This document shows, one piece after another, positions 1-64,000 of a DNA stretch of 64,000 nt. The position numbers were made by a program, and so were the translations under genes. The stretch lies in NCBI GenBank assembly GCA_963733055.1, contig CAVTBR010000001.1, positions 832,001 through 896,000 on the forward strand, read 5' to 3'. The notes below the pieces were generated by a model, which made no database searches, was not told where the DNA came from, and saw only the letters and a list, made by a program, of their open reading frames with translations. Numbering within the stretch: the stretch's first letter is position 1; every line of letters starts with the position of its first letter. The DNA is from Candidatus Bathyarchaeota archaeon. Lineage in GTDB: Archaea > Thermoproteota > Bathyarchaeia > 40CM-2-53-6.

Positions 1-770
1 GTTACAACTGGTGCCGCTAGGAATTCAGCTAAGGCTTGGAGTTCGCGGTAAGCATTAGCCATCTTTACTCCACCTCCCGCGAGGATGACGGGACGTTGTG
101 CGTTGAGAATCGCACGTGCGATGGTTTTCACGGCCACGGGGTCCGGGTCGAGCAGTGGTTGGTAGTTTGGAAAATCGACCCGCTCCGGGAATTCGACTTC
201 GTCTTCACCCTGCTGAACGTCTTTTGGAATGTCCACTAAAACCGGTTGAGGCCTTCGAGTTGTCGCCAAATAGAAGGCCGCCTTAATTGAGTAGGGCACG
301 TCGCGGACGCGGAGTGGTTGAAAGGTGTATTTTGTTACGGATGTAGCCATCCCAACGATATCGGTCTCTTGGAAAGCGTCCGTTCCAATCATGTAGGACG
401 GAACTTGACCTGTGACTGCCACAACGGGAGATGAATCCATGTACGCAGTAGCCAAACCAGTCAGGAGGTTGGTAGCACCAGGGCCCGAGGTTGCCATACA
501 AACCCCGACCTTCCCAGAAGCACGCGCATAACCGTCGGCCATATGGGCCGCGGACTGTTCATGCCTTGCAAGAATGTGTCTCAGACTCTTTTCATTCAGC
601 GGAGTGTATCTAAACGAATCACAATCGTACAGGGCATCGTAGATTGGCATGTTCGCTCCGCCGGGATGCCCAAAAACGACTTCCACTCCCTCCCGTAGTA
701 GCGCTTCCACAGCCGCATGGGCTCCGGACATTCTTGTCAAGTTTAGAGTCAACTCTTGTTTTTTATGCAC
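1..770 (-). CDS. ilvB: Acetolactate synthase large subunit, 5' part (runs off window start)
   Basis: Manual translation: MSGAHAAVEALLREGVEVVFGHPGGANMPIYDAL...RHEQSAAHMADGYARASGKVGVCMATSGPGATN, the ThDP-enzyme N-terminal motifs. In-frame starts are GTG 770 (6 nt after GGAGG), TTG 740 and ATG 731. Absent from the ORF track because it has no stop in the window. Confidence 0.95.
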   Translation of the reverse strand, partial: MHKKQELTLNLTRMSGAHAAVEALLREGVEVVFGHPGGANMPIYDALYDCDSFRYTPLNEKSLRHILARHEQSAAHMADGYARASGKVGVCMATSGPGATNLLTGLATAYMDSSPVVAVTGQVPSYMIGTDAFQETDIVGMATSVTKYTFQPLRVRDVPYSIKAAFYLATTRRPQPVLVDIPKDVQQGEDEVEFPERVDFPNYQPLLDPDPVAVKTIARAILNAQRPVILAGGGVKMANAYRELQALAEFLAAPVV

Positions 771-804
771 CCCGCCCCTCCGAACAACTAAGCTGGAGGA
801 CGGG
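771..804 (-). promoter_or_regulatory. GC-rich hairpin whose 3' arm contains an SD-like GGAGG for ilvB
   Basis: mRNA CCCGUCCUCC (804-795) pairs with GGAGGGGCGGG (781-771), with one G-U pair and a one-base bulge. Confidence 0.6.
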
Positions 805-879
805 CTATTGAAGGACGATAATGTCTACAAGCGAAGTCAGTAAGTTCAGAATGCTAAACTGAGGCGAATGGTTTGTCAA
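805..879 (-). CDS. Putative ilvB leader peptide MTNHSPQFSILNLLTSLVDIIVLQ (24 aa)
   Basis: TTG 879 to TAG 805; 10 of the last 15 codons are Ile/Leu/Val; TATA-like CTTATTA at about 923-929 on the minus strand. Confidence 0.55.
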   Translation of the reverse strand: MTNHSPQFSILNLLTSLVDIIVLQ

Positions 880-1024
880 CGCACTCGTAGACCTTGAATT
901 CAGCCACCATCCGAGGAGCCTCTAATAAGATTATCGAGGGTTCTCGTCAGTCTCACGTCGCTACTAGAACCTGAGTAACCATTTCGTCCCATCTAGTTCC
1001 TTAGCTGTAGTAGGCATGAACTTG

Positions 1025-2695
1025 TCAGTTGACCAAACGACGATTTGCTTGCACTTGTTTCAATGGTGTTTTCTTGGCCGATCCCGTTCTTAGCGCATAG
1101 TTGTAACCATCGACTAGCGCTTCTACACTTGCTTCGATAATGTTTGTCGATGACGCGACCGTCGTCCATGTTCTGCGCTTGTCGAAGAAGTCTATGTACA
1201 CAGCAACTCGGGCCGCTGTTCCCGCTTCCGAGTCGACCTCCCGGACCCTGTAACCAATAAGCATCGCTGAAAACTTCGAACCGAACTTTTCTCTCAACAC
1301 AACGCGAAGACCTTGGTCCAGAGCGTTGACTGGCCCATTGCCTACGGCAGTAGTCTCCAGCACCTTACCCTTGACCTCAACCGCCAGTTTACAGTGTGAT
1401 AATGACTCCTTACTTTGGTTCTGCACAGCAGCGTTCCAATAAAGAACCCTGAAAGGGTCAGATCGCCGAGTCAAAGCGCGCAAGAAGAGAAGCTCTACAG
1501 AAGCTTCCGCGAACTCGAGGTTGCAGCCCAAGGCTTCGAGATGTTTGACGTCCCGAAGGAGGTCTGAGAGTCTTTTGTCAGTCTTGGAGAGGCGGAATCC
1601 AAATCTTTGTGCGGCAGAGAGCAGGCTAGAGCGGCCGGCTTGTGAGGAGACTGTAATGGCTCGTGTATTGCCGAAGGCTTTCGGATCGAAGAATTCGTAC
1701 GCCGCTTCTGTCTTCAGCACCGCGTCCCCATGGACGCCCCCCTTGTGCGAGAAAGCATGTCTTCCGACAAAAGGCTTGTACCTGTCCTCCCGAACGCCGC
1801 TCATCTCGTACGTGAAACTCGACAACGAGGCTAATTTTGAGGTGTCCAGCCCCGTCTTAACGCCCAGCAGGTGAAGGTTCGCAACAACCTCGATTAAGTT
1901 GGCATTACCAACCCTCTCGCCCAAGCCATTCACAGTTCCCTGTATGTGCGAGGCTCCGGCCATCAGAGCGAAAAGTGAGTTAGCTGTGGCAATGCCGCGG
2001 TCGTTATGCGCATGGATCCCAACTGGAACTCCAACTTGACCCACCACGAGTCTAGTTGACTCGTAGATTTCTGATGGGTAGGTCCCCCCTCGCGTATCGC
2101 ACAGAACAAGCGTGGAGGCTCCCGCGTCTTGTGCTGCCTCCAAAGTCGAGAGGGCGTACTCAGGGTCTGCCCTGAAACCATCAAAGAAATGTTCAGCGTC
2201 ATAGATCACGTTCCGTTCGTGCGAAAGTAGAAACTCCACGGAATCACGAATCATTCTTCTATTCTCTTCCAAGGTTGTCCTTAGAACTTTCTCAACTTGA
2301 AAGGTCCAAGACTTGCCGAAGATTGTGACCGTTTCGGTTCCGGCTCTTAGAAGATGCTCGAGGTTACGATCTTCGGACGGATGCGTATCTGCGCGGCGCG
2401 TCATTCCGAAAGCGGTGACGTGAGAGAAATCTTTTTTGTTCAACGATTGCGCGAGTTTGAAAAATTCGCTATCAGTCGGATTCGTTTCGTTGGGCCAACC
2501 AGCTTCAACGTAATCAACTGCGGCAGCAATGAAAGCTCGTGTAACTCTAAGTTTCTGGGTTGAGGTAAAGTTTACACCTACTGATTGATTCCCATCACGG
2601 AGTGTTGTATCGTAAACTTCTACGGATTCAGGGAAATGTCGGGGGAAACTACACTGTTCGGCGACGGCTGTTTTGGATATCGATAAAACGATCAC
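1025..2695 (-). CDS. cimA: Citramalate synthase (LeuA/CimA family, DRE-TIM)
   Basis: YDTTLRDG, YDAEHFFDG, LCDTRGG, HAHND, GLGERVGN and HKGGVH motifs; C-terminal regulatory domain GNGPVNALD. Confidence 0.9.
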   Translation of the reverse strand: MIVLSISKTAVAEQCSFPRHFPESVEVYDTTLRDGNQSVGVNFTSTQKLRVTRAFIAAAVDYVEAGWPNETNPTDSEFFKLAQSLNKKDFSHVTAFGMTRRADTHPSEDRNLEHLLRAGTETVTIFGKSWTFQVEKVLRTTLEENRRMIRDSVEFLLSHERNVIYDAEHFFDGFRADPEYALSTLEAAQDAGASTLVLCDTRGGTYPSEIYESTRLVVGQVGVPVGIHAHNDRGIATANSLFALMAGASHIQGTVNGLGERVGNANLIEVVANLHLLGVKTGLDTSKLASLSSFTYEMSGVREDRYKPFVGRHAFSHKGGVHGDAVLKTEAAYEFFDPKAFGNTRAITVSSQAGRSSLLSAAQRFGFRLSKTDKRLSDLLRDVKHLEALGCNLEFAEASVELLFLRALTRRSDPFRVLYWNAAVQNQSKESLSHCKLAVEVKGKVLETTAVGNGPVNALDQGLRVVLREKFGSKFSAMLIGYRVREVDSEAGTAARVAVYIDFFDKRRTWTTVASSTNIIEASVEALVDGYNYALRTGSAKKTPLKQVQANRRLVN

Positions 2696-2725
2696 TCATT
2701 AGAACTAGCCTTTTTCGTCGATAGC

Positions 2726-2753
2726 TATGGCGGTAATAAAAACGTTCGCCATA
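2726..2753. promoter_or_regulatory. Inverted repeat TATGGCG-N14-CGCCATA bracketing the probable cimA TATA box
   Basis: Perfect 7-bp arms around CGAACG-TTTTTATTA (minus strand), about 40 nt upstream of the cimA GTG. Confidence 0.45.
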
Positions 2754-2779
2754 CGCTCTGGGACGAATTGAACCATCCC

Positions 2780-2869
2780 TTAGAGTGGAATAATCGTGGA
2801 TTCCTTTTCGGACTCGAACACAAACGAGGTCAAGGTCTTCTCGATGCCTCCAATGAGTCTTAGCTTACG
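2780..2869 (-). pseudogene. 3' remnant of an Lrp/AsnC-family regulator
   Basis: Reads RKLRLIGGIEKTLTSFVFESEKESTIIPL*, resembling the end of an AsnC/RAM ligand-binding domain. No start codon before an upstream in-frame stop. Confidence 0.55.
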
Positions 2870-2877
2870 CCACCGCC

Positions 2878-3261
2878 CTAGCCACGCAGATAATTGTCTT
2901 TACCTGTAAGCCAATCTTCTCGAGGAGGGCTGAAACAGTCGAGGTCTAGGGAATCCTCAATCGCAACTGCAGCGTGCTCAATGTTCGATGGGATTACTAA
3001 AACCTCGCCTTCTTTCACAATGGTATCTCTTCCGTTTATTGTGAATTTCAGCGCTCCCTTCAGAATAATTGTGATTTGTTCACTCACATGCTTGTGGGGC
3101 GGGACAATACACCCCTTCAATAGGACGATATAGCCGAGCATCTCATTATTTCCCGAGATAATCCTCCTCGAAAGCTTTGGATTTAGCCATTCTTCCTTTA
3201 GATCCGAAAGTTTACAGAATTTGACTTCGTCTTTCACAAATGGTTTTGCATCAGACCCCAA
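2878..3261 (-). CDS. Cupin-domain protein
   Basis: PPHKHVSEQ and IPSNIEH cupin motifs. Confidence 0.9.
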   Translation of the reverse strand: MGSDAKPFVKDEVKFCKLSDLKEEWLNPKLSRRIISGNNEMLGYIVLLKGCIVPPHKHVSEQITIILKGALKFTINGRDTIVKEGEVLVIPSNIEHAAVAIEDSLDLDCFSPPREDWLTGKDNYLRG

Positions 3262-3503
3262 GAAACTAACCTAACTTGAAATGACTGCTCCCACGATATG
3301 TTAGTTTTTCTTTTTCTGGGCTATTCAAGAATAATTCTCTGGCATCACGGACCTTCCAAACCAATGACCGTGATTGCTGATCTTAGAATTAATCAAAGGA
3401 CGATCTTGGGGTTCGGAAAAGACTACGAGTGCCATAGATGATTTTATTTGCTCTTGTCTCAACCCTTCTCCAAACATTACCATTATTCTGCTGGTGTGGA
3501 AGA

Positions 3504-4469
3504 GTGAAGACGATTCTGGTGCATGAGTTTGGGCCTCCTGAAGTTATGCAACTTGAGGAGGTCGAAGATCTTCGTCCGAGGGCAAACCAGGTCGTTGTCC
3601 GTGTGAAAGCCGCGGGGGTCAATCCTATGGATACTTACGTTCGGTCGGGAGGTTATGCAACCATGCCTTCGCTTCCTTATACACCCGGCATCGAGGCTGC
3701 GGGGATTGTCGAAAAGGTCGGCGAGGACGTCAAGAACGTTTCGGTGGGGACGCGAGTTTACACCTCCGGGATTTTCAGTCTTTCATCCTATGCAGAGCAA
3801 ATAGTTTGTGAAGTAGGTGATGTGCACCTTTTGCCGGGCCATTTATCATTCTCAGATGGAGCCGCCGTTGGTGTCGCTTATGCAACAGCTTATAGAGCGT
3901 TGTTTCAACGTGGCCATGCCGCCCCAGGGGAAACGGTGCTGATCCACGGTGCTTCAGGCGGCGTTGGCATAGCCGCCATACAGCTCTCAAGAGCATCGGG
4001 GATGCAGGTGATCGCATCAGCCGGTACTGAAAAAGGCCGAAAGCTCATCCTCGATCAAGGTGCGCCTCACGTTCTCGATCACACAGTATCGGGGCATCTG
4101 GATCAGGTTTTGGAATTAACGGCCGGTCAAGGTGCCGACATCATACTCAAGATGCTGGCAAACGTAAACCTTGGATTTGACCTAAGAGCTCTGGCAAAGG
4201 GTGGACGCGCCCTGATTGTGGGGAGTCGAGGAAAGGTCGACATTGATCCTAGAGATACTATGACTCGAGAAGCCACGATTCTTGGAGTCTATCTCTTCAA
4301 CATGGCAAATCGCGAAAAGGCCATTGCCTATTCCGCTCTCGGCGCAGGGCTGGAGAACAGAAGCTTGCATCCGGTTGTGGGAAAGGAATTTCCTCTAACA
4401 GAAGCACCGCGGTCTCACCGTGAAGTCATGCAACCGGGTGCCTATGGCAAGATCGTGTTGATTCCGTAA
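3504..4469 (+). CDS. NADPH:quinone oxidoreductase (zeta-crystallin/MDR family)
   Basis: AAGVNPMD, PYTPGIE, HGASGGVG and GKIVL motifs; the start is more likely GTG 3504 than 3438. Confidence 0.9.
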   Translation: MKTILVHEFGPPEVMQLEEVEDLRPRANQVVVRVKAAGVNPMDTYVRSGGYATMPSLPYTPGIEAAGIVEKVGEDVKNVSVGTRVYTSGIFSLSSYAEQIVCEVGDVHLLPGHLSFSDGAAVGVAYATAYRALFQRGHAAPGETVLIHGASGGVGIAAIQLSRASGMQVIASAGTEKGRKLILDQGAPHVLDHTVSGHLDQVLELTAGQGADIILKMLANVNLGFDLRALAKGGRALIVGSRGKVDIDPRDTMTREATILGVYLFNMANREKAIAYSALGAGLENRSLHPVVGKEFPLTEAPRSHREVMQPGAYGKIVLIP

Positions 4470-4630
4470 CCTATTTGTCAACGTTTCAACGCAGCTCCAA
4501 TAGTTGACTCGCTTTAGCCCTGTTATTTGCATCCAGTAGGCGTGTTCAGTTATCGCGGATTGTGGGGGAGGGAAAATTAGCCTTTAAATGATGCATTTCT
4601 CAGCATGCTACATAGGCGGCTTTAGGTCTG

Positions 4631-5621
4631 GTGTCGGTTCTAACCGATTCTTTTGGGCGCATTGCGCGTAAGCTTCGGATTTCGGTTACGGACCGCTGTA
4701 ACTTCCGTTGCCAGTTTTGCATGCCTATACACCCAGTCTGGTTACCGCACAGCGAGATTCTCAGCTATGAGGAGATTCGGCGTGTCGCATCCCTCTGCGT
4801 AGATATGGGCGTAGAGAACATACGACTCAGTGGCGGCGAACCCCTAATGCGCCGCGACATCGAGGACCTTGTCGCTCTCTTGGCTGACATCCCTAACCTT
4901 CGCCAGCTCAGCATGACAACCAACGGATTCCTCCTATCTGAGAAAGCCGTAGGCCCTAAGACAAGCCGGGTTGAAGGGAATCACAGTAAGCCTTCACAGC
5001 CTCAAGCCCGAAAGATTTAGCCAGATAACGGGAGGCGGAGTCCTCGAAACCGTCGTCGCCGGAATAAAAGCCGCGAAATCAAACGGCTTCAAGCCTCTCA
5101 AAATAAACGCCGTGATCATCCGGGGATGCAACGAAGACGAGGTAGCGGATCTAGCATCGCTCGCCAGGGCGGGCGACGTAACAGTTAGGTTCATTGAGTA
5201 CATGCCTTTCGACGGCCAGCACCATTGGGGCATGGATAAAGTAGTCAGCGGAAACGAGATAATCTTGAGAATTCGAGAACAATACGAATTGGATCCAATC
5301 CCGCGACAAGCCGGCAGCACAGCAAAGCTCTACAAATTCCAAGACGGAAAAGGGGAGATCGGAGTAATCACTTCCATAACCCAACCATTCTGCTCAGATT
5401 GCGACAGAATACGCATCTCCGCGGACGGCAAAATAGTCCCTTGCCTCTTTGACAAAACCGGATTCGATCTTAGGCCCCTGCTCAGAGGCGGAGCCACCGA
5501 TGAAGCCGTCATTAATTTCATGCGCGACGCGATCCTCCGTAAGGCGCCTGGTGTTGAAACATTGCTCAAGAAATATGAACGGCTTGAACACATTCGCCCA
5601 ATGCATACCATTGGCGGTTAG
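4631..5621 (+). CDS. moaA: GTP 3',8-cyclase MoaA, frameshifted at about 4954-4956
   Basis: CNFRCQFC radical SAM motif, FCSDCDR...C and a C-terminal IGG. Removing one C from GGCCCTA joins the two ORFs (…AVGLRQAGLKGI…). Confidence 0.9.
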
Positions 5622-5750
5622 AAAGCACAGACTATTTTAATAGTGGATTATTCGTCGAACAATCTTAATAGAACGCGAGAGGTTCTTCCCCAGAAAACCA
5701 AAGACAACGTCCTTCACGAGTAATCCAACAATCTTGTTATGGTATGTTCA

Positions 5751-6086
5751 ATGAGTCAGCCGAACCTTGTTCGAATTGGCAAGAAACCCATTATGAACTA
5801 CGTGACAGCCTGCGTGACACTCTTCAATTCGGGCAACGGACAGGTCATGGTCAGGGCAAGAGGCCAAGCAATAGAGAAAGCCATCGACACCGTACAAATG
5901 CTAAAGCACAGCTTCCTCAAAGACGTACGCGTCAAAAGCATAAACCTTGGGTCAGAAGATGTGACCCGCTACGACGGCACTCGAGGCAATATTTCAACGA
6001 TCGAAATCACACTCTCACAAGGAGATGACGAAGAGGAATTTGAGGAAGACGAGAACGTCGAGGTTGAACAAACCACACCCCCTTAG
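5751..6086 (+). CDS. alba: DNA/RNA-binding protein Alba with an acidic C-terminal tail
   Basis: IGKKPIMNYV, RARGQAIEKAIDTV and ISTIEITL motifs. Confidence 0.9.
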   Translation: MSQPNLVRIGKKPIMNYVTACVTLFNSGNGQVMVRARGQAIEKAIDTVQMLKHSFLKDVRVKSINLGSEDVTRYDGTRGNISTIEITLSQGDDEEEFEEDENVEVEQTTPP

Positions 6087-6151
6087 CTTTTCGGCAAAAT
6101 ACTAGCCTTCTCACACTCACTATTGTAGTCACGGAGCGTTATTCCGACTAA

Positions 6152-7162
6152 TCAGAATTTCTCGTCCAGTTGTGCGATATAGCTCTGTTTGACGTTCTCT
6201 TCTAAGAAAGAAGCCTTGAATGAGTTCTTCAAGAGTATGAGAATATCCTGCTCGGTGAGCCTAAGTGCATCAGCAACCGCCTTGTAATTTTCAGCCACAT
6301 ATCCTCCGAAATAAGCTGGGTCGTCGGAATTTATCATCACAAGCAAGCCTAGGTTGAGCATTTTCTTGACTGGGAACTTGTCCATGGAATCAAAGTAGCG
6401 GACTCCGACGCTGGCTAATGGGCAGGCGGTGAGGGGGATTTGTTGCTTCACGAGCTTTTCGACTAGCTTCGGGTCCTCGAGGGAGTGGTATCCATGATCG
6501 ACGCGGGACACTCCCAATAGCTCCAGAGCCTCCCAAACATATGCGGGTGGTGCTTCTTCTCCTGCATGTGCGACGGCCACGAAGCCTGCGTCCCGGGCTT
6601 TCTTGAACACTTCTTGAAACTTACTGGGAGGATTACCAAGCTCTTTCGAGTCCAAACCCACAGCGAAAATCTTGTCCTTGTACGAGAAAGCGTTCTCGAG
6701 CGTTTGCATCGCGGAAGCTGCAGAGAGGTCTCTTAGGAAGCACATTATCAGCTTGGACGTCATTCCCATAGTCTTCTGGCCGTCACTGAGAGCGTGACTT
6801 ATTCCATTGACCGCAGTCTCGAATGGTACTTTCCGGTCGGTGTGTGCTTGGGGGTCGAAGAAGATTTCAGCGTGACGCACTCCTTGGGATGAGGCACGCT
6901 TGAGGTAAGCCATGGTTAGCTCGTAAAAGTCTCGCTCGTGAAGAAGGACGCTCATCGCGTTGTAGTAAATGTCCAAGAATGATTGGAGGTCCGTGAACCT
7001 GTAAGCCTTTCGAACCTCATCCACGGTCTTGTAGGGAAGTTTAACCTTGTTTCGCTGAGCGATCTCAAACATGAGTTCGGGTTCGAAAGTGCCCTCGATG
7101 TGAAGATGTAACTCAGCCTTTGGAAACTCGTAGATCATCCGGTCAATTCTGCTACTTAACAA
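6152..7162 (-). CDS. add: Adenosine/adenine deaminase (ADA family)
   Basis: PKAELHLHIEG, HAGEE, RVDHG and NSDDPAYFGG motifs; alternative start ATG 7138. Confidence 0.9.
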   Translation of the reverse strand: MLSSRIDRMIYEFPKAELHLHIEGTFEPELMFEIAQRNKVKLPYKTVDEVRKAYRFTDLQSFLDIYYNAMSVLLHERDFYELTMAYLKRASSQGVRHAEIFFDPQAHTDRKVPFETAVNGISHALSDGQKTMGMTSKLIMCFLRDLSAASAMQTLENAFSYKDKIFAVGLDSKELGNPPSKFQEVFKKARDAGFVAVAHAGEEAPPAYVWEALELLGVSRVDHGYHSLEDPKLVEKLVKQQIPLTACPLASVGVRYFDSMDKFPVKKMLNLGLLVMINSDDPAYFGGYVAENYKAVADALRLTEQDILILLKNSFKASFLEENVKQSYIAQLDEKF

Positions 7163-7292
7163 GGCTGCCTCCGGGTTTTGTTTGGAGTGCGTTCATAAAT
7201 CTTTGTCAGGATGGGTTCCGCCGTTCTCCGTAAGTGTCGACAAAGTCTTTTATGCGAACGGCCGTCAAGCATGGCGTTCTAGGGAAGACTGA

Positions 7293-8855
7293 TTGGCTAA
7301 AGGTGCCGTTTTCGTTCGTGAAGCTACCGGCCTGATAAAGAACGTCTCTCTCTTTGACGCCGTCGCTCTAAACATAGCCGACATGTCGGCGGGGGCCGCG
7401 CTTGCCGTTGTAGGTTTCACTATGGTTCTGCTGCCAACCATATCTGGCGTAAACCTCGTGTATGGATCAATCATCGCATTCCTACTTTCTATTCCACAAA
7501 TCATCGTCTACACAATGATGACCCAACGAATACCCAGAACGGGCGGAGATTATGTCTGGCTCTCACGAACCTTTGGCGGATGGTTAGGAGGGTCCCTAGC
7601 ATTCATGGGTCCGGCCCTCAAGACGATGGCGTACTTGGCGCTAATTACGCTTTCAACAATCTTCGCGATTGGTTCGGTAGGCGCCTCTTTGGGTTACACG
7701 AGTTGCGGAATCACCAGCTGCCTTGGTCTCGCTTTGCCTGGAAATATTCAGGGGGCTGATGTAGTGTCCCAGTTTATTCTTGGAGTCATCATCTTCGCCG
7801 TGATGATAGGCGTGAATATTTGGAGGCCTAAATTCGGATACAAACTAGTATCAATATGCACCATAATCGGTGTCGTCACCATAATTGCTGCTAACCTCAC
7901 ACTCCTCTCAGCCGGTAGGACAGGGGTGTCAAGTTACATGGACTTCCTCAACAGCATCGGCGCAAATACGACCTATGCGAAGGTCGCTGCATCTTATACG
8001 GGGTCTACGTTCGACTTCAACGCCACAATTATGATGCTTCCATTCTTCGCAATCTTCGTTTACCCATGGATCTTTGCGGGCCCAGCCGTTGCATCTGAAC
8101 TCAAAGGCGGAAATAAGACTCTGAAATGGAATATCCCAATCGCAGCCCTCATCATATTCTTACTCGTGACGGGCTCCTTCGCAACAATGTACTATGTAGG
8201 AGGATTCGAATTCATTACGGCTGCCCTTGCCAACTCTACTTTGGTGTATACATACTCGTTCAATTTCTGGACTCTAGCGATGGGCGTCGCCAACAACGTC
8301 GCCTTGGCTTGGTTCATCGGGCTGGGATGGATTCTCTGGAACGTCGCCATCCTCGCATACGGAATAATTCTTGTTTCTCGGTATCTATTTGCTGAAGCAT
8401 TCGACCGATTCCTACCATCAAAAATCGCCTACGTAACTCCCAAGTGGGGTTCTCCGGTGGTCGCACACCTGATCGATCTCATCGTAGTAGTATTCCTAAT
8501 CGGTGGCGCCTCCTTCCTCTATGGAACTTTAGTATCCCTTTACGGAAGCGTCATCGCCTCGATGATTTACTTCGCATGCATCGGAGTAGCAGGGGCGGTG
8601 TATGGGGTTAGGAAAGAAAAGGGACAAGCGAAATGGTTGCTAGTATCCTGCGGAACCTTCACCGCACTCGTATTTCTATACCTGCTTTACCAGTTCCTAG
8701 CGTTTCCCTCGGTCTGGGGTGGAAACCCGTTCGCCTACTCCTACGTGGCCGCTTCATTTCTAACGGGGTTGGTTCTTTACGGGGTTTCTAAGTACTACCA
8801 CGGAAAACGAGGAATCGACATATCGCTCGCCTACAAAGAAATCCCGCCAGAATGA
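7293..8855 (+). CDS. APC-family amino acid/polyamine permease
   Basis: FVREATGL, PRTGGDYVW, FDRFLP and YKEIPPE motifs; about 12 hydrophobic segments. Confidence 0.9.
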   Translation: MAKGAVFVREATGLIKNVSLFDAVALNIADMSAGAALAVVGFTMVLLPTISGVNLVYGSIIAFLLSIPQIIVYTMMTQRIPRTGGDYVWLSRTFGGWLGGSLAFMGPALKTMAYLALITLSTIFAIGSVGASLGYTSCGITSCLGLALPGNIQGADVVSQFILGVIIFAVMIGVNIWRPKFGYKLVSICTIIGVVTIIAANLTLLSAGRTGVSSYMDFLNSIGANTTYAKVAASYTGSTFDFNATIMMLPFFAIFVYPWIFAGPAVASELKGGNKTLKWNIPIAALIIFLLVTGSFATMYYVGGFEFITAALANSTLVYTYSFNFWTLAMGVANNVALAWFIGLGWILWNVAILAYGIILVSRYLFAEAFDRFLPSKIAYVTPKWGSPVVAHLIDLIVVVFLIGGASFLYGTLVSLYGSVIASMIYFACIGVAGAVYGVRKEKGQAKWLLVSCGTFTALVFLYLLYQFLAFPSVWGGNPFAYSYVAASFLTGLVLYGVSKYYHGKRGIDISLAYKEIPPE

Positions 8856-8963
8856 ACACCAAACGATAAGGCGTCCCTCCCAAATTATTACACGGAATCG
8901 CTTCGCACTAACGCCGTTTGCGCGATTCCGTTAACTTCTCTCATAACTCACAGAAACCGACAG

Positions 8964-9323
8964 GTGGCTTCTTTGACAAACAGCGAAGAATTAGCGAACA
9001 AGATCCGGGAAGCGTTCTCACGGATTCGAAACGTCGAAGAGAAGAAAATGTTTGGCGGCGTGGCTTTCATGGTCAACGGGAAGATGTGCGTGACCGTACG
9101 AGATTCCAGAATAATGTGTCGCGTCGACCCTATGAAGCACGCGGAATTGATCCGCAGGAAGGGATGCCGCACCATGACGATGAGAGGTCGAGAGTACAAA
9201 GGTTACGTCTTGGTTGAAGAGAGAGCGTTAAAAACACGAAACGCCCTTCACTATTGGGTGCAGCTCGCGCTCGACTTTAACGAAAGAGCAAAAGCATCTA
9301 AGAAGAAGATAAAGACGAAATAG
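8964..9323 (+). CDS. TfoX/Sxy N-terminal domain protein
   Basis: EKKMFGGVAFMVNGKMC motif. Confidence 0.85.
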   Translation: MASLTNSEELANKIREAFSRIRNVEEKKMFGGVAFMVNGKMCVTVRDSRIMCRVDPMKHAELIRRKGCRTMTMRGREYKGYVLVEERALKTRNALHYWVQLALDFNERAKASKKKIKTK

Positions 9324-9330
9324 CGATCAA

Positions 9331-9480
9331 ACCCCACCCCCGCCAACAGTAATCCCTAAGCAGTTACCCCAACCCAACCTCACCTCCAAAAAATCCACCA
9401 AACAACCCAGATCAACACCAATACACGCTAGAAAACCCCGAAACAACACGACCCAGAACCCCAACTACCAGTATCCCCCA
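9331..9480. repeat. Low-complexity C/A-rich, G-poor intergenic tract
   Basis: About 11 G in 150 nt by hand count; many CCC and AAC runs. Confidence 0.7.
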
Positions 9481-9618
9481 ATCTGGAATACCGCACGTTT
9501 ACGCGCCAAACCAGCAATGCCGAAGCAATGCCGACTAAACAGAGTTCATTTGCCTGAATCATGGACTACGGTCCACAGAAGCCAAATCTCAGGAGTACTA
9601 GAATCAGGTGATGAGAAC

Positions 9619-11368
9619 TTGAGTTATGAAAAATTAGTGCAAACCGCACGCGGAGATGTCCCGTTCGACCTAGTACTAAGAAACGTGCAGCTTGTGAACG
9701 TTTACACGCGCGAACAATACGAGACGAGCATAGGGATTTGTGGTGACAAAATCTCCTACGTTGGAGATCTAGAAGCAGTCAAGTCGAAAAATGTCATCGA
9801 CGCAAAAGGGATGTACGCCATTCCAGGCCTGATCGATTCCCATTTGCACATTGAGAGTAGTATGGTGACCCCACCACGATTTGCTGAGGCAGTTTTGCCA
9901 CACGGGACAACTACTGTAGCAATTGACCCTCATGAAATTGGGAACGTGTTAGGGAAAACTGGGGTGAGAATGATGCTTGACTCCAGCGCGGGTATGCCAT
10001 TGAAAGTTCTGGTTCTCGTTCCCACATGCGTCCCTGCAGTCTTGAATGCGGACACGGCCGGTGCTGAAATTCAGGCGTCGGATGTTAGAGAGATGTTGGG
10101 TTGGGAGAGGGTTATCGGCCTAGCGGAAGTAATGGATTACAGCGGCGTGGTTAACCTCGACAAACGGATGACTGAGATAGTCAAGGCTGGCAGGGAGGCA
10201 GGAGTCGTTATCGATGGTCACTGCATGAATCTAGACGAAAAGGGAACGAACGCTTACGCCGCAGCAGGAATTGAAGCAAACCATGAATACTTCCCGGTAG
10301 ATGCAGAGCATGGGTACAAAGCCGATTTTGACATAATCCTTCGCGAAATGCGGCTGGGAATGTTCGCGAAACTAAGGAAATTCTCCCTAGTTCCCGGCTT
10401 AGTCAAACTGCTGGCTACGCTTCCAAGCAAGCAAGGTCTGCTATTTGTTACCGACGACACAATGCCCGACGATCTCGTGCGGGATGGACATTTGGACGAT
10501 GTTGTGCGCAAAGCGATACGGAACGGGTTCGATCCCATAGACGCAGTCTGCTCAGCAACCCTCTTCCCAGCCAAACACCTTCGACTATTCGACCGCGGCG
10601 CCATAGCCCCAGGAAAGATCGCTGACATTCTACTGCTCAAAGACTTGAACGAGTTCAGAGTGAGCCTGGTTGTCGCGAACGGGAGAATCGTAGCAGAGAA
10701 CGGCGTGCTCACAACAGAACTTGCAGCGGCTCGTTTCCCGAATGAAGCAACACACACAGTGAAACTTCAAAGCGTGACACCGAACGATTTCAAGGTGCGC
10801 AGTCCAACAGGAGACCGGCTCTATCAGAGTTCGAACGATAACTATGCAGGGTTTCTTAACGAACTTTGAAGAGAAAGATGTGATTGTGAAGAACCATGTT
10901 GTGCAGCACGAAGGCGCAACCGTCGCCGTTTTGGAAAGACACGGAAAGACCAGAAACAAATCCCTTGGCTTCTTGGATAGATTCGGCCTGAAAGAAGGAG
11001 CCTTAGCTACAACAATTTCACACGATTCACACAACCTTACCGTCGTAGGGAATAACTCGTCAGATATGGCGGTGGCAGCAAACACTCTAATCCAATGCCA
11101 AGGTGGGCTGGTTGCGGTGAACGGAGGAAAAGTGTTGGCTAAGGTTGAGCTGCCGGTAGCAGGTCTGATGTCGGAAGAAAAAGCTGAGATAATCGCAGGC
11201 AAACTGTTGGCATTCAGGAAGGTCGAGGAGCAACTCGGACTCGTCGATTACGGAACCATACTGATAATCTCCACGCTTGCACTTCCGGTAATATCTCACG
11301 CAAGAATTACCGACAAAGGGCTGTTCGACGTTGATAGCCAAAGGATCGTGCCTCTAATCATAAACTGA
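9619..11368 (+). CDS. ade: Adenine deaminase (Ade/AdeC family), frameshifted at about 10805-10812
   Basis: PGLIDSHLHIESS, DPHEIGNV, LAEVMD, IDGH and HDSHN motifs; SD AGGTGA before TTG 9619. A +1 shift joins the two ORFs (…QETGSIRVRTITMQGF…). Confidence 0.88.
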
Positions 11369-11505
11369 TAGCGATCACACCATGGCTCTGTCATGAACCT
11401 ACGAGTTTTGTCTTTCAATGCATCAGTGTTATGCACGAGATATGAACGGAAGCCTTTTACAATTCATGGACTACGTCTCTCGTTGCGACAAGTTAGTGAC
11501 TCGTA

Positions 11506-12855
11506 ATGGTAACCAAAGTTCAGCACCATAAGATCGTTGCTACTCCGCCTGGACCTAAGGCGAGGGAATTGCTTCAGAAAGATGCGAACGTCTTGTCGCA
11601 ATCGGTTATTCGCTGGTATCCGCTCGTTGCAGAGTCTGGTTCGGGATGCGTCGTTAAGGATGTGGACGGTAACGAGTTCATAGATTTCAATTCGGGGCTA
11701 GTGGTTTTGGCCGTAGGCCATTCACACCCACGTGTCGTCAAAGCGATCAAAGATCAAGCTGAGAAACTAATTCACTATTCTTGGACCGATTTCTACTATA
11801 AGCCAATCGTCGACCTAGGGGAACAACTCACTAAGATAACGCCCGGCTCATTTCCGAAGAAAGTGTTCTTCTGTAATAGCGGCTCGGAGGCAAACGAGGC
11901 CGCGATGAAAATGGCGCGGTGGCACACTCGCAAACCGCTATTCCTAGCGTACACCGGCGCATTTCATGGAAGAAGTTTCGGAACGATGGCCCTCACCGCC
12001 AGCAAACCCGTTCAGAGAAGACACTTCTTCCCTCTCGTTCCGGAAGTAACCCATGTTCCTTATCCTTACTGCTACCGCTGCCCATTCGGGCTGAAGTATC
12101 CGGAGTGCGACATGTGGTGCGTCGACTTCATCGAAGAAGAGGTCCTCAAGAAATTTCATCCCCCTGAAGACACGGCTGCAATGTTCGTGGAACCAATCCA
12201 GGGAGAGGGAGGGTATGTGGTTCCTCCCGACGATTACTTCCAGCGCTTGAAGAAAATTCTTGACAAGTATGACATTCTGCTGGCTGACGACGAGATACAA
12301 TCCGGGATGGGACGGACCGGTAGATGGTTTGCTTTAGAGCACTGGGGAGTAACTCCTGACATTCTGACCACCGCCAAGGCTCTAGCATCCGGACTCCCAA
12401 TCGGCGCCGCCGTAGCTAGACAGGAACTCATGGATTGGGAAGGGGGTTCTCATGCCAACACCTTTGGAGGTAATCCAGTAGCATGCGCCGCCGCATTACA
12501 GGTAATTGGCATCATAAAGGAAGAGAAGCTGATGGAGAACGCGATCCATCAAGGGTCGTACCTAATGAAGCGACTGAAAGAAATGCAACAGCAATACCCC
12601 ATAATGGGCGACGTGCGCGGCAAAGGTTTGATGATTGGAGTGGAATTCGTCAAAGACCCCGAAACCAAGGAACCCGCAGCTGAGGAAGTGGAGGACATAA
12701 CGAACAAGTGCTTCAAACGAGGATTGGCAATCATCACCGCGGGAAAATCCTCGATGCGCTTCGCACCACCACTCATCATAACCCGCGACATCATCGACGA
12801 AGGACTGGAAATCTTCGAAGGCGCCGTAAAGGAAGTAGCAGCTCAGCTTCGATAG
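11506..12855 (+). CDS. Class III PLP aminotransferase (4-aminobutyrate/ornithine type)
   Basis: SGSEANEAA, FHGRS, EPIQGEGG, DEIQSGMGRTG and TAKALASG motifs. Confidence 0.92.
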   Translation: MVTKVQHHKIVATPPGPKARELLQKDANVLSQSVIRWYPLVAESGSGCVVKDVDGNEFIDFNSGLVVLAVGHSHPRVVKAIKDQAEKLIHYSWTDFYYKPIVDLGEQLTKITPGSFPKKVFFCNSGSEANEAAMKMARWHTRKPLFLAYTGAFHGRSFGTMALTASKPVQRRHFFPLVPEVTHVPYPYCYRCPFGLKYPECDMWCVDFIEEEVLKKFHPPEDTAAMFVEPIQGEGGYVVPPDDYFQRLKKILDKYDILLADDEIQSGMGRTGRWFALEHWGVTPDILTTAKALASGLPIGAAVARQELMDWEGGSHANTFGGNPVACAAALQVIGIIKEEKLMENAIHQGSYLMKRLKEMQQQYPIMGDVRGKGLMIGVEFVKDPETKEPAAEEVEDITNKCFKRGLAIITAGKSSMRFAPPLIITRDIIDEGLEIFEGAVKEVAAQLR

Positions 12856-12971
12856 TTTCAACGGCTCTACGTGCTTGTTGAACGCCAAGCGTTCCTCATG
12901 ATTCTTGACGTTCACTCCGTATGGGAAAGCATATCTCGTTTGAAAAACGGACTATGTAGTCGTGGTTCAGT

Positions 12972-13844
12972 ATGGATGTGAAGCGAGTATGTGTGTTAGG
13001 CGCGGGTCTAATGGGGCATGGCATAACTCAAGTCTGCGCTCAAACTGGCAAATTCGAAGTTAACATGCGCGATATCGAACAACGATTCGTCGATAACGGC
13101 ATGAAGATGATCAAAGACAGCCTCCAAAGATTCGTCAAGAAAGGAACCATAAGCGAAGCCGAATCGAAAGAAATTCTCAACAGAATCCACCCCACCTTAG
13201 ACCTGAAACAGGCCGTTCAGAATGCGGATCTCGTCATCGAAGCAGTCACTGAGAATCCACCACTCAAGAAAGCCGTCCTCGCTGAGGCGGACAAGTACGC
13301 TCCCCCACACGCAATAATCGCATCGAACACCTCTTCGATCAGCATTACCGAGATTGGAGCCGCTACGACAAGGGCTGAGAAGGTTTGTGGTATGCATTTC
13401 TTCAACCCACCACAACTCATGCGCCTCATCGAGATTGTCCGCGGCCTGAAAACCTCGGATGAGACAGTAGAGACGATCAAGCAAGTTTCTGCTAAGCTCG
13501 GAAAAGAGTCGGTTCTAGTCAAGAAGGATACGCCCGGATTCATCGTAAACCGTATCCTAGTTCCCGCTCTCAACGAGGCCGTATTCCTGGTTGCGGAAGG
13601 GGTTGCAGATCCGGAGGATATTGACAAAGCAATTACATTGGGCTTGAATTGGCCTATGGGCCCGCTGAAGCTGGTTGACTACGTAGGTGCGGATACACAC
13701 CTTTTCATCACGGACGTGATGGTGAATGAGACTGGGGATCCAAAATTCCGCCCGAGCAACTTGCTCAAACAAATGGTGCGGGCCAACTTACTAGGAAGGA
13801 AAACTGGGAAAGGTTTCTACGACTGGCCTGAAAAGAAACAGTAA
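12972..13844 (+). CDS. 3-hydroxyacyl/3-hydroxybutyryl-CoA dehydrogenase
   Basis: GAGLMGHG, ASNTSS, GMHFFNP, PGFIVNR and GRKTGKGFY motifs. Confidence 0.93.
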   Translation: MDVKRVCVLGAGLMGHGITQVCAQTGKFEVNMRDIEQRFVDNGMKMIKDSLQRFVKKGTISEAESKEILNRIHPTLDLKQAVQNADLVIEAVTENPPLKKAVLAEADKYAPPHAIIASNTSSISITEIGAATTRAEKVCGMHFFNPPQLMRLIEIVRGLKTSDETVETIKQVSAKLGKESVLVKKDTPGFIVNRILVPALNEAVFLVAEGVADPEDIDKAITLGLNWPMGPLKLVDYVGADTHLFITDVMVNETGDPKFRPSNLLKQMVRANLLGRKTGKGFYDWPEKKQ

Positions 13845-13858
13845 GCTAGGTCTATCCC

Positions 13859-14236
13859 TTGAGCGAGCATTCTAATCCTGAGAAAGTGAACATCGCTCAG
13901 AAGTTTGCTCGATTCAGCGAATATTGGGCGCCACATATTGTAGGAGAACTCAACGATTCGTACGTCAAGGCTGCCAAACTGAAGGGCGAATTCGTGTGGC
14001 ACAAGCACGAGGCTGAGGATGAATTATTCCTCGTCAGCAAGGGGAAGCTGCTCATCAAACTGAGGGACAAAGACGTTTGGTTGGAGGAGGGAGAGTTCAT
14101 CATAATTCCGAAAGGAGTTGAACATAAGCCGGTCGCTAATGAAGAAGTACACGTCTTGCTGATAGAACCGAAGTCAACTCTTAACACTGGTAACGTTAAG
14201 AACGAAAAAACTCTCAACCAACTTAAGAGAATTTGA
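13859..14236 (+). CDS. Cupin-domain protein
   Basis: GEFVWHKHEAEDELF and PKGVEHKP motifs. Confidence 0.9.
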   Translation: MSEHSNPEKVNIAQKFARFSEYWAPHIVGELNDSYVKAAKLKGEFVWHKHEAEDELFLVSKGKLLIKLRDKDVWLEEGEFIIIPKGVEHKPVANEEVHVLLIEPKSTLNTGNVKNEKTLNQLKRI

Positions 14237-14259
14237 GCTCACCGGTCGAGCTCTTCTTC

Positions 14260-14931
14260 TTAGAAGTCGGTTGTTGAGGTGCCAAAGGTTCCGAATCCTA
14301 CGTTGAATCCTGCCTGTTGAGCTTTGAACTGCGCGTGGTCCATGGCAATTGCGTATGCGAGAATAACGTACGGGTCGATTTCTTGGCTTGAGATTTCGAC
14401 GCCGTAGGAGTCGCGAATGCTCACCCATTTCTTGTGGATCTGAGCTATCGTGCTTCCCGATGGGTTTTGAATGGAAAACTCGTGTGCGGTTATGTTCCCC
14501 TTGATTCTCGCAATCTCCTTCCCTGTCGAGTCCTCGAGCCACCATTCCGAGCCCAGTAGCTTCAGGACCTTCTTTTTGACAACTGCTACGAGTCCTTGCT
14601 GATCGTAGATTTCGAAGGTAGGTCTGACCGTTAGGACTTTCCCCCTCATTTCACCTAACCTGCCGCCGTCCGGCGTTTCGAAATAGAATTGCGGCCCCCA
14701 GCTGACCAGTTTCCTCTTCACGTATGCGAGCAGGTTACCGTTTCTGTCTTTGATTCCAAACGTATCGCGTAGAGCTGCAATCTTCTGCTCGATGATGTAC
14801 TCTCTGCCCGAAAAAGTAGAAGTGGGATTAGCGGTTGGAGTTTGTGGGAGGGCACCTTCCAGTTTGTACCCACAGCTAGTACAGAATTTGGTATCTCCTG
14901 TTATCTCATTACCGCAAGACGGACACTTCAC
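14260..14931 (-). CDS. Zinc-ribbon + LURP-one/scramblase-like protein
   Basis: N-terminal CPSCG...FCTSCG; repeated beta units ending HKKWVSIRDSYGVEI...AIAMD. Confidence 0.8.
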   Translation of the reverse strand: MKCPSCGNEITGDTKFCTSCGYKLEGALPQTPTANPTSTFSGREYIIEQKIAALRDTFGIKDRNGNLLAYVKRKLVSWGPQFYFETPDGGRLGEMRGKVLTVRPTFEIYDQQGLVAVVKKKVLKLLGSEWWLEDSTGKEIARIKGNITAHEFSIQNPSGSTIAQIHKKWVSIRDSYGVEISSQEIDPYVILAYAIAMDHAQFKAQQAGFNVGFGTFGTSTTDF

Positions 14932-15093
14932 AACAAAACAACTCAGTGAGCAACACGCGTAAAGACAGTAATATTTGTAACCAATTCAGGGCATCAGGCA
15001 CCAGGGCTCGTCGTAACACAGTACATTCGAAATGGTCGAGACGGAAAATTAATCATGATCGACGATATGCGAGCCATGGACGGCGTTTAGTGA

Positions 15094-16035
15094 ATGGAGT
15101 TCAATATCCGACCTTTGAGTGAAGAAGATTTGCAGAAAGCGGATCATATCATGCGTTTAGCTTTTGGAACATTCGTTGGGGTTCCTGATCCCGCGAGTTT
15201 CGGTGAAGGGATGGATCACGTAAAGACTCGTTGGCGGGCTGATCCGAAGGCGGCTTTCGGGGCTGAAAGAGATGGTGAGCTTGTAGGGTCTAACTTTGCC
15301 ACGAGATGGGGGAGCTTCGGTTTCTTCGGACCATTAACTGTACGCCCAGATTTATGGGACAAAGGAATTGCTAAACTTCTCCTCGAACCCACAATGGACC
15401 TTTTCAAAAAGTGGGGTGTCAGCCATGTGGGCCTCTTCACGTTCGCTCAGAGCCCGAAACACATAGGCTTGTACCAGAAATTCGGATTTTGGCCAAGATT
15501 TCTGACACCACTGATATCGAAGACCGCGCAAAGTGGAGGCGTTCCCGGGAAGTGGTCCAAGTTTTCCGATGTACCTGACAATGAAGTGAGACGAATCTTG
15601 GCGAAGTGTCGAAGCCTGACCAATTCAGTCTACAAAGGCTTGGATTTAGAGAAAGAAATCATGTCTGTCCGGCAGCAAAAACTTGGCGACACAATCCTGT
15701 TGTGGGAAGGCGAAACAGTTGTTGGCGTCGCCGCCTGTCACTGTGGTGCAGGGACTGAGGCTGGACGGGATACATGCTATGTCAAGTTCGGAGCCGTCCG
15801 CAGCGGAGATGGTGCGGAGGGTTTCTTTGATCGACTGCTGAGCGCGTGCGAGGAGCTAGCTACTATGAGAGGAATGACACATGTGTCGGCCGGCGTAAAC
15901 TCCGGATGTCATAATGCCTATCGAAGAATGATTGCAAGAGGTTTCCGCGCTGAGTTTCAGGGGGTCTTGATGCTCAAACCAAATGAGCCGGCGCTTGATC
16001 TGCCTGATCGTTACGTTCTATGTGACCTACGCTAG
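15094..16035 (+). CDS. GNAT-family N-acetyltransferase (two-domain)
   Basis: GPLTVRPDLWDKGIAKLL and LYQKFGF motifs. Confidence 0.85.
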   Translation: MEFNIRPLSEEDLQKADHIMRLAFGTFVGVPDPASFGEGMDHVKTRWRADPKAAFGAERDGELVGSNFATRWGSFGFFGPLTVRPDLWDKGIAKLLLEPTMDLFKKWGVSHVGLFTFAQSPKHIGLYQKFGFWPRFLTPLISKTAQSGGVPGKWSKFSDVPDNEVRRILAKCRSLTNSVYKGLDLEKEIMSVRQQKLGDTILLWEGETVVGVAACHCGAGTEAGRDTCYVKFGAVRSGDGAEGFFDRLLSACEELATMRGMTHVSAGVNSGCHNAYRRMIARGFRAEFQGVLMLKPNEPALDLPDRYVLCDLR

Positions 16036-16062
16036 GATCAGATCCATCCATCGTGGCTACCC

Positions 16063-16950
16063 TTGAGTAGTAATCGCGAAGGAACAATTCTAGTTTTTGT
16101 GTCAGCCGTCGCGTTTGGCTTCCAGCCCATCTTCGCTAAGCTTGCCTACATTCAAGGAGTTGGTGTTGACGAGCTTCTCTTCATCAGATTCCTTCTTGCC
16201 TTCCTGATCATGGGAACGCTTCTCGCCGCTACCCATAGGCTGGTTATTCCCAAGAGAATGGATCTCTTGGCGTTGATTGTACTCGGCGCTCTGGTCTACT
16301 TCTTGCAATCCACCTTTTACTTCAGTGCTCTCCTCTTTTCGCCAGTTGCGATCGTCGCGCTACTTCTTTACACTTACCCAGTCTTCGTTACATTGGGCGC
16401 ATACATGCTAGGTTGGGAGCGGGTTCCGCGCCGACTCGCGGGCGTTTTCATAATAGCATTGATTGGACTGATCCTGGTTGCAAACCCGTTCGGAACAGCG
16501 ATCGGCCTTGGCGTGTTTCTCGCATTTGCTTCTTCGATAATATACACGATCTACATTCTAAGCAGCTCGAGGGTTCTTAGAAGGGTCAAGGGAGACGTAG
16601 CCGCTTTCTACGTGATGGGAGCCGCGTCAGCAACCTTTGGCTTAACCGGAGCATTGACCGGTTCGATTCATTTGAACTGGAGCGTTGCCGGATGGTTCTG
16701 GGTGCTGACCATTACACTCGTTTGCACGGTTCTCGCAGCAACTACATTCTTCATCGGCATTTCGAAAATAGGACCCTCAAGGGCTGCATTGATTAGCCTC
16801 ATCGAACCGGTCACCTCAGTACTTCTTTCGTTAGCCCTCTTCGGAAACAAACTCACCATACCACAGTGGTTCGGCGGCATCTTGATACTCGTATCAACGG
16901 CCATCACGACCGTCTACGGCAAACCTCTCGAACGCGAGCTCCATCCATAA
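16063..16950 (+). CDS. EamA/DMT-family transporter
   Basis: About 10 TM segments; LLYTYPVFV and ISLIEPV motifs. Confidence 0.88.
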   Translation: MSSNREGTILVFVSAVAFGFQPIFAKLAYIQGVGVDELLFIRFLLAFLIMGTLLAATHRLVIPKRMDLLALIVLGALVYFLQSTFYFSALLFSPVAIVALLLYTYPVFVTLGAYMLGWERVPRRLAGVFIIALIGLILVANPFGTAIGLGVFLAFASSIIYTIYILSSSRVLRRVKGDVAAFYVMGAASATFGLTGALTGSIHLNWSVAGWFWVLTITLVCTVLAATTFFIGISKIGPSRAALISLIEPVTSVLLSLALFGNKLTIPQWFGGILILVSTAITTVYGKPLERELHP

Positions 16951-16975
16951 GCCGATAAGCGTATTCGGGGTCGTT

Positions 16976-17382
16976 TCACTCCAGCCAAACGGTCTTGCAA
17001 GGTCGCTTGATTTGGTAATGAGAGAAGTTCTTTTCTTTCTGGGCCCCGCGCCAGTGCCATGAGAAGGCAGGAATGCAGACGAAGTCCCCCCTCTTCAAAT
17101 GCTAGACCTCGCCGAAGGTCACTTGCGCTTTCCCATCTTCCCCCAGCCTGACTTGGGTATGCACGGCCAAGAGACCTTCACCCTCATGCGTCATCAATAC
17201 CTAGTCGGGTCGGAGTCATGATAGTGCACCTTAGTCCGGGTGCCGTCCTCGAAACTCACTAGGAAAACTTCAACGTCCTTGGTAATTGAGTCGTTGATTA
17301 CGGCTCGAATCTGGACTTTCCAACGAAATAAGTCTCAGGTCCTGGGGTCGGGGGAAGTTTCGTCAATGTTGAATTTCGGCAT
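16976..17382 (-). pseudogene. Decayed cupin-domain gene
   Basis: Pieces MPKFNIDETSPDPR / KVQIRAVINDSITKDVEVFLVSFEDGTRTKVHYHDSD / VLMTHEGEG...GDFVCIPAFSWHWRGA...KTVWLE*. Stops at 17335-17337 and 17102-17104, plus frame changes. Confidence 0.75.
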
Positions 17383-17579
17383 AGTGTTTACCTCTACCTG
17401 CACCCTAATCAGTGATCGGCTGGTCTTCAACGTTCGTGAGCAGTCAATAAGCTAGGCAGTTCCTTGCAGATGTGCAATACCGCCAACCCACACTCTGAAG
17501 TTGAGGTGACGTAGAATTCTCGCCTCGCGGGTGGAAATTTTCGACTCACGTTTAACCCATCGGGGAGTGGTGAATTGTT

Positions 17580-17938
17580 GTGAGCGAATTGAAGTTCAAA
17601 CGTAAGTGGTTCAAGCAAAGTCATGCGACTGGTCACGGAACCGCTTGGAAGCTAGGTTATGTCCTTGCATTCGTTGGCGGCGTTGTGATTATCATACTTA
17701 GTTTGGCGAAGCTTGCGAATTTTCCTCTGTACGTGCCGATCAATGTACCTCTCGCGGGTATTTCGGAATAGGCGTGATCAGCTTGATACTTGGCGTAGTG
17801 GCTGTGTTTGGATCTAAGCGCGTAAATGAGTTGGTCTGGGGAATCGTTTTGATGATCGTCGGCTTCGTCGTCGGCGGAGTCGGTGGGCTACTCGCTTTAG
17901 TCGGGGGCCTGGTTGGATTGCTTTCGAGGTATGTCTAA
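17580..17938 (+). CDS. Small Gly-rich membrane protein, frameshifted at about 17754-17758
   Basis: ORF 17580-17771 continues in the -1 frame as GYFGIGVISLILGVVAVFGSKRVNELVWGIVLMIVGFVVGGVGGLLALVGGLVGLLSRYV*. Its TAA overlaps the next ATG (TAATG). Confidence 0.7.
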
Positions 17939-18375
17939 TGGACAACGCGCCCGGATCCATCAATCCCTCCGCGGCGTCCGTTAAACCTCTCCAGAACACC
18001 TTTCTCTTCGATCTCGAAGGCCACTCCATTCTCGCGGCAAAAGTCGCGAGTAAAGTTGCAAAGGAGATTTCAGGGCAGGATATGAAATCCTCAGGGGGCA
18101 TAATTTCGAAGCTCAAGGCGAAACTCGGTCTCACCAAAGAAACTGAACGATGGTTCGTCGTTACAAGCGTCGACAATCCTCTTCTCGCGGAACCTGACAA
18201 GTTCGGACTCCAGGTTGCAGAGAGACTCACGAAAGCAACAGGCACTGCGGTCTCAAAAACGGACCTATCTATCTCTGCCAGCGCACCCGTTGCCGGAATC
18301 AAAGAGAAGGACGAGCCATCAGCTACGGTCAGAGACGACCGAGAAGGGCTTGTCACGCAACCAATCACTGCCTAA
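17938..18375 (+). CDS. Hypothetical protein
   Basis: 145-aa ORF translationally coupled to the upstream gene; no motif recognised. Confidence 0.65.
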   Translation: MDNAPGSINPSAASVKPLQNTFLFDLEGHSILAAKVASKVAKEISGQDMKSSGGIISKLKAKLGLTKETERWFVVTSVDNPLLAEPDKFGLQVAERLTKATGTAVSKTDLSISASAPVAGIKEKDEPSATVRDDREGLVTQPITA

Positions 18376-18387
18376 ACGAGCCTCGAC

Positions 18388-19095
18388 TTAGGACGATCTC
18401 TCAAGACTGACTTCCAAGCTCTCGCGCAGTCTCAATAGGTGCCATCGCGCATCGTATACGACCTTACGCATGTTCCTAATTCTCATGGTATTCCGAAGTT
18501 CTTCCCCCGATTCGTCGAGTTTGAAATCGATGGTACCATCGGCGCCGGCTTCAAGGGTCTTGTAGACAGATTCAGGATGAACGCCCCTTACAATGCCAAG
18601 AATCTGGGTTGAGTCTCTTACGACAGAGGAGGGGAAACTCCTGGTTAGTAGAAATTCGGTCCAAGCTTTGTCGTCATTGAACCTGGCTAGGGTTGAAACG
18701 TTGTCGCCGATCCTCAGCAGGTCAGGGTTAGGTGTTTCGTGCATGGCTTCTTTCGCGAAATGTATGCTGAGGTCGTGGATCCGCAGTGAATCAATCGCGA
18801 ATTTCTCCCTCGACTTCTGACCCAAAGTAGCTGTATACCAATCGTAAATCATCAACTTGCCTGCGCTTTCCAACTCCTCGACATTGACTGAAAGCTGTCC
18901 AAGTGTAGCCCGAATGTCATTTGGTGTTTGACCGCCGGCATTGTAGATTAGAGCGCCGCCCTGCTTCAGCCAGCCCGCAGCGATGCTGAGGGAAGCGTTG
19001 TACCACTGCGATGATGGGTCGAACTCAACTAGGATGTTTGATCCTGTCGGAATGGGTGCTTTAGTCAAGTCTCCGATTAACTGAATTTGTGGCAT
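18388..19095 (-). CDS. KaiC/RAD55-like RecA-fold protein with degenerate Walker A
   Basis: IPTGSNILV, a Walker-B-like RIGDNVS, ADGTIDF and RIRNMR. Confidence 0.75.
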   Translation of the reverse strand: MPQIQLIGDLTKAPIPTGSNILVEFDPSSQWYNASLSIAAGWLKQGGALIYNAGGQTPNDIRATLGQLSVNVEELESAGKLMIYDWYTATLGQKSREKFAIDSLRIHDLSIHFAKEAMHETPNPDLLRIGDNVSTLARFNDDKAWTEFLLTRSFPSSVVRDSTQILGIVRGVHPESVYKTLEAGADGTIDFKLDESGEELRNTMRIRNMRKVVYDARWHLLRLRESLEVSLERSS

Positions 19096-19217
19096 GAGAA
19101 TACAGAACCATTTTGAGGTGACTTAGTTGCTGTTACGGCTTTGTTTCCTGTGTATGGGTTTAATGGCACGCACGAGGTAAGTCTACTCTAGTTGGTCGTA
19201 ATATAATGGGAATGCTA

Positions 19218-19245
19218 GGAGAGCATCTCGGAGATGCGGTTCTCC
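19218..19245. terminator. Inverted repeat just downstream of the SRPBCC operon
   Basis: GGAGAGCATCTC-G-GAGATGCGGTTCTCC immediately after the stop of ORF 19249-19668. Confidence 0.4.
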
Positions 19246-19248
19246 CAG

Positions 19249-19668
19249 CTACTTCATCTTCGTGTTCAGATAGCGTAGGTCCTCTTCAAAGCCCTTGTTG
19301 AGGTTCTGTCTAACTGCGCCTTCGAGTTGCTTGTCGTCCATCATCTGCGATTTCATATCAACCTCACTCACTACCTTTGTTCCTCCCGATACCTCTGTGT
19401 AGGTGTTGACGATCTTGCCGGTCATTGGTCCCTCTAGGAATTCGAGGGTTAGCTTGTCGGGTGGGCTTGGCGTGATTTTGAGGACGGTCTTTATGGTTCG
19501 GCCGTTCATCTCGCGTGTTTGCTCGAATGTTGTCATCTCCTTGTCTAGTGGCTTGCTTGACTTGGTGTCTGGATGAATGCCTTGCACGTCCGTCCCGTGA
19601 GCTTCGATGAGTCGCCAGACTTTATCGCGTGACACTGGAAAGAGTCCTTCGTCGGTTACTTTCACCAT
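19249..19668 (-). CDS. SRPBCC/START-fold (polyketide cyclase-like) protein
   Basis: F-P-x-S-x-DKVW, LEGPMTG, YTEVSGGTKV and a C-terminal helix; SD GGAGGTGA. Confidence 0.75.
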   Translation of the reverse strand: MVKVTDEGLFPVSRDKVWRLIEAHGTDVQGIHPDTKSSKPLDKEMTTFEQTREMNGRTIKTVLKITPSPPDKLTLEFLEGPMTGKIVNTYTEVSGGTKVVSEVDMKSQMMDDKQLEGAVRQNLNKGFEEDLRYLNTKMK

Positions 19669-19760
19669 TTTCTTTTCTCACCTCCTATTGCTTTCATTCT
19701 TTGCTTGTCTTCACCGTCTTAGAAAAACGGAAGGGAAAAGATGGGAATATGTGGCCTCGT

Positions 19761-20174
19761 CTACATTTTTGCTAGATTTGCCTGATCTTCGTCAAATACG
19801 GTCTGAAGGAAGCCCATGACTGCTTTTTTCAGCTGATCGTCTGGCATTGCTGAGGATTTCCATTCCCCAACCACTGTTACGCCAGTTTCCTTTCCCTTTG
19901 GTGTATAGTACTGTAACGATTTCGAACCTGCGAAAGGCCCATCTAAGATATCGAAGAACAGGCCTAACGGAGGCAGGGGCGTGAGCTTAGTTCTGACGGT
20001 TGCCAGCTTACTCCCCATATCTACGTCATAGGTGAGGATCATGCCGCCCTCGCTTTGTTCACTTCTAAGATTCTTCAGGCTAGGATGATTGTGCTGTCCT
20101 TCGGACAGATTCAATTTCCAAATCTTGTCCAAGGATGCTTTGAATGTGCTTCCTTCATCCATTATGAATACCAC
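19761..20174 (-). CDS. SRPBCC/START-fold protein, paralogue of the downstream gene
   Basis: DEG..F....DKIW, LDGPFAG, YTP and MPDDQL...V...F.ED are shared with 19249-19668. The SD GGAGGTGA points to GTG 20174. Confidence 0.75.
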   Translation of the reverse strand: MVFIMDEGSTFKASLDKIWKLNLSEGQHNHPSLKNLRSEQSEGGMILTYDVDMGSKLATVRTKLTPLPPLGLFFDILDGPFAGSKSLQYYTPKGKETGVTVVGEWKSSAMPDDQLKKAVMGFLQTVFDEDQANLAKM

Positions 20175-20196
20175 ATACTTCACCTCCCACTGTTTG

Positions 20197-20766
20197 TCAT
20201 CGTGTACTAGATGACGACTTCACGCGTGTGTCCATTGCTCTCTGCCAGCGTTGCATCCAGGCTGTTTCGTTCTCCTTCCACCATCTGTCGAACTCGTCCT
20301 TTGGGTGTTCGAGATAGTATTTCAGAACCTCACCGGCTAACATTTCCCAACCGACTTCGGTCCCCCAGTATGATTCGTCGCGTTCCGGGAAGCCCTGGTG
20401 TGTTATCGTTACCTTGGTGCCTCTCCCGGCTTTTTCGAACTTGACCGTAACCTTCGTCGGGCTCGTATCCATCCAGCTAGGAACTTTCTTGCCGGTTTCA
20501 GCGTCGTAATCGTTCATTTGCCACGTATAGACGAGAAGTTCGTTTGGGACAACATCTAGTAGCTCGCCGGTGGCAACGTATCCATCTGTTTCACGTCCCA
20601 TTTTCCATTTTCCGCCTTTCCGAGGCTCAATCTCATAATGGTCCGCCATCCACTCTTGCACATCCTCCTTATTCGTAAACGCCTTGAAGACTCGTTCAGG
20701 CGGAGCTTCGATCTGTAGAACCTTAACAATAGTACCCTTCATTGAATCCGTATCAGGTTGAGGCAT
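20197..20766 (-). CDS. SRPBCC/AHSA1-like protein
   Basis: IEAPPERVFKAFT...W, LVYTW, TKVTITHQGF and GW motifs. Confidence 0.85.
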   Translation of the reverse strand: MPQPDTDSMKGTIVKVLQIEAPPERVFKAFTNKEDVQEWMADHYEIEPRKGGKWKMGRETDGYVATGELLDVVPNELLVYTWQMNDYDAETGKKVPSWMDTSPTKVTVKFEKAGRGTKVTITHQGFPERDESYWGTEVGWEMLAGEVLKYYLEHPKDEFDRWWKENETAWMQRWQRAMDTRVKSSSSTR

Positions 20767-20829
20767 CTATCTTACCGATGGTTAAATGGGGAATTAACTA
20801 CTTATACCGTTGGCTAGTTAAAATCAAAC

Positions 20830-21759
20830 ATGCCCAGACCAAAACCAACCGTTCTAGCCCGCCAGCTGTGGGGAAGGCGCGTCGCCGTTGAGGTAAAGAT
20901 AGATTCCGGCGAGAATCTTCGACGTCAAATAACCACCGTACGCAGAGCCCTAAACTCCCCCACTTTGGCTGAAATCTTTCTCTTAATGGTAAAGGGTGCC
21001 AGTTCCCCGAGCGAGTTGGCGCGGGAGACGAGGAAATCCAAGTATGCCGTGAGCATTCAATTGGCAGCCTTGAAACGAGTCGGTCTCGTGAAGACCTCCA
21101 ACCTGATAGTCGTGGACATGCGCCGTAAGAGTTACGAAATCGTTTGGGAAAAATTCGGAGAAATCTTCAAACAAGATCACGCGCTAGAATTAGAAATCTA
21201 TGCAAATCAGCTCAGCGTGGTGGGGCTGAATGAAGTTCAAGGAGACATATCACGAGTCGGGCTCGCGATTACTGGGAATGGGAAACTTGGGCTGGTGAGG
21301 GAAATTCTGCCGCGAGATGTCTTAGTTCCCAATATGAATCAAGTTGGGCCGCAAGTAAATCAGCTGATTTGGGAATTCGTCGAGTTCTTCAAAGGCTACA
21401 TGAAAGAACGTCGCTTCAATACAATCCACGAATACCTTCTCGGTGTTTATGAGGAACTTTCCGAGCGCCATTCCAGGCTGCCAAGGAATTCAGAACTCTC
21501 ACGGTTCTTTGAATTCAATGACCGTGCCTTCAAGAGAATAATGCCCGTCGAACAAATTTGGAGAAAATACCTGCCCAAGAAACCGAAGGCTAACTTCCTT
21601 CTCTACAAGGAAAAACCCGTGAAGGAATTTGCCATCAAATTGTTCGCGGAGGCGGGAAGCGCCGACCCCTCAGGCCGTTACATATTGAATGCTGAGGCAC
21701 AAGCGGCCATCAAGCCAGGAGTGCCCCTCAGAATCTATCCAGCATATACCTACTCGTAG
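20830..21759 (+). CDS. ArsR-like winged-HTH regulator with an unrecognised C-terminal region
   Basis: ALNSPTLAEIFLLM...SPSELARETRKSKYAVSIQLAALKRVGLV. Confidence 0.75.
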   Translation: MPRPKPTVLARQLWGRRVAVEVKIDSGENLRRQITTVRRALNSPTLAEIFLLMVKGASSPSELARETRKSKYAVSIQLAALKRVGLVKTSNLIVVDMRRKSYEIVWEKFGEIFKQDHALELEIYANQLSVVGLNEVQGDISRVGLAITGNGKLGLVREILPRDVLVPNMNQVGPQVNQLIWEFVEFFKGYMKERRFNTIHEYLLGVYEELSERHSRLPRNSELSRFFEFNDRAFKRIMPVEQIWRKYLPKKPKANFLLYKEKPVKEFAIKLFAEAGSADPSGRYILNAEAQAAIKPGVPLRIYPAYTYS

Positions 21760-21804
21760 CCCGAAATCTCAAGCTGTTGAAAAGTAAGATAGTTCTCGAA
21801 TGTT

Positions 21805-22896
21805 TCAGATGGTCAGTTTGCCGTTTTGAACGATGGTGTTTCCGTTGACGGATAGTGTGGCCTTTGTGAGGATGCCTGGGAAATAGAAATCGGTCTTGTT
21901 CGCTCCACCGATGTCGTCGTTGCCGCCAATTGCAACTGTAATTGCGCCCGCAGTTATACCATCCTGCAGAAAACCTATTCTTGCCTTAGGATTCAAGCCC
22001 ACACCAACAACTGCTATCCTGTTCTTTTCGCCGGATGCTTTATCGTAACTCGCCTTGAAATGCCCAAAGTTCTGTGTCCCTCGGTAGTTGGTGACTATGC
22101 CGTCTTTGAAATCCAGACGGATTCCACCTACCCACTTGCCCATGTACGCGGTTGGTCTATCAAAGACAACCCTTCCCTCCGCAAACGTTTCATCCGGGCA
22201 AACAAAGACGTGACCGCCAGGGATGTTGGCTACGTTCCTTCCGTGGTCTAGATCGGCATCATCGACTATGCAATCCTCTGAGTCCGCATCTCGGCCTGCC
22301 AGCCGGAGGTTCAAGTTTGTTCCGTTGGGAGACGTAATCTTAACGTCGCCGTTCTTCAATGAGGGAGTTAGTTTCGTTACTTGGTCTCTCAACGCAGCGA
22401 AATCAACAGTAGATGCTGCGATTAGCATTCGCTGCCACGCGGCTAATGGGAGCCTGTATAAGCGAGCCCGATTGGGGCTGGCATAGCCTAAACCGATCCG
22501 GGCCCCTTTCAGCCGGTACCGTTTAGCTCTCTCATACCATTCCTCATTATAGCTTGTAGCCGCTCTGAACTTTGAAGGGTTCTTCCAGACCTTAGAGAAC
22601 TCGGCCGGTCCGGGGATGAAGATGTATCCCTTAGCTTTCTCAATCGCCGCCCACTCATGCACACCTACTTTACCCAGCTTATCTTCCGAAAGCGATTCAA
22701 CTGACTGCCAGAACGTTCTCTCATGCTCAAACAATAACATCGGGCGCACGCCTAACTCACGCAGTCGATAAATGAAATTCGTGGCGATAGGCAGGCCATG
22801 ATCCCAAGTTTCGACAATTACATCATCGCCTGAGTGAATCGCGAGCGTTTTGGAAAGAACGTTATCAACGAGATGATCATAATTGGCTAAGGCCAT
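21805..22896 (-). CDS. M29 (AmpS/AmpT) aminopeptidase-fold protein, apparently lacking metal ligands
   Basis: ITSPNGTNL, NIPGG-x-VF, FKDG and GVGLNP backbone motifs. Confidence 0.8.
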   Translation of the reverse strand: MALANYDHLVDNVLSKTLAIHSGDDVIVETWDHGLPIATNFIYRLRELGVRPMLLFEHERTFWQSVESLSEDKLGKVGVHEWAAIEKAKGYIFIPGPAEFSKVWKNPSKFRAATSYNEEWYERAKRYRLKGARIGLGYASPNRARLYRLPLAAWQRMLIAASTVDFAALRDQVTKLTPSLKNGDVKITSPNGTNLNLRLAGRDADSEDCIVDDADLDHGRNVANIPGGHVFVCPDETFAEGRVVFDRPTAYMGKWVGGIRLDFKDGIVTNYRGTQNFGHFKASYDKASGEKNRIAVVGVGLNPKARIGFLQDGITAGAITVAIGGNDDIGGANKTDFYFPGILTKATLSVNGNTIVQNGKLTI

Positions 22897-23057
22897 GATC
22901 CGCAAGCAAGCGAACACCCCTCATTAAAGATTGGCCATGAACAGTTTTCGATTCCGGATCAAGTCTGGAGCGCAGAAGACTTTCTTCTACTTTGTCTCTT
23001 CAGGAAGCAGCATGAAATACTGAAGATGAGATGTATTAGTTTGCAAGGTGCTGCGAA

Positions 23058-23633
23058 TTGAGTGATCTGATTCTAAACAAAGAGAACACATCCCTAGTAG
23101 TCATCGACCTCCAAAAAGGAGTCACATCGATGTCGACTGAGCCGTATGACACGAAGACTGTAATATCCAACGCCGCGAAGTTGGCTAACGCTTTCAGAGA
23201 AAACAAGATGTCTGTCTTCCTCGTCCATGTATCCCACTCGAAAGGAACCGCTCTTCAACCGATGGCCGACACCGCAATGCCATCAAATGGAGAGATGCCT
23301 GCGGATTGGGCGGATATAGTACCGGAGTTGGGCCCTGCGCCTTCTGACGTGGTGATAACCAAGAGGCAGTGGGGAGCGTTCTTCGGAACTGACCTTGATC
23401 TTAGGCTCAGACGCGGAGGAATCAACACAATTGTGCTCGCGGGCATCGCAACGACTTACGGTGTCGAAAGCACCGCCAGGTTCGCGTATGAGTATGGCTA
23501 CCAGCAAGTCTTCGCCGAAGACGCCATGTCAGACCGTTCCACGGAAGCCCATAAAAGTTCCATCGAGTTCGTCCTGAAAAGGATTGGAAGAGTGAGGAAG
23601 ACAGCGGAGATTCTGCAAGCATTGAAAGGGTGA
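23058..23633 (+). CDS. Isochorismatase-family hydrolase (YecD-like)
   Basis: VVIDLQKG, TKRQWGAFFGTDL and GVESTAR motifs. Confidence 0.88.
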   Translation: MSDLILNKENTSLVVIDLQKGVTSMSTEPYDTKTVISNAAKLANAFRENKMSVFLVHVSHSKGTALQPMADTAMPSNGEMPADWADIVPELGPAPSDVVITKRQWGAFFGTDLDLRLRRGGINTIVLAGIATTYGVESTARFAYEYGYQQVFAEDAMSDRSTEAHKSSIEFVLKRIGRVRKTAEILQALKG

Positions 23634-23769
23634 CACATCATTCCAACTGAGTTCGATGATTCGGGTTGGCGAGAGCTTCCCGATTAACTCGTTTTCAGGT
23701 AGGTCGACATTTCTTTGGGTAGGCAAAAGTTTTCATTTTGATTTGCCGTAATAACACATTGAATCTTCA

Positions 23770-24618
23770 ATGTCCTGGAAATATACGGACGAATATTACA
23801 AGAATTATACACGTGAAACTTGGGACGCCTGCGCAGAACAGTACGTTCCTATCTCAAAACAATTGGCTCCATTTCAGAAATCCATACTGGACTTGGTCAA
23901 ACCTGGTCAAGGAGAAACTGTCTTAGATATCTGCACTGGTCCTGGCGAACCGGCAATGAGTATCGCTTCGATCATAGGGCCAAGTGGTCGTGTGGTCGGA
24001 ATAGATCTCTCTTCAAGTATGACGGATATCGCGAAGAAAAATGCTGAGAAGAGAGGGCTGGTGAACGTTGATTTCCTAACAATGGATGCCGAGAAGCTCG
24101 AGTTTCCATCGAACAGTTTCGATGTCGCTGTCTCGTGTTTTGGTTTCCAAATCGTAACGCAACCCGAAGCAGCGGCAAAGGAAATATTTCGTGTCCTTAA
24201 GCCAAGTGGTCGCGCAGGCTTCACAATTTGGAGCACGGGAGACCAATCACCTGCACTCCACGTGCTCGTGGGTCCAATGTTAGAACACGCGACACCTGAT
24301 GAAGATGGATACTTACCCACACCATACGAGCTCGGAGGGCCAGGGGAGCTTACGGCAATGTTGGATGGGTTAGGCTTTGTGGACTCGAAGGAGTTCAGGA
24401 TGAGAGGAAATTTCGAAGCGGAGTCCGCTGAGGCTTACCTAACCATGTTTATGGATGGTTCACCGCTCGGCCACTCGTTGAGTGAAGAGTCCAGAGAAGT
24501 TCAAGATGAGGTGTTAAAGGACGCAAGGGAACGTATAGGGCGGTATGCGTCCGATGGGAAGATTTCTATTCCTGCCGAATGCGTCATGGTTGTAACCCGG
24601 AAACCAAACGTCTCTTAG
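23770..24618 (+). CDS. Class I SAM-dependent methyltransferase (UbiE-like)
   Basis: VLDICTGPGE, GIDLS, MDAEKL and RVLKPSG motifs. Confidence 0.88.
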   Translation: MSWKYTDEYYKNYTRETWDACAEQYVPISKQLAPFQKSILDLVKPGQGETVLDICTGPGEPAMSIASIIGPSGRVVGIDLSSSMTDIAKKNAEKRGLVNVDFLTMDAEKLEFPSNSFDVAVSCFGFQIVTQPEAAAKEIFRVLKPSGRAGFTIWSTGDQSPALHVLVGPMLEHATPDEDGYLPTPYELGGPGELTAMLDGLGFVDSKEFRMRGNFEAESAEAYLTMFMDGSPLGHSLSEESREVQDEVLKDARERIGRYASDGKISIPAECVMVVTRKPNVS

Positions 24619-24647
24619 AGTCGGATGATCCGACAGTATTCTAATCT

Positions 24648-25226
24648 TTACAGTGCCTTCAAGTCTTCTGGCGTGTCGATATCCTTCAGAGTACTTGGCG
24701 AGCCAGTTTCAACGAGACAAACCTCCCCTTTGTGTTTCTGAACCACGGCTTTCAAGCCGAAAGTCTGTTCATTAATACGCTCTATCTCAGGGAAGAGTTG
24801 TTTATCGAAGAGAATTGGGTGTCCAGATTGGTCCTTATGGGCTGCGATAACTATCGAATGTTTCCCGCGTCCGTATTCCTCTATGACCAAATTGATTGAC
24901 CGAAAGTCTACCATCGCAACATCACCAGGCAAAACCAACATGGCGCGTGTCATTGGACTAACTTCGCCAAGCCCGATCTTAACGGAGCTGCTCTGCCCTT
25001 TCTCGTAGTTCTTATTGACAATCAATCGGCAAGGGAGATCTGTGAGCACTTTCTGAACCTTACTCGCTTCGAAGCCGAGTACGACGATGACCTCGTCCAC
25101 TTTTGATTCCAGTGTTGCTTGAACAACTCTTCGAATCATCGGAGTCCCTTGAATCTTGGTGAGGAGTTTGTTCTTGCCGTGCATCCGAGCGGATTTTCCA
25201 GCGGCTAATACGATCATTGATAACAT
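24648..25226 (-). CDS. mocA: Molybdenum cofactor cytidylyltransferase (MocA-like)
   Basis: LAAGKSARM, NKLL, GQSSS, GHPILF and DIDTPED motifs. Confidence 0.8.
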   Translation of the reverse strand: MLSMIVLAAGKSARMHGKNKLLTKIQGTPMIRRVVQATLESKVDEVIVVLGFEASKVQKVLTDLPCRLIVNKNYEKGQSSSVKIGLGEVSPMTRAMLVLPGDVAMVDFRSINLVIEEYGRGKHSIVIAAHKDQSGHPILFDKQLFPEIERINEQTFGLKAVVQKHKGEVCLVETGSPSTLKDIDTPEDLKAL

Positions 25227-25229
25227 AGC

Positions 25230-26584
25230 TTACGTCACCCCATCTACAGGAGCCATGGGTAAGAACTCTGCACTGCCGGGTGTACCTACTAGTTGTTGGT
25301 CTTGGTAGATTATTTGGCCGCGCCGCATAGTAAGGATGGGCCAGCCTTTCAGTGTCCAGCCCTCGTATGGTGTCCAGTCAACCTTCTGGTGAAGGTCTTC
25401 ACCTCTGACCTTTCTTTTCATCTTCAAGTCGATTACTACGAGGTCGGCATCGGCTCCTTCCTTTATGATGCCCTTTCTTGGGTAGTTGCCGAAGATTTTG
25501 GCTGGGCTCTCACAGCAGACTCTTTGGAGTGTTGGCAGGGTTAGGCGGTTTTTGTTTACTCCTTCGCTCAACAGGACGGGTAGCATTGTTTCAATGGCTG
25601 GAACACCTCCCCAAGCTTTCCAAATATCGGACCACCCCACTTCCTTCTCCTCTCTAGTACCCGGAGCATGTTCCGAGGTAACGATGTCGACGGTCCCATC
25701 CCGAAGGCCCTTCCAGAGGGCGTCGACATCCTTTGGGCTCTTGAGTGACGGGTTCATCTTCAGGTAGGGTCCCTGCTTCTTCATGTCTTTACGGGTAAAT
25801 GTAAGATAGTGAGGGCAGGTTTCCGTTGTCACCCTTACGCCATCCTTCTTCGCTTTCTTGACGGCGGCAACTCCTTCACGAGTTGACATGTGCGAGATGT
25901 GGAGGCGGGCGCCTATTCCCCGAGCAAATTCAATCACCTTCTTCACCGCCCGTTCCTCGACGACGTTCGGCTTCCATTCCGCGTGCGCCAAGGGCTCCTT
26001 CCTACCTTCTGACAACAGTTTCTGTAGGTTGTCGTTCGCGAGCTGTTCATCTTCGGCGTGAACGTTCAAAATTGAATGCTGCATTGCTGTTTCCCGCATG
26101 AGCGACATGAGTGTGTGGTCGTCGGCGTAGTAGGGTTTGCAAGTGAAAGTCTTGAACGAACGCACGCCCAGCTGTGCAATTTCGGCAATGTTTGGCAGGT
26201 TGCTCAAATTCATCATCCCTGCGTGAAAGGAGAAATCAATCAATGAGCTCCGCCGTCCCTCCTCAATCTTGACCCGGACCCGTTCGGCTGAATCGACCGG
26301 AGTTGAGAGAACCATCTCAATCACCGTGGTGACACCTCCTGCAGCCGCTGCAGACGTCCCACTTGTGAAATCTTCCCGGTTCGTGAAAGCGGGATCATAA
26401 AGGTGGGCATGCCCGTCCACCAAGCCAGGCATGACGAATCGCCCCTTGGCATCAATTCTCTGATCCGTGCTCGGTTTCTTTGAGACGGTGACGGACTTGA
26501 TTTTTCCTTCTTCGATCAAAATGTTTGCGCGCGTAAGTTTGTTCGCGGCAGAATTCTTGCGTTTTCAACGAGAGTAGTCGACAA
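25230..26584 (-). CDS. Cyclic amidohydrolase (allantoinase/dihydropyrimidinase/dihydroorotase family), frameshifted near 26550
   Basis: PGLVDGHAH, AAAGGVTT, SFK, HAED, ETCPHYL and SEHAP motifs. The N-terminus MSTTLVENARI (TTG 26584) lies in another frame, one base short. Confidence 0.85.
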
Positions 26585-26654
26585 AGCGTCCTACCTTGAC
26601 GAATCTTCGAATCGAATTATATCAAGGAACTGTATCAAATAGCCTCTGAATAGG

Positions 26655-27602
26655 TTGAAGATTATGGAGCTCTCCACTCGAAGTTGCACGTTGGCTGTTC
26701 TGATCGGGTGTGCCCTCTGCATCGGCTTCACTCCCACAGCACAGGCCGCCCCCGGACCGAACACTGTTCTTGTCGGAATTTACGTGCTTAACGTCGGAGA
26801 AATCGATCTTAGGACGGGGTCCTACACAATGGATTTTTACTTATCCATGCGTTGCCCAACCGTCGCCCCCTGCAACTTTGGATCATTCGAATTCATGAAT
26901 GGACGGGCCTCGTCAATTAGTTTACAGGAGAACACAACCACTGAGAGGTTCTGGCGAATTCAAGCGAACCTTTACGAGAACTTAGACCTACATAAGTATC
27001 CTTTCGATTCACACAATTTGCTCATTCAGATTGAAGACCAATCGCTAACGAAGCAGAACCTCACTTACCAACCTGATCCGAACTATAGTGCACTCGCGCC
27101 TTCTATCGTGGTTGTTGGTTGGTCGGTGACTGGATGGAGTCAATCTGTCGTAGACGATTATTACCAGGTTTACAATGAAACCTATTCGCGATACACGTTC
27201 TCTCTAACCTTGGAGAGGGAGCCGACATCAGCGGTGGCGATCTTCATTCCAGTCCTACTGTTGACAATCATCGCGCTGATGGCGACGCTGATGTATGGAG
27301 ACGTCAGTTCGGTCTTTGAGAATCGAATTCTCCTGTCCGCATCACTTCTAATTGCGGCAGTTTTGTTCCAATTCAGCCTGGACAGTAACCTGCCACCGCT
27401 TGGTTATCTGACGTTCGCGGATTGGTTTATGATAGCGACGTACTTTGTTATGATGGCAGGATTGATTAGCGGCATTTTGGTTCTTAACTACCATCACCGA
27501 AAGGAGGCCGCCAAGGTCGAGAAAATCCGCCGCTACTCCACATGGCTGTTGCCTGGGCTCGCTATCATCCTGTACTTGCTTGTCTTTCTATTACTTGCCT
27601 AG
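26655..27602 (+). CDS. Pentameric ligand-gated ion channel homologue (GLIC/ELIC-like)
   Basis: Signal peptide; VGIYVLNVGEIDL...YTMDFYL; Pro-loop DLHKYPFD; pre-M1 LER; four TM helices; LPPLGYLTFAD. Confidence 0.85.
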   Translation: MKIMELSTRSCTLAVLIGCALCIGFTPTAQAAPGPNTVLVGIYVLNVGEIDLRTGSYTMDFYLSMRCPTVAPCNFGSFEFMNGRASSISLQENTTTERFWRIQANLYENLDLHKYPFDSHNLLIQIEDQSLTKQNLTYQPDPNYSALAPSIVVVGWSVTGWSQSVVDDYYQVYNETYSRYTFSLTLEREPTSAVAIFIPVLLLTIIALMATLMYGDVSSVFENRILLSASLLIAAVLFQFSLDSNLPPLGYLTFADWFMIATYFVMMAGLISGILVLNYHHRKEAAKVEKIRRYSTWLLPGLAIILYLLVFLLLA

Positions 27603-27636
27603 TTCCGGTGGTCAAACTAAGGAAGTAAGAAAAATG

Positions 27637-28245
27637 CTAGCGTTCAGTATCAGCTTCTATTACTCGCGCGAGTGACTCGGCCATGTTCCGATAGCTTGTA
27701 ACGTCTGGATGATATCCGTCTGGCGAAACACGCAAACGGTCTCTGTTTTCCGGATCTGCAACTGCAAGGTTTGTGTCGCAGAACGGGATTTCTAGTCGGT
27801 TGGCAGTATACTCTATCCAACTGTTCAGATCCCTGATTGCCGTGACTTCTGCGCGAGAAGCTGTGTTGTACGGGAGTACGGAAGCCGATACAGGTCGGAT
27901 TCCAGCCGAAATTGAATTCTGGTACATGAGAAGGAGGTTATTTTTGGTAGATTCCAGTGGCGCGCCCTGAAAGATATCGTTCACACCCGCGAGAATAATT
28001 ACATAGTTTGGCTTATCCTCGGTTACGTCACGATCAAACCTTGCTAAGATTTCATCTGACCTCTGGCCATCAATCCCCCTATTCAGGACTGTCCATTCAG
28101 GGTGTGTCTTCATCATCCAATACGCGTACTGGCTTTCAGGATTACCGCGTCCCTCCGGTGGGGCTTCGAGGGGAGAGAGGAAGCCCGGTGTCCCAGCAGT
28201 GGTGGAATCGCCTAACCCAACTATTCGAAGCTTCACCGGCAACAA
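27637..28245 (-). CDS. SGNH/GDSL hydrolase
   Basis: GDS, NRGIDG, GVND and DGYHP blocks. Confidence 0.9.
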   Translation of the reverse strand: MLPVKLRIVGLGDSTTAGTPGFLSPLEAPPEGRGNPESQYAYWMMKTHPEWTVLNRGIDGQRSDEILARFDRDVTEDKPNYVIILAGVNDIFQGAPLESTKNNLLLMYQNSISAGIRPVSASVLPYNTASRAEVTAIRDLNSWIEYTANRLEIPFCDTNLAVADPENRDRLRVSPDGYHPDVTSYRNMAESLARVIEADTER

Positions 28246-28286
28246 CCTATTCTATCCGATAGCTCCACCATGGGACGGTTTCAGTT

Positions 28287-29651
28287 TTGGTTGATCTCCT
28301 CATAAAGAATGGCGTTCTAGTCACAATGGACGCGAAACGACGAATTCTAGAAGGCCACGCCATAGCCGTTGAGTCAGGTCGAGTCGTTGAAATTGGCAGG
28401 ACTGCCGACTTAGAGAAGGAGCACGGTCGGGCCGAGGTTATCGACGCCGCAGGAAGAATCGTTATGCCGGGGATAGTTTGCAGCCACTCCCACCTTTACG
28501 GCATGTTGCTTCGAGGAGCATCCCTAAACATAGAGCCGCCTTCCGATTTCACTCAAATCCTCCAGCGAGTCTGGTGGCCAGTTGACGAGGCGATGAATTT
28601 TGAGGACGCCTACGCAAGCGCTCTCGTAGCCTGCCTGGAGTTCGCGAAATCAGGCGTAACTACATTCGCCGACACCTATTCCGGCCCTAATTCGATCTCC
28701 GGCGTGCTAGATCACATAGCGAGGGCGGTTGGGGAGGTCGGGATAAGGGGATTCATCGCTTACGAAGCTACTGAACGTCACTCAGCAGAGGAGGGCAACA
28801 GTGGGGTTCAGGAGAACGTTCGGTTCGCGGAGAGCGTCAAACCTGAGAGTAAAGCAAGGCCCCTCTTCAGCATCCACGCCTCCTTCACGGTCTCCGACGC
28901 CCTCATACGCCGCGTCAAACAGTCGGCCCAAAAATATCATGCGCCGATTACAATTCACGCATCAGAAGGGTTAGGTGATTTGCATCATAATATGGAGAAC
29001 TACGGCAAACGAACAGTAGAACGTCTCCGCGACGTAGGATTGCTTGGCCCCGATGTTGTCCTTGCACATTGCGTCAATCTCGATGAGAAGGAGATTGATA
29101 TTCTCAAGGAAACTGAGACCGGGGTCGCACATAACCCCATGAGTAACATGTTAAACGCGGTTGGTGTTGCGCCTCTTCTTCAAATGCTTAGGCGAAACGT
29201 TAGGGTTGGGCTAGGAAACGACGGTTACATTTTCGATATGTTCGAGAACATGCGATCAGCATTCCTGCTACACCGGGTGCACCACAAGGATCCTAACGCG
29301 ATCGACCCGTACACAATTCTAGAAATGGCGACTGTAAACGGGGCAGGGCTTTACGGTGTGAGAAAAGAGGTAGGTTCGATTGAGATTGGGAAGAAGGCTG
29401 ACATAATTCTAATCAAACCAAGCGTTCTCCCCACACCCCTCAACCCGAGCAGCGTCGTCGGACATTTAATCAATACAGTGGACGGGGACGACGTAGAAAC
29501 GGTCCTCGTCGACGGAAAACCGATCGTTATGAATCACAAGCTAGTTAGCTTCGACGAAGAGAAGGCCCAAGCTATATCACAGGCAGCGGCCGCAAAACTC
29601 TGGGCCCGACTGAAAACCGCCAAGCCAGAAATCGATCCACTCAGAAAATAG
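28287..29651 (+). CDS. Amidohydrolase (SsnA/MtaD-like nucleoside or base deaminase)
   Basis: CSHSHLYG, IHASE, LAHCV, HNPMSNM and GLGND motifs. Confidence 0.85.
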   Translation: MVDLLIKNGVLVTMDAKRRILEGHAIAVESGRVVEIGRTADLEKEHGRAEVIDAAGRIVMPGIVCSHSHLYGMLLRGASLNIEPPSDFTQILQRVWWPVDEAMNFEDAYASALVACLEFAKSGVTTFADTYSGPNSISGVLDHIARAVGEVGIRGFIAYEATERHSAEEGNSGVQENVRFAESVKPESKARPLFSIHASFTVSDALIRRVKQSAQKYHAPITIHASEGLGDLHHNMENYGKRTVERLRDVGLLGPDVVLAHCVNLDEKEIDILKETETGVAHNPMSNMLNAVGVAPLLQMLRRNVRVGLGNDGYIFDMFENMRSAFLLHRVHHKDPNAIDPYTILEMATVNGAGLYGVRKEVGSIEIGKKADIILIKPSVLPTPLNPSSVVGHLINTVDGDDVETVLVDGKPIVMNHKLVSFDEEKAQAISQAAAAKLWARLKTAKPEIDPLRK

Positions 29652-29682
29652 CCGATCCAATCGGAAACCCTCGTGTAGCTCG

Positions 29683-30978
29683 TTGAATTACCGGGAAGTC
29701 GTCACATCCTTTCTGAAAACCGGCGAAAGAATTCTCATTCTACGACGCAGCCAGAAAGTTGGAACACACAGAGGGCAATGGTCTGCAGTTAGCGGTTACC
29801 TGGAAGGAGATGAGCAACCGCTTACACGCGCTACGACTGAGATACGGGAGGAGGTCGGCCTTCCCGCCAATCAAATCAACCTCCTCAGGGAGGGCGAAGT
29901 CCTGCGGGCCTTTGACGAGGCAACCGACACTGTCTGGGTGATCCACCCTTTCCTATTCGAAGCAAAATCCAGCACAATCCGCCTCGATTGGGAGAACAGC
30001 GAATACCGGTGGATCGAACCAAATCAACTAGCGTCCTACGAGACTGTCCCTAAACTGAGGGAGACCTTCGACCGCGTCCGCTACGATCTCCAAACAAATC
30101 CTGAATCACTCGCAGCGGTTTTACGTGGGGTAGGAGAGGTGTCCCGTGACATAGTTCACGGAGCAAACTTCCTAGGCCGCCAATCTCTTGAATTGTTGTC
30201 AACGACCGCACAGTCTTCAGACGCGAAAAATGCGGACGAGCTATTCTATCATCTATTACTCGTCTTCTTAAGACTGCGAAGAACCCAGCCAGCGATGGCC
30301 AACCTGTGGAACCTGACGGGAAAACTACTACAGATCGTTGATGGAGAGAGGGGAAGGATTACCTCAGTAGACAATCTCAGGACACGAATCAAAGAGGTTG
30401 GCCAGCGAATTTTGGAAGAAGCTGCCGCAGCTTCGGAGGATGCGTCCCGAAATACAGCCCACAGTCTCCCTCAGGATGGCGTGGTACTGACCCACAGTTA
30501 CAGCAGCACGATCCTAAGATCGTTAGAGTTAGGCCTCAAGAGCGGAAAGAGTTTCCAGGTATTCGCCACGGAATCCTATCCAGGAATGGAAGGCAAACAG
30601 CTGGCAAAGGATTTGATAGTCGTAGGAATACCTGTCAGGCTCATACCGGACTCTGTTCTAGACTCGATCATTCCACGCGTTAACCTTGTTTTGGTTGGGG
30701 CGGACAGCGTGCTCAAGGATGGCTCTCTAATCCACAAGGTTGGGACGAGGAATATTGCGATCGCAGCAAAGAGACATGGCATACACTTCATTAGCAGCTG
30801 CGAAACTGCAAAGTTCAGTACACAGGATTTACTCGGAGAAACTCCCACACTCCCCCAACGACTCTTCGACTTGACTCCAGCGGAATTTGTATCGAACTAT
30901 GTTACCGAGAGTGGGCAAGTGGGTCCTAGCGGTGTGGACAAGGTAACGAAGAATATGTTGAAGGAAATCTACTCCTAG
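29683..30978 (+). CDS. NUDIX hydrolase fused to an eIF2B/MtnA/R15P-isomerase-family domain
   Basis: Nudix box GYLEGDE...TEIREEVGL; HGA, LTHSYSST, ESYPGMEG, VGADSV and HKVGT motifs. Confidence 0.85.
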   Translation: MNYREVVTSFLKTGERILILRRSQKVGTHRGQWSAVSGYLEGDEQPLTRATTEIREEVGLPANQINLLREGEVLRAFDEATDTVWVIHPFLFEAKSSTIRLDWENSEYRWIEPNQLASYETVPKLRETFDRVRYDLQTNPESLAAVLRGVGEVSRDIVHGANFLGRQSLELLSTTAQSSDAKNADELFYHLLLVFLRLRRTQPAMANLWNLTGKLLQIVDGERGRITSVDNLRTRIKEVGQRILEEAAAASEDASRNTAHSLPQDGVVLTHSYSSTILRSLELGLKSGKSFQVFATESYPGMEGKQLAKDLIVVGIPVRLIPDSVLDSIIPRVNLVLVGADSVLKDGSLIHKVGTRNIAIAAKRHGIHFISSCETAKFSTQDLLGETPTLPQRLFDLTPAEFVSNYVTESGQVGPSGVDKVTKNMLKEIYS

Positions 30979-30998
30979 CTCACCACATAATAACAACC

Positions 30999-31406
30999 TT
31001 GGCCTCTAAACGGACAGGTACGATAGCCTTGAGCGGCATTCCCGAAGTTGACATGAGGATAAGACGCCTTGTCCAGGCAGTATTTCGATCGCAAGGAATG
31101 CTTAGGGAATACTTCACCGACCTCTTCCCTTACATGCGGGAAACCGTTCGCCAATTCAACCTAGAAGACCAATGGAACAAAGTGTACAGCGAGGTTGTCA
31201 CCGGTGACTACGAATTGGATCGATTATCCATATTCCTCGATCGCCTCTACAAAGAGAAGAGGGAACTCTTCGCATCATTCCTAGGTTACGTTATAGGCCA
31301 AGTTCTCAATAAGTTTCATGAACCCAAGGAAAATCTGACCTGGTTCTTCCAGGAGCTGAAGGAACTAGGGTTCCGTTGGGACGGCAAGAAACTAGTCTCA
31401 AACTAA
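30999..31406 (+). CDS. Hypothetical protein
   Basis: 135-aa helical-looking ORF filling the gap, co-oriented with the upstream genes. Confidence 0.7.
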   Translation: MASKRTGTIALSGIPEVDMRIRRLVQAVFRSQGMLREYFTDLFPYMRETVRQFNLEDQWNKVYSEVVTGDYELDRLSIFLDRLYKEKRELFASFLGYVIGQVLNKFHEPKENLTWFFQELKELGFRWDGKKLVSN

Positions 31407-32693
31407 TCAAGGCAGGCCTGACGCTGGCGCTCTAAAGGCTTCCTTCCTAAACAGTAGCCTTTCTTCAGGCGGAGCGATTTTCCGGAAGAAGTAGTAGAAG
31501 CTAATCGCGGAGGCGAGGTAGATCGCGCCGCCGATTGCGACGGGCGCAGAGATGGAAAGGTAGGTTGTACCGCTAAGGAAGTAGCCTGCTAAAATCGGGC
31601 TAATGGAACTCCCCACTCCCCAGACGGTATATGTTATCGCCGATGCGGACGCCCGCTCCTTAGGGCTCACGGTTCCCATGAGATAGGATTGCTGAATGGG
31701 CCATGACGCATTCATGAAGAAGTTTCGCGCGATCAGGAGTACGGCCTCGATTTCGTAGGTGGGAGCAAAGATCATCGACATTAGGAGAAGTGCTGATAAG
31801 GCTTGGGTGAGAAAAGCGCTTCTCGGGCTACCCAAACTCCCTGCTAATTTCGGGACGAGGGGGATGACGATTAATGAAGTCGCTTCTGCCGCTGCATACC
31901 AGGGCCCCAAAACTGTTTCGCTAGTTCCATACATTCTGTTGAACCAAAGCGAAAGTAACTGTATCCCAAGGCCTGACGCAAAACCAACTAGGCCAATGCT
32001 GAATGAGAATTTTACAATTTGAGGCTTCGATTTCAAGTGTAGTAAACTCTTCGAACTTAGCCTGTTCAGCGTTGTTCTCTTTGCTCGCCTTTCGCCGATT
32101 GGCAGAATAGCCAATCCTGACATGATCGAAAATAGTGCGAAAATTAGGAACGTATACTCAAATGACGTTCCGAAGTCTAAATGAAGCTGGGTTCGGAAGA
32201 GGTAGGGGAGTACGCTCATTGCTGAACCTAGCGTGAGTGCAATCGTCCACAACCCTTGGGACCATGCGAATGCACCCGTTCTTTTCTCACGCGGAGCTTT
32301 CTCTGCCAGTAACGCTGTCCATGCCGGCGTCCATACAGCGGCGCTGAATCCTCCCGCGAGTCCCACGCCACCGATCGCGCTGGCTAACAATAATGAATTG
32401 AGATCACGGGTAAACGCGAACAGAAGGTAAGCTGCCGTGGCTGAAAGGAAGCCGGCAAGAACGAATGTTTTCCTGCCATACCGGTCCGCTGCGACGGCGA
32501 AAGGGATGAGTGCGATCGTGTTAGCTATGGAGGACACTGATGTTACGTAACCGATTATTTCGCCTGAGAAACCAATATTGCTGAGGTAGATTGGCAATAC
32601 AACGAGCGTGAACCCGTAGGGTAAGGAATTCAACGCCATCGCGCCGAGCAGCAGGTTTGCATCTAATGCGCGGTGTGAATCTCGGTTGCTCAT
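31407..32693 (-). CDS. MFS transporter
   Basis: ADRYGRK motif A; about 12 TM segments. Confidence 0.9.
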   Translation of the reverse strand: MSNRDSHRALDANLLLGAMALNSLPYGFTLVVLPIYLSNIGFSGEIIGYVTSVSSIANTIALIPFAVAADRYGRKTFVLAGFLSATAAYLLFAFTRDLNSLLLASAIGGVGLAGGFSAAVWTPAWTALLAEKAPREKRTGAFAWSQGLWTIALTLGSAMSVLPYLFRTQLHLDFGTSFEYTFLIFALFSIMSGLAILPIGERRAKRTTLNRLSSKSLLHLKSKPQIVKFSFSIGLVGFASGLGIQLLSLWFNRMYGTSETVLGPWYAAAEATSLIVIPLVPKLAGSLGSPRSAFLTQALSALLLMSMIFAPTYEIEAVLLIARNFFMNASWPIQQSYLMGTVSPKERASASAITYTVWGVGSSISPILAGYFLSGTTYLSISAPVAIGGAIYLASAISFYYFFRKIAPPEERLLFRKEAFRAPASGLP

Positions 32694-32842
32694 GAAGACT
32701 TTCGCCGTCGAGCTTTTGGCAGATGGCCGCTACAAGAGACGTGTCTAGCCTACGTTAAGCAATAGGCCAACATCACGCCACGAGTGTACGCGGTCGGAAT
32801 CGTTCAATGAGCTATAGAGCTTGCGCTGAATTCAGAACCTTG

Positions 32843-32851
32843 AAAGAAAAA
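32843..32851 (-). terminator. Oligo-U terminator of the Tyr/Pro-rich gene
   Basis: mRNA UAGGCCCCGCCCCUUUUUCUUU directly after the coding sequence. Confidence 0.5.
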
Positions 32852-32861
32852 GGGGCGGGGC

Positions 32862-33131
32862 CTACTGACAGATCATCAAGCAGTTGCCGACTTTGTGTTC
32901 TCCACGCGGAATACCGGGTGCGAAAGCTACAGGAGGTGGTGGAGGCGCGAAGGCAGCAACAGGCGGAGCGTAGGCGTAAGCCGGAGGCGGAGGAGGCATA
33001 GCATAGCTGGCATACGCTGGATAGGCCGCTGCTGGATAGGGTGCTGGAAGCGCTGGTGCTGAATAGCCTGCGTACTGGTAGGGTGGATAGGCCCCATACG
33101 GATACGAACCATAGCCACAATAGTTACACAT
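32862..33131 (-). CDS. Tyr/Pro/Ala-rich 89-aa protein with terminal Cys pairs
   Basis: ATG start, TATA-like CTTAAT about 35 nt upstream, U-tract downstream, and coherent repetitive composition. Confidence 0.7.
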   Translation of the reverse strand: MCNYCGYGSYPYGAYPPYQYAGYSAPALPAPYPAAAYPAYASYAMPPPPPAYAYAPPVAAFAPPPPPVAFAPGIPRGEHKVGNCLMICQ

Positions 33132-33374
33132 AGTTAACCGAGAACCGAAACCGAAAACGAGGAATTAAGCGTATCAGGAAACTGACAGAGGCATGCAAAC
33201 CCACATGCCGAAGCCTCTCACACCATTCCCAGATGTTTGCTTCCAACACGACAAAAGTGAAATCCTAACGAGAAGCGCCGGCAAGGTATCGTAAGAGTTC
33301 ATAATTCTGAAACACGTTAGTGACGACAAAGATTACCTATCTCGGACGTTTCAGATTAGGAGGCGGCAGCTTGC

Positions 33375-35751
33375 ATGATAGAAGTCTCGCGTTATGAATT
33401 ATTCATCGATCTGGATTTTCAGGGACTGAAGTTCAAGGGCATGCTCCGTGCGAAGTTGAAAACGGACGTGAATGTCGTTTTCAACGCAGTTGCCCTGGAC
33501 ATAATCAGCGTTAGGTCTGATTCCAAGATCTTCCCTTTCAGCCAGAAGGAAGACGACTTAATGATTCAGACCGGGGCATTCGAAGGGGTCTTGCAAGTTG
33601 ACTACGCGGGACATATCCCACATTCGTTGGCTGGAATCTATAGCGCACCCTACGAGAAATCCCACATCGTAACGACCCATTTCGAAGCTGCCCAAGCTAG
33701 GCGCATGCTCCCGTGCGTTGACCGTCCCGACATCAAAGCTGAATTCAAACTTACGGTGAAAATAGACAAAGAACTAAACGCCATTTCAAACATGCCCATA
33801 GAATCTGAGAAACCCGATGGCGACAAGAAAATTGTGACTTTCGAGAAGACTCCACGGATGTCAACGTACCTACTCTACCTCGGCGTGGGCAAGTTCGAAT
33901 CGGAAACCACTAGGGTCGGGAATACTAGCATAATCCTTGCAACCACGCCTGGCAAGTCGAATCTGGGAGCGTTTGCGCAAGACGACGCGCGCAAATCAAT
34001 TGAATTCTTCAACACCTATTACAAGATACCCTATGCGCTTCCGAAGGTTCACCTGATCGCCGTCCCTGAATTCGCCATGGGTGCGATGGAAAACTGGGGG
34101 GCAATCACTTTTCGCGAGATCCTACTTCTATTCGACGCGAATACGAGCGCTAGAATGAAGAGGCGCTCCGCCATGGCCATCGCTCACGAATTAGCCCATC
34201 AATGGTTTGGCGACCTAGTCACCATGAAGTGGTGGGACGATATTTGGTTGAACGAAAGTTTCGCGACCTTCATGGCCTACAAGGCCCTCGACTCAGCACA
34301 TCCTGAATGGAGAATCTGGACCAATTTCTTCAACGGAGAGCCGGGGGTCGAATCACTAGCTGGAGCCATGGAACAAGATTCAACGGAAAACACTCACCCA
34401 ATTCAAGTGCAAGTAACCTCACCCGACGAGATAGAACAGATTTTCGACGCGATCAGCTACGGCAAGGGAGCTCACGTGCTCCAAATGATCGAAGCTTACG
34501 TCGGTGAACCAGCCTTTCGCGAGGGCGTGCGACGATACCTCTCAGAACACGCTTACAGCAACGCAACCGGAAATGATCTTTGGTCTTCAATTGAAGCTGT
34601 GTCCCAAAAGCCAGTTCAGAGGGTAATGTCGAGTTGGATACAGCAACCCGGATTCCCAGTAGTGACCGTTTCCAAACGTGATGGCAAACTAACCCTAAGG
34701 CAGGAAAGATTCCTGATTTCAGGAAGCCCGGATAAGGAGAGGCGCCGATGGTCGATCCCGGTAATAATCGAAGTAAACGATCAAAGAAAAAACATCCTCT
34801 TAGAAGACTCGGAATACGAGATTATAGTTGACGATTTGAAGTCACTCAGAATAAACCCCGACCGCACCGGTTTCTATGTAGTCCACTACCAAGGACTCGA
34901 TGATATCATCTGGCGGAGCAAACTATCAACTTACGATCGATGGGGACTAATGCATGACAAATTCGCGTTTCTCCTCTCTGGAAGAATCAACTTCAAAGAA
35001 TACCTAGCAACATTGAGCAAGTTCGAGAGAGAGGCCGATACTCTCTCCGGCCAGGAGTTATCGGATCAAATCACTTTGCTCTATTGGCTCATACCCTCAA
35101 AAATCTTGGACATCTCAAAGAGGATTCATCACGGCTTACTTGAAACGTTCAAGGATAGCACTGACGAGCAGAGTTCGATACTGGAAGGTACGGTGGCTAG
35201 CAGGCTTGCTGTGATTGATCCAGACTACGCGGACACATTAGGGCGCAAATTCAATGACTATGGGAAAACGCCTCCAGAGATGAGGCTAGCTGTGGCCACA
35301 GCCTACGCAAGGTCAACAAACGATATGGAAGGTCTAACTGCGCAAGTATAAGGAAAGCAGTTCGGATGAGGATCGAATCAAGTTTCTGCAGTCAATGACA
35401 ACATTCGGAAATGAGGAACTTGTTAAGCAAACATTGAACTTCGCAGTCGGTGGCCAAGTCAAAAGGCAGGACGTTATCTCGGTGGTCATCGCGGCTACAA
35501 AGAACCCTCAGGTTAGGGACATGGTGTGGGAGTGGTTGAAGTCTAACATAGGAAAGCTTCAGGAACTGTACCAAGGCACGGGGCTCCTCTCAGGCGTACT
35601 CATGTCAATCATTCCAGTCCTCTGCGTTGGCCGCGTTTCTGAAGCTGAAGACTTCTTCGCCAAGCATCCCATTACAGAAGCCGAATCCGGGATCAAAGTG
35701 GGGCTTGAGAAACTACGTGTCTATGATCGGCTTGTCAAGAGCATAGCATGA
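33375..35751 (+). CDS. M1 aminopeptidase (tricorn-interacting factor F2/F3-like), frameshifted at about 35337
   Basis: GAMENWG and HELAHQWFG...WLNESFA motifs. Removing one A from CTAACTG gives …GLLRKYKESSSDEDRIKFLQSM…. Confidence 0.9.
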
Positions 35752-35768
35752 GTAGTTTACTCCTGAAC

Positions 35769-35900
35769 CATGAATGATCACAACGTATCGAACGTATCGA
35801 AACTGTAGTTAGACCGCCTCACCCCTGACGTATCAAGGGGTAAAACAACGTGTGGATCTTAGCCGATCCAACGTCTTCCAGGGCAACGTGATCATGATGA
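35769..35900. other. Multi-stem intergenic element (possible ncRNA or structured 3' UTR)
   Basis: Closing stem ATGATCAC/GTGATCAT encloses two hairpins. Confidence 0.35.
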
Positions 35901-35926
35901 ACCTTTTAGGAATCGACTATTAGTCC

Positions 35927-36613
35927 TTGTCAGAAACGGAAGTCTTGAGCCTGAAGGTCAAAGCGATCGTAATCGATATGGACGGAACGATAACCAAATT
36001 CAACCTAGACTACATGGCCGCACGCCGCAGAGCACTCGAAGAACTTGAGAAACAAGGCTTAAGAACACCCGACATGACCGACCAGATTAACCTCTTTGTC
36101 ATCCTGAAAGAACTCAAGGACAAATGTGAACCAGAAAAGTTTTCGCAATTACGTTCAACGTTCTATGATTTTTTTGAGGAAATGGAAATCAAAGCAGCTG
36201 AAGATGTTTCCCTATTTCCGGGCGTAGAGAAAACGCTCCAAGAGCTGCATGCTAGGCACCTGAAGATTGGGCTCGTAACAAACAACAGTCGAACCGGCAC
36301 AGAACTAACTCTCAAGAGGCATCACCTTGAACCGTTTCTTGATGCCATCGTCACCAGAGACGATTGTGAAGAGATGAAGCCGGCCAGCGCCCCTATTATG
36401 AAAATCTTGGCCGAACTTGACGTTTCTGCGGAGTCAGCGATCCTGGTTGGGGACGGTGTGATGGACATCATGGCTGCGAAGGCTGCAGGCTTGATCTCAG
36501 TAGCAGTATCCACGGGGCCATTTCCGATCCAGCGAATCCTGAAAGCCGAACCTGACTACGTTCTAGGTTCAGTAAATGAGCTACCGCTACTCATCGACCT
36601 CTTGGAAAAGTAG
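35927..36613 (+). CDS. HAD-superfamily phosphatase
   Basis: DMDGT, VTNN, KP and VGDGVMD motifs. Confidence 0.9.
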   Translation: MSETEVLSLKVKAIVIDMDGTITKFNLDYMAARRRALEELEKQGLRTPDMTDQINLFVILKELKDKCEPEKFSQLRSTFYDFFEEMEIKAAEDVSLFPGVEKTLQELHARHLKIGLVTNNSRTGTELTLKRHHLEPFLDAIVTRDDCEEMKPASAPIMKILAELDVSAESAILVGDGVMDIMAAKAAGLISVAVSTGPFPIQRILKAEPDYVLGSVNELPLLIDLLEK

Positions 36614-36650
36614 GATGAGACTTGTTTGGTCAACGAACGTAGATTTGATT

Positions 36651-37214
36651 CTATGCTGATTGCTTGAGATAATGTTCTTGAACGAACGTGATTGTTTTGA
36701 GTCCGACGGTTGGGAAGAGGCAAATATTATTTGCCATCGCGGTCACGAGGCTCGGGATGCCATAAACCATGGTTCCTACGATCGGAGTGTTGTAGGCTAA
36801 CGAAACCCAAGCATTCTGCAAGAACTCGCTCAGTAACGTCAATGCTACTGCAGAAACTAGAGCGATCGCTACCGTTGGCTTTGGATAGATTCGTCTTATG
36901 ATTCCGCCGCAGATTCCTAACAAACCAATTATGGAAGCTATGTAGGGCGTCCAAGCGCCGGGTCCATACGGGCTGGCTATATCGGATATTAGAATTATCA
37001 AGAAACCGGTGATGAAGCCGGCGACGGGGCCGAAAATGAATCCGCTGGCAAAACTTAGAGTTTCACTCAAACCAATTTTCGTCACTATACCGTAAACGGT
37101 CGGGGGGGACAGCGAAGCCACATTACCCGCCATAATTCTGACTACTGCACCAATAGCGCTAAATGTAGAAACCAAAGCGATTTGTTTCGAGCTGAACCGC
37201 AGACTTTGAAGCAA
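36651..37214 (-). CDS. ECF transporter S component (probably corrinoid-related)
   Basis: GFIFGPVAGF...SD...GPGAWTP; about 6 TM segments; divergent from the cob operon. TTG 37214 is preferred over 37274. Confidence 0.7.
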   Translation of the reverse strand: MLQSLRFSSKQIALVSTFSAIGAVVRIMAGNVASLSPPTVYGIVTKIGLSETLSFASGFIFGPVAGFITGFLIILISDIASPYGPGAWTPYIASIIGLLGICGGIIRRIYPKPTVAIALVSAVALTLLSEFLQNAWVSLAYNTPIVGTMVYGIPSLVTAMANNICLFPTVGLKTITFVQEHYLKQSA

Positions 37215-37225
37215 AAATGGAGGCC

Positions 37226-37244
37226 TGGCTGGATAATCCAGCCA
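37226..37244. promoter_or_regulatory. Perfect 19-bp palindrome TGGCTGGAT-A-ATCCAGCCA
   Basis: 9-bp arms between the divergent ECF-S and cobZ starts. Confidence 0.55.
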
Positions 37245-37273
37245 TAGAGATAAAGCGCTGCCGGTGATATTCA

Positions 37274-37768
37274 ATGCCAGATTTGACGGGTCAAATGATT
37301 GGGAATCCGCCGCTGTTGCGTTATTTGGAGGAGAGGGGAGTCACCTTGAAGGACTTGGTTGAGACAGCGCTAGTAATGTTTGTTCCGCATCCTGGTGTCG
37401 AAAATAGAGAAAAAGCGATTCAGATAATCTTAGAACAATTCCGTGAGGCTCTCACAGACGTCAACGTTTCCACGTTGGTCGTGGCGTGTTATCGGGCCGA
37501 GGAAGACGCCAAAGCTGGACTGATACCGAACCTTAGTGTCGAGAGATTCATGGGCCGCCCCGGTCTCGTAACTGACGAACTTCTTGGGATGACGATTGCA
37601 AACTACATCGCAGGCGCGAAGGGCATTTTCGAATTCATTCGGTTCGACCAGAATAAGCCAGGTATCCTAGCAAAACTAGGGCCAATAACAAATGACGCTG
37701 TGGGCGGACTTATCGCAGGTTGCTCCTCGAACATGTACTCAGAAGCTACTCGGCAGAGTTCAAGATGA
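37274..37768 (+). CDS. cobZ: Archaeal alpha-ribazole-phosphate phosphatase (CobZ/PgpA-like)
   Basis: DVNV, DELLGMTIANYIAG.KG.FEF.RFD..KPGIL..LGP...DAVGGLIAG; adjacent to cobS. Confidence 0.75.
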   Translation: MPDLTGQMIGNPPLLRYLEERGVTLKDLVETALVMFVPHPGVENREKAIQIILEQFREALTDVNVSTLVVACYRAEEDAKAGLIPNLSVERFMGRPGLVTDELLGMTIANYIAGAKGIFEFIRFDQNKPGILAKLGPITNDAVGGLIAGCSSNMYSEATRQSSR

Positions 37769-37775
37769 ATCCCCC

Positions 37776-38531
37776 TTGAGCATTCTGCGTGGTCTGAAGA
37801 ACTCCATCGCCTTCCTGACGATATTTCCCGTCGGAATGGACAGAGACGGCGTCACTCAGGCCGCGGCTTACATGCCACTCTTCCCACTAATCGGCGCCGT
37901 AACTGGTTTAGTGGCTGGCGCGGTCGTCTGGGTTCTCCAACTAGTCTTACCCCAACTTGTAGCCGGAACGATCGGGCTGGGAGTCCTGATTCTAGTTAAT
38001 GGTGCCCAGCATGTGGATGGTTTGCTCGATTTTGGCGACGGGATCATGTTCCACGGTTCACCGACCGGAAAATTACGTGTTATGCGCGATCCCACAACGG
38101 GAGCCGGTGGTTTCTCTTTAGGCCTAATTATTCTGGTTACGACTGTCTTTTCCATCTCAGCCTTGCCGCCACGCCTGATTGTCCCCGGCCTCATAGTGTC
38201 AGAATCTGCTGCAGCGTACTCAATGGCTCTTGAAACCGCCGTAGGTAAATCCGCGCACAAAGGTATGAACAGCATTTTCGTTGAAGCAATGCATCACAAA
38301 CGCGCTTTGCGACTGGGTCTGTCCTGTCTGATAGTTCTCGCAATTTCACTTCTGTTCCTGAGAACTGGTGGACTACCTGTTGTTATCGGCGTGATCCTTA
38401 CGACACTGGCGATGGTCATTGTGGCGAATCGCCACTTCGGCGGCTTAACGGGTGACGTGCTGGGTGCAACGAACGAGATTTCGCGGGCGGTCTCTCTCAT
38501 TCTGGTTTTGGTGTTTTTGAGTTGGGCCTGA
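37776..38531 (+). CDS. cobS: Adenosylcobinamide-GDP ribazoletransferase
   Basis: FLTIFP, HVDGLLDFGDG, MRDPTTGAGG and FGGLTGDVLGATNE motifs. Confidence 0.92.
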   Translation: MSILRGLKNSIAFLTIFPVGMDRDGVTQAAAYMPLFPLIGAVTGLVAGAVVWVLQLVLPQLVAGTIGLGVLILVNGAQHVDGLLDFGDGIMFHGSPTGKLRVMRDPTTGAGGFSLGLIILVTTVFSISALPPRLIVPGLIVSESAAAYSMALETAVGKSAHKGMNSIFVEAMHHKRALRLGLSCLIVLAISLLFLRTGGLPVVIGVILTTLAMVIVANRHFGGLTGDVLGATNEISRAVSLILVLVFLSWA

Positions 38532-39145
38532 CCGCTCTAGTAATGGCCGGTGGTCGAGCCACTCGAATGGGAACCAAAGTAGAGAAACCGCTTCTCGAAG
38601 TTTCAGGTAAGCCGATGCTGCAAATCATAATAGAAGTGCTCAAACGGACGAAAGTAGATCGAATTGTAGTTGCCACAAGCGTCAACACCCCGTCAACAAG
38701 CGTCGAAGCCCGGCGTATGGGCGTTGAAGTTCTAGTTACGCCCGGTGATGGGTTCCACGAGGATATGCGTTTTGCCATTCGACGACTCTCTCTTGGCGTT
38801 GTTTTGGTTGTTTCCGCAGACCTACCATTCATAACCGTCGACATCGTTGAGCAAGTCGTGCAAAAGTATCGAAGTTCAGGCAAACCAGCGTTGGCGGTTA
38901 TGGCCAAACCCGAAGTGTATGAAAAGGCTGGCTTCAAACCACAATCCCTCTTCAAGGTTGATGGCCAGAACCTTGTGGCCGTTGGAATCAACATCATCGA
39001 CGGGAAATGTATCGGACAAGGAGAACTAGATCAGACGGTATTCGTAATCGATTCAGGCGATGTCGTTCTTAGCGTTAACACGTTGATGGAGCTTGATCTC
39101 GCGAGGAAGAAGATCTCCGACATGAGAGGAAGCCGTGCAGAATAA
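38522..39145 (+). CDS. cobY: Adenosylcobinamide-phosphate guanylyltransferase
   Basis: MAGGRATRM..EKP, SADLP and GINI motifs; cob context. Confidence 0.85.
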   Translation: MGLTALVMAGGRATRMGTKVEKPLLEVSGKPMLQIIIEVLKRTKVDRIVVATSVNTPSTSVEARRMGVEVLVTPGDGFHEDMRFAIRRLSLGVVLVVSADLPFITVDIVEQVVQKYRSSGKPALAVMAKPEVYEKAGFKPQSLFKVDGQNLVAVGINIIDGKCIGQGELDQTVFVIDSGDVVLSVNTLMELDLARKKISDMRGSRAE

Positions 39146-39154
39146 CTGACTGAT

Positions 39155-39649
39155 GTGAAATCCATGCTGATTCCTAAGAACGTACCGCGCACCTACCTGA
39201 TTGCACGCATAACAGTGTTTGCTGCACTGTCTGTTGTAGGTTCCTTTATTCAACTTCCTAGCCCAGTCTCAACCGTCGCCCTTGATTCGGCACCCGGCTT
39301 CTTCGCCGCGCTATACTTTGGTCCACTGGACGGATTTTGCGTATTTGGCTTGGGCCACTTGTCAACGGCGATTGTCCATGGTTTTCCGCTTGGATTCCTC
39401 CACTTACCAATCGCGGTGGGGCTTGCCGTTGGTGGAGCTTCAGTTGGGATAGTCAATAAGAAGTGGAGAGTTTTCCCAGCAGTTGCAACGGGCATCGCCA
39501 TCAATACGGCTTTAGTTGTATTGGCTATTCCAGTAATGGGCGTGGCTGCCACTTTGGCCTTTGCTCCGCTTCTGTTTCTCGCGGCCGTCATTAATGGAGC
39601 AGTTGGCACGTTCGCCTATCTTACGATAAGAAGAAGGCTAAAGGTGTGA
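39155..39649 (+). CDS. cblT: Alpha-ribazole transporter (CblT-like ECF S component)
   Basis: PSPVSTVALDSAPGFFAAL and GHL.TA...GFPLG..H motifs; overlaps cblS. Confidence 0.75.
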   Translation: MKSMLIPKNVPRTYLIARITVFAALSVVGSFIQLPSPVSTVALDSAPGFFAALYFGPLDGFCVFGLGHLSTAIVHGFPLGFLHLPIAVGLAVGGASVGIVNKKWRVFPAVATGIAINTALVVLAIPVMGVAATLAFAPLLFLAAVINGAVGTFAYLTIRRRLKV

Positions 39650-40428
39650 CCACATCTTGGGCGGCATCGAGGTCAATCGGAACACGAAGAGATTTGCTAC
39701 TTCTGAGAGTTACCAGAGATCGTCTGCTCACCGTAAGCTGCGACGCGGCCGGAGGAATCGGCTCAAAACCTCACGATAAGGTCAGGGCTCATCCACGACT
39801 GCTAGGGAAGATGACTGCTAGAGTGGCTCTGATGGAGCTCCTTGCCGCTGGCGCTGATCCGATAGCCCTTGTTGGGACCCTATCGGTTGAGCCGAAACCA
39901 GCTGGCGACCAAGTTGTTAAGGGAATGTTAGCAGAATTACATTATGCCCGACTTGACAACATACAGATTCTAACCAGTTCCGAAAAAAATGTGAAAGTCA
40001 GTCAGACCGGCATTGGAGTAACGGCAATCGGTTTTGTCTCAGCTCCCAATCTTAGGATAGGCCGATGCAGACCCGGGGACGAGGTAGTTACAGTCGGCGA
40101 GCCCCATGTTGGACAAGAAGTTCTGCGCGGGGAAACAAATCGAAAAATCGCTGACACACTTGACATCATAAAGATCCGCGAGAAGTCATTCGTGCACGAA
40201 ATGATACCTGTAGGCTCATGCGGAATACTCAAGGAAGCCAGAACAATGGCGAGAGATTCTAAACTTTCAATTAGGCTACTGAAGTCGGAGCGAGTGAATC
40301 TTAAGAAATCCGCTGGTCCCGCCACGGTCCTAGTCTGTGCCCTTCGACGAGGAAGTTTTAGGAAAATGGAAACTCTATTGCACAAACCAACTCATTTAAT
40401 CGGGCATCTTTTCGAAAGGCAGGCTTAA
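39646..40428 (+). CDS. cblS: Alpha-ribazole kinase (CblS-like, PurM/AIR-synthase fold)
   Basis: RDL, CDAAGGIGSKPHD, ARVALME, SEKN, QTGIGVT, PVGS.GI..E and KSAGPAT motifs. Confidence 0.78.
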   Translation: MTTSWAASRSIGTRRDLLLLRVTRDRLLTVSCDAAGGIGSKPHDKVRAHPRLLGKMTARVALMELLAAGADPIALVGTLSVEPKPAGDQVVKGMLAELHYARLDNIQILTSSEKNVKVSQTGIGVTAIGFVSAPNLRIGRCRPGDEVVTVGEPHVGQEVLRGETNRKIADTLDIIKIREKSFVHEMIPVGSCGILKEARTMARDSKLSIRLLKSERVNLKKSAGPATVLVCALRRGSFRKMETLLHKPTHLIGHLFERQA

Positions 40429-40472
40429 CCTACTCAAATCTGCCCAGCCTGATGTTGCATTGGAAGCGGTTC

Positions 40473-41108
40473 CTAGAGTTTAACGACGTTGAGGAGGAAG
40501 GTTGAGCCATAGTAAATTAGAACAAAACCGAAGGCGATGAGTACAAGTTTGTAGTATCGTGAACCGATCAACCCCTTTCCTCTCTTGCCCAAGTGGGCGA
40601 TTGCGGTCAGGTAAGCGTAATCCATCCAAACGTGAGCAGCGTACATGATGAGCACGCCAAGGATCGCTGCGAAAGCCAGAGCTTGAACGATAAGCACCGA
40701 TCCTATCGTGAGCCACCATAGAATGAAATAGGGGTTCAGTCCGGTCAGGGCGAGCCCGAGAATTAGTGAGCTGGCGGGAACGCTACTACTTTTGGGGACA
40801 CTTCCGAACTTAGGTTTGCTCTTAATCGTGTCATAGATCTGCAAAACCCCAAAACCAATCAACCCCAGACCGCCAACGAACCCGATGACTCCCTTTATCG
40901 CAGGTTGACTCGCGGCCGCAAGCAACCCTAAGGCAAGGGCGAGAACAAGCGGAAACTCCACTAACGTATGGCCAACGGCACATGAGAACCCAGCGCGGGC
41001 ACCTTCTTTAGACCCGTGCATCAAGAGCCCAAAAAATAGTGGTCCCGGGGCTAGCGCACCTGACGCAGTTACGAGAATCACTGTAAATACGAAACCAAAG
41101 AGATCCAT
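40473..41108 (-). CDS. LysE-family exporter
   Basis: SGALAPGP and NPYFILWW motifs. Confidence 0.88.
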   Translation of the reverse strand: MDLFGFVFTVILVTASGALAPGPLFFGLLMHGSKEGARAGFSCAVGHTLVEFPLVLALALGLLAAASQPAIKGVIGFVGGLGLIGFGVLQIYDTIKSKPKFGSVPKSSSVPASSLILGLALTGLNPYFILWWLTIGSVLIVQALAFAAILGVLIMYAAHVWMDYAYLTAIAHLGKRGKGLIGSRYYKLVLIAFGFVLIYYGSTFLLNVVKL

Positions 41109-41230
41109 ACGCGCAAAGCTCTGCGTTGCAGCTTAGATATCGTACCTAATTGAGATTGTTCGGTAAACCCCTTGCAAGCGAAAATGTTCACACCGGAAAT
41201 CGCAGTTCCGTGCTTTAACGTGAGAAGCGG

Positions 41231-42085
41231 TTATGCTTCTAGGATCACGCTTTTGTCGACTTTCCCAAGGGCCTTGACGATGTCACGCTTGGTAATGAGG
41301 CCGACAACTTTGGATTCCTTATCGACGACAGGTAGGCTGCTTACGCTTTTCTTGATCAGTATCTGAGCTGCTTGCGCCAGATCAGTACCCTCATGAGTCG
41401 TAATTGGGTTAGGTGTCATCAATTCCTTCGTTGTGATTATGGCAAGTTCGGCCTTGTCGTTCAAGTGCACTCTTGCGGTCTTGGAGGTTGGCATCCTTTC
41501 GCTAACTGAGAGCAAATCTGAGAGGGTTAGGATGCCAACAAGTTCTTCGTCGATCACTGGGATACACGATTGCCGGAAGATGATTCCATTCGCGACATGA
41601 ATGGCTGGGTAGCTGCTCTTGGCGAAGACAAAGTCGGTTGCCATGAAATCGCCGACCTTGAATTTGCCGGGCCATTTCTGTGAGAAATAGTGGCAAAGAT
41701 CGGTTTCGGTTATAATTCCGGATAGTGGATTATCATTCGCTACTATGGCGTAAACGAGGTCGTTCTCGTCGAACGTGCGTGCTGCAACGAGGACCGCAAC
41801 ATGCGGGCTCATCGTTGAGACTGGCGTTGATGAAGCCTCAGAGATCGTTATCTCTTCGAGATCACGAGTGGTAGTGTCGTCGAGGAGGAATCTTGCAATG
41901 TCGCGTTTCGAGACTGATCCTATGGGTCGGTTGTGTGGATCGACTATAACAAGTTGTGAGGTTCGGTTTTGAGACATGACGTCTCGTGCTTTCAGAAGCG
42001 AGTCCGATGGAGAGACGGTAATGACCCACCTGGTCATAACGTCGCTGACAGTGTCTAACCGTGACGAGCCTTGAACTTGAACCAT
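41231..42085 (-). CDS. Four-CBS-domain protein
   Basis: Four CBS repeats (SKRD, ITETD, LTLSD, ITKRD). Confidence 0.9.
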   Translation of the reverse strand: MVQVQGSSRLDTVSDVMTRWVITVSPSDSLLKARDVMSQNRTSQLVIVDPHNRPIGSVSKRDIARFLLDDTTTRDLEEITISEASSTPVSTMSPHVAVLVAARTFDENDLVYAIVANDNPLSGIITETDLCHYFSQKWPGKFKVGDFMATDFVFAKSSYPAIHVANGIIFRQSCIPVIDEELVGILTLSDLLSVSERMPTSKTARVHLNDKAELAIITTKELMTPNPITTHEGTDLAQAAQILIKKSVSSLPVVDKESKVVGLITKRDIVKALGKVDKSVILEA

Positions 42086-42232
42086 CGGTAACCGGTACTC
42101 CCGACAAAATTTGCTAGTCTTTGAAGGGACGAATTTTTGATATAAGCAGAACTAACGGTTCCCATAACTGATTTGAACGCGCAGGATTCCAGCGACACCC
42201 ATGGGAGATATCGATGTCAGCTGCTTGGGTAT

Positions 42233-43378
42233 TCACATAGACTTCGATTCGATTTTCATTCGTCTATCTGCTAGATAGTCTAGGAACTCATCGCGCAGAT
42301 CCTCTTTGAACGCAAGTTCCGGTGGGACCACGCCTTTCTGGAATTCTTCTCCTGATGCTAGCATCTGTGCGGCAATTGAGCATGGGAATGCCGTGGTTCT
42401 GGCCATTGAAGTGGTTCGATGCTTGGTGTCGTAGTGGTCGATCATTTCGTATCGGCGACGTATTTTCGTCCCGCCGTTCTTTCCCGATACGTCAACCCTA
42501 AGGAGTGTGAGATCTTTCTCGTTTCCTAGCCTGAGCCTATCCGATAGTAGAGTTGAGACAAAGTTCCTAGGCGCAATGTTTTGTCCACGAAAAAGGAGGG
42601 GCTTAGTTTCGAGTAAACCGCATTCTATCAGGGTTCTGATCTGTTCGGCGTGCCCGGGCCAGCGGATCGTCTTTTCGTCCATCTCGCGAACTTTCCTCAG
42701 CGTTCGAACAAGTGTCGACAGCCCATCAGTGTAGAAGCATTCACATTTTCCTATTGGTGCACGGAAGGTAATCGTTTCAAGGCCGGACAATGCTTGTGCG
42801 TCTGTGACCTTTCCCCGCCTAATGATTCTGGCTTTGCGCAAATACTCTTCAAGCACGGCTTCAAAAGAGAATACAATTCGATAGTTCAGGGGAGGTTGGG
42901 GTTCTTCCGGGATGCCCCCAACCTTAATGTGGACTTCATCTACTCGCCGCATTCGTTCGGCCGCTGCCATGGCAAGGATATTTGTTAACCCCGGCGCCAA
43001 GCCGCAGGCTGGAATGATCGTTATTCCTTTCTTCTTCGCAGATGAATTTATGTCCCTTTGACCGAACCTCCAGCCAAAAATTAAATCAACAAAATTGACC
43101 CCTGCCTTTATCGTTGCGGAGATAGCGTACTCACTTAACCCGTGGGGTAATGCCCCTACTCCGACATCGAACTTCCGTAACAACCGAGCGCTCTCATTTT
43201 CGTTACGGACGTCGTGGACTTTCGTTGATATTTTCGCGGAATGCTCAGAACGCGCTAAGCCGCGGAGTCTCTTCTTGTCAACGTCACAAACCGTTACCAT
43301 ATCAACGCGTTTTGACGCCGCCAAATCGCGGGCTATCGCCGAACCCATCAATCCGGAGCCGAAAACGACGACCTTCAA
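42233..43378 (-). CDS. Saccharopine dehydrogenase/lysine 6-dehydrogenase family
   Basis: GSGLMG, CGLAPG, VGGIP, TDGLST, EKTIRWPGH and MARTT motifs. Confidence 0.88.
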   Translation of the reverse strand: MKVVVFGSGLMGSAIARDLAASKRVDMVTVCDVDKKRLRGLARSEHSAKISTKVHDVRNENESARLLRKFDVGVGALPHGLSEYAISATIKAGVNFVDLIFGWRFGQRDINSSAKKKGITIIPACGLAPGLTNILAMAAAERMRRVDEVHIKVGGIPEEPQPPLNYRIVFSFEAVLEEYLRKARIIRRGKVTDAQALSGLETITFRAPIGKCECFYTDGLSTLVRTLRKVREMDEKTIRWPGHAEQIRTLIECGLLETKPLLFRGQNIAPRNFVSTLLSDRLRLGNEKDLTLLRVDVSGKNGGTKIRRRYEMIDHYDTKHRTTSMARTTAFPCSIAAQMLASGEEFQKGVVPPELAFKEDLRDEFLDYLADRRMKIESKSM

Positions 43379-43431
43379 GACCTCTCACGACGCTCAAATA
43401 TGGTGGGTCTGTGAATGAGGAGCAGATCGTC

Positions 43432-43878
43432 TTACTGTGCTTCCAGTATCATTTTGATGTGTTTTGGAATGTTGGGTTCATAGGAGACTCGCAGGACCCA
43501 TCGCATAAGGTCTTTCACTGTAACGATGCCGACGATACTGTTGTTCTCAACTATTGGTAAGCGGCGAACCTTGTTCATCAACATAAGCTCGAATGCCTCT
43601 TGAACAGGCATATTCGGCGGTGCGGTGACGATTCCCTTAGTCATGACGTTCTTCACAGGCTCCTTCAGCACCTTCTCACCCTTGATGACTTGTTTTGTTA
43701 TGTCTCGTTCTGTTATGATGCCGACAGGTTTCTTTGCTTCTACCACTACGATTGATCCGATGTCGTGTTGAACCATTTCTTGCGCTGCGGAGATGACACT
43801 CCCGCTTGACTCCATGGTTCTTACCGGGCTGGTCATTACATGTCTAAGCATGTCTTCTTCCCGAAGCTGATTCGACAA
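43432..43878 (-). CDS. CBS-pair protein
   Basis: IGSIVV, GIITERD, RRLPIV and GIVTVKD motifs. Confidence 0.9.
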   Translation of the reverse strand: MSNQLREEDMLRHVMTSPVRTMESSGSVISAAQEMVQHDIGSIVVVEAKKPVGIITERDITKQVIKGEKVLKEPVKNVMTKGIVTAPPNMPVQEAFELMLMNKVRRLPIVENNSIVGIVTVKDLMRWVLRVSYEPNIPKHIKMILEAQ

Positions 43879-43998
43879 ACTAAATCAACCATTTACAGCT
43901 CTCAGAACTTCGTTTAAAAGATCTATTATCGATTACCACGTAATTACCTGGCGGTCTTGATCTTCTCATGCTCTACAGTAAATTGGGCTTCGTTCAAA

Positions 43999-45222
43999 CT
44001 AGTAGGAACACGTTCTGAATTTCCTTGAAACAAAAGTCACTGAGCCTATCACCATGACCGCTCCGCCTGACAATATGTAAGCGAGTCGAATTCCGATGAG
44101 ATCCACAAGGGGCCCTCCAATAGCAAATGCCATCGGTGTTATTGCAAACGAAATTATTTGGTCCAAGCTCATTACGCGTCCGAGTAGCTCATTCGGGACC
44201 GTTGCCTGAAGCATATTGACATAATTCACATTATAGATCGCCAAACACAATCCGAACAGGACGACTAAGGGAAACGCTACGAAAATGCTGGTTTGCGGGC
44301 TCAGGGCGACTATAGCTGCCCCCATCAATATGCTGCTAAGGATAAGCGTCCTCCCGAGATGCTTTCTAAATTTCACCACTCCGACCAATAGTGACCCTGA
44401 TACCGTCCCGACCGTTACGGCGGCCGCTAGGATTCCGTATCCCAACAAATTTGTGGAGAGGGCGTCTTTAGCGTAGACGACAGAGAAGCCGTAGCCTATG
44501 GTGATGAAGAAATTTCCCAATAGCGAGCTGAGCAGAACAATTCTTATCACGAAATTCTTCCAAACGTAGGCGAAACCTTCCGACATATCCGCAAGTACTC
44601 CCCGGACGCCCTTTTGTTTGTCATGTTCGGATTTTGGCGTAGCAATGGTTCCCATAGCGAGAATGGAGATTGCTGAAATTAGGAATGTGAAGCTGTCCAG
44701 AGCGGCGGCACCAATTGTTGTGACGACGTATATGACGACTCCACTTATCCCCTGGCCAATTGTTCGAATCGCTTCGAATGCACCGTTCATTAGTGAATTT
44801 GCACTTGTCAATTGGTCCCTGTCGTGGAAGAGTTGTGGTGTAATTGCGCTTCTTGCTGGAAGGAAGAAGGCTGAGGCTGAGCCTGAAACGAAAACGATGA
44901 GGTATAAGGCTGTAAGTGAGAGCCCGCCGAATTGGTACAGAATGGGGATGAATAGTATGGCTATGCAGCGTATGAGATCGGAACTCATCATTATTCGTCT
45001 TCTGTTCCATCGATCTACGAGCGGTCCCCCGAGTAAGCTGAAGATGAGGTTTGGGACGACAAAAGCGAGGCTCAAGTAGGATACGGCTGTGGCGGTTCCC
45101 TTTGATGTATACACGTACCAGTAGAGCGCTACACCGAGTATAACGTCGCCGAGTAGGCTGATGATCTGTCCTACGAGGAGAGCGCTGAATTTTCGATTGC
45201 CGAGAACTACTGAGTAACCCAC
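43999..45222 (-). CDS. MFS transporter (DHA3/macrolide-efflux-like)
   Basis: GPLVDRWNRRRIM...DLIR and VP.ELLGRV motifs. Confidence 0.9.
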   Translation of the reverse strand: MGYSVVLGNRKFSALLVGQIISLLGDVILGVALYWYVYTSKGTATAVSYLSLAFVVPNLIFSLLGGPLVDRWNRRRIMMSSDLIRCIAILFIPILYQFGGLSLTALYLIVFVSGSASAFFLPARSAITPQLFHDRDQLTSANSLMNGAFEAIRTIGQGISGVVIYVVTTIGAAALDSFTFLISAISILAMGTIATPKSEHDKQKGVRGVLADMSEGFAYVWKNFVIRIVLLSSLLGNFFITIGYGFSVVYAKDALSTNLLGYGILAAAVTVGTVSGSLLVGVVKFRKHLGRTLILSSILMGAAIVALSPQTSIFVAFPLVVLFGLCLAIYNVNYVNMLQATVPNELLGRVMSLDQIISFAITPMAFAIGGPLVDLIGIRLAYILSGGAVMVIGSVTFVSRKFRTCSY

Positions 45223-45440
45223 AAGCTAGGTTAAGCATTTGGAGATGTATTTAGTGGTAAGCTCTCTATCCTCGGTAGTGTCAACTCTTGCGACTGAGTT
45301 CGGAACATGGTGGTTTTAGGGTCCTGCACGTTTCTGGTTTGCAAAGCTTCTTGTACTGTGAAAGTTAGCTAGTTTTTGTCGAGGCCTACAGGTAGGGATA
45401 AATGATGACCTCTCGTATGCCGTGGCGGCGCTCTAGAGAG

Positions 45441-46058
45441 ATGAGCAAACAGCCTAAAGTCCTCGGCAAATTTGTCGAGGTCTCAAAGGATACGATGAAA
45501 CGAGGTGGCAAGCTGTTCGTCTTCTTCATGGGAGCCGAGTACTGTCCTTATTGCGCCGCTGAGCGGTGGGCCATAGTCAGGAGCCTCCAAAAATTTGGAC
45601 AATGGGACGGGCTTAAACAAACCATCAGCGCCGCAAGAGACGAGCCGTTTCTAAATCTTCCTACCTACGATTTCACGAAGGCTACTTACACAAGCCCTCA
45701 CATTGATTTTGTCGCTCGTGAGGTCAAGGACCGTGAATTCAATCCGCTGCAGAAACTCTTGAAGACCGAAGAAAAACTGCTGCGCAAGTTCAACCCGAAA
45801 AAGGAAATCCCGTTCTTACTGATTGCGGGAAGGTTCACGCAAATCGGTTCGGGTTTCACGCCTAAAATATTCATAGGCCACACGTTTCGGCAGACCGAAA
45901 CTGAACTCAAGAAGGTCGAGTCAGAGATCAGGAAGACAATTGACGACGAGGCCAATATAATATCCGCACTCCTTTGCGTTTCCGGACTACCGCCGGAACT
46001 CTGTAAGGAAGCTGGAACGGCGGAGTTGGTTGCTCAAGTGAACGCTAAACTGACCTGA
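45441..46058 (+). CDS. DUF929-like thioredoxin-fold protein
   Basis: GAEYCPYCAAERW motif. Confidence 0.75.
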   Translation: MSKQPKVLGKFVEVSKDTMKRGGKLFVFFMGAEYCPYCAAERWAIVRSLQKFGQWDGLKQTISAARDEPFLNLPTYDFTKATYTSPHIDFVAREVKDREFNPLQKLLKTEEKLLRKFNPKKEIPFLLIAGRFTQIGSGFTPKIFIGHTFRQTETELKKVESEIRKTIDDEANIISALLCVSGLPPELCKEAGTAELVAQVNAKLT

Positions 46059-46130
46059 GAATTCAAGTCGTCAATTAACCTCTTAAGAACCGATCTCCAA
46101 ACATCATTGTCAACAGGATAGGGAACATAA

Positions 46131-47588
46131 TTGACCGCACAAGTTCAGTCATATGATTACTTTGTTAACGGCAAATGGGCTTCCGGATCTTCAATTGAAA
46201 GGTTCGAGTTGAGGAATCCGGCGACCGACGAAGTTATCGGTCGAATTCCAAGAGCGGGTAAGGAAGATGTCAACGAGGCGGTCGAGGTCGCGCGTAAGGC
46301 TTTCGAAGGTTCGGCATGGCATGAAATGGAACAGACGAAGCGCGGCAAGATTCTCATGCAAATCGCGTCCCTGATGCGCCAAAACTTCGAAGATATAGCT
46401 AAACTTGAAACCCTCAACCAAGGCAAACCCATTCGGGAGTCGAAGGGTGATGTCGCGTGGGCTATTCGGGCATTCGAGTATTGGGGTGGGGTTGCAGACA
46501 AGATACAGGGAGAAACAATACCTGTTACTCCCAACCGGCTAACATACACCCTCAAGGAGCCACTAGGGGTAACAGCGCACATCATACCGTGGAATTATCC
46601 GCTAGCGCTCGCAATCAGAAGTTTGGCCCCCGCCTTAGCTGCGGGCAATGCGGTAGTCGCGAAACCAGCAGAACTAACACCGCTTACTCTCCTCCGGGTT
46701 GCTGAGTATGCTCAGAAATCTGGGTTGCCGGATGGGGTCATGAATGTCATCAGTGGCTCTGGGGCTGTGGCGGGACGAGCGTTAGTCTCACACTCTGACA
46801 TTGACGGCATAACATTCACGGGCTCAACTGAGACTGGACGGCAAATAATGGAAACCGCCGCGAAAAACATTACACCTGTTCTCTTAGAGTTGGGGGGAAA
46901 GAACCCCAACATCGTATTTCCTGACGCCGATTTCCAACGAGCGGTGCAAATGGCAAAGTATGCCATCTTCACGAATGCCGGGCAAATGTGCTGGGCAGGA
47001 TCCAGGCTCTTCATCCACACAGAAATATACGATAAGTTCCTGGCCGAATTGAAAAAACAGTCCGAACAGATTAAGATTGGACCCGGGCTCGATGAAAAGA
47101 CAGAGCTCGGCCCAATGGTCTCCAAAGATCAGCAGGAACGAGTAATGGCGTACATTAGGTCGGGTATCGAGGACGGCGCGCGGCTACTAACCGGCGGCCA
47201 AATTCCCGATGAAACCGCGCTTCGCAAGGGCTTCTTCTTGAAACCAACAATCTTCACCGACGTAAAGGCGACTATGAAGATTGGATGCGAGGAAATCTTT
47301 GGACCAGTTCTAACAGTATTCAAATTCTCGTCGGCTGAGGAAGTTCTCAGGATGGCGAATGAAACCCAGTTTGGGTTGTACGCGGGGGTCTGGACGAATA
47401 ATCTCAAAGTTGCAAACCAATTGGTTAGCCAACTTCAGGCGGGTGTTGTGGCCGTAAACGATTACCTAGTCGCATATCCACAGACTCCGTTCGGTGGGTA
47501 CAAGGATAGCGGGATCGGGTACGAGAGTGGTTTGCAGGCAATAAGTCACTACACGCGAATAAAGAGTGTAACAGTTAACGTATCTTGA
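46131..47588 (+). CDS. NAD-dependent aldehyde dehydrogenase
   Basis: PWNYP, FTGSTETG, LELGGKNP, GQMC and EEIFGP motifs. Confidence 0.95.
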   Translation: MTAQVQSYDYFVNGKWASGSSIERFELRNPATDEVIGRIPRAGKEDVNEAVEVARKAFEGSAWHEMEQTKRGKILMQIASLMRQNFEDIAKLETLNQGKPIRESKGDVAWAIRAFEYWGGVADKIQGETIPVTPNRLTYTLKEPLGVTAHIIPWNYPLALAIRSLAPALAAGNAVVAKPAELTPLTLLRVAEYAQKSGLPDGVMNVISGSGAVAGRALVSHSDIDGITFTGSTETGRQIMETAAKNITPVLLELGGKNPNIVFPDADFQRAVQMAKYAIFTNAGQMCWAGSRLFIHTEIYDKFLAELKKQSEQIKIGPGLDEKTELGPMVSKDQQERVMAYIRSGIEDGARLLTGGQIPDETALRKGFFLKPTIFTDVKATMKIGCEEIFGPVLTVFKFSSAEEVLRMANETQFGLYAGVWTNNLKVANQLVSQLQAGVVAVNDYLVAYPQTPFGGYKDSGIGYESGLQAISHYTRIKSVTVNVS

Positions 47589-47634
47589 CCGAAGTACTCT
47601 TTCTGAAGTATACGGTTAAGAACAATTGTGTCCG

Positions 47635-48843
47635 TTATGCTTCCGGGGCGGGAGCGATCTGAATCAGTTCGTTTCTACGTTGCTCTAGGAATCCATCTCG
47701 CAAGCCGCGCCTTATGTAGTATGCATTTCGTTCGCGTTTTTTCTTGTTGCACAGCTTGACCACGAACGGGAGCCCGGGCTTGGAGGTCTCTATGGGGGCA
47801 GCTTCAATTGCCCTCGACTTAACGGCGCTATCGAATAGTTTCTGTCCCAGTTCGGATCGAACGATTACAGTGGTCCATCCGTCTGGAGAACCAACGGCGC
47901 CTATGGAAATGTCGGCAAGCTCGGCGACATAGTCGATGCAGTACTTGCATGGGTGACTCATGTAAGGCTCAAGCTCTTTCGTCGCAACATCGAGCACGCA
48001 GTCGGCGCCGGCGTAGACTTTGAAGCGGTTGCGCTTAATGACAGTCCGCGTAATCTTCGTTGGGTCGATCCCATGTTTCTTCTGAATGAATTCAGTCACC
48101 AATTGGTCATGAGTGTAGACTTTGGAGCAGAATAGGCCGATTGTAAGAACAGGGCGACCGCCTCTTATCCACGACCCTCCGAATTTGACTGTGGCTTGAA
48201 GTGAAGTGTACATACGCCAAAGTCCCTGCAGCTCACAGGGAAGGGCCACTAAGCCAACCCGGCCATCCGGGTAGGAAGCTGCTGCGTCAGAAAGTACTCC
48301 GAGAACTCCACCATGAGTATACTTTGATCCAGCCGTGCGAATTACGTCAGCCGCCGTGTCCCCTAAAACGGGGACCGTCTTCAGAGTCATTCCGCTTCCG
48401 AGAACGAATACTGAATTGGATTTTGTGAAGTCTGAAGTGGCAAAACAATTGATCAACCCTATTTGGAGGGCATGCGTCATAAGCGCTATCGTGGTTCCGC
48501 CGTCTTGACCCGCATGCCATATCTCCTCTTCCAAGGCTCTTGCGGAGTAGACGTTCTTGTAAATCCCTAACGCTTCCTCCTCGGGTTTTCGAGTTCTTCC
48601 AAACAAGTAATATTCGATTTCATCTATCGGTAACTCGAGCCGGGGGCAGCTATAATAGCATACTTGGCATGCGGCGCACGGTCCCTTAATGACCGGCTCC
48701 TCATTCACGTTCACGTTTAGCACGTTAATCGGGCATGAAGCAACGCAGGCGGCGCACATCATACAGTGGTTGGCGCGAACTACCTCGTTGAATAGATGAC
48801 CCCAAATCTTGGCGCTTTTGGGAGGGGACCAACCATCCGGCAT
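47635..48843 (-). CDS. FrhB/FdhB-family (F420-interacting beta-subunit) flavoprotein with N-terminal 2x[4Fe-4S]
   Basis: CMMCAACVASCP, CAACQVCYYSCP, GQDGG, GSKY, GLFC and CKYC.D...LADISIG.VGSPDGW motifs. Confidence 0.88.
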   Translation of the reverse strand: MPDGWSPPKSAKIWGHLFNEVVRANHCMMCAACVASCPINVLNVNVNEEPVIKGPCAACQVCYYSCPRLELPIDEIEYYLFGRTRKPEEEALGIYKNVYSARALEEEIWHAGQDGGTTIALMTHALQIGLINCFATSDFTKSNSVFVLGSGMTLKTVPVLGDTAADVIRTAGSKYTHGGVLGVLSDAAASYPDGRVGLVALPCELQGLWRMYTSLQATVKFGGSWIRGGRPVLTIGLFCSKVYTHDQLVTEFIQKKHGIDPTKITRTVIKRNRFKVYAGADCVLDVATKELEPYMSHPCKYCIDYVAELADISIGAVGSPDGWTTVIVRSELGQKLFDSAVKSRAIEAAPIETSKPGLPFVVKLCNKKKRERNAYYIRRGLRDGFLEQRRNELIQIAPAPEA

Positions 48844-48928
48844 TTTCTATGCACAGCCTAACAGGTACGATCGTAGAACGAATACGATGATATTTGAACA
48901 CTCCCCTCTGCTATCGTGGCACCTCAGT

Positions 48929-49177
48929 CTATTTGCCGCGCCTTGACCAGTAATTCGATAGAAGCAAGATTGTTAGCAACGCGAGAACCATGAATCCTAA
49001 CATATAACCGGCCATGAGAAGGGCAGAAACCATTAGGAAAAGAACTACACCTAATGTCTCGCCGAAACTCATCGTAGCTAAGAAAGTAAAGATTCCAAAG
49101 AGGGATCCAGCGATTGCTGCTAAAACAAGTACAACGACTAGAAGTTGCTTCTTGAACACGATGCCGTATGCATCCAA
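48929..49177 (-). CDS. Small membrane protein
   Basis: 82 aa, almost entirely hydrophobic, with a basic C-terminus. Confidence 0.6.
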   Translation of the reverse strand: MDAYGIVFKKQLLVVVLVLAAIAGSLFGIFTFLATMSFGETLGVVLFLMVSALLMAGYMLGFMVLALLTILLLSNYWSRRGK

Positions 49178-49298
49178 CAGAGGTTCACCGAATCTCTTTT
49201 CTTCAGTCGGATAAGTCTATGCTGAAAAACCTCGCTTCTAGCAATCCTCAATCCGGCGAGAGAACCATGCTCACGTGGCCTCTAATGCACTATCCATG

Positions 49299-49775
49299 CT
49301 AAGCCTTTGCAATTGTTGCTGCCGTACCGCGCGCCAGTTTCTCTCCGGGGGATCCTTTCCAGCCGCGCATAGTTATCCACAGGTTGTAGACATGCAAGTA
49401 AAGGGCACATACTAAGATCAGTAGGAATCCAACATAGGCGAATTCTATGTTAGGGTTGTAAGGGATCAGACCCGAGAATATCCCGGTCATTCCAACCACT
49501 CCAACGTTCATGAACCAGAACTGTATTCTCGCAAGGCGGATGCTGTAAAGGAAAGCATGGGCGAATGATGGAACAAAGAGGTAAGAGAGGCCGAAGATCA
49601 TCATCGCAACAAAACCATAGAGCTGCATAAAGTAAAATGCCATCAGGTTGAACGGTAGCAGATGTGAAAAAACCAAGAGGAGGAGTGTTCCTCCAACGGC
49701 AAGGTACGCAAGACTCGCTTTCACATATTTCAAGCTCAACTGCATAACGACAGATGCTACGGGGCCTTGCGACAA
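49299..49775 (-). CDS. Four-TM protein resembling a heme-copper oxidase subunit I repeat
   Basis: LYGFVAMMIFGLSY.FVP.F...LYS..LA..QFW..N.G pattern. Confidence 0.6.
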   Translation of the reverse strand: MSQGPVASVVMQLSLKYVKASLAYLAVGGTLLLLVFSHLLPFNLMAFYFMQLYGFVAMMIFGLSYLFVPSFAHAFLYSIRLARIQFWFMNVGVVGMTGIFSGLIPYNPNIEFAYVGFLLILVCALYLHVYNLWITMRGWKGSPGEKLARGTAATIAKA

Positions 49776-49884
49776 CTCAAATCATCTGATCGTCGAGACA
49801 GCTATCTTTCCAATAATAGTATCTCTGAAATGGGCGGGCGCGAGCCCGGTGAAATCTGCAGAACGGTGGACTCGATACTCAGTC

Positions 49885-50475
49885 CTAGGTTGATACTCCA
49901 GCGAGTTGTTTAGCTCGTTTTAGGACCGCTTCGTAGAGGATTCTGAACCTCCCGTCTGCAAGGGATCTTTCTAGGTCTTGGAAGTTTGTAAGATTGATTC
50001 CATAGACGCCTTCGTATTCGTCATTCATGAGGCCGCTGTCGATTGGATGTCGATCAAGCATTGCGTATAGTGACGCTTTGTGTAGGATAGTGACGAACAC
50101 GCTCGCTAGTGAACCGTTTTCTAGCAGGTTCTGGCGTTGGCCCAGGTATGGGCATTTCTGGAAATCCTTCGTATTACAGAATTGGTCTGTGCGACCGAAC
50201 AGTCTTGAGTAGACCTGTGCGACTGTGTTGAGAAATTGTGTCTCCGGAAAGAGGGTTTGAAGCGCGGTCTGAGTGGAGTTGTTGAAGCGTTCCTTCGTCT
50301 GTTGCAGGTTTATCTGTGCTTTTCTTGCCTCAGAAGCCCAATGATCTTTGGACCAAAGTAGGCACGACCATTCGCACTTTTGGTCAGCTTCTGAATCCAG
50401 CTGGAGTTGCTTGATGAAATCGGCGGCGTACCCCTGGGGATTAAGGGTTTCAGAATTAGTCTGCAGAGGTTTCAT
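49885..50475 (-). CDS. Hypothetical protein
   Basis: 196-aa ORF filling the gap; four Cys; no motif recognised. Confidence 0.7.
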   Translation of the reverse strand: MKPLQTNSETLNPQGYAADFIKQLQLDSEADQKCEWSCLLWSKDHWASEARKAQINLQQTKERFNNSTQTALQTLFPETQFLNTVAQVYSRLFGRTDQFCNTKDFQKCPYLGQRQNLLENGSLASVFVTILHKASLYAMLDRHPIDSGLMNDEYEGVYGINLTNFQDLERSLADGRFRILYEAVLKRAKQLAGVST

Positions 50476-50541
50476 GTTAATCGAGGCATTATTTTCCGTA
50501 AGTTATGGGTTTCTTGCGGTTCTTCTATTTGATTTTCAATT

Positions 50542-51585
50542 TCAATTATGGAGTGTGCCTATGACTTCACTTAATGAATCCAGCTTGGATTCTGTGAGAA
50601 GGTGGAGGATTTGTCGGTTGATTCTTGACACTATTCCAGGGCCATGATAAACCAACGCGGTGTAAAGTTGTATGGAGGAGGCACCTGCTTCGAAGGCTTT
50701 CCAGGCGTCGAGGCCTGATGATATGCCACCGCACGCATTTATTGGGATTTTACCGTCGGTGTAGTCATAGATGTCCGCTACGATTCGGAGCGTATCGTTG
50801 AATATTGGTGGTCCGCTCAGACCTCCAGTCCCAATGCTCGCACGGGGTTCGTTGACGAGTTTGGTATTTGTTGCGGTCAAGCCAGTGACGCCTGTCTTTG
50901 CGCAAACGTCGATTAGCTTATGGACCTTCTCACGTCCCTCGTCTTCAAAGTAAGGTGGAATCTTCACCCAGATTGGTTTGTTCGACGTCCTTGTTTCGCT
51001 CATTGTTCGTAGAAGCGTGGCGAGCATGTCCGGGTCCTGGAAAACCCTTACCCCCACAGTATTGGGTGTGCTTACGTTTAACTCGATTCCGTCAGCCGAT
51101 GGTTCCATCAGGCGGTAACATTCAACGAATTCCTCTATGTTAAGCCCAGAAACACTCACGACGATGGGGTCCATATTGGACGGCCTTTGAATGATATTTG
51201 TGGCGTTCTCTCGGGCTCCTCTGTTTGGTAGTCCCATTGAGTTGACTAGTGATTGTTCCGGGTAGCGCCACATTCGAGGCTTCGGATTGCCCTCGTGCGG
51301 GTTCAATGTTACAGTGCCCAAAGTCAGATATCCAAACCCTATCCTGAAGAGTGAATTCCACATCTCGCAGTTCTTATCGAATCCTGCAGCGAGTCCAACT
51401 GGGTTTTGCAGTACAAGGTTTCCCACTTTAACGTGGAGTCTTTCATCTGTAACACGCAGTTGCCTGCTCAGCAGACGCCAGAGAGTTGTGCGCTTGAAGA
51501 ACCATTTAGCAATCTCGTGTGCAGTCTCAGGTGGCGCGAGAAACATTGCCGGGCGAACCGTAGTTTCGTAAAGGTTCGGGGTCAA
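50542..51585 (-). CDS. pyrD: Dihydroorotate dehydrogenase, class 2 (quinone-type)
   Basis: NPVGLAAGFDKN, GNPKPR, NVSTPNT, GGLSGPP and QLYT motifs. Confidence 0.9.
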   Translation of the reverse strand: MTPNLYETTVRPAMFLAPPETAHEIAKWFFKRTTLWRLLSRQLRVTDERLHVKVGNLVLQNPVGLAAGFDKNCEMWNSLFRIGFGYLTLGTVTLNPHEGNPKPRMWRYPEQSLVNSMGLPNRGARENATNIIQRPSNMDPIVVSVSGLNIEEFVECYRLMEPSADGIELNVSTPNTVGVRVFQDPDMLATLLRTMSETRTSNKPIWVKIPPYFEDEGREKVHKLIDVCAKTGVTGLTATNTKLVNEPRASIGTGGLSGPPIFNDTLRIVADIYDYTDGKIPINACGGISSGLDAWKAFEAGASSIQLYTALVYHGPGIVSRINRQILHLLTESKLDSLSEVIGTLHN

Positions 51586-51810
51586 GCCAGATTACTCACT
51601 TACAGTTCGCGGCCGCTAACACAACGCTCGATATAACAGGTGTCAAAACCCATGGCCACTTTAAACTCGGATTCAATCGCCATTCTTGGCCTCTCGCTCG
51701 TGTTGTGTACGTCCGATAACCCACATGCGGTTTCCCTACTTCTGTTCTCATTGTTGGTAATTGTTAACTCGTCTATTATACGTCCGAGGGCATTTCTTTG
51801 CCAGGTCTCC

Positions 51811-52347
51811 ATGAAAAGTGCCGAAAGCGCGCTTCTTTCAGAGATCATGACAACTAACATCGTCACGATGGACATTACTGAACGCGTGGAAGAAGCTCTC
51901 CGGCTAATGGTCAAGTTCGATATCGGAAGCGTAGTGGTGACTGACAAACAGAGCCCCGTTGGTATAATTACTGAACGGGACGTAACCCGGGCCGCTTTGA
52001 GGGGAGATAGTTTACTTAAGTTACCTGCTCGGAGTCTCATGTCTCGGCCTCTGCAAACCGGTACTCCGGACATGGAGATATGGCGAAGCTTCGAGACAAT
52101 GTTGCGATTAGGCGTCAGGCGTCTTCCGATAATGAAAGATGGAAAGTTGGTTGGCATAGTAACTGAGAAGGATCTGACGAGGTGGGTGCTTCGAGTATTT
52201 TATGAACCGAAGCTGCCCGATGAGATTCGTACTCTCGTCAAGAACCAAAAGATCGAAGCCCTAACAGGTAGACCACGTTGTCCAAGTTGCGGCCGTTACC
52301 AAGACGAGTGTATTTGCGTGCGGACTCAGTTGGCAAGTGAAGAGTAG
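51811..52347 (+). CDS. CBS-pair protein with a C-terminal Cys cluster (CPSC...CIC)
   Basis: GIITERD, RRLPIM and GIVTEKD motifs; ATG 51811 is preferred over 51640. Confidence 0.85.
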   Translation: MKSAESALLSEIMTTNIVTMDITERVEEALRLMVKFDIGSVVVTDKQSPVGIITERDVTRAALRGDSLLKLPARSLMSRPLQTGTPDMEIWRSFETMLRLGVRRLPIMKDGKLVGIVTEKDLTRWVLRVFYEPKLPDEIRTLVKNQKIEALTGRPRCPSCGRYQDECICVRTQLASEE

Positions 52348-52360
52348 GGCATTTGCGTTT

Positions 52361-52663
52361 TCATTTGACGGCGTAAATCGAATATATTATCACGGCGAAA
52401 CCGAGAACCATCACGGTTGTTCCAGTAGCCATTGCGTTCAACAATTCTGAGCCGAGTAGCACGTAGAGTATTCCTTCAATAATAGTGCCAGCTGTTATTA
52501 GTGCAAACCCAAGCGCTACGTAAAGTAGTGGCTTGCTGGAGTTTCTCTTGTATCCTTTGTATGCTAGGTAGACGATGAATGCCCCAAGAATGAGGGCTAC
52601 GATTTTAGTAAGTGTGGTTACCCAGAAGATCTGAGAAAATTCTACCACGACCGTCCACTTCAC
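52361..52663 (-). CDS. Three-TM membrane protein coupled to the upstream HTH gene
   Basis: LAYKGYKR...LALGF-like segment, G...EG, GF..IIYSIY. Confidence 0.75.
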   Translation of the reverse strand: MKWTVVVEFSQIFWVTTLTKIVALILGAFIVYLAYKGYKRNSSKPLLYVALGFALITAGTIIEGILYVLLGSELLNAMATGTTVMVLGFAVIIYSIYAVK

Positions 52664-53023
52664 CTAGACTGTTGGGATAGACGTCCACATTCGTGTAAAA
52701 CGGTCCGAAACATGTTCATTAACTATTATCTCGATACGAACATCGCCATTTTCGAAGCCCACATCGATCCGCCGAAGAAGGCTTCTGTATAGGTCAAACC
52801 ATTTGCCGTCCGTTGTCCTGCCTGATTTAACTGCGGCTAGCAAACCTGCTTCCACGAGCTCCTCTATGCGCCTGTAAACTGTGGTTATCGGTATCTCATA
52901 CTTCTTGCTCAATTCGAGCGCGCTAATGGGTTCTTGAATTGTAGCCGTCAATATCTTCCTGGAATACTCGTCGGCCATAGCCGCAAGGATGCGTTGCTTT
53001 GACGGATCATCACTAACTATCAA
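52664..53023 (-). CDS. ArsR-like winged-HTH regulator
   Basis: DEYSRKIL...SALELS...IP.TTVYRRIEELVEAGLL. Confidence 0.85.
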   Translation of the reverse strand: MIVSDDPSKQRILAAMADEYSRKILTATIQEPISALELSKKYEIPITTVYRRIEELVEAGLLAAVKSGRTTDGKWFDLYRSLLRRIDVGFENGDVRIEIIVNEHVSDRFTRMWTSIPTV

Positions 53024-53120
53024 GGGTGCCCGATTCCGAACCGTGCCTCAAGTCACGATACATAACACTTTCCTAGACCTCCTAAATAACCAAATAAATT
53101 AGCCGCTCACTTCTCCATCC

Positions 53121-54296
53121 ATGTTCGAGAATGAGGGGAGATTCTTGCGGGTGGGCATAGTAGGGATAGGGCAAACGAAGTTCGGGAAGATTCCTGACAC
53201 TTCAAGCCGAGAACTTGTCGCTGAAGCTTTCAAGGCAGCGCTATCCGATGCTGGGATGGGAATGAAGGATATTTCGACTCTAATTGTTTGTTCGGGATCT
53301 CACTATGATAAGCAGCGGTCTCCTGCGGGGATTATGGCTGAATACTTAGGGCTTAACCCAATCCCCACGTTGCACGTAGAGGCGGCCTGTGCCTCTTCAG
53401 GCGTTGGGGTTAGGGTGGGTTGGTCCATGATTCAAGCCGGGTTGCACGATGTTGTTGCGGTTGTTGGCTTTCAGAAGATGACGGAACTCGACGCTGCAGA
53501 GGTGCAGGATGTAATGAGCAGGTCGGGGGATGTGATGTGGGAGTCTCCCTTCGGTCCGACTATGCCGGCGTATTATGCGATGCATGCTCGAGCGCACATG
53601 GACCGGTATGGGACAACCGAGGAACAGCTGGCGCTCGTATCGGTTAAGAACCACATGTATGGCGCTAAGAATCCGTACGCGATGTTCCAAAAGGAAATCA
53701 CAATCGACGATGTTCTAAAATCCCGAATCGTCGCAAGTCCACTCAAACTTTATGATTGCTGCGCAAACGCAGATGGCGCCGCGTGCATAATTCTAGCGGG
53801 TGAAAAGTTGGCACGGAAGTTCACGGACAGTCCGGTTTGGTTAGCAGGCTTAGGGCTCGCATCAAGTCCCATGTCTCTTACGAGTCGCAGCGAATTCGCG
53901 AGCTTCGAATGCAGCGTTCTCGCAGCCAAACAGGCTTACAAGATGGCTAAAGTGACCGCACGACAAATGGACGTAGCAGAAGTACACGACAGCTTCACCT
54001 CTGCGGAGATAATCAACTATGAGGATCTAGGATTCTGCAAACGCGGGGGAGGCGGGAGGTTCGTTGAGGAGGGGCAATCATACATTGGTGGAAAAATGCC
54101 GGTAAACGTCGACGGAGGATTACTAGCAAAGGGGCATCCTGTAGGTGCGACGGGAGCCGCTCACATAATCTCCATTGCAAAGCAGCTCCGCAACGAATCC
54201 AACGCTAGTCAGGTACCAAACGCGAAACTTGGCCTAGCTCACAACATCGGGGGAATCGGAATGTACGCTGTTTGCACGGTCCTTCGCGCGAACTAA
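53121..54296 (+). CDS. Thiolase (SCP-x/archaeal type)
   Basis: EAACASSG, EVHD, GHPVGATG and HNIGG motifs. Confidence 0.92.
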   Translation: MFENEGRFLRVGIVGIGQTKFGKIPDTSSRELVAEAFKAALSDAGMGMKDISTLIVCSGSHYDKQRSPAGIMAEYLGLNPIPTLHVEAACASSGVGVRVGWSMIQAGLHDVVAVVGFQKMTELDAAEVQDVMSRSGDVMWESPFGPTMPAYYAMHARAHMDRYGTTEEQLALVSVKNHMYGAKNPYAMFQKEITIDDVLKSRIVASPLKLYDCCANADGAACIILAGEKLARKFTDSPVWLAGLGLASSPMSLTSRSEFASFECSVLAAKQAYKMAKVTARQMDVAEVHDSFTSAEIINYEDLGFCKRGGGGRFVEEGQSYIGGKMPVNVDGGLLAKGHPVGATGAAHIISIAKQLRNESNASQVPNAKLGLAHNIGGIGMYAVCTVLRAN

Positions 54297-54306
54297 CCTT
54301 AACGGC

Positions 54307-54732
54307 ATGATGGTGCTGAAGTTGGGTTTTGAAAAATTCGGATGGGTTTCATTTGCAAGCCAAACGAGAGTCTCAAAATTCGTTGAGTACTTGGAGGCGG
54401 GTAAAATCACTGGTACGAAATGCCTAGAATGCGGTGCCATACAATTTCCGCCTCGGGCATATTGCCGTCAATGTCTCTCGTCTAACTTCGAATGGGAGAT
54501 ATTGTCGGGAGATTGTTCATTGATAACGTTCACAAAAGTAGATGCGGCTCCATCATCTTTCAAAGAACAAGCCCCATATTTACTAGGCTTAGGTCAATTT
54601 TCCGAAGGGCCTAAGGTCTTGGCATGGATCGATCAGAGAATTCCGATGGAGAATCTAAAACCGGGCACAAAACTGAAGCTTAAGCCTTCGAAGCTAGCAA
54701 ATGGAAACATTTCCTACGTCCTCACGAGCTAG
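54307..54732 (+). CDS. DUF35 Zn-ribbon/OB-fold thiolase partner
   Basis: KCLECG...FPPRAYCRQC; directly follows the thiolase. Confidence 0.9.
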   Translation: MMVLKLGFEKFGWVSFASQTRVSKFVEYLEAGKITGTKCLECGAIQFPPRAYCRQCLSSNFEWEILSGDCSLITFTKVDAAPSSFKEQAPYLLGLGQFSEGPKVLAWIDQRIPMENLKPGTKLKLKPSKLANGNISYVLTS

Positions 54733-55036
54733 GTCGATGAGAGGGATCTCCTAGACAGTCGAAACTCCACACTACTTCGACAGCGTGTACCAGAACATCT
54801 CAGCTAAACTGGATGTCGATGTTCTTTCCCGTTACGGCAACAAGCAGGTAAATATTCATCGTCAAGTTCTGCGTCGTTTGCTGCCGGTTTTTCTTCTACC
54901 ACGAAGCCCTCTCTACAGTAGCCACAAATCAGATTAAAGCATTTGGGCCTTGTCCGCAGACGACTAGTTTTGTTATTTCGAACTCGATATGAGTCGATCC
55001 TGAGTACTTACTTTTGCTGCGAATTAATTTCTCAGG

Positions 55037-55408
55037 CTAGACTTCCTGAGTCCTTATTGATGTCCTCGGAGTTTCTCTTGTCACATAAACGAGTAGCCGG
55101 CCCCTCTTGTGGCCCCAATCGGTTATCCTGTAGAGCCTGTCGTCCAACTTTGCGGTGGACATGATGCCCAAAAGCCCCTCCAGCACGTAGCTGTGATATT
55201 TGGTGCCGACTAGATACCAGTACCCAGTAATCCCTAGCAAGAGAATTCCTAGGACATTCATCTTGCCGACAAAAACCAGTTTGTCTTTGTAGCGTTTTAT
55301 GAGAAGAAATCGTCCGGTAGTGATTTTCTCATAGACTAAGACGGGCACGCGGTTGTTGAATTGAGTCAGTTGCTCAAAAGTGGGCGACTGATCTTCCTCT
55401 CTGACCAT
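55037..55408 (-). CDS. Hypothetical membrane-anchored protein
   Basis: 123-aa ORF with one hydrophobic segment. Confidence 0.55.
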   Translation of the reverse strand: MVREEDQSPTFEQLTQFNNRVPVLVYEKITTGRFLLIKRYKDKLVFVGKMNVLGILLLGITGYWYLVGTKYHSYVLEGLLGIMSTAKLDDRLYRITDWGHKRGRLLVYVTRETPRTSIRTQEV

Positions 55409-55549
55409 TATTCACGTTTAGAGCGAAATAAAGCCTACTCCACCTGGAGCCCATGGGTCGCGGCATATGGTTTTGGGAAACCTCGCATCGGACGTGGTTG
55501 CTTGTAACATATAGCTCTGTAAACCCCAGATGGATGGTGGTCTACCTAT

Positions 55550-56320
55550 ATGGCGAAGATATCAGGTAAAGTTGCGATAATTACGGGAGCAAGCGGCGGC
55601 ATTGGGCGCGCCACCGCCTTGGAGTTCGCGAGAGAGGGTGCAGACCTAGTCCTTCAGTACAACTCCAATCGGACTGCGGCGGAGAAGGTTGCACGTGAAA
55701 TAAACTCCCTCGGTCGCGAGGCACTGCTTTCTCAAGTCAACTTCGCAGAAATTAAGGGGTCTCCCCACCAGGTCAGGGAGATGGCTGAGGTTGCGGTTGG
55801 CAAGTATGGGAAAGTGGATTTTCTAGTAAACCTAGCGGGCTACCCCGCAAGGGGGGAATGGAATCGACGTTTTCTAGAGCTATCACCTAACGACTTCTTC
55901 AAACCTATCAACGTGGACCTGTTCGGATCCTTTCTCTGTGCGCAGGCCCTTGCGCCGCAATTTCAGAAACAAAAGAAGGGAGTAATCGTGAACGTTAGCT
56001 CAACACCTGCTTTGGGCGGACACGATAAGGGGTTTGCATTCACGGTAGCTAAGGCGGGCATTATTGGGTTGACGAAAGCGCTTGCCGTTGAGCTTGCACC
56101 ATACGTTCGAGTAAACACAGTAGCGCTCGGAAACGTTGAAACAGAATGGGTAACAGAACTGACGGCGGAAGAGTTGGAAAGGGAGAAACGTGAGAATCTC
56201 ATCAACCGATTCGGGAAACCTGAAGAGATTGCTAAGATTCTTACGTTCCTTTGTTCAGACGATTCGACATTCATAAACGGGCAAACGGTCGTGTTGGACG
56301 GCGGAAGTATACTTCACTAG
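55550..56320 (+). CDS. Short-chain dehydrogenase/reductase with FxxxK in place of YxxxK
   Basis: TGASGGIG, NLAG, NVSS, AFTVAK and DGG motifs. Confidence 0.9.
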   Translation: MAKISGKVAIITGASGGIGRATALEFAREGADLVLQYNSNRTAAEKVAREINSLGREALLSQVNFAEIKGSPHQVREMAEVAVGKYGKVDFLVNLAGYPARGEWNRRFLELSPNDFFKPINVDLFGSFLCAQALAPQFQKQKKGVIVNVSSTPALGGHDKGFAFTVAKAGIIGLTKALAVELAPYVRVNTVALGNVETEWVTELTAEELEREKRENLINRFGKPEEIAKILTFLCSDDSTFINGQTVVLDGGSILH

Positions 56321-56423
56321 TTTCCATAGGGTGGTTCACAAAACATTGGACTATACATCACAGTGGTGAGCTGGACTAACTTGAGTTCGGAATCCTTAAA
56401 GGAGCATTTCCTTTCCACCTAGA

Positions 56424-57419
56424 ATGGGATCCATGTCAAAGACAAATGCGGAACCGAACATTTTTCCGGGCAACTGGACTGTTAAGACGCAACAGTTGCT
56501 TCGCACGTACGAACAGTCTTTTGTTCAAGACTGGAACCCCGTCACATTGTCCTGGGACACACTAGATCCCACAGGCTTAGACACAAAGGAACGCGTTGCG
56601 CAAGCGTATTGGATGGCGAAGCTTGCGCTATTCGAGAAATCAGGAATCGCAGCGTTCGGAACGGCGATGTTGAAGGCGGCTATGTATGATATGGAAGATC
56701 CAACCAAGAAGTTTCTCGCCGCGGTAACATTCGATGAATGCAGACACGACGAAGTTTGCAGGCGCGCTTGCAACAAGCTCTGCCCGAACTTCCCATACAA
56801 GTACAACGCAACGACTGACTTCGAAAAGATGGCGTTGAAGAACATCACTGCTCTTTACGACAACGGAAGGAGGTACTGGGACGGGTTCATGAAAGCTTGG
56901 GACAAATATCCATTGGAGCTGATATTCTCAAGCTTCTTCTTCGCGGAGATAGGAGCTCAACTTATCTTCAATACAGTGAGTGAACTTTCAAAAATCAAAC
57001 TCTACAAAGAAGCGTTTCAAAACGTGACGGTGGACGAATCACGACACCTAGCCGGAACATTATCCCTCCTTGACAACCTCGCCAAAGACTTCAAGTCCGA
57101 TCAGAAATTGATGATAACACGACAGATGAAACACGGCTTCATCTTCCTCTCTCCCCTACTCTACCACCCGTTGCCCATATTCTGGCATTTGCCAAAAGAC
57201 TTCGATAAGATCGACACGGAAATGGAGGAAGTTGCAAGAGACTCAGGTCTAGGAGTGCCTTCCATCGACGAAAAAACGAACGGCTGGCGTAAGGCAATTC
57301 AGAGGCGTAGAGAACAGATCGAGAAACTGGGCATTCCTGTTCCTGCCATCCCTGAAATTGGCTTGGAAGGCGCAGAAGTTGACGTACGAGCTGACGAACC
57401 CGTGGCCACCCCATTCTAG
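56424..57419 (+). CDS. Ferritin-like di-iron carboxylate protein
   Basis: LFEKS, FDECRH, FAEIG and VDESRH give the E/ExxH/E/ExxH ligand set. Confidence 0.82.
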   Translation: MGSMSKTNAEPNIFPGNWTVKTQQLLRTYEQSFVQDWNPVTLSWDTLDPTGLDTKERVAQAYWMAKLALFEKSGIAAFGTAMLKAAMYDMEDPTKKFLAAVTFDECRHDEVCRRACNKLCPNFPYKYNATTDFEKMALKNITALYDNGRRYWDGFMKAWDKYPLELIFSSFFFAEIGAQLIFNTVSELSKIKLYKEAFQNVTVDESRHLAGTLSLLDNLAKDFKSDQKLMITRQMKHGFIFLSPLLYHPLPIFWHLPKDFDKIDTEMEEVARDSGLGVPSIDEKTNGWRKAIQRRREQIEKLGIPVPAIPEIGLEGAEVDVRADEPVATPF

Positions 57420-57425
57420 GAGTAA

Positions 57426-58292
57426 CTACTTTCCTCTAAAAACCGGCCTTCTTTTTTCGAAGAAAGCGCGGACAGCTTCAAGATGATCGGATGTTGCGCC
57501 CGCGATCTCTTGCAAATAACTCTCATACTCCAGAACCGTTTCCAAGTCGGTAGAGATTGATTTGTTCAACGCTCGCTTGGTAAGGGCGATCGCTCTCGTA
57601 GGGCCTTGAGATAATTTAGCGGCGAGTTCCCTCGAAACTATCATCACCTGGTCTGTTGGAACAACTTTTGAGACCAATCCTAGGCGTTCCGCGTCTTTGG
57701 CCGTGAGCTCGTCTCCCGTCAAAGACAGCTCTAGCGCCTTCGCAAAGCCCACCAGTCTAGGAAGGAAGAAGCTAGTGCCGGAGTCCGGTGCAAGGCCAAC
57801 GCGAATGAATGCTTGAATGAACTTTGCGTTTTCTGCAGCTATCCGAAAGTCGCATGAGTATGCGATTCCTGCTCCGGCACCCGCAGCCACACCATTCACC
57901 GCTGCGATGACTGGCTTGGGCATTTGGCGGATGCGCCGAATGATCGGGTTGTATTTGTAATGAAGCCTCTCACCAAGTCTAGGATTCTCGCCCCTCTCAT
58001 ACTGCCCACGCAGGTCTTGAATGTCCTCTCCGGCGGAGAAGGCTCTGCCTTTGCCCGTTATGATAACTGAACGCACTTCCTCGTCTTTGGAGGTGACTTT
58101 CAGGGCGTCCAAGAATTCCTGTCCCATTCTTTCGTTTACAGCGTTGAGCACTTCTGGCCTGTTGAGTGTTATTGTACTGATGTTCTCGGATTTTTCATAA
58201 AGGATTGCCTGATAAGGTTGGCTCGTTTGCGATCCCTCATCGTCAAGTAGGGTTCTGTTGTTTGTTGACACGCGGTTGAATGAGTGTGGCAA
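57426..58292 (-). CDS. paaG: PaaG-like crotonase (oxepin-CoA isomerase type); true start uncertain, possibly near 58226
   Basis: RAFSAG.D, YNPII, NGVAAGAG and FIQAF.RVGL.PDSG..FFLPRLVG motifs. Confidence 0.75.
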   Translation of the reverse strand: MPHSFNRVSTNNRTLLDDEGSQTSQPYQAILYEKSENISTITLNRPEVLNAVNERMGQEFLDALKVTSKDEEVRSVIITGKGRAFSAGEDIQDLRGQYERGENPRLGERLHYKYNPIIRRIRQMPKPVIAAVNGVAAGAGAGIAYSCDFRIAAENAKFIQAFIRVGLAPDSGTSFFLPRLVGFAKALELSLTGDELTAKDAERLGLVSKVVPTDQVMIVSRELAAKLSQGPTRAIALTKRALNKSISTDLETVLEYESYLQEIAGATSDHLEAVRAFFEKRRPVFRGK

Positions 58293-58497
58293 GTACTGGG
58301 CCGAGCAGCAACGCGAGGAAGAGCAGAAAAACGGCGGTAGCGCCCACTTTTATCACAACATCACTCGACGTGAGTGTGTAGTTACATTTCAAGCCTCCTA
58401 GAAATGGAGTACCCTGAAGACAATTCAGCAGACCAACCAGTCCAACCAAGGCAATCGCTGAGCCAATAAAGGTGATTTCAAAAATCCGGCGGTTCAA
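58243..58497 (-). CDS. Small two-TM protein between the two crotonases
   Basis: TTG 58497 lies one base after the upstream stop; two hydrophobic helices flank a loop with two Cys. Confidence 0.6.
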   Translation of the reverse strand: MNRRIFEITFIGSAIALVGLVGLLNCLQGTPFLGGLKCNYTLTSSDVVIKVGATAVFLLFLALLLGPVLATLIQPRVNKQQNPT

Positions 58498-58498
58498 T

Positions 58499-59272
58499 CT
58501 ATTTCCCTTTGAAGGTTGGTTTTCGCTTCTCAAGGAAAGCCTTCATGCCCTCCTTTCCATCCTCGGTTGCGAACAGCATGTAGAACGCCTTTCGTTCAAA
58601 TTCCAATCCAACTTCAAGGGTCGTGTCCTGTGCCCTCAAGATCGCTTCTTTGGCGGATCGGATTGAGATTGGAGGTTTTGACGCTATGTCGGTGGCCAGC
58701 TTCTTAGCTTCCTCCATCAAGCTTTCCGGGGGAACTACATGATTGACCAAACCAATCCTGTACGCTTCGTCCGCCGAGATAGACTTGCCCGTCAGAATCA
58801 TTTCCATCGCCTTGTATTTTCCAACAACGCGCGGTAAGCGTTGCGTCCCACCTGCACCCGGAATAATCCCAACGTTTACTTCTGGTTGACCGAACGTTGC
58901 AGTTTCAGAGGCGACAACAAGGTCACAATTCATAGCTAGCTCATTTCCGCCTCCTAGGCAGTAACCGTTCACAGCCGCTATGATGGGCTTCGAGACTTTC
59001 CTGATCCGATCCCACAACTCAAACCTTCGACCAAGCACTAGGTCAACAGGTGTAGCGAGCGACATTTCCGCCAAGTCCGCTCCGGCCGCGAAGGCCCTTT
59101 CGCCGCCCGTCAGAATAATCACTTTGATGGTTGCCTCTCTATCCAATTCCTCAAGCGCGTTTACCAGTTCCGTCATGAGCTCGAAATTAAGGGCGTTCAT
59201 AACCTTCGGGCGATTCAATTGAATTATTCCAATAGCGCCCTCTTTCGTGACCAATATGCTCTGGTAACTCAA
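58499..59272 (-). CDS. paaF: Enoyl-CoA hydratase (PaaF-like)
   Basis: AFAAGADL, GGGNELA and GQPE...GIIPGAGGTQRL; both catalytic Glu present. Confidence 0.8.
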   Translation of the reverse strand: MSYQSILVTKEGAIGIIQLNRPKVMNALNFELMTELVNALEELDREATIKVIILTGGERAFAAGADLAEMSLATPVDLVLGRRFELWDRIRKVSKPIIAAVNGYCLGGGNELAMNCDLVVASETATFGQPEVNVGIIPGAGGTQRLPRVVGKYKAMEMILTGKSISADEAYRIGLVNHVVPPESLMEEAKKLATDIASKPPISIRSAKEAILRAQDTTLEVGLEFERKAFYMLFATEDGKEGMKAFLEKRKPTFKGK

Positions 59273-59476
59273 AACGCGTCTCCGACCATGACGTATTACG
59301 TCTGAACTTAAGCTTCACGAATGCCCGCGAATATCGATTCGCAATTCGCGCCTAATTGATCTTGGAACCAAGAGTCCATTTCCAAATAATCTATAGCTGG
59401 TATATAACGAACGTTAAATAGAGCCCAAAACAAGCAGGAAAAGTTCTCCACTTGAACGCGAGTGTGATTACAGAAT

Positions 59477-60640
59477 TTGAGTTCCACACGACCCCCTTGG
59501 ACGATGAGAGCCGATCTCTCCGAAGCGCCTGTCTTCGTTTGCTGGGAAACAACCAAGGCATGCCTCCTCTCGTGCAGGCATTGTAGAGCGAAAGCGATCA
59601 GAAGTCGGATGCCAGGTGAACTAGATTATCAACAGGGGTTGAAACTCATCGACCAGCTTGTGGATTTTGGCGAACCTTACCCTGCCCTTCTACTTACGGG
59701 GGGCGACCCACTTATGCGGGACGACATCTTCGACTTAATCGATTACGCGAAGAGCAAATCCATCTACGTCGCTCTGGCGGCTAGCGTGACGCCGAAACTA
59801 AACGAGACTACAATTTCTAGAATGAAGAAGATGGGTGTTGATATCATATCGGTCAGCCTCGACGGTGCCTCGCCCGAAACTCACGATAGGCTACGTGGAA
59901 TCAGGGGTACATGGCAAAAGACGATTCAAGCGATGCAATCTGCGAAGGACGCAGGGTTGAGGGCACAAATCAATACAACAGTAATGAGGAGTAACATCAA
60001 CGAGTTGCCGGAAATCTTTCACATTGTTAGGCAGAGTGGAGCGGTCGCCTGGGAAGTATTTTTCCTAATTCGAACAGGCCGCGGAGCATCGCTTGAAAGT
60101 CTTGAGGCAACGGAATGTGAAGAAGTTATGCACTTTCTTTTCGACGCGGCACATTATGGGGTGCCTGTACAAACCGCGGAAGGGCCCAACTTCAGAAGAA
60201 TACGTGCCGAACGAGGAAACGGGCGCGCTCCTCCGAGCGGCAACCTCTATCGAAATCTCACTGTTAGATTGCGAACACTTGAAGGACAACCCACGAGTTC
60301 GCCTTCCCTGAAGTCTACTCCTACAAGGGATGGAAGGGGAATTCTCTTTGTAACCTACGACGGAGAGGTTTATCCAAGTGGTTTTCTACCCATAAGCACA
60401 GGCAGAGTCCCAGAGGAAAAGCTCACCGCAATCTACCGGTCGAATTCAATATTCACCGCGTTAAGGGATTCTTCGAAGTTGAAAGGACGCTGTGGCGCTT
60501 GCGAATACAAGGAGATTTGTGGCGGCTCACGGTCTAGGGCATTCGCCGAATTTGGCGATCCGCTTGAAGAAGATCCCGCTTGCCCCTACACTCCACACTC
60601 AGAACAATTTACACCAATGCAAACGACTGTTTTGAGTTGA
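59477..60640 (+). CDS. Radical SAM/SPASM protein, NirJ/Ahb-like
   Basis: WETTKACLLSCRHCRA, TGGDP and GRCGACEY...CGGSRSRA...DPAC motifs; heads the hem operon. Confidence 0.85.
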   Translation: MSSTRPPWTMRADLSEAPVFVCWETTKACLLSCRHCRAKAIRSRMPGELDYQQGLKLIDQLVDFGEPYPALLLTGGDPLMRDDIFDLIDYAKSKSIYVALAASVTPKLNETTISRMKKMGVDIISVSLDGASPETHDRLRGIRGTWQKTIQAMQSAKDAGLRAQINTTVMRSNINELPEIFHIVRQSGAVAWEVFFLIRTGRGASLESLEATECEEVMHFLFDAAHYGVPVQTAEGPNFRRIRAERGNGRAPPSGNLYRNLTVRLRTLEGQPTSSPSLKSTPTRDGRGILFVTYDGEVYPSGFLPISTGRVPEEKLTAIYRSNSIFTALRDSSKLKGRCGACEYKEICGGSRSRAFAEFGDPLEEDPACPYTPHSEQFTPMQTTVLS

Positions 60641-60645
60641 CCCAA

Positions 60646-61233
60646 ATGTCCACGGTTACTCAAGAGCAACACATACTCGAGGTGGCGAAAGAACTATTCA
60701 CTCAACGTGGGTTCTCAAATGTTGCAATGCGTGCCATATGTAGAGCCGCTGACGTCACTCCCCCTACAGTCTACTATTATTTCAAGAACAAAGAAGCCCT
60801 GTTTGATGCGGTTGTACGCGAAAGCGTAAGCATGACAGGCTTCATCACCAAGTTAAACGGAGAATGCGAAAAAGCCGAAGGGCCGAGTGCACAGATACAC
60901 GCCTTCGCAAGCAACTACCTAGCCCACTTTCCTAAAGATCACTTGAACGTTGGTCTATACGTTAGGCATTCGACGGAGGAACTTGATTCAGTTGGACGAA
61001 AAACCTTGACTGCCGACCTAGCCAGAATACAATCCGTGCTCAACACTATTGTTGAGAAAGGAATCGAGTCAGGCGAGTTTCGTAAAACTGATCCTAGAAT
61101 GGCCGCTGAATGCCTTCTAGGTATGATGAATCGTTTCGTTTTTCAACAGATACATTTCAGACGCAACTACAAACCGACAGAAGCCGCAGCGTACCTATCC
61201 GAATTCTTCCTCCTCGCAATGAAACCGACATAA
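60646..61233 (+). CDS. TetR/AcrR-family regulator
   Basis: A.ELF..RGF......IC..A.VT..TVYYYFKNKE.LF motif; ATG 60646. Confidence 0.92.
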   Translation: MSTVTQEQHILEVAKELFTQRGFSNVAMRAICRAADVTPPTVYYYFKNKEALFDAVVRESVSMTGFITKLNGECEKAEGPSAQIHAFASNYLAHFPKDHLNVGLYVRHSTEELDSVGRKTLTADLARIQSVLNTIVEKGIESGEFRKTDPRMAAECLLGMMNRFVFQQIHFRRNYKPTEAAAYLSEFFLLAMKPT

Positions 61234-61246
61234 CGGTTCAATACAG

Positions 61247-62551
61247 GTGAGCACACTGTCGAACGCTTCGAATCGAAGACTTACATTGGTAGGCACCAAC
61301 CACAAACACACGCCCATAGGCGTGCGAGAACGCCTCTGGTGTCCTCCAGGGAAGCTGCCCGACCGTCTCAGGTCAACCATTAATCAAGCGGGTATCGGGG
61401 AGGTCGTGATATTGTCAACCTGCAATAGAACAGAAATCTACGCCGTATCTTCCTCAGACCGTGATGCCTCGAAGGACATTAAGAAAACAATGAGTGAGTG
61501 GAGCGGTATTCAACCCTCAGATATCGAACAGTACACATATGCTGTAACTGACGGGAACGCCGTAGAGCATTTGATCTCTGTAGCCTCGGGCCTCGACTCT
61601 TTGGCTGTAGGAGAGCAACAGATCCAAGAGCAAGTAAAGAAAGCCTTCAGAATCGCGAACCAGACACAAACCATCGGACCTTTTCTGTCAGAACTCTTCC
61701 GCCACGCTTACAGAGCCGCAAACAGCATTAGAAACCTGAGCGGCCTAGATTCAGAGCGAGTTTCAGTAAGCTCCGCCGTTACCCTGATGTTGAAGCAGTT
61801 ATCACGAAAGCAACCCATTCAAACCATCCTACTAGTCGGTGCAGGTAAGATGATCTCTCTCGCAGCCGAAGACTTATCCGCGTTTCCAGGAGTCGAGGTG
61901 TGGGTTGCGAACAGGACCGTGGAACGCGCGCAAGATCTTGCATCGCAGATTTCAGGCAAAGCCATAGGACTAGAACACATTCCGAAGATGCTTCAGAAAG
62001 CGGATGTTGTTCTCACCTGCATATCCTCCGCAGATTACATAATAAGCGCCGATACTCTTCGGGAAGCTATATCCAAACGCAACGGCAAGGAACTCACCGT
62101 TATCGATGTCGGTGTGCCGCGCAACGTAAACCCAGACTCGGCCCTTATTCCTGGGCTGCAGCTGTACAATATCGATGACCTAGCACCCTTCATAGAAAAT
62201 CAGAAGAAAGCATACCAAGCGAAGATTACGGAGGCTGAGGAGCTCGCACGCAAACAAGTAGAAAGTTTCGACACTCATATGCGAGCCTACGAAGCCAATG
62301 ATACCCTAAGGGATCTAAGGAGAGTCGCCGAGGATATCCGTGAAGAGGAGCTGTCGAGAGCGCTAAGAAAACTTGGCGATATACCAAGTCGCGAAAAAAC
62401 CATAGTTGAACTGTTGACACGTCGAATAGTAAACAAGCTACTGTACGAGCCAACCGTTCGGTTAAGGGAACATGCATCAAACGGCGATGGCGAAACCTTC
62501 CAAGCCATGATCCGAGAACTCTTCGGTATAGGACGGCAAAGCGAAGAGTGA
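61247..62551 (+). CDS. hemA: Glutamyl-tRNA reductase
   Basis: STCNRTEIY, SGLDS..VGE.QI..QV, GAGKM and D.GVPR motifs. Confidence 0.95.
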   Translation: MSTLSNASNRRLTLVGTNHKHTPIGVRERLWCPPGKLPDRLRSTINQAGIGEVVILSTCNRTEIYAVSSSDRDASKDIKKTMSEWSGIQPSDIEQYTYAVTDGNAVEHLISVASGLDSLAVGEQQIQEQVKKAFRIANQTQTIGPFLSELFRHAYRAANSIRNLSGLDSERVSVSSAVTLMLKQLSRKQPIQTILLVGAGKMISLAAEDLSAFPGVEVWVANRTVERAQDLASQISGKAIGLEHIPKMLQKADVVLTCISSADYIISADTLREAISKRNGKELTVIDVGVPRNVNPDSALIPGLQLYNIDDLAPFIENQKKAYQAKITEAEELARKQVESFDTHMRAYEANDTLRDLRRVAEDIREEELSRALRKLGDIPSREKTIVELLTRRIVNKLLYEPTVRLREHASNGDGETFQAMIRELFGIGRQSEE

Positions 62552-63465
62552 GAAACTCCATCATTGTGGGCACTAGGGGAAGTGCCCTTGCTCTTGCTCA
62601 GACGCAGCAAATAGTTCAGGCGCTGAAGGAACTGGAATCCAGTCTCAGCTTCGAAATAGCCGAAATCAAGACGAAGGGCGATAGCATACGGGATTCTGGA
62701 GAGAGCATTGTCGACAGTAAGCGATTATTCACAAAAGAAATCGAGGAATCTCTAATCCATAAGGAAATTCGCATCGCGGTCCACAGTATGAAGGACCTAA
62801 CAACCGACCTACCTACAGGCTTGAAGATAGCGGCCGTCCCACAACGCTCAGACCATAGAGACGCGTTGATTTCGCGCGATAAACGAAAATTTGAGCAGCT
62901 TCCCGGTGGAGCCCGGGTTGGAACGAGTAGTCCTCGTCGGAAAACGCAATTGTTAGCTGCACGTGGCGATTTGCGCATTCTGGCCATGCACGGAAACGTC
63001 GACACGCGTCTACGTAAACTTGATTCAGGAGAATATGAGGCAATAGTCGTCGCGGCAGCAGGTCTCGCGAGGCTTGGTATGGAAAAGCGTGCTACTGAAC
63101 TACTGTCAACCCGGATCATGCTTCCTGCAATCGGTCAAGGCGCGCTTGCGGTTGAGACCAGAGAGGACGATGAAGAAATGGTGGAATTGCTTTCCAGAAT
63201 AAACCATGAACCAACTTACAGAGCCGTTGAGGCCGAGAGAGCATTCGCGAGAAAACTTGGAGCCAACTGTCAAACGCCAATCGCAGCGTTCGCTACCGTA
63301 CACGAGACAAAATTGAGAATAGACGGCATGGTCGCTTCGTCGGACGGAAGAATGCTTTTGCGCACCCAACTCACTTCAGATAAATCAGATCCAAGAAAGG
63401 TTGGGGAAGAATTAGCGGAGTCCCTCATCAACAAGGGCGCACAGCTACTCTTGGGGGCAACCTAA
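62548..63465 (+). CDS. hemC: Hydroxymethylbilane synthase
   Basis: GTRGS.LAL.Q, VHSMKD, GTSSPRR, GNVDTRL and PAIGQGALA motifs. Confidence 0.95.
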   Translation: MRNSIIVGTRGSALALAQTQQIVQALKELESSLSFEIAEIKTKGDSIRDSGESIVDSKRLFTKEIEESLIHKEIRIAVHSMKDLTTDLPTGLKIAAVPQRSDHRDALISRDKRKFEQLPGGARVGTSSPRRKTQLLAARGDLRILAMHGNVDTRLRKLDSGEYEAIVVAAAGLARLGMEKRATELLSTRIMLPAIGQGALAVETREDDEEMVELLSRINHEPTYRAVEAERAFARKLGANCQTPIAAFATVHETKLRIDGMVASSDGRMLLRTQLTSDKSDPRKVGEELAESLINKGAQLLLGAT

Positions 63466-64000
63466 TGCAAACTTCCATGAAAGTCCTAGAAGGCGTAAAG
63501 ATTCTCATTACGCGCCCTGAAAAGCAGAGTTTCCATCTTTCGGCGAAACTCCGGAATCTAGGAGCCACAACCATTGAGCTCCCGACAATCAGCATTCTTC
63601 CTCCCAACGACACAAACCGTTTGGATGAGTCGATTTTGAGGATTTTGCAATATGATTGGATTATATTCACGAGCGTTCACGGGGTGCGATTCTTCAGTCA
63701 ACGTCTGAAAACACTCGGAGAGCCCCACGATAAACTGAAACAGGTTAAGGTTGCCGCGATAGGGCCCTCTACGGCTGCAGCCTTGGAAAGTATTGGTAAG
63801 GAGGCTGATTATGTGCCAACGCAATACCTGTCAGAGAAAATAGCCGTTGGTCTAGGCGACGTGGATGGAAAACGAATCCTTTTGCCTCGAGCCGACATTG
63901 CTTCGAAGAAGCTTCCTGAACTTTTGAGGCAGCGTGGAGCCCGAGTGGAAGAGGTGGTAGCGTATAGAACGATTATCCCGGAAGGCTTGTCAGCCGACCG
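63465..64000 (+). CDS. hemD: Uroporphyrinogen-III synthase, 5' part (runs off window end)
   Basis: TAATG-coupled to hemC; manual translation gives ILITRP, YDWIIFTSVHGV, AIGPSTA, LLPRA and AYRT. Confidence 0.92.
   Translation, partial: MQTSMKVLEGVKILITRPEKQSFHLSAKLRNLGATTIELPTISILPPNDTNRLDESILRILQYDWIIFTSVHGVRFFSQRLKTLGEPHDKLKQVKVAAIGPSTAAALESIGKEADYVPTQYLSEKIAVGLGDVDGKRILLPRADIASKKLPELLRQRGARVEEVVAYRTIIPEGLSAD

Follow-up and report, generated by a model that had tools for sequence, protein, structure and literature searches.

Leader-peptide attenuation is a textbook form of bacterial gene control that requires coupled transcription and translation. A short open reading frame (ORF) ending in a run of isoleucine, leucine and valine codons, encoded directly before the branched-chain amino-acid operon of an archaeon, raises the question of whether an archaeal ribosome may sense amino-acid supply in the same way and, if so, how its position would be conveyed to the operon. 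The window (the whole stretch of 64,000 nucleotides that was analysed) holds this ORF within the leader of nine genes, ilvB-ilvN-ilvC-leuB-leuA-ilvD-leuC-leuD-ilvE, which make up the complete Ile/Leu/Val pathway. The gene cimA lies upstream on the same strand, and the leader's own promoter region is found between them. A sequence-only reading of this DNA had proposed a translational attenuator, in which a hairpin sequesters the Shine-Dalgarno sequence of ilvB until a ribosome stalls on the leader codons. The sequence features that it listed were all recovered in place on the minus strand (Table 1), their ensemble is far beyond chance, and the arrangement recurs in relatives. As set out below, the sensing part of that proposal is probably right, and the sequestration part very probably is not.

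Table 1. Features of the leader and its surroundings, in window positions.
Feature	Position	Strand	Basis or remark
cimA, citramalate synthase	1025..2695	minus	TIGR00977, 535 bits (cut-off 450)
Leader and promoter region	929-741	minus	5' leader of the branched-chain amino-acid operon
TATA-like promoter box CTTATTAG	922..929	minus	sequence and relatives
5' leader box TTCAAGGTCTACGAG	884..898	minus	hardly varies in alignments A4 and A5
Leader ORF MTNHSPQFSILNLLTSLVDIIVLQ	805..879	minus	TTG start at 879, 24 codons, TAG at 807-805
Ile/Leu/Val-rich control segment, leader residues 10-23	811..852	minus	translation and codon statistics
P0 3' strand CUUGUAGAC, codons Leu-Val-Asp	823..831	minus	RNAalifold; predicted long-range pairing with 892-884
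Hairpin P1	771..804	minus	begins at the base right after the leader stop codon
GGAGG (781-777) and GTG (770-768)	768..781	minus	judged not functional for ilvB
Weak Shine-Dalgarno-like AGAGTTGA	749..756	minus	relatives carry AAAGGAGTG at that position (alignment A1)
ilvB 5' part, acetolactate synthase large subunit	1..740	minus	best family TIGR00118; extends beyond the window

In the window, 10 of the last 15 codons of the leader ORF specify Ile, Leu or Val, so that a short ORF rich in codons for the end products stands upstream of the operon, as in an attenuator. Among close relatives, represented by 31 distinct genus-level sequences, the start codon (ATG or TTG) lies 18-19 nt 3' of a TTCAAGG box and is in frame with the stop in 31/31, with an ORF length of 21-29 codons. 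The frame is free of internal stops in 30 of the 31, the exception (L095) having a stop in its long frame. Over the last 10 codons of 29 leaders of the clade, T occupies codon positions 1, 2 and 3 at frequencies of 0.04, 0.78 and 0.37, and every codon with T at position 2 encodes Ile, Leu or Val (226/226), with no Phe and no Met; the corresponding count for 55 leaders of other clades is 416/424. The last Ile/Leu/Val codon stands one or two codons 5' of the stop in all 84 leaders. Alanine occurs twice and glycine once among 290 leader codons, in which Phe, Met and Trp are absent, and the N-terminal halves of the peptides differ between clades. Preservation of the frame suggests that the leader ORF is translated. 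The window's own leader combines a TTG start with a weak Shine-Dalgarno-like AAGG, which counts against a sensing function.

The distribution of such leaders was assessed by counting ORFs that end 25-100 nt upstream of ilvB and carry at least seven Ile/Leu/Val among their last 10 residues. These were found at 35/77 genome loci and 44/72 metagenome loci, compared with 0/77 and 0/72 for the reverse complements and 0.5% of 1540 dinucleotide shuffles. Carriers include Nitrososphaera, Nitrosopumilaceae, Nitrosotenuis, Nitrosomirales, and Conexivisphaera, and the Ile/Leu/Val runs of these distant clades recur on unrelated nucleotide sequences. The leader is absent from one close relative (L127) and from many Nitrososphaeraceae loci, and of 60 ilvB loci sampled phylum-wide, only five (families f8 and f18) have a convincing leader. 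Apparent short Ile/Leu/Val ORFs of families f30, f43, and f31, which fall within the final coding part of the gene upstream or span very few codons, were not counted. Other families of the phylum exhibit different conserved elements of non-coding appearance before ilvB. Leaders were found neither before ilvD (0/5 genomes) nor before leuC (0/4) in a search of five genomes, four Nitrosopumilaceae-like and one of the same class. A scan of the host genome (G000) for short upstream ORFs rich in any amino acid returned noise as its top matches, and an ORF ending in QIILLVLLV about 14 kb outside the window (contig C1), before a ribbon-helix-helix/PIN pair, was dropped as chance.

Taken as a whole, the leader is best explained, with fair probability, as a ribosome-stalling sensor of branched-chain amino acids. 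This suggests that the sensing of amino-acid supply by stalled ribosomes, so far described only in bacteria, also takes place in archaea. Searches of full-text literature and of Rfam yielded no description of archaeal leader-peptide attenuation, in agreement with the sequence-only reading, which had assigned the DNA to an archaeon and knew of no counterpart.

The host is probably Bathyarchaeia-like and belongs to the phylum Thermoproteota, and the promoter is of archaeal type. The TATA-like box placed by that reading at about 923-929 was found at 929-922, and a matching TATA-like 8-mer precedes the TTCAAGG box by 29-32 nt in all 28 relatives that hold this box. A sigma-70 promoter match at 879-851 was dismissed, the host being archaeal. 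From its distance to the TATA-like box, transcription is predicted to start near the first bases of the TTCAAGGTCTACGAG box, which contains both a Shine-Dalgarno-like AAGG and the 5' strand (892-884) of a predicted long-range helix, P0. In ammonia oxidisers, the leader ATG follows a TTTATAAA box at a distance of about 25 nt, and the mRNA is thus expected to be nearly leaderless.

RNAalifold predicted two helices for the leader, P0 and P1, and nothing else. In P0 (12 sequences), 98% of the cells are paired, 7 of the 9 pairs are invariant and one varies as GU6/GC3/AU3, covariation that speaks weakly for this modelled helix. Two subgroups and Nitrososphaera each yielded P0 as a separate prediction, with 96-97% of cells paired, compared with 39-55% when the partner is slid; P1 is likewise well paired in all members (96-97%).

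P1 is the only element that stands out within 720-900. Its 5' arm CCCGUCCUCC (804-795) pairs with GGAGGGGCGGG (781-771), and the hairpin alone reaches -20.8 kcal/mol (z -3.13), a stability equalled by 1 of 200 dinucleotide shuffles. The region 720-900 as a whole (181 nt) is not unusually structured, with z -1.50 and 14 of 200 shuffles as good. Alignment of the relatives' ilvB upstream regions shows that the Ile/Leu/Val-rich ORF recurs together with a hairpin directly at its stop, a check that the sequence-only reading had named: the hairpin adjoins the stop in 30/30 correctly located relatives, although the stems themselves differ. Nine distinct stem types are found, each starting 0-2 nt from the stop, with z from -3.1 to -5.3 and with 0-1 of 200 shuffles matching each in stability. 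The stems are rich in G-U pairs (for instance UG:9 CG:2, and GC:10 GU:6), which fits an RNA made from this strand rather than a DNA palindrome.

Covarying stem pairs, which that reading had named as a further check, were borne out in part and weakly within subgroups. Group II (12 sequences) exceeds its shuffles (0/500), an outcome that relatedness can also yield, and group I (16 sequences) does not. When all 31 hairpin regions were aligned with MAFFT and folded jointly with RNAalifold, no structure was predicted because the arms were misaligned, and the subgroups were therefore folded separately. A covariance model built from the 16 group I hairpins (R1) left the window unmatched at E values up to 10, and the alignment derived from it (A7) was left out of the counts, since antisense matches of palindromic stems contaminate it. 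Rfam gave three chance-level matches in window positions 1-3000 (E 1.5 to 4.3), none at the gathering score in 10 related loci, and, with E values up to 1 allowed, none in a further 20 ilvB loci.

Mutually exclusive hairpins (1:2, 2:3, 3:4) among which the ribosome position would select were not found, nor was an alternative partner for either P1 arm. The lack of a U-tract remarked on by the sequence-only reading holds for the window, where P1 is followed by GUGCAUAAAAAAC and a scan of 600-1200 gave 0 terminator-like sites. Relatives show short U/G-rich stretches at most after the hairpin, and several ammonia-oxidiser loci have a U-run after a short hairpin; across all leader-positive loci, a hairpin scan revealed no consistent U-tract, a qualitative result in that the stem-extension rule makes the U counts unreliable. 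The gene ends of this genome carry no intrinsic-terminator signature either (T5+ runs in 30/498 regions, mean fold z -0.29). When the leader is folded under a ribosome mask whose footprint reaches 12 nt past the A-site codon, P1 is predicted to stay intact if the ribosome is stalled at least four codons before the stop: its pair probability is 0.93 both in the free RNA and with the ribosome at A = -7 or -4. Melting is predicted only once the ribosome has advanced to the final two codons or the stop codon (0.50, 0.36, 0.04).

A read-out at the level of translation, in which the pyrimidine-rich codons or the 5' arm of P1 mask the true ribosome-binding site of ilvB (the AAAGGAGUG region) and a stall unmasks it, is unlikely, even if it has points in its favour. 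The codons GUC AUU CUU can wobble-pair with AGGAGUG, a few distant loci do respond to a mask over the 5' arm (at L064, Shine-Dalgarno accessibility falls from 0.40 to 0.17), and proven analogues are known from bacteria. However, the predicted accessibility of the ilvB start region in 31 sequences is 0.49 in the free RNA, 0.53 with a stalled ribosome and 0.52 with a ribosome at the stop. The stalled state nominally exceeds the free one (Wilcoxon p 0.02), whereas stalled and at-stop states are indistinguishable (p 0.66). According to these thermodynamic predictions, the site is accessible at about 0.5 in every masked state, and the position of the ribosome does not change it in the manner expected of a translational attenuator such as ermC, the Cys short ORFs of mycobacteria or the actinobacterial leuA leader; in other clades, the effects of masking differ in sign.

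It is more improbable still that P0 and P1 form a structured RNA bound by a regulatory protein or RNase, with the ORF being incidental or serving to remodel the RNA without sensing. The good pairing of both helices in all members, the high conservation of synonymous positions in Nitrososphaera leaders, and the non-coding-looking elements before ilvB in other families would suit such a model. It leaves unexplained, however, the three-base periodicity, the restriction of all codons with a central T to Ile, Leu and Val, the alternation of ATG and TTG at the start together with in-frame length changes, and the recurrence of Ile/Leu/Val runs on unrelated nucleotide sequences.

The sequestration model of the sequence-only reading holds that P1 hides the GGAGG of a GTG start at 770, and that a ribosome on the last codons covers the anti-Shine-Dalgarno arm and frees it. 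Its motifs are present as described, with GGAGG 6 nt before a GTG in frame with ilvB (ORF 3..770), and the same logic is reported for the poly-cysteine short ORFs of mycobacteria (bioRxiv 10.1101/834739). Nevertheless, it is very improbable in view of the relatives, where GGAGG occurs in the 3' arm in 10/31 and is followed 4-9 nt later by an open in-frame start codon in 2/31. None of the 80 IlvB tblastn matches contains an equivalent of the 13 residues that a start at GTG 770 would add. Since these matches begin at the residue of ATG 731 in 80/80, and an ATG or TTG stands 9 or 6 nt upstream of that conserved ATG in 30/31 relatives, homology places the ilvB start at TTG 740-738 (the probable one) or at ATG 731-729, 3' of the hairpin. 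Relatives carry a Shine-Dalgarno-like GGAGUG after the hairpin rather than within it, and GGAG is enriched 8-13 nt before starts in this genome. Moreover, stalls at most Ile/Leu/Val codons fall short of the hairpin arm, and the uniform accessibility of the masked folds runs counter to any relief of sequestration by stalling. The second copy of the anti-Shine-Dalgarno sequence noticed in that reading is indeed present at 817-810 (CGUCCUUC), but it is a by-product of the GUC/CUU codons and its pairing is not conserved. Equally hard to credit is a small hydrophobic protein with a function of its own, such as a membrane peptide co-expressed with the operon, for although the peptide has a hydrophobic C-terminal end and annotation often misses small membrane proteins, which are common, the hydrophobic stretch spans only about 8-10 residues, the composition described above is nearly devoid of Ala and Gly and lacks Phe, Met and Trp, and the N-terminal halves are unconserved between clades.

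For the ribosome-stalling sensor, the read-out preferred here is a P0/P1 switch combined with termination or cleavage of the nascent RNA, a tentative proposal that is somewhat doubtful even once the sensor is granted. The ORF would sense charged tRNA(Ile/Leu/Val): under a shortage of these amino acids, the ribosome would stall on the codon run, whereas with an ample supply it would reach the stop codon and enter the immediately adjoining P1. As the 3' strand of P0, the control codons would pair with the leader's 5' end and its start region. A stalled ribosome would keep P0 open and leave P1 folded; a terminating ribosome would melt P1 and depart, and the leader would then refold to a closed form holding both helices. 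The decision would be made during RNA synthesis, and its effect may fall on the nascent RNA between P1 and ilvB, where a factor, for example FttA/aCPSF1, would cleave it or terminate it prematurely; neither a bacterial-type terminator nor Shine-Dalgarno masking would be involved. Through these steps, stalling would alter the expression of the operon.

It is quite possible, if short of probable, that leader-peptide sensing of amino acids is old or recurrent in Archaea, extending from Bathyarchaeia-like archaea of soil and peat to the ammonia-oxidising Nitrososphaeria, and that it uses a non-bacterial read-out. In such a read-out, the codons would pair with the mRNA 5' end and a single hairpin would stand at the stop, with neither terminator nor Shine-Dalgarno masking, an arrangement that suggests a link to an archaeal factor for termination or RNA cleavage. 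If confirmed, this would provide a natural, sequence-defined archaeal system for transcription-translation coupling, ribosome stalling, and factor-dependent termination, and would reveal how amino-acid synthesis is controlled in the ammonia oxidisers, archaea of high abundance and ecological importance. Several carriers have been cultured, and the hypothesis is therefore directly testable.

Among known systems, ilvBN and ilvGMEDA of E. coli are controlled by leader-peptide transcription attenuators. The ilvBNC leader of Corynebacterium glutamicum is likewise described as a leader-peptide attenuator (PMC11857589). The archaeal leader resembles the bacterial ilv/leu attenuators in that a short ORF rich in Ile/Leu/Val codons, with a stable hairpin behind it, directly precedes an acetolactate synthase operon, and in its presumed signal, the stalling of ribosomes on cognate codons. 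It differs from them in its archaeal host and TATA-box promoter, and in that neither a protector/antiterminator/terminator triad nor a U-tract after the hairpin was found. Furthermore, its control codons extend to the stop, with the hairpin starting at the next base, and their predicted partner is the RNA's 5' end instead of a downstream segment.

In the poly-cysteine leaderless short ORFs of mycobacteria, a duplex is described as hiding the downstream ribosome-binding site (bioRxiv 10.1101/834739), and some actinobacterial leader elements have been proposed to act on the ribosome-binding site (PMC1262725). These leaders share with the present one a sensing ORF at or near the mRNA 5' end and the prospect of operon-level control via stalling. 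Unlike them, the predicted accessibility of the ilvB site is here unchanged between states.

The tnaC leader of E. coli exemplifies attenuation of the Rho type. In archaea, factor-dependent polarity is attributed to FttA (PMC12548453). No factor-binding site was identified in the leader. Contrary to tnaC, the signal here would be an uncharged tRNA and not a free amino acid. Intrinsic-terminator signatures are lacking in this genome, and the parallel, conjectural throughout, would be that a ribosome at the end of the leader ORF gates the access of a termination factor to the RNA just downstream.

The ilvB leader lies on the minus strand, and the box, ORF, hairpin, GGAGG and GTG listed by the sequence-only reading are all found in the window sequence, which, as that reading stated, holds no U-tract 3' of the hairpin. 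Ile, Leu and Val make up 10 of the final 15 leader residues. The hairpin adjoining the leader stop codon (P1) has a folding energy of -20.8 kcal/mol when taken alone (z -3.13; of 200 dinucleotide shuffles, one is equally stable), and the entire 181-nt stretch is unexceptional in folding (z -1.50). Tightly packed same-strand genes follow 3' of the leader (ilvB, ilvN, ilvC, a LEU3-type dehydrogenase gene, leuA, ilvD, leuC, leuD, and ilvE), and a citramalate synthase gene is its upstream neighbour; since these downstream genes provide the full Ile/Leu/Val pathway, the leader heads the whole pathway.

Features of the ilvB leader region and one further gene of the window
Feature	Position	Strand	Basis
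TATA-like box CTTATTAG	929-922	minus	read from sequence
Conserved box TTCAAGGTCTACGAG	898-884	minus	read from sequence
Leader ORF, TTG start, 24 codons, MTNHSPQFSILNLLTSLVDIIVLQ	879 to TAG 807-805	minus	ORF translation
Long-range helix P0	892-884 with 831-823	minus	RNAalifold
Hairpin P1	804-771	minus	folding
A-rich spacer	between P1 and TTG 740	minus	read from sequence
ilvB opening, TTG and ATG	740, 731	minus	read from sequence
Alba chromatin protein gene	5739-6083		

The conserved Ile/Leu/Val-rich ORF that had been anticipated upstream of ilvB in relatives recurs in a close set of 31 distinct sequences from genome and metagenome scans, whose IlvB is 74-90% identical to that of the window; start and stop share a reading frame in 31/31 of these non-independent samples, with eight ORF lengths of 21-29 codons. 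The start codon, TTG or ATG depending on the species, lies 18-19 nt past a TTCAAGG box, and a TATA-like 8-mer starts 29-32 nt 5' of this box in all 28 box-bearing sequences. The only internal stop in the leader frame among the 31 is a TGA in locus L095 (genome G008), where an internal TTG would yield a 15-residue peptide, MQIIAVVVTLVVVLQ; this TGA either stems from an error in the assembly or indicates that the terminal run alone matters. The close locus L127 has no leader, and its upstream region differs. The named loci closest to the window carry the label Candidatus Bathyarchaeota, and the host is probably a Bathyarchaeia-like archaeon. The same archaeal leader is also found in two short contigs titled Chloroflexota bacterium and Candidatus Acidoferrum (L001 and L002, IlvB 79-82% identical), which are probably mis-binned archaeal contigs. 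Within the window's family, 11 of 41 genomes hold an IlvB match at E <= 1e-60 (the 2.88-Mb assembly containing the window included), as do 2 of the 13 high-quality ones; many relatives may have no pathway or a divergent IlvB, unless their assemblies are incomplete.

In its composition, the leader resembles a codon sensor. Over the final ten codons in 29 leaders, a set preselected at >=7/10 Ile/Leu/Val and hence somewhat biased in this count, T occupies 4%, 78%, and 37% of codon positions 1, 2, and 3, and all 226 codons with T at the second position encode Ile, Leu or Val, with neither Phe nor Met. The remaining positions of the run are taken by Gln, Thr, Ser, and Asp, other hydrophobic residues not being used, and Ala and Gly occur two times and once among the 290 codons. 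This choice of residues at the free positions, with hardly any Ala or Gly and with Phe and Met absent, led to the rejection of a membrane peptide. The last Ile/Leu/Val codon stands one or two codons ahead of the stop in 84/84 leaders.

A P1-type hairpin of -17 to -24 kcal/mol lies 0-2 nt from the stop in 30/31 close sequences, in agreement with the constant spacing expected by the sequence-only reading; in L095, reading of the sequence places the hairpin at the same site. The stems are of several types, with a CCCG/CGGG clamp as their sole common part and an unrelated, perfect 10-bp stem in a sister genus, and the nine hairpin types reach z values of -3.1 to -5.3. As to covarying stem pairs, formal covariation is weak overall, exceeding that of shuffles in group II (12 sequences) and being no better than shuffles in group I (16 sequences). 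Stem changes inside subgroups are mostly G-C to G-U, and the abundance of G-U pairs favours an RNA on the leader strand and disfavours a DNA operator. RNAalifold also pairs the leader 5' end with the Ile/Leu/Val codons in a predicted long-range helix (P0), longer in the other subgroup, where it includes the start codon; an analogous pairing is predicted in Nitrososphaera. P0 cells are paired in 96-97% of cases versus 39-55% after sliding the partner, and because the helix is nearly invariant per subgroup, the support for it is pairing potential rather than covariation.

By sequence comparison and modelled folding, the element is probably a ribosome-stalling sensor of Ile/Leu/Val supply, controlling the operon in cis. 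Without a ribosome, the leader would fold as P0 plus P1; a ribosome stalled anywhere along the run would open P0 and leave P1 folded, and one terminating at the stop would melt P1. Folding with a ribosome mask, which depends on an assumed footprint and thermodynamic models, predicts a P1 pair probability of 0.93 with the ribosome seven or four codons ahead of the stop, 0.50 and 0.36 with it on the final two codons, and 0.04 at the stop. If the element is such a sensor, the read-out tentatively preferred is a one-shot decision during transcription, which would govern whether a factor prematurely terminates or cleaves the RNA between P1 and ilvB.

With regard to the type of termination, only short U/G-rich stretches follow P1 in the relatives. 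By crude ORF-based gene calls in the window's own genome, runs of T5 or longer occur in 30/498 regions downstream of convergent genes, and these regions show no excess folding (mean z -0.29). The scarcity of T-runs and the lack of excess folding make a bacterial-type intrinsic terminator unlikely here, and factors, rather than intrinsic signals, probably set the transcript ends of this organism. Archaeal polarity is attributed to the factor FttA in a review (PMC12548453). In several ammonia-oxidiser loci, a short hairpin overlaps the stop, with a U-run and then a Shine-Dalgarno sequence after it.

As an alternative read-out, a ribosome kept on the final codons could kinetically occlude a hairpin-dependent stop signal, which fits the strict placement of the run beside the stop, but not the length of the run. 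Masking of the true ilvB ribosome-binding site is an unlikely read-out: partition-function folding with a 28-nt ribosome mask, again resting on the assumed footprint, predicts a mean accessibility of the ilvB start region of 0.49 without a ribosome, 0.53 with one stalled, and 0.52 with one at the stop, contrary to the proposal that a stalled ribosome frees it. Even the identity of this site is uncertain; the relatives carry AAAGGAGTG 3' of the hairpin, where the window has only AGAGTTGA, and the spacing of 14 nt between GGAG and the start is at the long edge of the genome's range (enrichment at 8-13 nt). The site originally proposed as hidden by P1 is not supported: GGAGG (781-777) does lie 6 nt 5' of GTG 770, in the ilvB frame, but the 3' arm carries GGAGG in only 10/31 close sequences, with an open in-frame start 4-9 nt on in 2/31, and 80/80 IlvB matches begin at the ATG 731 residue.

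An ATG or TTG precedes the equivalent of ATG 731 by 9 nt in 25/31 close sequences and by 6 nt in 5/31, and ammonia oxidisers show the same ATG-N6-ATG pattern, with GGTGA 8-10 nt ahead. In some loci (L087, L093, L113, L120, and L123-L126), a three-codon mini-ORF (ATG AAA AXX TGA), of which the window has none, lies 6 nt past GGAGTG just upstream of ilvB, and its stop overlaps the ilvB start (TTGA/ATGA), an arrangement typical of termination-reinitiation coupling.

In a wider scan, loci were scored as positive with at least 7 Ile/Leu/Val among the final 10 residues and an ORF end 25-100 nt upstream of ilvB. This held for 35/77 genome loci (0/77 in reverse complement, 0.5% of 1540 dinucleotide shuffles) and 44/72 metagenome loci (0/72 in reverse complement). 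Carriers include loci titled Nitrososphaera, Nitrosopumilaceae, Nitrosotenuis, Nitrosomirales, and Conexivisphaera, names that rest on record titles and anonymous kinship labels; a genome search places the ammonia-oxidiser-like families in the window's phylum, in a different class. Except for the terminal run, their peptides are unrelated to that of the window, with endings such as HVLVLLRVA in one group and LLLVELVL in another. Many scanned Nitrososphaeraceae loci lack an Ile/Leu/Val ORF, and a convincing leader was found in only 5/60 sampled ilvB loci of the phylum, two from a single family in the same order as the window and three from the Nitrosopumilaceae-like family. A search of five genomes (four Nitrosopumilaceae-like) found no leader upstream of ilvD (0/5) or leuC (0/4).

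Other elements precede ilvB elsewhere. In families f12-f14 of the window's class (L186-L196), the Ile/Leu/Val leader is replaced, about 100-120 nt upstream, by a conserved motif, [A/G]TGAGGGATCG..CACCTCAATAG, which can form a UGAGG/CCUCA hairpin, resembles the 16S rRNA 3' end, opens a short ORF (MRDRHLN...), and also occurs upstream of a leuA-like gene (L251). In further families of the phylum (L220-L222, L226, L230, L231, L235, L237, and L238), an element 75-96 nt upstream comprises a TATA box and, about 25 nt on, GTGAAAAAGGATGA...CCCTCCAAGT, conserved at the nucleotide level and encoding an ORF of 12-13 codons with Leu-Gln-Val/Ile at its end; the element may represent a further type of ilvB leader. 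Neither element matched an Rfam family, and nor did the window's leader.

The literature found on such leaders comprises only bacterial cases or unrelated papers, within a coverage that includes few subscription journals, so an older description is possible. The analysis found neither alternative hairpins nor a terminator nor Shine-Dalgarno masking in the element; it would work like an attenuator, but should not be classed with those known families. It is close in logic to tnaC-type attenuation, which is factor-dependent. Among the closest known systems are also the bacterial ilv leaders and the mycobacterial leaderless poly-cysteine short ORFs (bioRxiv 10.1101/834739).
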